NCBI RefSeq assembly: GCF_009914755.1
Contig: NC_060947.1
Length of the DNA: 64,000 nt
Origin: the human T2T-CHM13v2.0 reference genome, Homo sapiens
Reading direction: 5' to 3' (one strand)
Below are positions 1 to 64,000 of this stretch, in pieces. The translations under genes were made by a program, and so were the position numbers. The notes beneath the pieces were generated by a model, which worked only from the letters and a program-made list of their open reading frames with translations, did not search any database and was not told the DNA's origin. Each line of letters begins with the position of its first letter. Within the stretch, counting starts at the first letter, position 1.

Positions 1-201
1 CCCCTCCAGTATGAACCTATAAAACTTCCCTCCATCCTCTGCCTCTTGGCAGACAGCACCTTCTTTGCTGTGCTGCCTATTGCACCCTTGCAACATATGT
101 TTGTACTTTCTTTAATAAATTTGCCTTTCTTTACCTACAACTGTCTTGGTAAATTCTTTTTTCATCTGTGACACTGGCTCCAACCAGTCACACCCGGGAC
201 A
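1..201 (+). mobile_element. 3' part of an ERV1-class (MER4-group-like) solo LTR
   Basis: LTR-like U3/R/U5 with AATAAA (114-119) followed by 'ttgcctttctttacctacaactgtcttggtaaattcttt' and ending in CA; cut by the window edge. Confidence 0.55.
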
Positions 202-1166
202 GATTTATTTAATTACTTCATTGAATGCTAACTGTGTACCCAGCCGATCTATGTGCTGGTAGGAAGGTAGTATTATACCATTATTAAACTAGTCCTTTGT
301 CTCTCCGAGAATATTTGAACACTCAATCATGATTTTTGGTTGGAACTTTCATTTAAAATGGGTGTTATTCTGAGGGCTCACATTACCAGTATATCAGAAT
401 TGTGTTCTTCCCTCGGGTTTTCATAAAAACAGGTAGCAAAATGATAACATAGATAAATGGAGTTTTGAGAAGTTGCCTACAAGATTAATTTCCTTTTTTA
501 AAAAATGGGTTTATTTTCCAGTACAGTTAAAACATTATTTGTAAGTGCAGAATTTTCTTACAGAAATGTGTATAAAGAATATTATAAAACAAGTGTTAAT
601 TTTGTTTTTTCTTACATCTTATTCTTAACCATTGAACTCATTTTATTGGACTATCATTGGAAAATTTTAATTCTGAGGTTTCACATTATCAATAGCAATT
701 ACTTAGAAAATATTTTCCAAATAAAACATATTATAACTAGGATGTGGATGAGAGGGCTAAAGATGATCACTATGTACATCAAATCCTTTATGTTTATTTC
801 CGAAATTCTACTTTGTGTACACTTTTCAAGAGTCCTATGTTGTCATTTTTTTGGTTTTAACACTACACCTTCACATTTTTTACCTGTATTACAACTCTGA
901 AATTCTATTCATATTTCTATAGCATATATTTTACAATAACCTTGTGTCTTCACAATTTACTAATTTAGTGAAATTATGTGTGCCATAGCAAAAATAATTT
1001 TAAAGGTCTATTTAAAATTATCATCCTCTGTGTAAAGGACATCTGATACTTTCTAGAATGTATTTGTCAATAGGGCTGTTTCATTTTTATATAGAAAATT
1101 TGAACACCATGACTCAACCATTACATAGTTCTTTTTACCCCCTCATTTATCCAAGTTTAAGTTATA

Positions 1167-1547
1167 CAGGCATACCTTGGAGATATTGCAGGTTGGTTCC
1201 AGACCACTACAAGAACACAAATATTGCAATAAAGTGAGTCACACAAGTTTTTTGGTTGCCCAGTATATACAAAAGTTATGTTTATACTATAGTCTATTAA
1301 GTGTACAGTAGCATTATTTCTAAAAAAAATGCATACCTTAGTTTAAAAATACTTCATTGCTAAAAACAAATGCTAACATTATCTGACACAGAGATAAGAA
1401 GTGAGCACATGCTGTAGGAAAAATGGTGCTGATAAAGTTGCTCAACGCAGGGTTGCCACAAGCCATTATTTGTAAACAAAACACAACAAAGCAAAAACTA
1501 TCTGCAAAGCACAATAAAGTGAAGAGCAATAAAATGAGATATGCCTG
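1167..1547 (-). mobile_element. Tigger1 DNA transposon, internally deleted
   Basis: TIRs CAGGCATACCT...ATATGCCTG flanked by TA at 1165-66 and 1548-49; both ends match Tigger1 termini. Confidence 0.85.
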
Positions 1548-1793
1548 TACTTCTTCATAGAACTGTTATCTAATTCTGGAATATACTTACTGAGTACCTT
1601 CTAGGCATCTGTAGAATTTTATTATTGATGCTAAAATAATTTGAGTCTCAAATATATGTTTAGTGCACTATTATTAATTGATATGTGTTCTCTAACTTTT
1701 TTGTAATATATGCTATAGCATTCCCAAATATAATGCAAGTTTCTTGGAATTACGTCCCCAACTTCTCACATTCCCCACTAGCCCTGAACAAAT

Positions 1794-1960
1794 AGGTGCT
1801 CCTCAACTTAGACTGGGCTACATCCCAATAAGCCCATCATAAATTGAAAATGCTGTTAAGTTAAATGTGCATTTTTGACTTAAAATGGGCTTATTTGGAC
1901 ATAACCCCATTGTAAGTCCAGGAGCATACTGAATGTTGTAAGTTGAACCATTGTAAGTCT
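1794..1960. mobile_element. TcMar-Tigger MITE fragment (MER47-like)
   Basis: 'ggtgctcctcaactta...cccaataagcccatc...taaccccattgtaagtccaggagcat' inverted-terminal pattern. Confidence 0.55.
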
Positions 1961-2129
1961 GAATGAATTGAATTTAATACAGAAGAGAGGTCTTCATTAA
2001 GAACTATATAAATGTAAAAGTCACTTCTCAGCATATATTCAGCCCTCCAGTTAATAGGCATATTTCTTTATAATTATTCCAAGTGTTGTGGCTTTAAAAA
2101 TTTCTATTATCTCCTATGTGAGCAGAACA

Positions 2130-2675
2130 TGTGTACAGCTATTAATTGCCATATAACAAACCATCCTAAGACACAATGGCTTAAAACAACAAAAATTTAT
2201 TATTTCTCAGAATTTTGTGGATGAGTTCAGCAGTGTGGTTCATTTGCTGCATGAAATCATAGCAGGGGTTTCTTGTGTAGCTACGTAAAGCTGGGAAGTC
2301 AACTGGGGCTGGAATGTCCGAGAGGACTATGCTCATGTGTCTGGCATCTCAGCTGCAGTGCCTAATAGAGCTGAGTGCTGGCTGGACCATTTTCTTTTCC
2401 TTTTCAGCACTCTAGCCTGAGCTTCTTTACATGGAAGCTGAATGCCAAGAAGGCAAAAAATAAAAAATAGAAAACAGAAGCTGCCAAGCTTTCTAAGGCT
2501 TAGGCCTGGAAATCACAAAGTTTTACTTCTGTCACACTCTCCTGATCCAAACAAGTAACAGGACAAGCCAGATTCAAGGGGAAGGGCTCTTTCTCTTGTT
2601 GGAAGGAGGGACAAAGTCATGTAGCAGAAGGGTTGGGGGAACTGTTGGCAGCCATTTTTGCAGTAATCTATTACA
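2130..2675 (-). mobile_element. MLT1-family MaLR solo LTR
   Basis: 'taacaaaccatcctaagacacaatggcttaaaacaac...ccagattcaaggg...ggcagccattttt' MLT1 motifs. Confidence 0.7.
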
Positions 2676-2799
2676 ACATGGTAGCAAGGAAGGATTGTGA
2701 AATTATCTAGGTAAACTTTTAAATTTTTGCATTTGAGAAAATCAAAGTTTAGAGAAGTGAAATAGTTTGTTTAAGGTACCACAGCTGGTTTTCCAGACT

Positions 2800-2950
2800 C
2801 TTGCTGTGCAAAGTGCTGTCCTTAGACCAGCACCATCAGCACCTTTGAGAACTTATTTGAAATGCAGAATCTCGGACCCCACTCAGGACATACTAAATCA
2901 GAATCTGCCTTTCCCAAGGTTCCCAGGAGCTCTGAATGCACATTAAAATG
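2800..2950. mobile_element. MER5A hAT-Charlie MITE
   Basis: 'accagcaccatcagcac...gaaatgcagaatctc...aaatcagaatctgc' core. Confidence 0.7.
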
Positions 2951-3104
2951 TGCCGAGACTCTCCTGCTCTTTTTACTTCTGCAACTGAGACAGAAGACCT
3001 ACCACCTACAAAAGAAGATTGTTTTGTAGTCAGGGACTTGATTCAGCATGGAAAAGGCTTTGTTTTACTTATTGCCTATTATGTGGTTTGTTTTTCAAAG
3101 CCTT

Positions 3105-3310
3105 ACCCTTAGCTCTTCACAGATATTATCAAATATAATCATCACAACTACCTTGAGGGATAATTATCATAACTCTTCATTTTACAAAAGAGGAAACTGA
3201 TGTTCAAAGACAGGTGGTTAAGTAATTTACCCATGTCACCCACACTTGTACATGGAGAAGCTGAATTCAAACCCAGGGCTTTTTGACTCCAAATTGCATG
3301 CTCTTAATTA
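3105..3310 (-). mobile_element. MIR SINE
   Basis: 'cattttacaaaagaggaaactga...aagtaatttacccatgtcac' MIR core. Confidence 0.7.
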
Positions 3311-4194
3311 TGGTAGAGTATCCACTGGCAACTGCCATATGGCAGCGGTGAAGGAGTCTAAATGTTTAAAGGAAGAGAGTGTTAGAGGGGAGCCATGGCA
3401 TGTGGCTGGCTTGGTGAGCTGTCACTTCTCTCCTGAAGCCTTCCCACTCCCAGTTAGCCTGAAGTGAAGATGCTGGCACAGGCATGTGACAGATGGTGCA
3501 GGCCTGCTCTGCCGTATGTGTGCTGCTCCCTGTTCCTGGGCACACAGCTGCCTGAGACAAGCCTTGCCAGCTGGGCAGCTGCCTCTTGGGGTGTCTCCAA
3601 GGGCTGTTGCTCAGAGAGTGCAGTCCAGCATTTTCTCTACTTCCTCTTTTAGACACGTCTTCCTGCCTTCCCTCAGCTCCTCGGATCTCTACCTGGGACA
3701 GAGAGCACTGTTTGGGTTCTGACTGGGAGCCAGTGCCAGACCTTGAGCTGCACATAACAGGTGGCTTATGGATAAAGCTCATCCAAAAATGGGGGAGCCA
3801 TGGGAAGGAGCAGGGAATGGCTCCTCCTGGACTCCCTCTCCTGGGAGAGCTTGGCGCCTGCCAGAGCTTTCTTGCAACAGCTGTGCGTGGGATGGAAAGG
3901 CAATTTCCTCCTTGCTGTTCCCTTTCCAGGAATGAGAGAGGAAGAAATGAAGAATGAGGGACAAGTGCAAGGCAAGGACACTCCTCTTCCTAGACCCAGA
4001 AGCCGAGGGGAGAGGGGGCCAAGAAAGCAAGCTGGAGAATCATTCCACATTGGAGTAAAGAGAGCAATATTTATGTTTGCTTTGTTCCAGTCAGCACTTC
4101 ATGCCACCACAGGATAGGTTAACAGTTGACATCTAACACTGGGTATGCAGTATTGTGCTAGCTCAGGTAATTACCCTCTCTGGATTAAAATCTC

Positions 4195-4380
4195 TGTGTT
4201 ATCATGTTCCTTGGGTAAGTTACTTGAGCTTACTAAGCCCCAGAGTTCTCATCTGGAAAAATGGGAGTAATAATTTTATCTCCTCATAGGGTTGCTGTGA
4301 GTAATAAATGGGATAATACTTGTAAAGTGATTACATAGTCCAGTAACTGGCATTTAATACATATTTGATAAATGTCATTT
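4195..4380 (+). mobile_element. MIR SINE, followed by an L2 3' end to about 4520
   Basis: 'ttgggtaagttactt...ctcatctggaaaaatgggagtaataa...cctcatagggttgctgtgag'; then 'cctggcacctagtagtactcag...tgaatgaatgaatga'. Confidence 0.7.
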
Positions 4381-5509
4381 AGTAGTATCAAAATTATTGT
4401 GAGAGTAGAAACTGTCTAGTTTACTATTATATCCCCAGCTCCAAGAACAGTTCCTGGCACCTAGTAGTACTCAGTATTATTTGATGAATGAATGAATGAT
4501 TTGATGAATGAATAAGTGAACAAATTCTCAAATATCCTAACAGTCATTTTGTGCTTTATCAGAGGACTCAGTAGCTTATGTGTAGAGAAATGAAAACTTC
4601 CATGTGTGTACATGTGATTGTGTATATGTGTGTACATATGTTTAGGAGGTATATAGTATATGTATATAGGTGGGGATAGACAGATTTTTCAAGTGCTGTT
4701 TAGTTGGTCAGAAATGACGCTGCATTTTTATTTTCCTGGACCAAACTTCCCTTTTTCCTCCCTCCCTTTCTTTTCTTCCTAAATTCTTATTTTGGCTTTG
4801 ATGTCAAAATCCTGCCTCGGAGCATATCTATAGGCGGCTTTCATGCTCACAGAAAAGAGTAAACTGGCTTGAAACCCAAGGCCCTTATCAAGTGAAATGA
4901 CAAAGCATTTCTGCCGTAAAGATGGTCTTTCAACAATTCAAACTAAGCACCAGGACAGGCATTTCACAGTCTTCCTAGGGTGAGTGAGTGGTCTGTGGGA
5001 GTGGAATCCCTCTTGATCTTGTCCTGTTGGAGACCTTGAGGTCTGATAGCCACCAGCTCCTTCACTCCCGCACATCTGGAAGGAAGACAAGATGAGCAGA
5101 AAGCCATAGAATCAGTACATCAAAATCTGCCGGACAGGAAATGGAGTTACCCTGCTCAATAATTAGGTTCTGAGATCATGAAACTGAGGGGAATCGTTCA
5201 CAGTTCAAGAAAGGGCAAAGAATGAAAGAAGTCTAATCTCCCATTTCCTAGGGGTCTGCTGCTTTTGGTCAGAGTCTGAGAGAGGCCAGCAAGGAACAGA
5301 TTGCTCTCTTGTCCCTATTGTATCCTGTGTTTCCTGAAGGAATGATTTTATAACAAGAATTGGGAACATAATCTATTCTCTCAGAAGTGAAGCTTGGGAT
5401 GGGTCTCAGTCCTGAGATTTGCTTCACAATCAGTGAGAGCTTTCTCGATATACGTATACCCGGACGTCAAAATTAAAAGAAAAAAATTCTTGGGGGTTAC
5501 ATCCTAGGT

Positions 5510-5850
5510 TTTTTTATTATTAAGTAACCTTGATTATTTTATAATAATTTTGGATTTACACAGAAGTTGCAAAGATAGCACAGATAGCTCCTACGTATCC
5601 CTCATTCTGTTTCCCCCATTGTTAACACCTTTGATTTTGATGGTACTTCGGTACATTAGTGTTCACTAAACTGCAGTCTTTATTTGGATTTCACCAGTTT
5701 TTCTACTACTTTATCTTCTGTTTCAGGATCTCATCCAGGATGCCAGTTTGCATTTAGTTGTCATGTCTCCTCAGTCTTCCCTGGTCTGTCAGTTTTTCTG
5801 TCTTTCCTTGTTTTCCATGACCTTGACAGTCTTAAGGAATACTAGCCAAG
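5510..5850 (-). mobile_element. Ancient L1M (L1MC-like) 3' fragment
   Basis: 'ataattttggatttacacagaagttgcaaagatagcacag...tttcaccagttttt...gttgtcatgtctcc'. Confidence 0.6.
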
Positions 5851-6274
5851 ATTACATTTACTTTATAAAAATTTCAAGTAGATTTTGATTCCGAATAGCA
5901 CTGCTGTTAAGAACTCCTTCCTGTAGAGACACTTGGACCTGAATTTTGGCTTTGAATATAAGTTTTGCCTGAATTCTTAAAGGTTTTAAGTTAAGATTTC
6001 TTACTGCCTATCAAGTATCTCTGACATTTTGGTGACTAATAACCTTTTTTAGTTAGGAATGAAAATGTATCTTGGCTATAATATAAGCCAATATAAATTT
6101 GAAATTGAGATTTGAGCATATCAAAATACATTATATGAACGAGCACTTTATATAAGAATCTTTGGCTAACTAAACTTTTATGGCTTTAATAAGGGCAATA
6201 ATCACAATTACTGAATGCTAACTATGAGTGAGGTACTGTCTTTGGTGAGTTAAATGTGGTAAGGTACTTAACTC

Positions 6275-6808
6275 TGTGATGGCCTTGGATGTATCAATTT
6301 GCCTAGGTGCAACTACCATCCAAGGATTCCCTTCTAGGGAATTCTTTTTCCAGTTAGGGCAGGCTAAAAGGGGCAGTCCCTAGAGAGTTAGAGGAGGCAA
6401 AAGAGGCAGTGACCATTTTGTAGCACACACATCTTGCCCCAATTATTCAATCAAATACTAATCTATATGTTGTTGTGAAGGGATTCTGCAGGTGCAATTA
6501 AGATCCATAATGAGTTGACTTTAAATTCATCAAAAAGGAGATTATACTGGGTGGACATGACCTAATCAGCTTAAAGACCTTTAAATGAGGGTTTAGGCTT
6601 CCCTGAGTTAAGAAATGCCTGTGGACAAGCTAAAACTTGTACCCCTGAGCCTGCAGCCTGCTTGTGATCTTCCCTTCCTGACCACCTGCACTCTGAACAT
6701 TGGACTTGATAAGGAGCCTTCACAATGACATAAGCCAATTCCTTGTAATAAATCTATTTAGTATACATATTGTCTGGTTCCGCTGCTCTGGTTGAACCTT
6801 GACTGAGG
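6275..6808 (+). mobile_element. MLT2-family ERVL solo LTR
   Basis: TGTGATGG start; 'taagccaattccttgtaataaatct' and 'tctggttccgctgctctggttgaaccttgactg' end. Confidence 0.65.
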
Positions 6809-7047
6809 GAAACTCTCATCATATGAGAGTTATTCCTTATTCCCATTTACATCTAGAGAAACTGAAGCACAGAGAAATTAAATAACTTTCCCAAGATCAC
6901 ATGATCAGTGACAGTTTAAATTCAAAGTCATGGTGTTTAGTCTCCAAATAGGGCTCTTGATTGTTATATTATACTGGCTCTTGCATAGGCATTGGAATGT
7001 ACAAATGAAAGAAGCCAGTAACAACCATTTTAAAAATGATTAATCCA

Positions 7048-7395
7048 GAGCAGTGATTTTTATCCTTGGCTGCACATTGGAATGTCTTGGGGAACTATAG
7101 AAACCCAGTGCCCAGGGTGAATCCCAGTTACATCGGTTTCTCTGGGGCTGGGATCCAGGCATGTTTTTAAAGCCTCCATCAGATTCCAATGCATAAAAAA
7201 AATTCAGGAATCAGCGCTTTAGACTAGAGCAGCATGTCTCAAATTTCAATGTGTGTAAGACTCACCTAGAAATCCCGTAGGTTTTAACTCCATAGGTCTG
7301 GGTTGGGGCAGAGATTCTGCATCTGTAAGAGGCTCTTTCCAGGTAATGTTGATGCTGATGGTCTAGGAACCACACGTGGCTAGCAAAGCTCTGGA
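7048..7395. mobile_element. Two adjacent MER5-type MITEs
   Basis: 'cagtgatttttatccttggctgcacattggaat' and 'tctcaaatttcaatgtgtgtaagactcaccta...ggtctgggttggggcagagattctgcat'. Confidence 0.6.
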
Positions 7396-7681
7396 GTGTG
7401 TTTCAAAGTGAAAGATAATTTAGAAGAGGGGACAGACTGAAAAAGAAGAGTGTATCCTTGGTTGCAAATAATACGATATGGAGTGATCTACATGCGGCAG
7501 ATAGGGGAAGGCATTGGAGACAGACCAAGCAAGTGGAATCACCTGTCTAATGAGGGTTATCAGTAAAAGGTCTTAGAGCCTCTTCCCAGAAATATGTGCT
7601 CCAAGGACCAGAAAATATCCCAGAATGGTTGTTTTCAACAACATGATTCTTGCTCTTGCTTGTACAACAGATTACAGCGGA

Positions 7682-7902
7682 GCAGTTTCTTAATAGGAGC
7701 ACTTATTGACTTTGGGACCAAGTGATTTTTTTGTGTGGGGCTGTTGTGTGCATTGCAGGATCTTTAGCAGCATCCCTGGCTTCTACGCACTAGATGCCAG
7801 TAGCAAGTTACAACGCCATCAAGTTGTAACAACAAAGATGTTTCCAGGCATGGCAAAATATGCCCTGAGGGACAAAAATCACCTGCAGTTAAGAACCACT
7901 GG
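7682..7902. mobile_element. MER20 hAT-Charlie element
   Basis: 'gtgcattgcaggatctttagcagcatccctggcttctacgcactagatgccagtagc...gttaagaaccactg'. Confidence 0.8.
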
Positions 7903-8867
7903 AATAGACAACGTTAACACAGGGCTGTTGCACTGAAGTCCAAGATCAAGGCTTCAGAACATTAATGAAAACTGTTAGGAAGAGTGAATGATGGAGCCAA
8001 TCATTACTCTGGTAAACAGGGAGCACTTGATCAAGGGGGAGAAGGAAATGAGGGGGACAGTGAGACTTAGGTTCATCCAATATAACATGCATTACCTTAT
8101 TAAACTCAGCAAATTTTTTTTGAACTTCAAAATTCAGCAGTTAAATGAGATGGAAATGGGACTCCCCCTGCTGCTGCTGGTAACATTGCAGAGACAAGGG
8201 GATGAGAAGATAAACTGTTGTAACGTGAAGGTTCGTTTACATTATGTTAAGACTGGGGATGTCTTCTGCCTTTTAGTCTTCCATTAGCTGCCTACCTGGG
8301 GCCTGTGTGCCAAGTTGTTCTAGAAACCTCTCAACCAGGTAATAGGTAGAGCTCTACCTCACATAAGTTGTTTTCTTCCTGTAGCTGGGTCAATGTTCAT
8401 GGTTCTGACATAGTTGTATAAGCACCCTGAGATTTTATAGTTATTTTAAAAGTCACTATTTATATTTGAACCTGAATCTGTTTCCCAGTATTTTTTATCC
8501 CCTCTCATCAAGCTACTCTTTCTGCTTTGGATGACTATATAAGGGCTCAAAGATTCTTTCCTTCAAAGGAGCTGTCCCTTGTGATACTCTTCGATGTGAT
8601 TTCTCAATTTCAGGCTTCCAGCCATTGAGTTCTGAATGATTTCCCCTGTGTAATTGCACAGACACCCTTCTTGAGCTCTTTAGGCTATCATAGTTTCAGA
8701 TAATTCAATTAGCTTTCCTAAATCGTAGAGGCATATTGAAGTATTTTAAAGAAAAAAAAAATAATTCAAACTCAACCACATGACTCGTTTTCACCTGCAG
8801 TATTCTTTCCTTATCTTTTCACCCCCCGCAGTGCCCAACTGTGGTGTTTGTAAAGAGGCCAAGTTAC

Positions 8868-9233
8868 TGTGATCTGAATGTTTATGTCCCCCACAAAATT
8901 CAGATGTTGAAATCTAATCACCAATATAATGGTGTTACGAGGTGGGGTCATTAGGAGGTGATTGGGTCATGAGGGTAGTGCTTTTGTGAATGGGATTCGT
9001 GCCCTTATCAAAGAGATCCTAGAGAGCTGCCTCTTCCCTTCTACCATCATGTGAGGACACAGCAAGAAGGTGCCATTTGTGAAGCAGAAAGCAGGCCTTC
9101 ATTAGACACCAAATCTGCTGGTGTCTTGACCTTGGACTTCCCAGCCTCTAGAACTGTGAAAAATAAATTTCTGTTGCTTATAAGGCACCCATTTTGTGTT
9201 GCTTTGTTATAGAAGCCTGAATGGACTAAGACA
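8868..9233 (+). mobile_element. MLT1A-like MaLR solo LTR
   Basis: 'tgtgatctgaatgtttatgtcccc...ggacttcccagcctctagaactgtgaaaaataaatttctg...gaatggactaagaca'. Confidence 0.85.
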
Positions 9234-9357
9234 TCAATGTAACATTAGGAGTCCTTGCGTAGTTCATGTCAAGTGACCATAGCAGTGAAATGTGCTTGGG
9301 GCTGAGCCCTGTGGTCCATGGATTGGGCCAATGAGCCATTCCCCAAAGAATGTTTAA

Positions 9358-9535
9358 ACTGGTGTTTCTCAAACCAGAAAGGTGTCCACGAATCCCCTGG
9401 ACATCTGATTAAAATGCAGATGTTGATTCAGCAGGTCTGGTACAAAGCCTGGGATTCTGCATTTCTAGCAAGCTCCCAGGGGATGCCAATGCTGCTGGTC
9501 TCCAGAACAGACCACACTTGGAGTAGTGAGGACTT
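9358..9535. mobile_element. MER5A MITE
   Basis: 'ttaaaatgcagatgttgattcagcaggtctgg...ttctgcatttctagcaagctcccagg'. Confidence 0.75.
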
Positions 9536-9684
9536 AAACTGGTCTTGTGTTTGGGGGTTTGGAAGCTGCTAAATTCAGTATCTGAATTAATCTGAGTGTA
9601 AATTACTTAACATTCACCTCACTCTGCTTTCCTGAAAAACCTTGATAATTACCATTCCAAATTCCTAATTTAAAATCTGGTATG

Positions 9685-10130
9685 GAACATGGATGAATTA
9701 CAAAAAAAAAAAAAAAAGAAAGAAAAAAAGCATGCTGAGCAAAACAAGCCAGGCACAAAAGAGTACATTTAATATGATTCCATTTACATGAAATTCTGGA
9801 ACAGGCAAAACTAATCTAGAATGACAGAAATCAAATTAGTGGTTGCCTGCTGGGGTTGGTGGTGGTTGTGGGGTTGTCTAAATTTGTTAGGGGTGATAAT
9901 GGTCCTTATTTCTTAGACATAATACTGATATATTTACGAATAAATGGTACAGTTCCTGGGATTAACTTCAAAATAATTAGCTGGAGAAAAGGGTGTGGGT
10001 ATGGCTAAAACAGAAGTGACTGTGTGTTAGTAATTGTTGAAGCTGGGTGTTGAGTACATGGCCCTCATTGTATTATTCTCTACTGCTGTATTTATGTGAA
10101 TATTTCCAGAACACAAAATATTTTAAAAAG
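9685..10130 (+). mobile_element. Ancient L1M 3' fragments
   Basis: 'agccaggcacaaaagagtaca...atgattccatttacatgaaattctggaacaggcaaaactaatcta'. Confidence 0.6.
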
Positions 10131-10211
10131 TGGTTATCAGTTGGAATGTTTTCTCTGATGATTAAAGCTTTTTATGAATGTAGGAAATATTGTTACCAAA
10201 GACTGCTTTTA

Positions 10212-11490
10212 TTCATTCATTCAGTATACAATCATTGTGTACCATGTGTGCCATGGATTGTGCTAGATAATGGAGATAAATCAAGGAATAAAGTCGAAAA
10301 ACCTCCTACAGTCCTGGGGCTTGCATTATAGTGCAGAAGACAGGTATAACTAATGAACAAAATCAATAAGTAAATACATTGCATAGTATGTTAGACATAA
10401 GTGCCATGGTAAAACCGGGGCTGGCTAAGGGAATTGAAAGGAGAGGAAGGCTGGGTAGGAAAGGCAAGGGCTCATTGAGGAGCTGGGTGCTCAGGGCAGG
10501 GCTCCCTGAAAAGATGACATTTGCATCAAATCCAGAAGGAAATGAGAGGTTTAGCCCATGCAGATAAATGGGGACAGAGTATTCTAGGCAAAGAACAACC
10601 AGTGAGAAGGCCTCATGTAGGAGCAGTTCAAGGTTCCAACACCAAGGAAGAGGTCCTCATGACTGAAAGGTGTGTGTGTGTATTGGGGGTATGGGGGGCA
10701 GGCAGGAAGAGAGGCAGTCAGGGCTGGATGGGTCTAGATCAGTGATTGTATTGACATTGGCTTTTCCTCTGAGATGGAGGTGCCCTGGCGGTTTTAAGCA
10801 GCTTGGCATGGGGCAACCTGACTGCTGTGTTAAGAAGACTCTATGGACAGGGGTGGAAGTGAGGAAAGCAGGCACTCACTTGGTCTTTCCCAGTGTCTTC
10901 TCTCAGGTGCTGCTTGTAGATGGCTTGGTATCCTATTATTTGCAATTGAGCATACCCTCCTCTTTATCAGTCTGTCTCCTCTCAAACATCCTTCACTTTG
11001 AAACACACTCTAGATGCAGTCCCTGGACCAGTGGCAGCAGCATCACCTAGGAGGAGCCTCTGAGCTGCTCCATCAATAATCCAGGTGAGACCATAGAAAT
11101 ATATAGGTAAGTGAGGTGATGAATATGTTAATTAGTTTGATTTACTCATTACACATTTTATGCATGTATCAAAACATCACATTGTACTCCATAAATATAT
11201 ACAATTATGACTTGTTAATTTAAAATAATATTAATTAAAAAAGAAAAAGATAATAGTAATTATCCAGATGAGAGAATATGGGGGAGTCAGACTAGGTGGA
11301 AGCTCTGGAGGTAGGGAGAAGTAGGATTCTGGAACTATTTTGAAAGTAGATCCAGCAGGATTTCCTAAGTGATTGGCTGTGTGCTATGAGAGTCACAGAG
11401 AGTAAAGGATGTCTCCAAGGTTTGGGCCTGAATAAGTGGAAAGATGGACTTGCCTTTGCAATGAGAAGACAGCTTGGGGTGTCTGAGTAA
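10212..11490 (-). mobile_element. L2 LINE fragments, interrupted by a MER5-like piece and a + strand L1MA 3' end (about 11105-11250)
   Basis: 'ttcattcattcag' L2 tail; 'ttttgaaagtagatccagcaggatttcct'; L1MA 'atcaaaacatcacattgtactccataaatatatacaatt' plus A tail. Confidence 0.6.
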
Positions 11491-12459
11491 GGGCTAAAAG
11501 GTTGTTTCACAAACTCTCCACCCTGCAGTGAACATAACATTCAACTTCCTTAAAGCCAGACATTATGTTTGTGCAATAGCTCCCTAAAAACTACGAAATG
11601 GCTTTTCCATCAAAGCAAATTTGAAAAAGTATTGAGAAATACAGAAAGTCTGAACTATAAATTTGTAGGGCATTTTGTATGATGATAGTAGCTAATGGCA
11701 ATATGCTCTATATTCTTCTCTGTGGCATCCTAATTTGTCATGCCTAAAATGCACCTGGGTGATTGAGAATGTATTTGCTTCCTTTCAGGAAGTGGCTGGT
11801 GACTATAGCAAGAGGAATGTTGCAGAATAATTTGTTATTACAGAAGAAAATGGGTGAAAAGTTTATGGCAGACTAAAACCTGACATCAATCCTAATCTTA
11901 TTTTTACTTGCTGTGACTCACGAGTGATGTTGACTTTTTTTTTTTTTTTTGCAGCTGACACTTTGTGCTGCCAACCTCCCTTTCATTTATTTGCGTTTGT
12001 TTTTGCTTTTTATTGTTACCCCAGTGACATCTTTCTCTTTCCTCTCATAGAGAGAAGGATTAAGATTTAAAAGATAATATAATATGAACATGTTTATTTA
12101 GCCATAGACGCTGAGTCCCCAATAATATTTTCATTTTTATAAGGAGTTTTGAATATAAGGACACATTCATTTAAAAGGACTATTACGTGAAAAATTTTCA
12201 TGGCTGACTAATGGGTTGGTTTCTGCCAACAATAATGAGCATAATTTCAACTGAACAATATTGCTGTTTTTCACCAATTCTGTTATTCGCCATCAGTCTA
12301 GCATCATACTTTCTTCAATCATTTTCTGCTATTACAATCTGAATGTAATACAAAATACTGGGTATTAATGTATTATCCTAATGCAGTCTTTGGAAAAATA
12401 CTAAATTTGTGATTCAGTGGTCCATACTTCTGAACAATGTTTTTTCTTTCAAAACTTGT

Positions 12460-13160
12460 TGATTTTATTTTTATTTATCACCATTACTATACCCTATAGG
12501 TATAAGATTTGGTCGCTCTACACAGTTGACCTTTTTTCCACAGCCCCTTCTGGAGATGTAACAGATAGTTTTAGGTCTCTGGGCCTCCCTATGCACAGGG
12601 CTTACTTGGATTGGTGGAGTTATCCGGGGGTCTTTTGGTTTTGATTTCATTTCTTATTTAACATGTGGTAACAGACAATTATTGTTGGCTTTTTCCCCTC
12701 TCTTATGCTTTCTTGATTGGGTGATAGATGTTTCAGAGGATTTTTTTTTTTGTCTGCAGAAGGGGGAAGGAACAATTTATATCCTCATAGTTGTCTTGTG
12801 TACCTGGTAGGGCAAGAGAGTGAACACAGAAGGGCATTGGTTTAGGGGAAGAAGACGGAGACAAAATGGGAAGCGGGGGCTTCATAAAGGGTATAGGTTG
12901 AGGAAAGGTTTTTGCCAGGCCAGGACAGGATAGGACTCTTGGGAGAATGTATGGGGAAGAAGAGAAGGAGCATGGGTAGGGTTATCTGACCTGGCAACTG
13001 TTTCTGTATTTGCACTGGCAAGGGGTCGTCCCCTCTTTCTTTTCTTCTTCAGCACTTGTGGCTGATTCTTCTGCTCTTGTGGTTGGTTGGTCCATATCTG
13101 TGCTGAATGTCTGTGGTTTGTCTGTAATCTCAGCCATGTTGAAGCCTTCTAGTGGTCTGT
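12460..13160 (-). pseudogene. Putative two-exon SPANX-N/VCX-family-like gene relic
   Basis: TATATATA 13181-88; ATG at 13137 in strong Kozak context opens 49 codons (MAEITDKPQTFSTDMDQPTTRAEESATSAEEEKKEGTTPCQCKYRNSCQ) up to a CAG|GTCAGA donor at 12990; pyrimidine-rich intron with AG acceptors at 12805-04 and 12755-54; exon 2 carries PTIIVCYH and DNSTNP remnants with stops and frameshifts; tandem AATAAA 12464-12475. Family assignment is from recalled SPANX-N/VCX sequences. Confidence 0.6.
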
Positions 13161-13400
13161 CCCAGGGAGCTCCCCCTGCCTATATATACCCTCCCCTAGG
13201 CAAGGCAAAGACACACTCTTAAGCTGTGCTTGGTCATCCAGGCACTGCTGCAGCCAATGGTAGCCCTGGAGTGTCTTGGACATCATGAAACACAACCCCG
13301 ACACCTCCACTGGTGGTTGGGTGGTAGTGGGGGGATGCTGGAGAGGCTAAGATGCTGTGATTGGAGAAAGGGGGTTTCTTTAACACCACATAAAGAGCTT
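13138..13400 (-). promoter_or_regulatory. TATA/CCAAT promoter resembling the shared SPANX/VCX/CSAG/Cypt promoter
   Basis: Minus strand reads 'tttgccttgcctaggggagggTATATATAggcagggggagctccctgggaca...aggcttcaacATG'; CCAAT motifs at 13254-58 (+) and 13360-64 (-). Confidence 0.55.
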
Positions 13401-13651
13401 TCCCAAACTGACTTGCCACCCCCTCCTCTTCTCATATTCAATTCTGTTGACCCCCATCGCAGAAAGAGGGTGCTTCCTTCAAGTTGTTCCCCCATGGCCA
13501 CCACATCAGTGGTTCATTCTTTTCTCTCCCACCCTTCACCATTATTTAGTATTTTGGATGTCTTGCCTAAAATCCCTCTAAGGTAATGTGGCCATATTTA
13601 AGTCTCTGTGGCCATGTGAATCATCCTACTTGTCCCTAATTTGTGTGCTTG

Positions 13652-14638
13652 TTTTGATTTATTTCAATAGTTTTGGGGGTACAGGTGGTTTTTTGTTACA
13701 TGAGTAAGTTCAGTGGTTATTTGTGAGATTTTAGTGCACCCATCACCTGAGCAGTGTACACTGTACCCAATATGTAGTATTTTATCCTTCACCCCCTCCC
13801 AACCTTCCCCTTCACTGAGTTACCAAAGTCCATTATATCATTCTTATGCCTTTGCATCCTCATAGCCTAGCTCCCACTTATAAGTGAGAACATATGATAT
13901 TTGGTTTTCCATTCCTGAGTCACTTCACTTAGAATAATGGCCTCCAGCTCCTTCCAAGTTGCTGCAAAAGACATTATTTCATTCCTTTTTATGGCTGAGT
14001 AGTATTCTTTGGTATACATATACCACGTTTTCTTTATCCACTCATTAGTTGAGGAGACTTAGGTTGCTCCCATATCTTTGCAATTGTGAAATATGCTGCT
14101 ATAAACCATGCGTGTGCATGTGTCTTTCATATAACTTCTTTTCCTCTGAGTAAATGCCCAGTAGTGGGACTGCTGGATCGAATGGTAGATCCACTTTTAG
14201 TTCCTTAAGGAATCTCTATACTGTTTTCCACAGTGGTTGTACTAATTTACATTCCCATCAGCAGTGTAAAAGTGTCCCCTTTTCACCACATTCACAACAG
14301 TATCTTTTTTTTTTCTTTTTTACTTTTTAATTATGGCCTTTCTTGCAGAGTAAAGTGGTATCTCATTGTGGTTTTAATTTGCATTTCCCTGATGATTAGT
14401 GATAGTGAACATTTTTTCATATGTTTGTTGGCTGTTTCTGTATCTTCTTTTGAGAAATAAATGTCTATTCATGTCCTTTGCCTGCTTCGTGATGGGATTA
14501 TTTGTTTCTTGTGGATTTGTTTGAGTTCCTTACAGATTCTGGATATTAGTCCTTTGTTGAATGTATAGTTTGTGAAGATTTTCTCCCACTCTGTGTGTTG
14601 TCTGTTTACTATGCTGCTTATTTCTTTTGCTGCGTAGA
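13652..14638 (-). mobile_element. 5'-truncated L1PB-like element
   Basis: L1PB-type 3' UTR 'tttatttcaatagttttgggggtacaggtgg...' continuing into the ORF2 C-terminal region. Confidence 0.8.
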
Positions 14639-14774
14639 ACATGCTTCTGAACAGTTTTCTATAGGTCAGTTTCAGGTCTGTCAGGAACTGACTTTAATGC
14701 TTCTTTTTTGCTTTTTTCATCAAATTGTAAGCAATTCTCTATGAAAGATGCAATTTGACAAATTATTAAATTGC

Positions 14775-15202
14775 TGTCTTTGTCAGCTTGGCTGCTATAA
14801 CAAAATGGCACAGACTTGGTGGCTTAAACAGCAGACATTTTTTTTTCTCACAGTTCTGGAGGCTGGAGAGTCCAAGATCAAGGCACCAGCAGATTTGGTT
14901 CCTTGTGAGGGCTCTCTTCCTGAAGCACATGGCCACCTTTGTGCTGTGTCCTTACATGGCAGAGAGAGAGCTAGAGAGCAAGTGAGTGAGAACGAGAGAG
15001 TGAGAACCCAAGAGAGCACTCTGGTCCCTCGTCTTCTTCTTATAAGGATGCTAATTCCATCGTGGGGACTCCAGCCTTATGAATTTATCTATTAATAAAC
15101 CTAATTACTTCCCAAAGGCCCTACCTCCCCTCCTCCAAATTCTATCACATTGGGGGTTAGGACTTTAATAGATGAATTTTGGGGCGAAACAGTCCATAAT
15201 CA
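14775..15202 (-). mobile_element. MLT1A/MST-type MaLR solo LTR
   Basis: 'ttggctgctataacaaaatggcacagacttggtggcttaaac...cacagttctggaggctggagagtccaagatcaagg'. Confidence 0.8.
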
Positions 15203-16328
15203 TAGCCTTTCAGTAAGATTTGTCAAAGAACTCTCACTTCAGGAATTTTCTCTGTGGCTGCTCATACTTGGCATGGGAAATAATCTCTTAGAATGGAATC
15301 GAAATGGAAATGGTGGGGGCCTCTTACCTCCATTTCATCCAATATGAGGTAGAATTCTCAAAAGGAACATGAATGGCAGAATAAAGAGCAAACGTGAGGG
15401 CAGGAAGACTTGTTGGGAACTTATTGCAGTAATTTGGGGGAGTGATGATGGAGGCTAGGACCACTGGGCTGGTTGTGGGGTTTTAAGAGATGTGTAGATT
15501 GTGGATATGTTTTAAATATAGGACTAACAGGATTTGCTGAATGATAAATATATGGTATGATTTACAGATAACTCCAAGGTTTTTGAAGGAAACTGAGGAA
15601 GGCAGAGTTTGGCAGAATGAAGTGGCATTGAACAGGAGACAGCTGTCATTCTCCGTTTTGTTCACAGTCTTTGAGTGTGATTACTAGTCTAATCTACCAC
15701 TGGACATTTTCCAAATCTTTCCAGTAAATGAAAAATGCTGGGAAAGGGAAATGGTATGTGTTTTTGTGTCAGTATTGAGCATAGGCTTTAACCCCCAAAT
15801 GGAATATGTTGCCCTGGCTTTCTAAACTATAATATTTTCTATTTTAATATTTATGCTTAGGTAATACTTTTATTGAAGAACAAATTGCATCAAACTTTGG
15901 CTGAAGACCAGATTAAAGCAATTCATTTTTATATACAGTTTTAATTCCTTGAGCCAGAACCTCAAAATATTCAGTGTAGATAACAAATAATGAGGCTGAT
16001 TAATAAACTACATAAAAACACATCCTTGATTCTTTATAGCCCTACTCTTCTCCAATTTCATTTTCCTCAAATTCCATATTTTAAATTCCATGCTTTATTT
16101 GTTTGAAGTCAAGACATTTTTAAATTACAAACTTAAAAGTCATCAAATTATGTCAGAAACCCAATATTCGAATCATAGTTGTAAATTTAGATTATTTGTT
16201 CTCCATTGAAAATTCCATAGAAATTTCTCATTGTAGCCCTTCAGCTAGTAAAGGGCTTCTTTTGTCTTTTTAAAAAATGACTTATTTTAAATCCTCTATT
16301 GTTTGATTTCTAATATGTCCTGCTGGGA

Positions 16329-16629
16329 TTTTTGTTTTTGATTTTTTAAGACAGGGTCTTGCTGTGTTGCCTGGCTAGAGTGCAGTAGCGTGATCATGGC
16401 TTACTGTAGCCTTGACCTCCTGGGCTCAGGCAATGCTCTCAGCTCAACCTCCAGAGTAGCTGGGACTACAGGCATGTGCTGCCAAACCTGGCTAATTTTT
16501 TAATTTTTTTTGTAGTGATGGGGGTCTCACTATGTGCCCAGGGTGACCTCAAACTCCTGGGCTCAAGCAATCCCTCATCTCAGCCTCGCAAAGTGCTGGG
16601 ATTATAGGCATGAGCCACCATGCCTGGCC
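16329..16629 (-). mobile_element. AluJ SINE
   Basis: Dimeric Alu with J diagnostics ('gacagggtcttgc', 'ctcctgggctcaagc'). Confidence 0.9.
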
Positions 16630-17465
16630 TGACCTGCTTGTTTGAGTGTAATATTGCAAATGTTAAGTGAAATAATCAGGATATTGTAGAAGCACTGCCA
16701 ATTTATTTTGAAATAATCACATTTATCCCCTCTGTCTCTTTCAAATGGACAGGTGCATATGGTCATCATCGGGTTTAAAGCATTGCTCTTTTTATTTCTT
16801 ACGATGTCTGTTTCAAGAAAAGCCAGGCAGAGCCCTCCATCATGAAAGGTAGACCTCATAAAGTGCTGCCTTTACTGAATTCAAAAAAATCAAGGAGAGA
16901 CTTTGCCACTAGGCTCAAAGCTAAGGAAGGATATGGGTATACGTCTCTTTCATCGAGTCCTGTTTATCCTTGATCCTCTTAGATGAAAGGCAGGGGACGT
17001 TGTTAAAATGTTGGCTGCAAGAAAGGTGAGAACTTGATTTGGGTTTTAAATTTACCATTTTGTTTTGTTCTACCAACAGTGAGTCAAGTGGTTCTATATG
17101 ATTAGCTGAAACAAACATTGAGTTTCCGGTCTTGTTCCTTGCTTTCACCCTTCTCAGGAAGCAAGCCAGAATTGACTCTGCATTGGCCTTAACCTCCAAG
17201 ACTCATGTGAGATTAATACTCATCAGCCACCTTTTAAGAATATCAGCAATTACCATACTAGGACAGCATCATTATTGATCCTTTGATTGCTGTTCTCACT
17301 TTAATGTCAAGACTCTGAAGCCTTGACCTTGTACTCATAGCCCTTGAGCTTTTAAGAGATGATTATTTTTAATGATACAACAGTATTATTGACATGTAGG
17401 AATCTATTTTGGTGATAATAGAAATAGCTCCAAATAGCAAGAGTGTGGTTTTTAAAATTACTTTC

Positions 17466-18060
17466 TGTGGCAGACACAGTTGTTTGTATCCACAAGGGCA
17501 TTTCCCCTTCTTCTTTGCTACCAGGAACTTGATTTTGTTTAGGTGGTAATGTGCACAGCCCAGAGGATGAGTCTAAATCAGTTGTCTAAGCTGGTGGTGT
17601 AAATCAGTGCATGGCAATTAAATGTCCCTTGGACAAATACTCCTTTTTCCAGCCCCTCTTGCAAATTAGGTGGCCATGTGACTTTTAGCCAATGAGACAT
17701 ATGGGCAAGACTGCTGGGGGAACATCCAGGAAATACTTTATTGCCCGACAAAAGAAAGTTTGGAAGGATACCTCCTCCGCACTGAACTTTCCCTCTTCTT
17801 CCTTCCCTGAATGTGATTATATGTGATTCCCAGATCTGCAGTAGCTATTTTGAAACCATGAAGTTACAAACCTAAGACAAAATGCTGAGGATGGCAAAGT
17901 TGAAAGAAAAAAATGAGCCTGGGACCTTGGTGATATTGTTGATCTGAGATATTAAACCAGGAATTCCCTATCTTCTTTTATTTTGAAATAATAAAATATA
18001 TTTATTGTTCATGTCATTGTTAATAATTCTATCCCTCAGCAAGAAATCTTCCTATTTGAG
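17466..18060 (+). mobile_element. Old MLT1 (J/K-like) solo LTR
   Basis: 'tgtggcagaca...ggtggccatgtgacttttagccaatgagacat...gcagtagctattttgaaaccatga'. Confidence 0.6.
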
Positions 18061-18597
18061 TCAGCTTCTGTTGTATTTTTCAGGCAAATCATCTACTTAC
18101 TATACTTTGTAGAAACAAGCATAGCCTATTAGAAAGAGCCCTCAGTTAGCCCAGATTTGGGCTCTAGTCTCAGAACACTTATATTTGAATGCCTACTTTC
18201 ATAAGGTACTGTGATATATATTGGGGGTATTAACATTGATAACGTGTGCTCCTAACCCCAAAGGATCTTATAAACAAGTGGGAGAGATTGACTTTAAATA
18301 GATAATTTTGATACAATGAATCAAGTATAATAATGGAGGTATAGACTAAAAAAGTTATGGGAGCAAAAACTGGGGTCATGGACTCCATTTTATGAAGCAC
18401 ACAGAAAGTTTTTGAACGGACAATACTCTTTTAAAAAAGTTTAATGAGGTATAACTTACAAGCAATAACATCAACCAATGTGAAATGTAAATTTCAAGTA
18501 TAATTCTATTACAGCCACAAAATCAAGATATGAAACATTTACATCACTTTAAAGAGCCAGTCTTCTCCCCAAATCCCCTGATCTTGACAAACATTGA

Positions 18598-19003
<406 letters not shown>

Positions 19004-19951
19004 CAATTTCCCTCCATTTTCAAAGGTAGTTTTTGCTAAGATATAGAATTCTTGGCTGACAGTTTTTTTGTGGGTTTTTTCATTCTGAATATATTGTTTC
19101 ACTGCCATCTAGCCTCCATTACTTCTGACAAGTCAGTTTTTTATTGTATTTTTTTCACTGTATATAATGAGTTGTTTTTCTCTTGATTCTTTCAAGATTT
19201 TTCTTTTTCTATGGCTTTTTAACAGTCCAACTATGGTGTTTTTAGGTGTAGATATCTTTGTGTGTCTCCTACTTGGGGTTTCTTAAGCTTCTTGGGTCTA
19301 TAGGTTAATGTGTATTTTTAAACTTGAGAAAGTTGTAAAAATTATTTCTTGAAATATTCTTTTTTCTCCTTCTTTCTTCTTCTAGCACTCCCATTACATA
19401 TAGGTTGGTATGTTTGATATTGTTTCATAAGTCTTCAAGTCTCTGCTAAATTTTCTTAAATTTTCCTCTCTGTTGTTCAAATTGGATAATTCTATGGATC
19501 TATTTCATGTTTACTGATTCTTCTGTCTTCTCAGTTCTGCTACCAAGTCTGTCTAGTGAATTTATCATTTTAGTTATTGTACTTTCCAACTCCAGAATTT
19601 TCACTTGGTTATTTTTAATATTTAATATCTAACATTAATATTAATATTTAATATTTTAAGCATCTAATAATTAATGTTTATATTGTTATATTGATATTTC
19701 CAACTTCTTAAGTTATTGTGATCGTATTTTTTTTTAATTCTTAAACATGGTTTCCCTTAATTCTTTTAACCTGTTTATAACAACTGCTTTAAAGTCTGCT
19801 GAATCCAGTAACTGGACCCACTCAGAGTCCATTAAAAAAATCAACTCCTTCTGTTTCCCTGAATATGGGTTATACTTTCTTATTTCTTCCTCTCATTATT
19901 TTTTGTTGGTGTTATTGAAACCTGGATAGAAGGCTGGATATTTTAGATATT

Positions 19952-20316
19952 TGTCTTAGTTCAGGCTGCTATAACAAATTACCATAGACTGAGTGGCATA
20001 TAAACAACATACATTTATTTCTCATAGTTCTGGAGTCTGGAAGTCCAATGTGAGGTTGCAAGCATGGTTGGGTTCTGGTGAGAGCCCTCTTCCAAGTTGC
20101 AGACTGCCATCTTCTTATTTTCTTATGCAGTGGAAAGAAAGTGAGAAAGCTCTCAGGAGTCCCTTTTATAAGGGCACCAATCCCATTCATGAGAGCTCCA
20201 CCCTTATGACCTAATTACCTCACAAAGGCACTACCTTCTAAAACTATCATATTGGAGATTATGATCACAACATATGAATACTGAGGGGACACAAACATTC
20301 AGTTCATTGCAATAAC
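19952..20316 (-). mobile_element. MST/MLT1A-type MaLR solo LTR
   Basis: 'tgtcttagttcaggctgctataacaaattaccatagactg...ggggacacaaacattcagttcattgca'. Confidence 0.8.
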
Positions 20317-20479
20317 ATATTGTAGAAACTGTGGGTTCTTGATTTTTTCCCCTTAGTGCTGTTGTTTTTGCACCTTTTTTTCCCCTGGGTTTTATTTTGT
20401 TTCGTAACTTGCTTTGCTTTAATCTGTGGAATATTTTCCACCTCTTCCTTACTCCCCAAGTTTGTGGCTGTAATGTGGC

Positions 20480-20610
20480 TCTTCTTTCCTCCTCTTCCTC
20501 CTCCCTTTTCCTTCTTCCTTCTCCTCTTCTTTGTCCTCCTCCTCTTTCTCCTCCTCTTCCTACTGTGTCCTTCCTCTTCTTTTTCCTCTTACTCTTCCTT
20601 CTCCCAGCTT
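20480..20610. repeat. (TCC/TCT)n low-complexity tract
   Basis: Nearly pure pyrimidine run of degenerate CTT/CTC triplets. Confidence 0.85.
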
Positions 20611-22984
20611 CCTGTGGGTCACCCTTTTGTCTGTATAGCTTAGTTGTCAGCCAATAATTAGACAGAAACTGTGCTCAAACAATTTATGCCAGTAAAGATT
20701 CTACTTTCTGCTGACTGCTCCGTGTGTAGGTCCGTCACTTTCAAAGTTTAGGCGTTTTCAATCATCTTTAATTTTTTGCTGGATCCTCTTGGGTCTTCCT
20801 TGCATGTGCAAGGAGACTTGCAATCATCCAGAGATTGTGAAGAGCTTGGATCCACTCAGTTCTGCCTGTACACAGCCTCCTAATTAGCCAAGGATATATG
20901 TAGAGCATTTCTAGCCCCTCTATGGATCTCTAATTTCCAGGATATCCCTGTTAAATTTCTGATTTCTAGCTAGTCTGCTACTCATTCCCAGTGGGGCTAC
21001 AACCTCAAACTAACAGAGTTATGGACTTTCATCCCTTTTGTTTCCTACCAAATTTGCTAATTTGACTGGCGACACTTGTGGGTTTTCACCCTCTGCTCCA
21101 AATCAAGGTAGCCCCATCTAGTGGCAAATCTTCTATTTTACACTGCTAGCCCCATGTGACACTACCACAAAGTAGCAGTACTTTGCAGATTAATATGGGT
21201 GGGTGGATGGGGGTGTATGTGATCATTTCCAGGCAAGAATACCACAGACACGACCATTTTACTCAGAGTTCACTAGTTTTTCATGAATAAATACATCTCA
21301 ATTTGTTGTCAGCCTTTCATCTATTTTTAGGCCCTTGAAATGATTATTGTTAGTTTTTCCAGTTTTATAATTGTGTTTTGGGAAGATATTTTCTGACCAT
21401 ATTACTCTGCTATTACCGAAAGTTTTTCTTTTATATGTTACATCTTGCATTTCTAGAATAAACCCTACTCTGTCATGACATATCCTTTTTATATGTTGCT
21501 ATATTTAATTTGCTAACATTTTATTAAGGATTTTCTTGTCATGTTCATAAGTGATATTGGTTTCTATTGTCTTTTTCTTATAATATCTTTTTCTTGTTTT
21601 TATATCAAGGTAGTGCTAGCCTCATAAAATGAACTAAACATATTCCCCCCATTCTATTTCCTGGAAAAGTTTGTGTATAATTGGTATTTTTTCTTCTTTA
21701 AATATGTGGTAGAACTCACCATTAAAGCCACCTGGTCTGGAGTTTCCTGTTGGGAAAGGCTTTTAACTGAAAATTCAATTTCTTTAATAGATGTAGGCTA
21801 TTCAGGTAATCCATTTCTTCTCAAATGAGTTTTGGCAGTTTGTGTCTTTCAAGAAATTTGTCCATTTTACCTGAGTTTTAAAATTTATTGTTGTAACATT
21901 GGTCATAATAGTCCCTTAATATCGTTTAATGTTTGTAGGATGTATGGTGATGCTTCCTTTTTATTCCTGACATTGTTGATATGTATATTTCTTTTTTTTC
22001 TTGATTAGTCTGGCTATTATTTTTCCAATTTTATTAATCTTCTCAATAATGGTTTCATTGAATTTATTCATCGTTTTTCTGTTTCATTGATTTTTGCTCT
22101 TTATTCATTTTTTTTCCTTCTGCTTGCTTTAGGTTTCATTTGCTTTTCTTTAACAGATTTTCTTGAGTTGGAGCTTAAAACACTGATCTGAGACCTTTTT
22201 TTCTTTTTAGTATATTCATTAATGTTATAATTCTCCCTCTAATCACTGCTTTATCTGCATCCCACACATTTTGATAAGTTGTGTCTTCATTTTCAAAATT
22301 CCATTAAAAGTGTTCTAATATCCATTGTGATTTTTTCTTCAGACCATGAGTTATTTAGCATTGTGCTGTTTAAATTCCAAATGTGTGAGAGATTTTCCTA
22401 GTGTTTTTTTTTTCTGTTGATCTCTAGTTTAGTTCTGTTGAATTCAGAGAAAACATTTTAATCAACCATCTGAAATGTATTGAGCCTTGTTTTATGTCTC
22501 AAAATATGGTCTATATTGATGAATATATACCATACATACTTGAAAGTATGTTCTTGTTTGTTGGATGGAATTTATATCAAGTTGGTTAATAGTGTTTGTC
22601 AAGTATTTTATATCACTACTGACTTTCTGCTTACATGTTATTATCAACTTCTGAATGAGGAATTTTAAATCTCCAACTATAATTTTTGATTTGTCCATTT
22701 CAAGAATCTTAATATTTAAAATGTGAGACTTCTCCACTCACTAGCCAAATGATTGTAAACAATCCCCCTAAGGCCACAGGATTCAAATTTTTATGGTTAA
22801 AATGCTGATTCTCTTTCTACCTCAGAGTATTGTGGTGTTTACCAAAATAAATAATTTAAGAAGAGGCATTATAAAACATATACACTAAGTAAATATATGA
22901 TCTCATTAATGCCCACATTGAAACATTATATAAACACGAACAAAATAATTTATAGTAATATAAGATTAGAATTTATGACAGCAT

Positions 22985-23273
22985 TTTTTTTTCTGGAGAC
23001 AGAGTCTCACTCTGTTGCCCAGGCTGGAGTGCAGTGGTGTGATCTCGGCTCACTCTAACCTCCCAGGTTCAAGCTATTCTTGTGCCTCAGCCTCTCAAGT
23101 AGCTGGAACTACAGGCGCGTGCCACCACACCCAACGAATTTTTTTGTGTTTTTAATAGGGATGGGGTTTCACCATGTTGCTCAGGCTGATCTTAAGCTCC
23201 TGAGCTCAGGCAATCCGCTTGCCTTGGCCTCCCAAAGTGCTAGGATTACAGGCACGGGCCACTGTGCCTAGCC
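22985..23273 (-). mobile_element. Alu (old S/J) SINE
   Basis: Dimeric Alu; TSD-like atgacagcattttt / atgactgcattttt. Confidence 0.9.
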
Positions 23274-23594
23274 AATGACTGCATTTTTAATATGATTTTC
23301 CAACCAAAATATCAAGCCTTCTTCATAGGTATGTGACATGTCAAAACACAGAGATATACCTGGTAGAACATATACATATGTCTTTTGTAAATTAATATTA
23401 AACATTTATATTAGACATTAAAAATCACCATTTTTATTATTCAAGAAATGTATTTAATTTTGCTGTTACAAAAAAGAAATGTAACCCCTGCCCACAAAAA
23501 AAAAAAAAACATCTTCCAAGAATCCCTTTAGAGAGATTGTCTATTCTCCTTAAGTGTCATAACACCATATATTGAGCTCATTGTTAGTCTAGCC

Positions 23595-23805
23595 AAAAGG
23601 TCAGCAAACATTTTCTGTAAAGGGATAGATGGTTAGGCTTTGCCATCTCGATCTCAGCTACTCAACTCTGCTGTTATAGTGCAAAAGCAACCATGGACAA
23701 TATGTGAACAAATAAGCATGGCTGTGTTCCAATAAAACATAATTTACAAAAACAGGTGGTGGATCTGATTTGGCCTTGAGCTGTCGTTTGTCAACTCCTG
23801 GTGTA
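23595..23805. mobile_element. MER58A hAT MITE
   Basis: 'ggtcagcaaacattttctgtaaaggg...ctactcaactctgctgttatagtgcaaaagc...gtgttccaataaaac'. Confidence 0.8.
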
Positions 23806-26800
23806 GACAGTAACCCCTGTTTTGCCCTGTCTCAATTCAAATACTGACTTCGTTTGTCTCTGTACATATGTTTGGTAACTGAGAGAGGTGAGAGGACATT
23901 CTGTTCAGGGAAGGTGACAGTGGAAAGAAAGATGAAAGAGGTTAGAATACCCACTTGAGCTGGTTTTAAACTTCCTACAGTGGACAAAGTTAACAGAATC
24001 ATTTAAGAAGCTTTATGGGGCTGGCTGCCAAAATGTGACACTGTTTTGCAGCAAAGGGCTTCTCCCTTCCTCTGAATGGACTCCAACTTCATGGTGGCAA
24101 CTTGGAGAACTTCTTTGGCATAATTTTGGTGGAGTTTGATAGGTCCTGGCAGCAGGGAGGCTCCTCCTGATGACTGAGTGGGCAGGGGATGGAGAGCAGG
24201 TTAGCAAACGCAAGCAAAGAGACAAAGGTAGACATTTGGGAATGACTGCTGGTGGCAGACATTTTTGTGGACACATGAAAGGCATCCTTTGGAACATTGA
24301 GAGAGATTATAATGATAATGATAGGTGGGAAAGTAGGAGACTTCAGTCCAATTGCTTTGCAAGTAATTGCTGTTGAGCCAGAAGATATTTCAGCAATCAG
24401 AGGAAATAACCAAGGTGAGCCAAAGTGGTGCCACAGCCAGATTTGGACAGAGAATGGAAGATGGGCAGCCAAGATCCATACACTTTCCCTCAGGGTGCTT
24501 TGATGGTAGCAAGGAGGTGGTATCCTGGCTCTGTTTGTGGGTTTAATTGACTGGCTGGTTATCAGGAAGAGATTAGCAGTACATAGAGAGAAGAAGGCTT
24601 TCACAGGCTACTTCAACTGCAGGTGCTGACTTCTCCAATCCAGAAGCCCCACCGAAGAAGAACATGCCCCTTAGTCTTTTCAATTGAAGTTGGCAGCTGG
24701 AAGGGAAGCAAGCTTCTGTAAGCCACTCCCAGCCTCTTTTCTTTTCCTTTGCCTGTCAGTTTGAAAGTTTTGGTGTAACCAGGTTGGTCTCACATTGTTA
24801 TATGTAGCTCAGGCTTGGAATATTACCCTTGGAAATGGAAGCTCATGCTTAACACAAGACAAATCTTATTGTCATTTTCTCAGAGATCACAAAGGGGAAC
24901 ATTTACTGGAAAGGTATTTTCCTCCCTGTCTTCAATCTAAGTGATTGACACAATGAACCGACAGTTTGAGTTTAATACTGCTTTTTTAAGTTAGAGAGCA
25001 AATGGCTTGTTGGGATAATAACACATAAAAGAAATATAAAGGCTCAAATTCCTCCAAGGACAAAAATATCACTTGAGAGATGAATCTGCTGGCCTGATAA
25101 GCTAGTGAACTTATCTCAACCTATGAAGGAAAAAAAGTCCTGTGTGTACATGGTAACAAAACAAGATTTTGAACTTTGCCTGTGGATTTCCATTTGGTCA
25201 AAGAGACAACTTTTAAAAGCCCCTTCAATACTTGTATTTTTTTAAACATGTGGAACCTACTCTGTTGTCCAATTACACTGTAGGACATGAGAACAAATTG
25301 ATTATTTTCTGATATTTATAGCAGAATAAATGGAATTACAAAAAAAAAAAGAAAAAAAGAAGAAGAAGAAGAAGCTGCTTCTAGACAGTAGAAAAATGGT
25401 GAAGGGGCCGGGAATTTATAGGTCACCAAATCTGCCCCATGCATGGGATTGGGTACTGCAGTTTTAGTACTTCATTTTACTTTACTTAATTCTGAGGTCA
25501 TTACCATTACTTCATTTTAGAGATAAAGAAACCAAGGCTAAAGGGAGCCTGAAACTGCCTCTTAAAGGGGGCCTGCAGCTTCTAAGTGACCTAGTTGAAA
25601 TTCATAAATTCATAGCCTTATCTGCCTCCAAAGCCAGTTGTCTTTGAAGCTGTCTACTTTGTCTAGCCTGCGATTCACAATGTTTAGTGGGCCTATGCAT
25701 TTCAGGGAGAGCCAGATAACATGCACATTCCTGGCCTCTGACTCTTGGGATCCTAATTCTATTGCTTTTTGGTGAGTACAGTCAGGAATTTCCATTTTCC
25801 CGGCATGTCCCATGATTGTGAGGCTGACTGGCTGAGGACAATACTTGGAGGAGTGCTGGTCTGGACCTAAGGTTCTCCATGCTAACTGCACATTGAATCA
25901 TCTCAGAGGTTTACAAAATACCGGTGCTTGACACCTCACCCCAGATTGTCTGGGGATGGGGTCAAGGCTAAAGTCCCACCCTCTCAGAGCCATGGTCATT
26001 ATGATGGACAGTGAAGATTATGAATCTCTGATCTAGCTGATTCTGGTCTCAGTTTCATTGCTGAGTATATGCATGATCACTGATAGTCTTTGCTCCTCTG
26101 TGGAAATTTAAGATATTGGACTCTAACTTCAAGATCTCTTCTAGACACCTGGATCATAGAAGAAAATTAGTTGACATTGGAAGCACTGTTTAGTTTTCAA
26201 GGAAAAATTCCAAATATATTATATATGTTTTCTTTCTAGAATTAAATTTTTAAATATCATTTCCCTTTGGTAAATAAGGAAAAACATAATGTTTACAGAT
26301 AAAATCTGATTTTGTTTCAGTACTTCTTGTAGAATAAAGATGAAGAATTCAAGAATTTCCCTGTAGCTATGAAATCAAACTAGGGAAGAATGGCAAGGGG
26401 TGAAGATAATTGAGTGAGCGAGCAGAGGCAGGGGCTCCATGCCTGGTCAAGTTTCCTGTTTCTGTAGGACTCCAAGCAAACTCTGGAGAAAACAGATATG
26501 AAGGAAAGAGAATGACATGTTTTTAGATTTGGTAATTGTAGTCATTTTAACCACGTTAGACAGTGAGAGTTTCCAATACATCCTAGAATTTTAATTCATC
26601 TAGAATTCCGGGACTTGAAGAACATAGTCTAAAACTCCCTCTGTATTCCATAATATCTCTTGGATAAATTAATTCCAGATTTACAGAAGGTTCATAGATG
26701 CAGAAAGTGAATTTGTCTTTTTTAAAAATGATTAATACATCTAGCATGACAAATTGATGGCATATTGCATCTGACTAGTGCATTGCACAGTGTCCTTCAA

Positions 26801-28085
26801 TTATGATGTCCTTTGAATAATAACTACGTAGAAATATGACTTTTTTTTCTTTTTTTTTTTTTTTTGAAAACGTCTAAGTGCTCTGAGTTCCTCTAACAGA
26901 ATACCACCTCATCTGGGGCTGAAAACTCAAATGCCTACAGGATGCCAGGCAAGTAAACTAAAAAGGAGTACTGAGCAGCAAGAAGGGACCATGGCAATTG
27001 TGGAAAGTTTGAGCATGCAAGTCTAACTAAAGGCATTTAAACACACGTTTTTAAGAACACTGGGGAGGCTGAATGAAACACATCCAAGGGCCACCACTTT
27101 GCAACTCCTGAACCAAGCAAAACCAACTGGTGTCCTGTTGTATGCGTGTGTTGTAGAGCTTTAAAGCTATAATCCCTTGAATTATTTGATATTTCTTTAT
27201 AACTTTTAACATGCCATTTTGTTGCCAGCCTCTCTTCTCCTCCAGAGAAAGACAACAAAACTTGAAGCAAACAAACAACCCTGTGTGTTCTTTAAACTGT
27301 AGCAGCTGTGGCTAAACATATGGGAAAAAATTATTTCTGTGGATATTATTATTCTCTGTGTACTGTTCTGGATGGGGAGAAAAATAAACTTTTTTCATGT
27401 ATATGTTAAATAACATGGTGTAGACACAACATATGCTGCCTTTGTCACTTAGACATTTTCACGTTGAGATTTGAGTTGTATTCAGAAATTTAAATTAATG
27501 TAACTTCTTGATACAGATATCTGCCAAAGTTTGCAAGCATAAATCTCCATAGGATATATATTTTTTAGGGATAAAAGAGAAAAAGAGCTTTCTAGCAATG
27601 CAAAAAAAAGAGCTTTCAGGGTGTGCTTATTTTTACTGGAGTTGACTTTTATTTCTTATTCCTTGGCACATTGTGCTGACCTTATAAATACTATTGGATG
27701 TTAACCTTGCAAATATAAATAAGAATTGTCAATAACAGAAATTGTATTTCTGAACACAGAGGTCAGATTCTCCTCTAAGCTGCATAAGATTGCTTTGTGA
27801 GCTTTTAGTATGGAAGGGTAATAAAACAATTTTGGGGGGAAGCATTTTCAATGAAAGTGGTTAACCAAGTTTTCTAATAATAGAGATTGCTTAGCACATG
27901 CTGCACAATGGAAACCCAGCAAAATAGTCTTATTCCTCAGTTGAAGGTGTAGAAATGCTGCCCTACATTTGTGTTAGAGAAGGAAATATGCTTGAATATT
28001 TCAGTCTAACAAACATCTAAACTGAGTCATGGGACATCTGATGAATAAAGAAGTCCTTGCCCTCATATGGAGAGCATATGGTACA

Positions 28086-28284
28086 GAGCTGTGCTGTCCA
28101 ATATGGTAGCAACTAGCTACATGTGGCTATTTAAATGAAAATTAATTACAATTAGAAATCCAATTCCTTAGTTCTACTGGTCATATGACAAGTTTTCAAT
28201 AGCCATATGTTGTAGTGACTACCATATTGGACAGCACAGATATAGAACATGTCCATCATCACAGAATCCATTGGACAGCACTGG
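28086..28284. mobile_element. MER3-like hAT MITE, followed by a MIR to about 28510
   Basis: 'gtgctgtccaatatggtagc...ctaccatattggacagcac' internal inverted repeat; MIR 'gcctcagtttccccatctgcaaaatggg'. Confidence 0.75.
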
Positions 28285-29621
28285 TGTAGAGATAGTGAAC
28301 TCACCTCTGGAGTCAGACTGATTGGGTTTGAAGCTAAGTTGTACCACTAACCAGCTGTGTGAACTCAGAAGAGTTTCTTGGGAGCCCCATGCCTCAGTTT
28401 CCCCCATCTGCAAAATGGGAATGATACTCATGAGGGCTGCTATGAGGATTCAATGAATTTATTCATATAAAATACATTTAAAAGTACCTGACCCATAGGA
28501 AGTGTACAGTAGATATTGGGGTTGCTCCTCAGTAGACATTTCACAGAACATTTTGAACACCCAAAAGAGGCAGCAAATTAATTCTGACCCAGAGAGACTG
28601 AGGAAGCTTCGTGGGAATGGTGATATTTAAATTGTACTTAGAATGATGAATTTTAAAAAATGAAGAAGGGAAGTGGATGGGGAGGGGGAGGGTATTCCAG
28701 GCATGTGGAACAGCTTATGCAAGGGCATGGGGGCAAGAAATTACACGGTATATTTGGGCAATGGCAAATCACCCCATTTGTCTGTGGAAAGAGGAATGGA
28801 TGGCAGAAAGTGAGGCTAGAAGGACAGGTGAACAAAGACTGTGCTGTTCCTTGCATGCCACGCTGAAGAAGAGGCTAGATTTTATTTTATAAATAAGGAG
28901 CCAGTGAAGGTTTCTGACATGACCATATCAAAGATAACTATGGTGACATTGTGGAAGATGGATTTAAGTGGGGGTCCAGCAGTCAATCAGAAAGGGAAAA
29001 AGGGGGATAATGAAATCTTGAACTCAGGCTGAGAGAGTGTGGAGGTGGAAGGGAGAGGAGTGTTGGTACGTGTTCAGCATGAATTACATGTGGGGAGGCA
29101 GAAAGAGGGGATTCAAAGATTTGGGTGGAGACTTCAGGAGAAGGGTTGGGTATCTCACCTCCCATGAAGGCTTCCTAGACCTCCTCAGACAATGCTGACA
29201 GTGCCTTGCTTTGTGTCTCACATTCCAGCTCTAGATGGCAGCGGCCCCCAGTCATCAGTGCTGCCTTATGTTAATCTGGTTCTCCCTGTGGTAGGTTGTG
29301 ATTCCATAAGGAGGGGACTGGGCAGTGTCTATACCATGAAGAGGGGACGAGACCATGTCTGCACTGTCATGTGCCTTTTTGTGGACCCTCCCACACCCTC
29401 TTTCTTGTCAGCAGAGCTCCCCTCCCCTCCTACTAAAATGCCAGATACCTGTGTTCCTAGCCTCCCTCACACATAAGGCACGGGCACATGATTCGATCCT
29501 GACCAATGTGAACTGGGGAAATACTGGGGCTGAGGCTGGGGCTGTACAAAGATTTTCTTCCAGGACTGAAGGAGAGAGTTGGGAAACTTCCTACCTCTTC
29601 CTGCTCAAAGACGCTGTTCTG

Positions 29622-30460
29622 CAAAAAAGTAGGCAAAGTCATGAACAGACACTTTTCAAAAGAAGACATAAAAGTGGCCAATGAACATTTGAAAAAATGC
29701 TCAGCATCACTAATCATCAGAGAAATGAAAATTAAAACCACAATGAGATAACATCTCACATCAGTCAGAATGGCTATTCTTAAAAATTCAAAAAATAACA
29801 GATATTGATGAGGATGCAGAAAAAATGGAGTACTTATACACTGATGGTGGGAATGAAAATTCATTAAACCCCTATAGAAAACAATATGGAGATTTATCAG
29901 AGAACTAAAAATAGAACTTCCATGTGACCCAGCAATTCCACTACTGGGTATCAACCCAAGGGAAAATAAATCATTCTATCAAAAAGACACCTGTGCTTGT
30001 ATGTTCATCACAGCACTATTCACAATATGAAAATCATGGAATCAACCTAGGTGCCCATCAATGGTGGACTGGACAAAGAAAATGTGGCACATAGACACCA
30101 TGGAATACCATACAACCATAAAAAGAGGGAAATCGTGTTCTTTGCAGCAACATGGATACAGCTGGAGGCTATTATCCTAAGTGAATTAACACAGAAACAA
30201 AAATACGACAAGTTCTCATTTATAAGTGGGAGCTAAACAATGGGTACACATGGACATAAAGATGGAAACAATAGACATTGCAGACTCCAAAAGGAGGGAG
30301 GAAGGGAGGGAGGAGGGCAAGGGCTGAAAAACTACCTATTGGGTACTATATTCACTACTTGGGTGATGGGTTCAGTGGAAGCCCAAAGCCCGGGATTACA
30401 CAATATACCCATGTAACAAACCTGCACATGTACCCCGTGAATCTAAAAAAAAAAAAAAAA
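29622..30460 (+). mobile_element. 5'-truncated old L1PA (L1PA15/16-like) inserted in an MLT1 LTR
   Basis: ORF2 C-terminus, 3' UTR and A16 tail; TSD aaagacgctgttctg 29607-21 / aaagacactgttctg 30479-93. Confidence 0.85.
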
Positions 30461-30846
30461 GATAATAGCCATCAAAAGAAAGACACTGTTCTGTGAAAAT
30501 GTAACAGTTAGATATGTGACTGCCCTATTGTCACAATGAGGCAAAGGTGACTAGAACATAGAAGCTGATTCTGAGCCCTGATATTGTTGAGGCTCTGGAC
30601 TAAACATGGAACTGCCATTCTCCACAAACTTCCTCCTATCCTTGCTCTTTATGTGCCCTTTAAATAGATGTTCTCTTACTTCACTTGAAATCACTCCAAT
30701 GGAAAAAGGATTATGTGTGTCCAGTGCTTACACTGCAGCAAGCACATACCAATGTTTTATAAAATGTTTAAGTTTAGTTGTGCAAATTGAGTTATTAATT
30801 TGTTCTGTTTGTAAGGGAGAGAATAAATTTGGTTTTGACTGATTCA

Positions 30847-31256
<410 letters not shown>

Positions 31257-31667
31257 CTAGCCACACATACATGCAAATCGACATGTTGGGGAAGTGAGCC
31301 ATCTAAGCAGAGCATGCAGATAATTTTTTAAAAAGGGTTGATCACCAATCCTCCTGGTAGGGGTGGGAGCAGTGAATGTTGAGAAAAAATGAACGCAGAG
31401 ATAGTCATGAGTGGAACTAGGCTGAAACTGAGACGGCAGCCAAGGAGGGAAGACATTTCCAGAATGGGATGGCAATGCCGGACACCTTGGAGGGTTTCTT
31501 CCCATCCATGTAGACATGGTGGACATCTGTCCTGTGAATTTTCTCCCAGTGACCTGTCTTTTTTTCTCTTTCTCCTGTTCCTTTCTAACAAAGTCATTTT
31601 AATTGAAGACTTTTCTGCTACTTGCTGTGGACTTGTTATTATCCATTATCTTCTAGGCCATCTTCAA

Positions 31668-31862
31668 GGTTTCTCAGTGTCAGCATTGCTGGTATTTTAG
31701 ATTGTCCTGTGCATGGTAGGATACTTAGTGGCATCCCCAGCCTGTATATACTGGATACCAGTAATACCTCCCATCTCCCCATTGTAACAAACAAAAATAT
31801 ATCTCAGCATTGTCTAATACCCCCTGAGAGGCAAACTTGCCCTCAGTCGAGAACCACTGCTC
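31668..31862. mobile_element. MER20 element
   Basis: 'gtcctgtgcatggtaggatacttagtggcatcccc...gatacc agtaatacc...gtcgagaaccactgctcta'. Confidence 0.7.
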
Positions 31863-33681
31863 TAGGCAAAGGGTTTGGTTATATGCCAAAATCTAAAGAA
31901 CAAATAAGAGGGACTATATAATATCTGTTATGAATCATTGGTAAGCCCATTAGAATCCATCAAACAGCCTACAGTTTGGGTGGTTGGGAGGACAGGGCCA
32001 ATAGGGAGTGGGAGTGGGAGGCTGTGCACAGGGGATCATCAGTGCTGTGGAGGGAGGATTAGTGTGGCTGGGACACTTCAGGGAACTTCTAGGGAGTCAA
32101 GGAGACATAAATAAATCACTCTTGGTGGTTATCATTGGAGAAATTCAATGACAATTCCTGCCTACTTGGAGATATGACACTGGTGATAAGTTTTTGGGAA
32201 AAAGGCTCCCCAAATCAGGAGCTCCACCGTGAAAACTAGTTTATGTTTCAAATTCAAGGCTACAAATTAAAACTGCCTCATTGTACTCAATTTTCAAGGT
32301 TTTAAAGCCAAAATAGAATACAGCATCTTTACAAAATTTCTCCCTTCTCCTCCTTGCCCCTCTTCAGAGATTGTCAGTTTATACACAGTAAAGAGTTCAG
32401 TATCTGTGACAGCACTGCATGCTATCTGCTGGATTAGTATTAAACTATTCTGGAATCAGCAAAGAATTACTGCAGGATAACATGGCAATGAAGATTCAGA
32501 GAATGGATATTTATTAGTGAGTAAATCTCTTTTTAGCTCTGTAATTCCCAAATTAAAAACAACACAGCTGGCATCCTTTTATGAAACATTAGGCAAACAC
32601 ATCAAATTCTCTTCCCTCCTACCATCTAAATTCCTGATACAATTTCCAAGATTCCTTCCCCCCACCATTGTGTTTCTAATAAAAATAGAGAATTTTTATT
32701 CTGGGCCGTTGAGATTCTGTATTGCTAGGACCAGGGGGAAAATAAGGGGGAAAAAAGCCCAACATTTTTTCATTTTTTTCACTAACTGTGGGCTTTAATC
32801 ACAATCGATGATTAATTCTAACATCTTTATTTAAATGCCAGCATTGTTATGATGAGTAAACTCCAGTCAGCTGCACAGTGGCCCTATTAAATAAATGCAG
32901 TGAACATTTCTTCTTGCCTGCAGGTTGGTCCCTGCAGCCTCTGCCCTTCCTTTCCCATCTCTACTTTCTCCAGTTCCCAAACGATTAATCACAGTATCTT
33001 CTGTACGGTCATTAGTCCTGTAAGATGTGCCGACTTGAAATAATGATTTTTGGAACAAAGGGGAATATCTCTTGTGATAAGACTGAGACATACTAAGCTT
33101 TAACCTCCCCTTAGGAGGAACTTTTTCAGTTTCTAAGAAGAAAGAAAAATAACATTTAATGAAAACCTACTGGGTGTTAGGATTTTCTCTCATTTGCTTC
33201 TCACAGCAACCCTGGGAAGCAAATAGCAGTTTTTTTATTTGACAAATAAATTATAACTCAAAGAGTTAATGAAATCTGCACAAGGCCATAGTGCTAATAG
33301 ACGATGAGATCAGATTCCAAGGATAAAGTGTTATAGCTATGCCACCAGCCTCTTTCCTCTGGGCCCAGCTGCTGCTCATTCTAGGAAGTCTAGGAGCAGA
33401 GGCAGCCCTAGACAAATGGAGAAGAGAGAGAGATGTTTTACCTTCAGTATCCCCCAAAGTACCTTTGTGCATGTGTCTAGCTGGACAATCTGAGGCATCT
33501 GAAAAGTCAGGGTAATGCTCGCCAACTGCTTTAGCAAGCATTCCCCAACTTCGGTGCTGTAATGTGGTAAATGGTTTAATTGCCCCCAATTGTTTAAAGT
33601 TATAGATCAGGTCCTATTACGTAAGGAGATTGTCATCCGCATCCACTGCCCCGTAACTTGCCATGCCTTTCTATGAGGAGT

Positions 33682-34067
33682 GTATTAGTCAACTTGGGCT
33701 GTCGTAACAAAGTACCACAGACTGCATGGCTTAAACAACAGAAATTAATTTTCTCACAGTCCTGGAGGCTGGAAGTCCATTATCAAGGTGCCAGCAGGTA
33801 CGATTTCTTCCAAGGCCTCTTTCCTTGACTTTCAGGTGGCCGCCTTCTTGCTATACCTTCACATGGCCTTTTTCTGTGTACATGTGCATTCCTGGTGTCT
33901 CTTCCTCTTCTTATAAGGACACCAGTCCTATTGGATTAGGGTCCCACCCTTATGTCTTCATTTAACATTAATTACCCATTTAAAGGCCTTATCTCCAAAT
34001 ACAATCACATTGGGGGTTAGGGTTTCAATTTATGCATTTGTGGGGGGACATGATTCAGTCCATAACA
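33682..34067 (-). mobile_element. MLT1B-like solo LTR nested in an older MLT1 LTR (about 33600-34395)
   Basis: TGTATTAGTC...TCAGTCCATAACA termini; flanks continue MLT1-like sequence. Confidence 0.8.
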
Positions 34068-34655
34068 GGGGGAAAGTAGAGTTTCCTTCCCATTGACTAG
34101 GACTTGGCCAGTGGAATTTGAGCAAATGTAATAGATGCTGTATCTTAGCGGAAGCTTAAAAGCTTTGCATAGCAGCTCTGTTGCTGGTCCATTTTTCCCT
34201 ATGCCATAAGAACAGCCCCAAATAGGGACTGATCCTTCAGCTTGGATTCTGGAATAAAGAAAACATAAGGAGCATAGCCACAGTCAACAGCAGTTAACAT
34301 GTAATATGAACTATAAATAAACTTTTGTTGTCATAGGCTATTGAGAGTTTTGGGATTGTTACCACAGCGTAACCTAACAAAAGCTAACAGATACACCTAG
34401 TATCATAAAAATTTGTTTCTTGCTTAGTTACAGTATGATGCAGGTTAGGTATCTCTCCTTTTTGTCTGTCTTTCTCAATAGTAATTTAGAAATCTGAGCT
34501 CTTTGTATCATGAGGGTAGCTACACAGCTGGAAACAAGACAAAGCCAATGATTTATTCGGAGATTTTAGTGGACAGGCCTAGAAATGGGGTATATCACTC
34601 TGTCTTCATTTCTTTGATGAGAATTAATGATGTGGTCCAAACTTAAATGCAGGGT

Positions 34656-35057
34656 GTATTAGGCATTCTTGCACTGCTATAAAGAAACATCTGAGACTGG
34701 GTAAGTTATAAAGAAAAGAGGTTTAATTGGCTCACAGTTCCTCAGGCTTTACAGGAAGCATGGTGCTGGCATCTTCTCAGCTTCTGGGGAGGCCTCAGGA
34801 AGCTTAAAATCATGGCAGAAGGCAAAGGGGGAGCAGGCATATCACATGGTCAGAGCAGGAGCAAGAGAGCGGGTGTGGGGTGCCACATATCTTTTAAACA
34901 ACCAGATCTCATGAGAAGTCACTGACGATCACAAGGACAGCACCAACAGGATGGTGCTAAACCTTTCATGAGAAACCTACCCCCATCATCCAGTCACCTC
35001 CCACCAGGCCCCACCTCTAATACTGGGGATTACAATTCAACATGAGATTTGGGACAC
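34656..35057 (-). mobile_element. MSTA/B solo LTR, split by the L1 at 35058; its last ~40 bp resume at about 41823-41860
   Basis: 'tgtattaggcattcttgcactgctataaagaaa...ggggattacaattcaacatgagatttggg', then after the L1 'gagatgtgagtggagacaaacatacaaactatgtca'. Confidence 0.85.
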
Positions 35058-41822
<6,765 letters not shown>

Positions 41823-42370
41823 AAGAGATGTGAGTGGAGACAAACATACAAACTATGTCACAGGGGAGGCTTAGAATTACTTTTTCAGAATGGGGCTAGG
41901 AAAAGGAAACATATAACTTCCCTCTGCATGATTGCCTGTTCTCAGTGTTGACTTCCTGAGGGGGCTCTTCTCCAGCTGTTAATAATGCCCCAAGGGTGTT
42001 AACTGACCTTGGCATAAAGTGCTGGATACACATCTGTTTTAACAAAAGCCTTTTAAATATCACAAAGCTTTGTGAGCCCCAAAAGAATAAAATGTCAATG
42101 ATCTTCCTGACAGATGGAGGTCGAACCTGTGTGCATCTGTTCATAAAGCTAGTCTTAACCTGACTGGTTCAGTGAGTATTTATTAAGCATTTGGCCATGC
42201 CCCGGACACTCTCCATGTGAGGCCCTATGCAATGTGCTGTCAGAAGCAGGAAGTGACTAATTTTGCTTGTGAAGTATTGAGAAGGTTGTATGAAAGAGGT
42301 GACATTTGAGCTGGCCTGAAAGATGTTGGGAAGTCTGGAAAATGCAAGGTGGCAAATAGAATTCTAGTCA

Positions 42371-43246
<876 letters not shown>

Positions 43247-43789
43247 GAAGATTTGATGAATCTGATTCTCTCTGTCTTGCTGAGGAGATTGTACAGCATC
43301 CAGAAAGCAGAGGATGGGCAGGGGAGGCAATTTGATAATCTTTAAGATTGATCTGATATGGTCTGCTTTGGACATCAGAGAGGCAGCTCTGGTGGCTCTC
43401 CGAAGGATATTGGACAGTTATTATCAGTCTGCTTATGCTTGAGGAGTAGGTCAATGATGAGTTGTTGGTGAGTCTTGAAGTGTAGTGGGGATGAAGCTGG
43501 GATATCTGCATTGGCCATGAGGTTCCATAGTCACTTCCCAACCTGTGAGTTACCCCAGCAGCCTGTCAGGGGAAACTTAATGTGCTGCCTTTATCTGGCT
43601 CCCTGAATAACCAGTTCATGACTAAAGAGAGGAGAAATAATTATTTTCTGTGATTTCTTTCTGAAAAAGACAGAAATTTTGTAATCATCTGACCATACAG
43701 TATATGTAATACTGACCTTAGAAATATTTCAAGTGCTACTGTGCATGTGTGTGTGTGTCCCATCAGTGAGCCCCCAGATTCCATTGAGG

Positions 43790-44310
43790 CTTATTTAGTT
43801 ATTTATTACTGCATAGAAAAACACCCCAAAACTTAGTGGCTTAAAACAACCACCTTTTTCTTCTCTTTTATAGTTCTATGAATTGACCAGGCTTAGCTGT
43901 GCAGCTTTTCTGCTGGCTTTCCTTGGGGTCTCCCACAGTTGTAGTCAGATAACAAGCTGGGTCTAGAGTCATCTGGAGGTTCACCTTGGATACTAGGATG
44001 CCTTGAGCTGTCTCCCTCTCCATGTAGTCTCAGTACCTCGCCTCTCCTCATAGCTTCTCCACATGGTCTCTCCAGAAGGGCAGTGTGACTTCTTACATGG
44101 TGGTTTAAGGGTCTTAATGTGAGAGTTCCAAGAGAGAGAAGTGAAAACTGCTAGTACCCTTAAAAGTGAGTCCGAAATTGGGACAGACTTAACTCTACTG
44201 CATTCTGTTGGTTAAACAGTCACAGTAAAGCAGATTCAGGGAAGGAGAAATAACTTCCATTTCTGGATGGGAAAAGACAAAGAACTGGCAGCCATCTTTA
44301 GTCCATTTCA
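43790..44310 (-). mobile_element. Old MLT1 solo LTR
   Basis: 'ccccaaaacttagtggcttaaaacaac...cttcttacatggtgg...cagattcaggg...gcagccatcttt'. Confidence 0.7.
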
Positions 44311-47300
44311 AGGCTATTTTTGAAAAGTTGCACTTTTGCCATTTTCCTTAAGCAGTACAAATGGAAATGGAGGAGGCACACTGCAGATATTCAGTAAATA
44401 TTTGATGGATGGATTGAATGAATACATGAATGTATATATGCAAAAGAGTTGGCCGTGTTTCAGCATTTCTAAGGGACCTTAAAAAGAGGATTTGCTAATA
44501 GCTAAGATATAGTACTGAACTTGCCCAGGGATATTGTTTAAGGGTTAGATTGGAAAAAGAAATGCTTCATGTCTGATTAAAAGCTTAATGTCGGCATAGA
44601 ATGGTGTTACTAATTAAATCATATTATTAACTACAGAGTGCATACATATACCACAATGCTAGGCCCGGGGAAGACTCATTGTTTGTCCACTCCCTTGCCG
44701 TTTAGGTGGGATACTTATTACAAAGAAATATTGATGATATTTCATTTGTTTATGAATTATAATCTAGCAGATAAAACTGTTGCAGGCATGAATTCAGAAA
44801 GATGAGCTACTCACTTAAAAACTTAATAAAATGAAAAGGTTTTAAAGTCAATATATATATTTCATCTTTACTGAATAATTCTTCATTCGTAAATCACACT
44901 GTTTCCTTTGCCTAACTTTTCCTAGTATTTACTTTTCTTCCTTTCCTATGATAGGAATCCTGAAAGTCATAAGTTTTCTAACTTAAGGCAGTACTATTGC
45001 TTTAATATTATAAAGTAAATACTACTAGTTATTTTACTGACTTAGGCAGCATACAGAAGTCATATCAAAATTCTGAGGGAAAATAACAATAACTTTTTGG
45101 GAAAGTGTTACTAAGAGATTAGTCAGCTGTCCAAATGGGAGTTAGGTGTGTAAAACTGTGTACTAGGTATTAAATGCCCAAAGCAAGTACTGTTCTACTG
45201 TTTGAACAAAGGGAAGTACTTATGAGGACCAAAGAATAAAACAAACATAAAAAAAAAAAAAAGATTTGAACTTGAATGTCTGTTCCTGGGTGCCTTTACT
45301 TGTTCCACTCTTTGCCATATGCTTCATCCTCCTCTGTCTAGAACTCACATTTTCGCAGGATTTGCTCCTGATTCCATTCAGACGCCTGCTCAAATTCCAC
45401 CCCACTCACCAGAGTGGCCTGTCGCGACAACCCTTGCTAAAATAGCATCCCCATTGTTCTAACTTTCTTCATGGCACATACATACAGTTGTTGCTTTCTT
45501 GTTTATAATTTGCCTCTCTCCACTGAGAGCAGGGGCACTGCTTTCTCACTGTCAGCCCTACAGTGCCTGGCACTTAGCAGTTGCTCAATAAATACCTGGG
45601 AGTTTAAGACCGAGTCCCCAAACGTCAGCTTAACGTAATGCACAAGAGATGAGAGCTCAGACACTCCAGACCTAGGTACACGTATTTGCAAAAGAGAAAG
45701 ATAAACACTGCTGACTTAGGTTCCAGCCCTAGATTCATCTGCACCGATTGTGGAAAAGGCTGCTGGTTCCAGATTGACCTCATTATTCATGGATCGTAAA
45801 TAAACATTGTTTCTTCCTCTTTAAAGATTTCTCACCATTGGTATTTATTGTTTCACACTAACCATGCCTTTGCAACACTCCTCAGGAAGACAGGCTTCCT
45901 CTCATGACACATCCCCCAATTCCACCGTCCACTGGCTGCCCTAGTTTTGGATTATAAGCTATGAGCTATCTTAGCAGTCTAAAATGATTGGTTGGAAATA
46001 TCCTTCATTTGGATTGTTTAAAGTTTTCCAGATGTGTGGAGTAGCAGTCAGCAAGGAAAAAGCCAGTAGAATATCAAATGTGTTATTTTATTGCTGCAAA
46101 ATGATTTTCAACTCTTCTTACACCCAAATAAGTGCCCAGAAATTCCAAAGAATCAAAAATGTCATTGTTTCTCAATGCTTCCACCATCACTTCTATTTCA
46201 GGAGCCAACTGTACTCATTCCCAAATGGGGAGAATAATTGTATGCATTTGTAGGATTGAAACCGAGTTTCCAAAATATTTGGTGACGTTATTGAGGCTGG
46301 CTTTGTGGGGTTTTTTTTAGGGACAATCAATATCTCACTAGAGTAAATGTAGCATCAAATTGCATTATTTTAGTGGCAGGGCTTCTAATTATGATTCATT
46401 TGATAAATCTGGTGCTAAGTATGCAATAACCTTGTTCCCTCGTTTATGTTTGCCTCTGTGCTAATTTTCTTTTTAAACTGAACTCTTCAGAAGAGAACTT
46501 AAGGTATAGAATTTTTATTTCAGTTAAATAGTTTCGGCTCATTCATTGTATATACCCAGCTCTCCTGGCCCATTGCCAGTCATACTTAAATGGTGGTTGA
46601 GCTAATCAAGATGGTTTGATCATGCCATGCAACTAGTCTACTGCCGCATAATCTCAGTTCAAATAATTCCAAGCAAGAAAAGTAGAATTAGTCTACTATG
46701 CTGGGTAGATGGGAAGACCATTGCATACTTACTGGGTCACTTCACTTGGTACTAAGACTTGAAGTTGTTAAGATTTTATCTGTTTGCTTGCCTTACTTGA
46801 GTCTCCCTAACTCTTAAAGCAGGAAAGTGTGCTTGAGTTCTCACATAAGCAGTTCAGCCAGTGGTAGTTAGTGTACATAGAAACAGGATGTTATGGCTGG
46901 AAGGAACACTTGATTCGCAATTTCCCCAAGCACAACACCAATATGCAGGCTATTGAGAAATGGAGAGCATCTCCCTGGCTGCTTGAGACAGTGGTTTCTA
47001 GGCTGTAGCCATTCCCAGGGAAGTCTCCATGGTAAGGGTAATTTACTTAAGTCATGAGAAACACTGATCTTCATTATAAATGTAAAGAGAGCATTTTGGG
47101 GAGCAATTCCAGTTCCAGTAGTTTGTTTTTGCCAAATATAACTAGGGGGCATTTAGTATTTTGAGATGATAACTTGAGGAAGGAAGCCCTTGTCTTTTGT
47201 AAAACAATTACTTGTTTATAATGAGTTACATACATGTGTTCCTTTGAGATTATAAACTCTTTGAAGTTATGAACAATGTCTATCTCTCCCACTGCTCTAT

Positions 47301-47624
47301 TCCCAAGGCCTAGAACAGGGTCTGACACATGGCAGACAGTCAGTAAATATTTATAGATTGAATGATGAAGGAATGAATGATGTCCTTGAAGTTCATAGCA
47401 ATTGCTATTCAAGACAAGATCGTTTTGTTGTTGTTGTTTAATTTAATTTGTTTGTAGCGTAAGAGGGATCTTCACCATATTATGTGAACAGCAAAATTAC
47501 GGGCAAGACAAATTACATGCAATTGATCTTTTCTTGTGAATGTTGAAGGTCGAGGTCTTTCATATACACCAATTTGTCAATAAACTTTGGCCTTTTGTGA
47601 CACTGGATTTCTAGCAGCAACTAT

Positions 47625-47638
47625 TGGTGATTTTTTTT
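47625..47638 (+). repeat. Left copy of the L1HS target-site duplication TGGTGATTTTTTTT
   Basis: Identical 14-mer at 53875-53888; the bases preceding the two copies differ (t vs c). Confidence 0.85.
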
Positions 47639-47653
47639 TTTTTTTTTTTTTTT

Positions 47654-47827
47654 AAATTTAACAGCTTTATTGAGGTGTAACCAGCATACAATAAGTTTCA
47701 CATATTTAACGTACACAAATTTGATGAGTTTTGACACATGCAAACAGCCATGAAACCATCATAACAATTAAAATAACAAACATTTCCATGTTTGCTTTGT
47801 TTTGTTGTTTTTTTTTTTTTTTATGTG
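47654..47827 (-). other. 174-bp L1 3' transduction, mostly an ancient L1M 3' end, with its own AATAAA and poly(A)
   Basis: Lies between the L1 A27 tail (47828-54) and a second T23 run (47631-53), inside the TSD; AATAAA at 47666-71 lies 12 nt before the tail. Confidence 0.85.
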
Positions 47828-48059
47828 TTTTTTTTTTTTTTTTTTTTTTTTTTTATTATACTCTAAGTTTTAGGGTACATGTGCACATTGTGCAGGTTAG
47901 TTACATATGTATACATGTGCCATGCTTGTGCGCTGCACCCACTAATGTGTCATCTAGCATTAGGTATATCTCCCAATGCTATCCCTCCCCCCTCCCCCGA
48001 CCCCACCACAGTCCCCAGAGTGTGATATTCCCCTTCCTGTGTCCATGTGATCTCATTGT

Positions 48060-51911
<3,852 letters not shown>

Positions 51912-51950
51912 TCATTAGTTGATGCAGTTTCTTCCTAGTCTCGATGGTCT

Positions 51951-52967
51951 TTACATTTTGGCATGATTTTGCAGCGGCTGGTACCGGTTGTTCCTTTCCA
52001 TGTTTAGCGCTTCCTTCAGGAGCTCTTTTAGGGCAGGCCTGGTGGTGACAAAATCTCTCAACATTTGCTTGTCTATAAAGTATTTTATTTCTCCTTCACT
52101 TATGAAGCTTAGTTTGGCTGGATATGAAATTCTGGGTTGAAAATTCTTTTCTTTAAGAATGTTGAATATTGGCCCCCACTCTCTTCTGGCTTGTAGGGTT
52201 TCTGCCGAGAGATCCGCTGTTAGTCTGATGGGCTTTCCTTTGAGGGTAACCCGACCTTTCTCTCTGGCTGCCCTTAACATTTTTTCCTTCATTTCAACTT
52301 TGGTGAATCTGACAATTATGTGTCTTGGAGTTGCTCTTCTCGAGGAGTATCTTTGTGGCGTTCTCTGTATTTCCTGAATCTGAACGTTGGCCTGCCTTGC
52401 TAGATTGGGGAAGTTCTCCTGGATAATATCCTGCAGAGTGTTTTCCAACTTGGTTCCATTCTCCACATCACTTTCAGGTACACCAATCAGACGTAGATTT
52501 GGTCTTTTCACATAGTCCCATATTTCTTGGAGGCTTTGCTCATTTCTTTTTATTCTTTTTTCTCTAAACTTCCCTTCTCGCTTCATTTCATTCATTTCAT
52601 CTTCCATTGCTGATACCCTTTCTTCCAGTTGATCGCATCGGCTCCTGAGGCTTCTGCATTCTTCACGTAGTTCTCGAGCCTTGGTTTTCAGCTCCATCAG
52701 CTCCTTTAAGCACTTCTCTGTATTGGTTATTCTAGTTATACATTCTTCTAAATTTTTTTCAAAGTTTTCAACTTCTTTGCCTTTGGTTTGAATGTCCTCC
52801 CGTAGCTCAGAGTAATTTGATCGTCTGAAGCCTTCTTCTCTCAGCTCGTCAAAATCATTCTCCATCCAGCTTTGTTCTGTTGCTGGTGAGGAACTGCGTT
52901 CCTTTGGAGGAGGAGAGGCGCTCTGCGTTTTAGAGTTTCCAGTTTTTCTGTTCTGTTTTTTCCCCAT
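51951..52967 (-). CDS. L1 ORF1: LINE-1 ORF1p RNA-binding chaperone, 338 aa
   Basis: MGKKQNRK... 338 aa with REKG, ARR and YPAKLS motifs intact. Confidence 0.98.
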   Translation of the reverse strand: MGKKQNRKTGNSKTQSASPPPKERSSSPATEQSWMENDFDELREEGFRRSNYSELREDIQTKGKEVENFEKNLEECITRITNTEKCLKELMELKTKARELREECRSLRSRCDQLEERVSAMEDEMNEMKREGKFREKRIKRNEQSLQEIWDYVKRPNLRLIGVPESDVENGTKLENTLQDIIQENFPNLARQANVQIQEIQRTPQRYSSRRATPRHIIVRFTKVEMKEKMLRAAREKGRVTLKGKPIRLTADLSAETLQARREWGPIFNILKEKNFQPRISYPAKLSFISEGEIKYFIDKQMLRDFVTTRPALKELLKEALNMERNNRYQPLQNHAKM

Positions 52968-53874
52968 CTTTGTGGTTTTATCTACTTTTGGTCTTTGATG
53001 ATGGTGATGTACAGATGGGTTTTCGGTGTAGATGTCCTTTCTGGTTGTTAGTTTTCCTTCTAACAGACAGGACCCTCAGCTGCAGGTCTGTTGGAATACC
53101 CTGCCGTGTGAGGTGTCAGTGTGCCCCTGCTGGGGGGTGCCTCCCAGTTAGGCTGCTCGGGGGTCAGGAGTCAGGGACCCACTTGAGGAGGCAGTCTGCC
53201 CGTTCTCAGATCTCCAGCTGCGTGCTGGGAGAACCACTGCTCTCTTCAAAGCTGTCAGACAGGGACACTTAAGTCTGCAGAGGTTACTGCTGTCTTTTTG
53301 TTTGTCTGTGCCCTGCCCCCAGAGGTGGAGCCTACAGAGGCAGGCAGGCCTCCTTGAGCTGTGGTGGGCTCCACCCAGTTCGAGCTTCCCGGCTGCTTTG
53401 TTTACCTAAGCAAGCCTGGGCAATGGCGGGCGCCCCTCCCCCAGCCTCGTTGCCGCCTTGCAGTTTGATCTCAGACTGCTGTGCTAGCAATCAGCGAGAT
53501 TCCGTGGGCGTAGGACCCTCCGAGCCAGGTGTGGGATATAGTCTCGTGGTGCGCCGTTTCTTAAGCCGGTCTGAAAAGCGCAATATTCGGGTGGGAGTGA
53601 CCCGATTTTCCAGGTGCGTCCGTCACCCCTTTCTTTGACTCGGAAAGGGAACTCCCTGACCCCTTGCGCTTCCCAGGTGAGGCAATGCCTCGCCCTGCTT
53701 CGGCTCGCGCACGGTGCGCACACACACTGGCCTGCGCCCACTGTCTGGCACTCCCTAGTGAGATGAACCCGGTACCTCAGATGGAAATGCAGAAATCACC
53801 GTCTTCTGCGTCGCTCACGCTGGGAGCTGTAGACCGGAGCTGTTCCTATTCGGCCATCTTGGCTCCTCCCTCCC
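52968..53874 (-). promoter_or_regulatory. L1 5' UTR: internal sense promoter, antisense promoter, CpG island, YY1 site
   Basis: CpG-dense at about 53400-53860; CAAGATGGCCG intact (53851-61). Confidence 0.9.
53423..53638 (+). CDS. L1 ORF0: LINE-1 ORF0 (71 aa, antisense in the 5' UTR)
   Basis: ATG at 53423, MAGAPPPASLPPCSLISDCC...VRHPFL*, 216 nt; the ORF track starts it at an upstream TTG. Confidence 0.88.
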   Translation: MAGAPPPASLPPCSLISDCCASNQRDSVGVGPSEPGVGYSLVVRRFLSRSEKRNIRVGVTRFSRCVRHPFL

Positions 53875-53888
53875 TGGTGATTTTTTTT
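53875..53888 (+). repeat. Right copy of the L1HS TSD; EN consensus site TT/AAAA
   Basis: TGGTGATTTTTTTT followed by AA; minus strand reads TT|AAAAAAAATCACCA. Confidence 0.85.
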
Positions 53889-54782
53889 AACAGTATTGTT
53901 GGGAGGTTTAAGAGGTGATTATTATGAGAAATCCCATATGTTTACCTATAGGTCATTCTGGTATTTGCTTACAATTGCATTCTCCACAGCCCCCAGCACT
54001 TGATAAAATACAGAAGCATTCTACTCTTCCTCTCCCACAGTTAGCCGTATGCCACTTTATATCTGTAGGTGCTTTGTACACATCACTCCCTCTTGGAGAG
54101 GAAAAACAGCTCCAATATACAGTGGCTTATTCTAAAATGTGTTTAAGAAATACTTCAGCCTCAAGTACTTAAAAGCTTAAAGAGAGCAGTACCTTAGTTG
54201 GAATAAATCCAGTGTTCAAAGTTTGAAGAAATCCGGTCGGCTTCAAGCAAGCGTCTAGATTTATCCCATAGTTTAAAAGACTTAGGCAAGGGAGACTAAA
54301 GGCATGGAAGTTATTTTTAGCACCACTGAAATTGTGGAGGGACAATTTTACTGCTCTGCAAGTTGAGAAGGTTTTTCTGCTGTGCTTAAAACATGAGGTC
54401 TCCTTCCTCCCAAGGCAACACTAGCTTCTAAGCCAGTGTTTGTGAGGCTAATAGGAGTCTTGTCAGTTGTCACTCGTCAGTTGTGACCAGAGGCTTCTGG
54501 AAAGAACGTGCAGTGGAGATAAGAAGAAAACACACTTTCCAGATGCATATGAATGTTAAAGCTTTAAAGATAGACAAAGGTTAAAGAAATTAGCTTCTGG
54601 TTTTGATGTAATGAAATAGCAAGGTCAAAGCCTATACTGTTCTTTCTCAGTATAAACTTACGTATTTAAAAAGAGTCATATTTTAGCATAATTGTGTGCT
54701 AGATTTTACATTTTTATGGTAAATTTGTTTCAACCTCTTACCCTGGGGGAATTTCATAGGCAATTATGTTGATTGTTTTTCT

Positions 54783-54931
54783 TTCCTTTTTTTTTTTTTT
54801 TTTTTTGAGAGACAGGGGTCTCACTATGTTGTATGTTGCCCAGGCTAGTCTCGAACTCCTGTGCTCAAGTGATCCTCCTGCCTCAGCCTCCTGAGTAGCT
54901 GGGATTATAGGTGTGCACCACTGTGCCCAGC
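54783..54931 (-). mobile_element. Alu monomer (FLAM-like)
   Basis: Single monomer plus T tail; perfect 18-bp TSD tatgttgattgtttttct (54765-82, 54932-49). Confidence 0.85.
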
Positions 54932-55249
54932 TATGTTGATTGTTTTTCTAATTGCAAGGTGCAGTTTAAAATTTATCATTACTTAAAGTGTAATGACTTA
55001 AATAAAAGTTAAGGCAGAGAGGAAGCACAAGGAGAACTCTAGTTGTAGTAAAATTAAGGGTGACGTAGTAACCTCCTGCCTCATGAAATCTAATGGAAAT
55101 GAGAAAGTGGAAGTTTCCCCAAACACAGTAACATTTGTTATCCATTTAGGATCAGATTTTTGCCTGACAAAGGGGTGTTAAGGATTTGATTGTCTTCCAC
55201 AATGTTGGTCTCTTATTTTTAGAATATGTAAAAGGAAAGCACAAGATCA

Positions 55250-55525
55250 ATTTTTTATTGTGATAAAATATACATAAAATTCAATTTTAACCATTTTAAA
55301 GTATACAGTCCCAGGGCCTTTTAGTGCAATGTTGTGCGACTGTCAGCACTAGCTAGTTCAATAACATTTTCATCACTTCAAAAGGAAATCTTGTATCTAT
55401 TAAGTTGTCACTCCCCATTCCCCTCTCCTCCTAACCCCTGGCAACCAAGTACCAGACTTAGGCAACTGGTAAAAGCTACTTTCTGTCTTTTGTATCTGCC
55501 TATCCTGGATATTTCATATAAATTG
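55250..55525 (-). mobile_element. L1MA/MB 3' end fragment
   Basis: 'ttttttattgtgataaaatatacataaaattc...ttaaccattttaaagtatacag...ccctggcaacca'. Confidence 0.7.
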
Positions 55526-55949
55526 GATCTATTTTTTAAAAGGAGAAAATCAAAGCTAGCCATAGTTATCATTTGGTAAGTGGCATAAAAGCAAATAGTC
55601 GGATTTCACAATCAGTAGACCTTTCCTTCTGCAAGCTAGCCATACCATAAGTGAAGGACAAACAGGCACATCTTGATTATTGAACAGAAATGAGCGTTGG
55701 AATACCTAGGTACTATAGATGAGAGCCTAGAATTTCAGGTGAATTCCTGTGTCCCAGAAATTTTAAAAATCATTTCATCGATAATTTTCTGCCTGCCTTT
55801 TTCTTTTTACTCTTTCTGGAGTAAAGACAGAAAATTTTTATTACATTCTGATTTTGGATCACTGGGCTGCTGATCCTTTGTCATTTCTTCCCCCTCTACT
55901 TTTAGGGCATTTACTCCATACTATTTATTTTTATTTACTTTTTTTTTAA

Positions 55950-56280
55950 TTGTAAATAAAAGAAATTTATTTCTTACAGTTCTGGAGGCTAGTAAGTTTA
56001 ATAGTATGGCACAGGCATCTGGTGTAGGCCTTCAAGCTGCATTATCCCATGGCGGAAGAGCAGAAGGGCAAGGGAGTGTGTATGAAAGAGAAAGCATGAG
56101 GGGCTGGGCTTGCTTTTATAACAACCCACTCTCTGGATAACTGACCCACTCCCAAGATAACTACATTATTCCATTCATGAAGGGTCCACCATCAGGACCT
56201 AATCATCTCTTATTAGGTCTCACTACCCAACAATGTTGCATTGTGGATTATTTCCAACAAGTGAATTTTGGGAGACAATG
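55950..56280 (-). mobile_element. MST/MLT1A-type LTR, partial
   Basis: 'agaaatttatttcttacagttctggaggct...cattattccattcatgaagg...tgaattttgggagaca'. Confidence 0.7.
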
Positions 56281-56475
56281 CTATTTATTTTTAATTCCTA
56301 TAAACTCTTAAAAAATCTCTGGATGTTCATTTTCTACAGGATCTGGGAAACTGGAAATCTAATTGCTTCTTAAACCTACTTTCAGGTTTTTTCCCTTTTT
56401 TATAACTCCATCTTCTCCCCAACTCCCTGAGGTACTTAATGCTGCCAGTTCCTGAGGCTTTTAAGTCATCTATAG

Positions 56476-56680
56476 CAGGGATCAGCAAACTTCTTTTCTA
56501 AAGGGTGAGGTAGTAAATATTTTAGACTTTGTAAGACATACAACTGCTCAACTATCAAATACAACTGCTCACAACTGCTCAACTCTGCCATTGGATTAGG
56601 GAAGCAGCCATAGATGATACGGAAATGAATGGGCATGTCCTTGTTCCAGTAAAACTTTCTTTACTGACCGCTGGTTTATG
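56476..56680. mobile_element. MER58A MITE
   Basis: 'cagggatcagcaaactt...taaagggtgaggtagtaaatattttagac...gttccagtaaaacttt'. Confidence 0.7.
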
Positions 56681-58036
56681 ATCCATCTCCTTTCCAACTT
56701 CCAAGCTTTTGTTGCTGTCATTTGTCCCCACTCCAATTCTTGTTATTTTGAGACTGTATATTTTTAATGCTTTTATAGTCATCTTACTGGAGTTTTAGGA
56801 GTGAAAGTAAAATATTTTGCTTCTTCATCATCTTTACCTGGATACCACAGGTGAGCATGAATAAGGGGTAGTGTGAAGTATGAAAGTCTGGTATTTCCAT
56901 TACTTTTTTTCTGTAATTGGACCCAGATACCACAGGCTTTTTACACCCACTAATTTGCATCTTTTAATCTTCATTTTCCTTTCTTGTAACACAGATTTTA
57001 CTGTCATTTCAGCCTTTATCTAGAAATCTATTTCCAGCAATAGGTAGGATCTTAGCATTTGTGATTTCATGTAAAATTAATAGAACCTAGATTATGGGCA
57101 GTGCAGTCAGCGTAGGAGACTAACTTGCAAAGGGCAGGTGAGAAAAACAGCCCTTTCAAAGAAGGGCTAGGATCAGCAGAACATGCTGATAATCGGGAGG
57201 CTGCAGCTTCTCTGACTGCCCACCAGGGGTAGAACTGAGGCCACTGAGAGCAGTTGCTAGTCCTCGCACCCCGAGACCTCGAGCAATGGTGGCAAATAGG
57301 ACAGGAAGCCATTCTCTGAGTCAGCAGCTCCCAAATATAAGCCAGGAGTAGCAGCACATATGTTCCCAAACTGTGATTATGCTCCACAATCCCCTCCCTT
57401 CCTCTCCCAGAGCAAATCACAGCCATTCTCAGTGTGCTACTGCTGAGGAAAGAGAACTGGAAAATAAATCCTCTGTGTTTTCCAATGAAAATACTGTTCA
57501 ATGTTTAAATAAATGTTATAGAAGCAACAGCTTTCAGACATGACTGCACGTTGTGATCACCTGGGGAATTTTGAACACTCCTAAAGCCCAGGCCCCACCC
57601 TAGACTATTGATGTCAGACTCTCTGAGGGTGGGGCCAAGGCATTAGCATTTTAATGCTACCTTGAGGATTCCAGTGAACAACCAGGTTGAAACCTCATTT
57701 TCTTGCCCCTCCAACCCCCCATGGATTTTCTTATCAGCTCATTTCCTCAGCAAAGGTAAATTGACACTAGGGCATGACACAGAGCAAGAGTGTTCTGACT
57801 TGGGACGGGAAATTTAGGAAACTGTAGAGTATAATTATGGTTTTAGAACATAAGATTTTTTAAATATAAGACTATGAGAGTTATGTCATATTTAATAAAA
57901 GCTCAAATTTAGGCACTATTTTAAGCACTTTCCATATATCATCTCATTTAATCTTCATAACAAACCTGTGATGGATTATTATCATTTTCATATTATTACC
58001 AAAAGAGATCCTAAAGCACAAGGAGGTTAATTTACT

Positions 58037-58443
58037 TGTAGTAGTCCATTTTGTGTTGCTATAAAAGAATACCCAAAGCTGGGTAATTTATAAAGAAAAG
58101 AGGTTTATTTGGCTCACAGTTTTGCAGGTTATACAAGCATGGCACCAACATCTGTTCAGCTTCTAGTGAGGCCTCAAGAAGTTTTTACTCATGGTGGAAG
58201 GGTGAAGGAGGAGCAGGCATGTCACATGGAGAGAGAGAGGAGTAGGTGCCAGGCTCCTTTTAACAACCAGCTCTCAAGTGAACTAATAGAGAGGGAACTC
58301 ACTCATTACCAAGAGGATGGCATTAAGACATTCATGAAAGACCCACCCCCATGACCCAAATGCCTCCCACTAGGTCCATTTTCAACACTGGGGATCACAC
58401 TTCAACGTGAGATTTGGAGGAGACAAATATCCAAACCATATCA
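58037..58443 (-). mobile_element. MSTB-like solo LTR inserted in a MIR
   Basis: 'tagtccattttgtgttgctataaaagaatacc...gagatttggaggagacaaatatccaaaccatatca'; the MIR continues 'cttgtccaaggttacac'. Confidence 0.85.
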
Positions 58444-59113
58444 CTTGTCCAAGGTTACACACAAGAAGTAAGTGGCAGACTTCGGGGTCCATCCCTAGCA
58501 TTTAAGATCATGGCTACACTGCCTCTACATCTAATTTTGCAAATAGATGATTCCTTCATAGAAAAGAATCAAATTATAATAAATGTAAAACTGAGTAAAA
58601 ATAAAAATCTGTGGGTACAGCACATGTCCACAATCTTTTATCTCAATTCTGAAATCTCCCAAAGCTTTAAAAAGTTTTGGAAATTTGGACCCAAAACTCA
58701 TTTGCCTTTAAGACCTGAATCTAACCCATGTGAGGTCATGTCTAATCCTTTTTTTTGCCCATCATAGTATAAATATTCACATTTTTTGTGGCACAGTTAT
58801 TACATTTTACTATTCTTTGCTCCGGCAGACTCACCTAGGGCTGTTAGGTAATATATGGCTATGGAAATCCAAAGTGCTGTGTGCCAAATGTTTCTAGCCC
58901 TCCGTCCTCTAGACACATTGTAGGGTTGCACTTTCCTTCCCTTTTAAAGTTAGGTATGATCGTGTGACTTGATTTGGCCAATGAAATGTGAACTGATGTA
59001 ATATATGTCATTTCCAAGCAGCAGTTTTAAGAGACGGTTTGCACTTAGTTGTAACTCTCTTTCCAGAGTTGCTGGAACTCTGACCAGCAACACCCCTGAT
59101 GGTGCTTGCTCTG

Positions 59114-59628
59114 TGTGATGGTTAATTTTATGTGTCAACTTGACTGGGCTAAGGGCTGCCTAGGTAGCTGGTGAAACATTATTTCTAGGTGTGTCTGTGA
59201 AGGTGTTTCCAAAGGAGATTAGCATTTGCATTGGTAGACTGAGTAAAGAAGATCACCCTCCCTGGTATGGGCAGGCATCATACAACCCACTGAAGGCCCA
59301 ATTAGAGCAAAAAGGTGAAGGAAGGGTGAATTTTCTCTGCTTGATCTGAGGCATTTATCTCCTCCTGCCCTCAGCCATCAGTGCTTTTAGTTCTTTGGCT
59401 TTCAGACTATGACTGGAATTTATACCATTAGCCCCCTGATTCTCAGGCATTTAGACTCAGACTGAATTACGCCACTGGTTTTTCTGTTTCTCTAGTTTGC
59501 AAATGGCGGACTGTGAGACTTCTCAGTTTTCATAACCAGGTGAGCCAATTCCCATAATAAATCTTCTCTTACATATACCTAAACATATCCCATTGGTTCT
59601 GTTTTTCTAGAGAATCCTGACTAATACA
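59114..59628 (+). mobile_element. MLT2 (ERVL) solo LTR nested in an MLT1 LTR (about 58880-59745)
   Basis: TGTGATGGTTAATTTTATGTGTCAACTTGACTGGG...CCTGACTAATACA; TSD ctctg/ctctt. Confidence 0.88.
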
Positions 59629-60307
59629 CTCTTACAGCCTGGGACCTTGAAGAGATATAGAGCAGAGTCCCCCACCCCTGCCACAAGTTGGATTTGGGGG
59701 ATTTTTGTTACTGAAGCCTAATGTAGTCTAGCCTGACAGATACAAGAGTATACCACCTTACATTTCTAAAATCTGAAAGATCCTGAGTTCTGAAACATAA
59801 ATCACTTAGGGTTTCAGATAAGAGATTATGGATCTTTACTTGAATATTTGAATCAGGATATGTTCCCCTAAGAAAAATTGAACTGTGTCATTACTGTGAG
59901 TACAGCTATTTCCTGAAAAGAGTTAACTAGCCTCTGAGCAACATCATCTGGATTGAGCTCTTGGAAGTCAGGGACTGTCTCATGTATCTTGGCAGCCTCA
60001 ATGCTTGATATAAAGCGAACACTTAGTAAATAGGTGCTAAACAAAATGGGTGGCATAAAGACAGTTCCTGAAATGTGAGTCTTCAGGGCAAAAAGCAAAG
60101 AAAGAGAACATAAGAGGTGAAGGCAAAAGTTATCTATTCCAGCTACTTCACAATTTGCCTTGTTTAAATAATGAACTGGAGTCAGGGCAAACCCTGTTTG
60201 AAAGGACAGTATAGTGGCTGTAAATAAATGCTTATGGAGTGGAGATGAGGACTAACTGGGGTCATTTGAACACGTAAGGCTCTTAGCATGGAATTCATTT
60301 ATACTTA

Positions 60308-60688
<381 letters not shown>

Positions 60689-60753
60689 CTATATAAGAGA
60701 AGGCAATTGCCTAACACTAACATTTTCAAACTGGGCTTTACTGTGTTCTTTGG

Positions 60754-61105
60754 TGTTGTGGACTGAATGTTTGTGTGCCTCCCTCCCCTAATTCAGACGT
60801 TGAAACCCTAATCCCCAATGTGATGCTATTAAGAGGTGAGGTGTTTGGGAGTTAATTAGGTTATGAGGGTGGAGTCCTCATGAATGGGATTAGTGCCCTT
60901 ATATGAGGGGCCCTAGGGAGATCTTTTGCTCTCTTTTTGCTATTTAAGAATGCAACCCAGAAGCAAGCCCTCACCAGAGTCCAAACTTGTTGGCACCCTG
61001 ATCTTGGAATTTCAGCCTCCAGAACTGTGAAAAAATACATTTCTGTTGCTTGTAAGTCACCTAGTCTATGATGCATTGTTACAGCAGCCCAAGATAACTG
61101 AGACA
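60754..61105 (+). mobile_element. MLT1A-like solo LTR
   Basis: 'tgttgtggactgaatgtttgtg...cagcctccagaactgtgaaaaaatacatttctg...aactgagaca'. Confidence 0.8.
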
Positions 61106-62544
61106 TAGGGACTCTGAAGCACCTTTTTAGTTCCCCTAGGCTGGGGAATGTCAGAGCTCTTGGAAAGGGGAAGGGGAAGGGCCTGACCTAGCAATGCCTG
61201 CTTCAACCTTAACCACTCTGCCTTACTGCCATCACATATTAGCATCTGATTAGGATTTTCTTTGAAAAAAAGGTCCTGTGGATAAAAGGAATCTTGAAAG
61301 CCATTTGAAAAATATATTTTAGAAAGATCTTCAGCAGCAATTGTTGAAAACCAAGGCTTTTTGATACATTTTATTTTAAAATAAAATAAATTAGTAACTG
61401 ACTCATAAATCCTGGTATTCTGGCCAATTAAGATTTTAATGTAGCATCTTGAGATAACATTTGAAAAAAATATGCAATGCTCTGGCAGTCATGAGCATAT
61501 ATATCCTTACATTTTCCCTGCCTCCTCAAAAACCAAAAGATAGATATTTGTAGGTTAATCACATGAGGGCTTTGCTTAGCTAGAATTTAATGAGATGTTC
61601 CTTAAAGCTCCTAGAATCTTCTTCTTGGCTCATGAATTAGTGGCTCTGAAGGGCACAGGTTATTAGTGTGTTCTGACTTAAGGCAAAATTAGAGACTTGG
61701 AGAAGAGGCTGTTACATGGATTCCATTTTCATGGTCCTATTAATGTGGCGAATGTAATGCCACTGAGTAACATTGGCTCAGTGTGGATTTAGGACTGTGT
61801 GGTGTCTGGTGCATGTATACAAGATGGCCGTTCCCTTATGAACTGACTGGTTCATGTAGTCTCACACAAGAAGGTGCTTTTCTTACTCACCTTTCCTCCC
61901 CACTGGGGCTTCAAGGATTCCTATTTTGAGAGTCTTGTGGGGAAAACAAAAAAGAAACTTGAAACTTCCTGAGCATGTGTCTGTCCAGAAGTAAAAGAGG
62001 GAGGAGGACTGCTTAGAACAGCTAATCTTAAGTTGGAGACATTCAGAAGGTGGCAAGTTTCCAAAGACAAGTCTGATTGTTTCAAAATTTTGGCAAGAGT
62101 GAACCCTGCAAAAGTGTGTATATGTGTGTGTGTATGTGTATACGCATGTGTTGGTAAGGGGAGGTAGAAGTGGGAAGTGGAATGTTTTTCCTTTTTTTCT
62201 TTTCTCCTATCTGGAATGTCTCTGATTCCCAGGATTTTCAAGTGAGACCAAGCTGGTTGCTTCAATAGGTGGTGATCACACTGACCCAGAAGCCTGAGTA
62301 GGGCAAGTGGGCTGTGGCTTGGCAGAATCTGGGGCTCCTCTACTTGCCAGTGAGTTGCCCGATGGTTGAGACAATGTCAAATTCAACTTTTAGACTCCCA
62401 GAAGGTGCTCAGTTGTTTTTGGTTTTTTTAGATTATATAACTATTTTGCAATTAATAAAATTGTATATGTTAAAGGTGTTCAACATGCTGCCTTGATATA
62501 CATATACATAGTGAAATAATTACTAATGGTCAACCAAATTAACA

Positions 62545-62925
62545 TGTAATATGGTTTGGTTCTGTTTCTCCACCCAAATCTCACCCTGAATTGTAATCCC
62601 CATAATCCCCACGTGTCAAGGGTAAGACCAGGTGGAGGTAGTTGGATCATGGGGATGTTTTTTCCCATGCTGTTCTCATGATAGTGAGTGAGTTCTCAAG
62701 AAATCTGATGGTTTTATAACTGTCTGGCATTTTCCCTGATTGCACTCACTCTGTCCTGCCACCCTGTGAAGAAGGTGCCTGCTTCTCCTTTGCCTTCTGT
62801 CATGATTGTAAGTTTCCTGAGGCCTCCCCAGCAATGTGGAACTGTGAGTCAATTAAACCTTTTTCCTTTATAAATTACCCAGTCTTGGGTATTTCTTCAT
62901 AGCACTGTAAGAACAGACTATTACA
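62545..62925 (+). mobile_element. THE1/MST solo LTR inserted in a minus-strand L1MA 3' end (about 62430-63135)
   Basis: 'atatggtttggttctgtttctccacccaaatctcaccctgaattgtaatccc...gaacagactattaca'. Confidence 0.85.
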
Positions 62926-63209
62926 CAAGTACATTACCTCACTTAGTTAACTTTTTTGTTTGTTTGTTTGTTTGGTGAGAGCACCTGAAATGTACTCTCT
63001 TAGAAAATTTCCAGTATACAACACAGTATTATTAATTAGATTCCTCATGTTGGACCTTAGATCTCCAGACTTATTCATTCTACGTAACTGAAACTTTGTA
63101 CTCTTTGACCAGCATCTCTGCATTTCTCCCTTGTAACTATTAAAGCCTCCTTTATTTCTTTTTAAAAATTGAGATATCATTTACATGCCATAAATTCACC
63201 CTTTTAAAA

Positions 63210-64000
63210 CATACATGCAGCCAACAAGCATATTTAAAAAGCTCAACATCACTGATCATTAGAGAAGTGCAAATCAAAAGCACAATGAGATACCATCTCA
63301 CACCAGTCAGAATGGTTATTATTAAAAAGTCAAGGCTGGGCGCAGTGGCTCACATCTGTAATCCCAGCCCTTTGGGAGGCCGAGGCATGTGGATTACCTG
63401 AAGTTAGGAGTTCTCGACCAGCCTGGCCAACATGGTGAAACCCTGTCTTTACTAAAAATACAAAAAATTAGCCAGATGTGGTGGCACACACCTATAATCC
63501 CAGCTACTCAGGAGACTGAGGCAGGAGAATTGCTTGAACCTGGGAGGCGGAGGTTGCAGTGAGCCTAGATTGCGTCATTACACTCCAGCCTTGGCAACAA
63601 GAGTGAAACTCCATCTCAAAAAAAAAAAAAAAAAAAAAGGAAAAAAACAACAGATGCTGGCAACATTTCAGAGAAAAGAAAATGCTTATACACTATTGGT
63701 GGGAATGTAAATTAATTCAGCCATGGTGGAAAACAGTGTGGTGATTCCTTGAAAACCTAAAAACAGAAATACCATTCGACCCAGCAATCCCATTACTGGT
63801 TACATACCCCCCAAAAATATGTCATTCCACCATAAAGACACATGCACATGTATGTTCGTCACAGCACTATTCACAATAGCAAAGACATGGAATCAACCTA
63901 AGAGCCTGTCAATGATAGACTGGATAAAGAAAATGTGGTATCTGCATACCATGGAATACTATGCAGCCATAAAAAAGAATGAGATTATGTCCTTTGCAGG
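63210..64000 (+). mobile_element. Old L1PA ORF2 C-terminal fragment interrupted by an AluS (63334-63638)
   Basis: 'acaatgagataccatctcacaccagtcagaatgg' continues after the Alu as 'aacaacagatgctggc'. Confidence 0.85.

What the first reader, a model, noticed from the sequence alone, without database searches (positions are those of the whole stretch)
12460..13190. Hidden two-exon SPANX-N/VCX-like testis gene relic in a repeat desert
Seen in the sequence (minus strand): TATATATA 13181-88; caacATGg at 13137; an in-frame second ATG at 13095 (MDQPTT); 49 open codons ending exactly at a phase-0 CAG|GTCAGA donor; a 187-nt pyrimidine-rich intron ending '...cccctaaaccaatgcccttctgtgttcactctcttgccctaccAG' (12804); a downstream exon; and tandem AATAAA. 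From memory of these families: the TATA context matches the promoter shared by SPANX, VCX/Y, CSAG and mouse Cypt; the intron 3' end resembles the short VCX intron; MDQPTT...PC, TIIVCY and DNSTNP echo SPANX-N MEQPTS...SPC, TIIVYY and ENSINP. Inference: this is a diverged, intron-containing (duplicated, not processed) paralogue without the ERV insertion found in SPANX introns. It could link the SPANX and VCX lineages and suggests the window is on chrX. The ORF track misses it because exon 1 is under 60 aa.
Basis: partly seen in the sequence, partly recalled or inferred. Interest (0 to 1): 0.8.

Follow-up and report, generated by a model that had tools for sequence, protein, structure and literature searches.

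The report
L1-carried SPANX-like gene relic
A decayed, unannotated two-exon copy of an X-linked sperm-gene family (SPANX/VCX/CSAG type) lies in an FRMPD4 intron, and it appears to have been carried there, promoter and intron included, by a LINE-1 retrotransposon.

Summary
Every named feature is present on the minus strand.

The roughly 1.2-kb unit (about 13649-12451) is colinear with at least 24 X/Y loci. These include loci shown by Pfam to be SPANX-N, SPANX-A/D and VCX/VCY. It is therefore a real paralogue of the known shared-promoter superfamily. It is not a transposable-element consensus or a chance match.

Its lineage, the window copy plus one 86% sister at X 138.79 Mb, lies on the SPANX side of the promoter tree but outside the SPANX clade. 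It lacks the LTR/provirus present in every SPANX intron.

The coding part has decayed:
- The spliced ORF is only 57 codons, ended by a TAA shared with the sister.
- The TIIVCY and DNSTNP homologues sit in two other frames.
- pN/pS is about 0.85.

New finding: the unit is the 3' half of a single 2,203-bp insert. The layout is TSD, 5'-truncated LINE-1, unit ending at its own poly(A) site, A-rich tail, TSD. This points to L1 3' transduction of an unspliced, promoter-bearing gene, not DNA duplication.

Verdict: a new member of a known kind, of moderate interest.

The parts
14640..14653 (-). Upstream copy of the target-site duplication (TGTTCAGAAGCATG). It ends one base before the first L1 base.
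   Evidence: It is a 14-mer with 1 mismatch to the copy at 12436-12423. Each copy is unique in the window.
13650..14639 (-). 5'-truncated LINE-1: the C-terminal end of ORF2, the 3' UTR, and its own AATAAA at 13663-13658. It has the same orientation as the gene unit.
   Evidence: High-copy interspersed repeat: 13,846 and 11,318 first-look candidates, at 82-85% identity on many chromosomes. Window 13870-14058(-) matches residues 1218-1274 of the 1275-residue LINE-1 ORF2 protein (8sxt_A), E 1.2e-17.
13189..13649 (-). Family promoter region, cut off at its 5' end by the L1. It contains an inverted CCAAT box (CCATTGG) at 13260-13254.
   Evidence: Aligns at 64-70% with the promoters of SPANX-N, SPANX-A/D, VCX/VCY and orphan copies, and at 86% with X138.79. 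In other copies the homology runs at least 600 nt further upstream.
13181..13188 (-). TATA box within the family motif GGGTATATATAGG.
   Evidence: The same motif sits at the same column in SPANX-N, X147-150 and VCX copies.
12991..13137 (-). Exon-1 ORF of 49 codons, with a second in-frame ATG at 13095. It ends at a phase-0 donor.
   Evidence: The donor column is shared with SPANX-N (GAG|GTAAGA). The 'PC' codons align with SPANX-N 'SPC'.
12804..12990 (-). 187-nt intron (GT...AG), the ancestral short form without the LTR.
   Evidence: Homologous to the introns of VCX/VCY, the X138, X141.55 and X147-150 copies, and the last ~200 nt of SPANX introns. The splice junction is validated by the intronless chr18 retrocopy of a relative.
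12451..12803 (-). Exon 2. The in-frame TAA lies at 12779-12777. The TIIVCY homologue (12685-12668) and DNSTNP homologue (12624-12607) are in two other frames. A TGA follows NKK.
12464..12475 (-). Two tandem AATAAA poly(A) signals.
   Evidence: They align with the poly(A) region of X147.32, X148.00 and the chr18 retrocopy.
12438..12449 (-). Short A-rich tail (AAAGAAAAAACA), starting 14 nt after the second AATAAA.
   Evidence: Family homology stops here. The flank 11900-12446 is unique in the genome.
12423..12436 (-). Downstream copy of the target-site duplication (TGTTCAGAAGTATG).
   Evidence: There are 2,203 bp between the two copies.

Best explanation
Window ~13649-12451 (minus strand) is a decayed two-exon copy of a gene from the X-linked SPANX/VCX/CSAG shared-promoter superfamily. 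It belongs to an old orphan lineage on the SPANX side, whose only close relative is a copy at chrX 138.79 Mb.

It most likely reached this FRMPD4 intron by LINE-1 3' transduction. Under this reading:
1. An L1 sat about 460 bp upstream of the parental TATA box.
2. That L1 was transcribed through its own weak poly(A) signal and into the gene.
3. The read-through RNA ended at the gene's own AATAAA signals and stayed unspliced.
4. It was reverse-transcribed into the new site with 5' truncation inside the L1.

This would give the observed layout: TSD, 990 bp of L1, 1.2-kb gene unit, A-tail, TSD.

The parent already carried a premature TAA, so the spliced ORF is 57 codons against 161 in the intact relatives at X138.33/138.53. 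The copy has since drifted neutrally. Today it is most likely a pseudogene. At most it is a testis-type promoter driving a short non-coding or micro-ORF transcript antisense to FRMPD4.

Shown directly: the homology, colinearity, tree position, ORF lesions, L1 identity, TSDs and the extent of the copy.
Inferred: read-through transcription, the unspliced RNA intermediate, the identity of the parent, and the lack of function.
For: Family membership:
- 34 matches, 33 of them on X/Y.
- Colinear alignments over 13639-12447.
- Pfam SPAN-X and VCX_VCY exon hits lie directly downstream of the matched promoters.
- SPANX-A/D promoters align at 68%.
- The proximal promoter motifs are shared.
- Donor, acceptor and intron are homologous to those of VCX/VCY and SPANX.
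- The exon-2 motifs are positionally homologous.

Lineage:
- Promoter tree of 25 rows: WIN+X138.79 supported 100/100, SPANX clade 100/100, and a SPANX-side versus VCX-side split at 100/99.
- All 10 SPANX loci carry the 448-bp LTR-like insert, paired in 4 and solo in 6. The window has none (Kouprina 2007, PMC1831492, passages).

Decay:
- TAA at codon 58, shared with X138.79.
- Frameshifts and a TGA further on in exon 2.
- pN/pS of 0.124/0.146, from 17 non-synonymous and 5 synonymous differences.
- Even divergence across promoter, exon and intron (JC 0.08-0.21).

Transduction:
- L1 identity.
- The 14-nt TSD sits exactly at the L1 5' end and just after the tail. Matches of that quality occurred in 11 of 3000 random segment pairs, the analytic chance is ~1e-5 for the fixed positions, and the control junction for the L1 alone gave only a 9-mer.
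- The copy ends at the poly(A) site, and its flank is unique.
- Flanks within ±10 kb are not homologous to X138.79.
- By contrast, the in-situ copies share at least 600 nt upstream and hundreds of nt downstream.
- The mechanism is described in the review PMC9917352 (passage).
Against: Against transduction:
- The intron is retained, although the same splice sites were used in this lineage (chr18 retrocopy).
- The tail is only 12 nt and interrupted.
- The TSD has one mismatch, and its A-rich extension has a 2-nt indel.
- No source locus with an L1 abutting the unit was found. X138.79 loses family homology at the same point, but it shows only a weak 24/31 match to the L1 end and no L1 within 10 kb.
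- No outgroup genome was available to show an empty site.

Against 'dead':
- The window copy still has CCAAT, TATA, both ATGs, the 57-codon ORF, both splice sites and both AATAAA intact. Its sister has lost TATA, CCAAT and both ATGs.

Pfam gives no SPAN-X or VCX_VCY hit on any of the 15 translated pieces at E <= 10.
Confidence: 0.8

Rival explanations
1. DNA-level duplication. A small genomic segment holding the gene was copied to Xp22.2, and the L1 upstream is an unrelated later insertion.
For: The intron and about 460 bp of promoter are retained, as in the DNA-level copies elsewhere on Xq.
Against: - The TSD brackets the L1 and the unit together, not the L1 alone. The control junction gave only a 9-mer.
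- Homology ends exactly at the poly(A) site plus an A-rich tail.
- No flank homology with the sister within ±10 kb.
- The promoter is cut exactly at the L1 3' end.
Confidence: 0.08
2. Template-switch chimera. L1 reverse transcriptase first copied an upstream-initiated, unspliced gene RNA, then jumped to the 3' end of an L1 RNA. This would give the same L1-gene-tail-TSD layout without an L1 ever sitting next to the parent.
For: No L1 is found next to the candidate parent X138.79. The layout is also compatible with this route.
Against: It needs an RNA that starts about 460 nt upstream of the TATA box. X138.79 loses family homology at the same point as the window copy. That is expected only if the break was already present in the parental DNA.
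Confidence: 0.07
3. A live micro-gene. The transduced promoter still fires in spermatids, and the spliced mRNA encodes a 57-aa (or 43-aa) cysteine-containing peptide with a function.
For: All signals are intact in the window copy, unlike in its sister. This family's proteins evolve fast, so weak conservation is not decisive (passages in PMC8327908, and PMC13616518).
Against: - pN/pS is about 0.85.
- The terminal branch is no shorter than the sister's, 0.079 against 0.060.
- Two thirds of the ancestral ORF are lost.
- There is no RefSeq model here (hub table).
- The upstream promoter is truncated.
Confidence: 0.08
4. A transposable-element consensus (for example an LTR with TATA and AATAAA) or a chance collection of signals.
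For: TATA and AATAAA lie about 700 bp apart, which superficially resembles an LTR.
Against: The copies are almost all X/Y-linked, 33 of 34. They are the promoters and exons of Pfam-confirmed SPANX and VCX genes. True repeats in the same search give thousands of candidates on all chromosomes.
Confidence: 0.01

Closest known systems
SPANX-N genes (Pfam SPAN-X loci at X 52.08, 141.33, 141.83, 142.02 and 143.51 Mb) and SPANX-A/D
   Same: - Promoter colinear at 68-70%.
- GGGTATATATAGG TATA motif and inverted CCAAT box.
- Phase-0 donor at the same column.
- Homologous intron 3' part and acceptor.
- Exon-2 motifs TIIVYY and ENSINP at homologous positions.
   Different: - Outside the SPANX clade.
- No LTR/provirus in the intron.
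- No SPAN-X Pfam hit.
- The ORF uses an upstream ATG, which SPANX-N lacks.
- Reading frames are broken.
- Located at Xp22.2 inside an L1-mediated insert.
VCX/VCY (Pfam VCX_VCY loci at X 6.09, 7.40, 7.74, 8.03 Mb and Y 14.89, 14.96 Mb)
   Same: Shared promoter, TATA, phase-0 donor and a ~190-nt intron with the same acceptor context.
   Different: On the other side of the 100/99 promoter bipartition. No protein-level similarity. No 30-bp repeat exon.
Shared-promoter superfamily VCX/Y-SPANX-CSAG-Cypt (Hansen et al. 2008, Mol Reprod Dev 75:219). Known here only through citing passages in PMC8327908; the paper itself is not held.
   Same: This is the kind of locus that defines the group: X-linked, with the conserved promoter, a short first coding exon and a small intron.
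   Different: This copy and at least seven other orphan lineages (X119.81, 136.76, 138.33/53, 138.79, 139.93, 141.55, 147.32, 147.94/148.00) carry no RefSeq gene in this window. I could not see whether Hansen et al. list them. Relation to mouse Cypt could not be tested. The CSAG label for X149.8-150.4 is recalled from map position.
Gene copies made by retrotransposon 3' transduction (L1 3' transduction; the SVA-mediated AMAC1 family, Xing et al. 2006, as described in PMC9917352)
   Same: Retroelement 3' end, then downstream flank, then a poly(A) tail, bracketed by TSDs. A whole gene is moved to a distant site.
   Different: Here the carrier is an L1, and the cargo keeps both its promoter and its intron. 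The cargo was already truncated in its ORF. From recall, the AMAC1 copies are intronless.
Sister copy at chrX 138,792,370-138,793,428 (L002)
   Same: 85-86% identical over 13659-12594. It shares the TAA and the TGA, and the same 5' limit of family homology.
   Different: In situ: its downstream flank is homologous to the flanks of other family loci. It has lost TATA, CCAAT, both ATGs and the last ~140 nt plus the poly(A) signals. There is no L1 beside it.

Membership tests
VCX/Y-SPANX-CSAG(-Cypt) shared-promoter superfamily | Conserved promoter region with TATA box upstream of a short first coding exon | tested here: met
   64-70% identity over ~460-490 nt to 23 loci, and 86% to one. Motif columns are shared.
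VCX/Y-SPANX-CSAG(-Cypt) shared-promoter superfamily | Sex-chromosome linkage and two-exon core with a small phase-0 intron | tested here: met
   The window is on chrX. The 187-nt intron is homologous to introns of 177-213 nt in the other copies and in VCX/VCY.
VCX/Y-SPANX-CSAG(-Cypt) shared-promoter superfamily | Homology to murine Cypt promoters | not testable with these tools
   No mouse genome is held.
SPANX proper (Pfam PF07458) | Protein matches the SPAN-X profile | tested here: not met
   0 of 15 translated pieces hit at E <= 10. None of the 21 genome-wide SPAN-X hits lies in the window.
SPANX proper (Pfam PF07458) | Retroviral LTR or provirus in the intron (Kouprina 2007, PMC1831492) | tested here: not met
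   The intron is 187 nt. The 448-bp insert is found at all 10 SPANX loci but not here.
SPANX proper (Pfam PF07458) | Falls inside the SPANX clade | tested here: not met
   The SPANX clade (8 rows, 100/100) excludes WIN+X138.79.
VCX/VCY (Pfam PF15231) | Protein matches the VCX_VCY profile | tested here: not met
   no hit in the window.
L1 3' transduction product | L1 3' end in sense orientation directly upstream of the non-L1 cargo | tested here: met
   The ORF2 C-terminus and 3' UTR end at ~13650, and the unit starts at ~13649.
L1 3' transduction product | Cargo ends at a poly(A) signal followed by an A-tail | tested here: met
   Two AATAAA signals, then 14 nt, then AAAGAAAAAACA. The tail is short and degenerate.
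L1 3' transduction product | Target-site duplication brackets L1 plus cargo | tested here: met
   A 14-mer with 1 mismatch at 14653-14640 and 12436-12423.
L1 3' transduction product | Source locus with an L1 abutting the cargo; empty site in outgroups | tested here: inconclusive
   X138.79 shares the break point but has no L1. The empty site cannot be tested, because no other primate genome is held.
Processed pseudogene | Introns removed and no promoter | tested here: not met
   Intron and promoter are both present. The chr18 copy L013 is the processed form.

The most novel reading that the evidence does not exclude
The L1 did not just drop a dead copy. It delivered a still-competent spermatid promoter, with splice sites and poly(A) signals, into an FRMPD4 intron. 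The unit is still transcribed antisense in testis or tumours as a micro-ORF (57 aa) or regulatory RNA. More broadly, L1 read-through would then be one way this fast-evolving cancer/testis superfamily seeds new X-linked sites with self-sufficient, promoter-carrying copies.
Probability: 0.1. Interest if true: 0.55.

Novelty: new member of a known kind. Interest (0 to 1): 0.38.

Why it matters
The locus adds an unannotated member to the SPANX/VCX/CSAG superfamily, at least as far as RefSeq goes. With it comes a set of orphan lineages, two of which hold an intact 161-codon ORF.

It preserves the ancestral short-intron, pre-LTR gene structure. That helps in reconstructing how the SPANX and VCX genes relate.

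It is also a clear natural example of an L1 moving a whole gene, promoter and intron included, 127 Mb along the X chromosome. L1 3' transduction is an established process, but few examples carry a gene complete with its promoter and intron.

For annotation, it marks a possible testis- or tumour-active promoter that runs antisense inside a gene I recall to be linked to intellectual disability.

Tried and rejected
- Pfam on 15 translated pieces of the unit: no SPAN-X or VCX_VCY hit. There were only two unrelated hits, at E 0.15-0.21.
- Pfam on 6 L1 pieces: nothing. L1 identity was obtained instead from PDB ORF2p sequences.
- The search of earlier findings was not open.
- Hansen 2008 is not held. 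A phrase search found only 2 citing papers.
- FRMPD4+SPANX: 8 papers, seen as a listing only, and none about this locus by title.
- transduction+SPANX+retrotransposon: 3 papers, listing only, none relevant by title.
- The far-upstream family region was sought elsewhere in the window and within 10 kb of X138.79. It was not found, apart from repeat-derived hits.
- A first gap-tolerant local alignment of the chr18 copy to the genomic unit was uninformative. It was replaced by a MAFFT alignment to the in-script spliced units.
- An apparent CACAAATT(T)AG repeat at 13644 and 12410 was considered as a TSD and dropped. It is not at the junctions.
- The TE-consensus and chance readings were rejected.
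- Gene conversion between the window and X138.79 was considered and rejected. X138.79 has no family homology upstream of the shared break.

Full report
**Observation.**
- TATATATA at 13188-13181.
- ATG at 13137.
- A second in-frame ATG at 13095 (MDQPTT).
- 49 open codons ending at CAG|GTCAGA, with the donor at 12990.
- A 187-nt pyrimidine-rich intron ending in AG at 12804.
- Two AATAAA signals at 12475-12464.

Searches show that TIIVCY (12685-12668) and DNSTNP (12624-12607) exist, but in two frames other than that of exon 1.

**Is it more than chance?** A search of the window's own assembly with 13620-12400 gave 34 matches: 31 on X (including itself), 2 on Y and 1 on chr18. Re-alignment to the fetched loci shows colinear homology over about 13639-12447, with E-values down to 1e-127.

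I named the loci by tool results rather than from memory:
- Genome-wide scans with Pfam SPAN-X gave 21 hits, and VCX_VCY gave 18 hits.
- SPANX-N exon-1 hits lie directly downstream of the promoter matches at X 52.08, 141.33, 141.83, 142.03 and 143.51 Mb.
- VCX/VCY exons lie downstream of the matches at X 6.09-8.03 Mb and Y 14.9 Mb.
- SPANX-A/D promoters, fetched, align at 68%.

None of the 15 translated pieces of the unit hits either Pfam family at E <= 10. Membership therefore rests on DNA colinearity, not on a protein profile.

**Anatomy compared with relatives.**
- *Promoter.* The proximal promoter shares the family columns: TGTGATGTC..AAG..CAC, the inverted CCAAT (CCATTGG, 13260-13254) and GGGTATATATAGG.
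- *Exon 1.* It aligns with SPANX-N exon 1 up to a donor in the same column and phase, and the 'PC' codons are homologous. The window's MDQPTT, however, aligns with the in-frame leader upstream of the SPANX-N start. The SPANX-N ATG aligns with the window's AEESATS.
- *Intron.* It is homologous along its length to the ~190-nt VCX/VCY intron, including the acceptor context. It is also homologous to the last ~200 nt of SPANX introns.
- *SPANX intron insert.* In SPANX, a 448-bp TG...CA element sits a few bases into the intron. It is a dispersed repeat, with 170 first-look candidates on many chromosomes. It is solo at 6 SPANX loci and paired about 7.4 kb apart at 4. This agrees with passages of Kouprina et al. 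2007 (PMC1831492). The window copy lacks it.
- *Exon 2.* TIIVCY and DNSTNP align base-for-base with SPANX-N codons that read TIIVYY and ENSINP in the loci's own translation.

**Lineage.** I built a promoter tree of 25 rows and 507 columns, leaving out loci with less than 200 nt of promoter match.
- One bipartition (100/99) separates VCX/VCY plus the X147-150 copies from the rest.
- The rest comprises the SPANX clade (8 rows, 100/100), WIN+X138.79 (100/100), X138.33+138.53, and X141.55, 136.76, 139.93 and 119.81. Relations among these groups are unresolved.
- The window copy is therefore SPANX-side but not a SPANX gene. It is one of several orphan lineages, not a unique link between SPANX and VCX.

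**Coding state.**
- Spliced at the homologous sites, the window ORF is 57 codons. It ends at TAA 12779-12777.
- The sister X138.79 shares that TAA and the later TGA. It has also lost both ATGs, gained a 1-nt insertion, and mutated its TATA and CCAAT.
- The relatives at X138.33 and X138.53 keep an intact 161-codon spliced ORF. Against that ORF, the window has the stop, a net frameshift before TIIVCY and another before DNSTNP.
- WIN against X138.79 gives pN 0.124 and pS 0.146, from 17 non-synonymous and 5 synonymous differences.
- Divergence is even across promoter, exon and intron, at JC 0.08-0.21.
- The window's terminal branch (0.079) is no shorter than the sister's (0.060).
- Together these point to neutral decay after an inherited truncation.

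An intronless copy on chr18 (L013) joins exon 1 to exon 2 exactly at the predicted junction and ends in AATAAA plus an A-run. A relative on the SPANX side of the family was therefore transcribed and spliced in the germ line using these sites. That retrocopy has no TAA at the homologous codon.

**How it got here.**
- Only the unit is shared between the window and X138.79, over 12594-13659. Within ±10 kb, everything else that matches is Alu-sized repeats.
- Upstream, the window runs straight into a high-copy repeat: 11,318 and 13,846 first-look candidates, at 82-85% identity.
- The frame of that repeat at 13870-14058(-) matches the last 57 residues of the LINE-1 ORF2 protein, E 1.2e-17. Pfam gave nothing for these pieces.
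- This L1 is 5'-truncated at 14639. It has the same orientation as the gene and ends with its own AATAAA at 13663-13658.
- Immediately 5' of the L1 lies TGTTCAGAAGCATG (14653-14640). The same 14-mer with one mismatch lies at 12436-12423, just after the A-rich run that follows the gene's AATAAA signals by 14 nt.
- Each 14-mer is unique in the window. Random 81x91-nt segment pairs gave such a match in 11 of 3000 trials, and for the fixed positions the analytic chance is about 1e-5. The control junction for the L1 alone gave only a 9-mer.
- The downstream flank 11900-12446 is unique in the genome.
- By contrast, other family loci share at least 600 nt of further upstream sequence. The downstream flank of X138.79 is homologous to the flanks of five other family loci and their duplicates.

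The window copy thus has the extent of a transcript, and it sits inside a 2,203-bp L1-type insert. The best reading is L1 3' transduction, a mechanism described in a passage of PMC9917352.

X138.79 is an in-situ locus and the candidate parent. It loses family homology at the same point as the window copy. However, it shows only a weak 24/31 match to the L1 end and has no L1 nearby. The parent is therefore not proven.

**What is known.**
- The shared-promoter superfamily is in print: Hansen et al. 2008, seen only through citing passages in PMC8327908. The paper itself is not held, so I cannot say whether this locus is listed there.
- RefSeq has no model here, according to the hub table.
- I found no paper tying SPANX-type sequences to FRMPD4 or to transduction (listings only).
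- The CSAG label for the X149.8-150.4 copies is recalled from map position. Their exon 2 gives sub-threshold VCX_VCY hits, at E 1e-3 and 2.6e-5.

**Verdict.** This is a real, old, decayed paralogue of a known superfamily. It is a new member of a known kind. The added value is the L1-transduction origin and the preserved pre-LTR gene structure.

Noticed in passing
L003 (G000:C23:138526678-138530629, minus) and L004 (C23:138327288-138331088, plus): Two nearly identical family copies lie about 200 kb apart in opposite orientation. Each keeps TATA-like and CCAAT-like motifs, good splice sites and an intact spliced ORF of 161 codons (48+113). The product is very basic and has no Pfam match. They look like a live, possibly unannotated gene pair.
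   Followed up: partly
L013 (G000:C18:11767214-11770434), about 1300-1790: An intronless, poly(A)-ended processed retrocopy of a SPANX-side family member on chr18. It is 72-75% identical to the window and X138.79 exon 2, and it has no TAA at the window's stop position.
   Followed up: partly
G000:C8:94354447-94354764: A contiguous VCX_VCY Pfam match (positions 7-116, 1 TAG) on chr8. It looks like a processed VCX copy off the sex chromosomes.
   Followed up: no
G000:C23 at 119.81, 136.76, 139.93, 141.55, 147.32 and 147.94/148.00 Mb (L018, L011, L015, L010, L012, L030/L009): Further orphan copies of the same promoter/two-exon unit with broken or very short ORFs. X147.94 and X148.00 are an inverted pair with identical promoters. 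Several of these copies share at least 600 nt upstream and hundreds of nt downstream, so they arose by DNA-level duplication.
   Followed up: partly
window 13650-14104: This stretch is clearly LINE-1 (ORF2 C-terminus and 3' UTR), yet it is absent from the hub's list of the longest masked stretches, which starts at 14105. That file's masking under-calls this element.
   Followed up: no
G000:C23:143514592-143514801 and C23:52081354-52081545: The SPAN-X exon-2 matches at two SPANX-N loci each contain one in-frame TGA. This fits the statement in Kouprina 2007 that two SPANX-N genes carry frame-disrupting changes.
   Followed up: no
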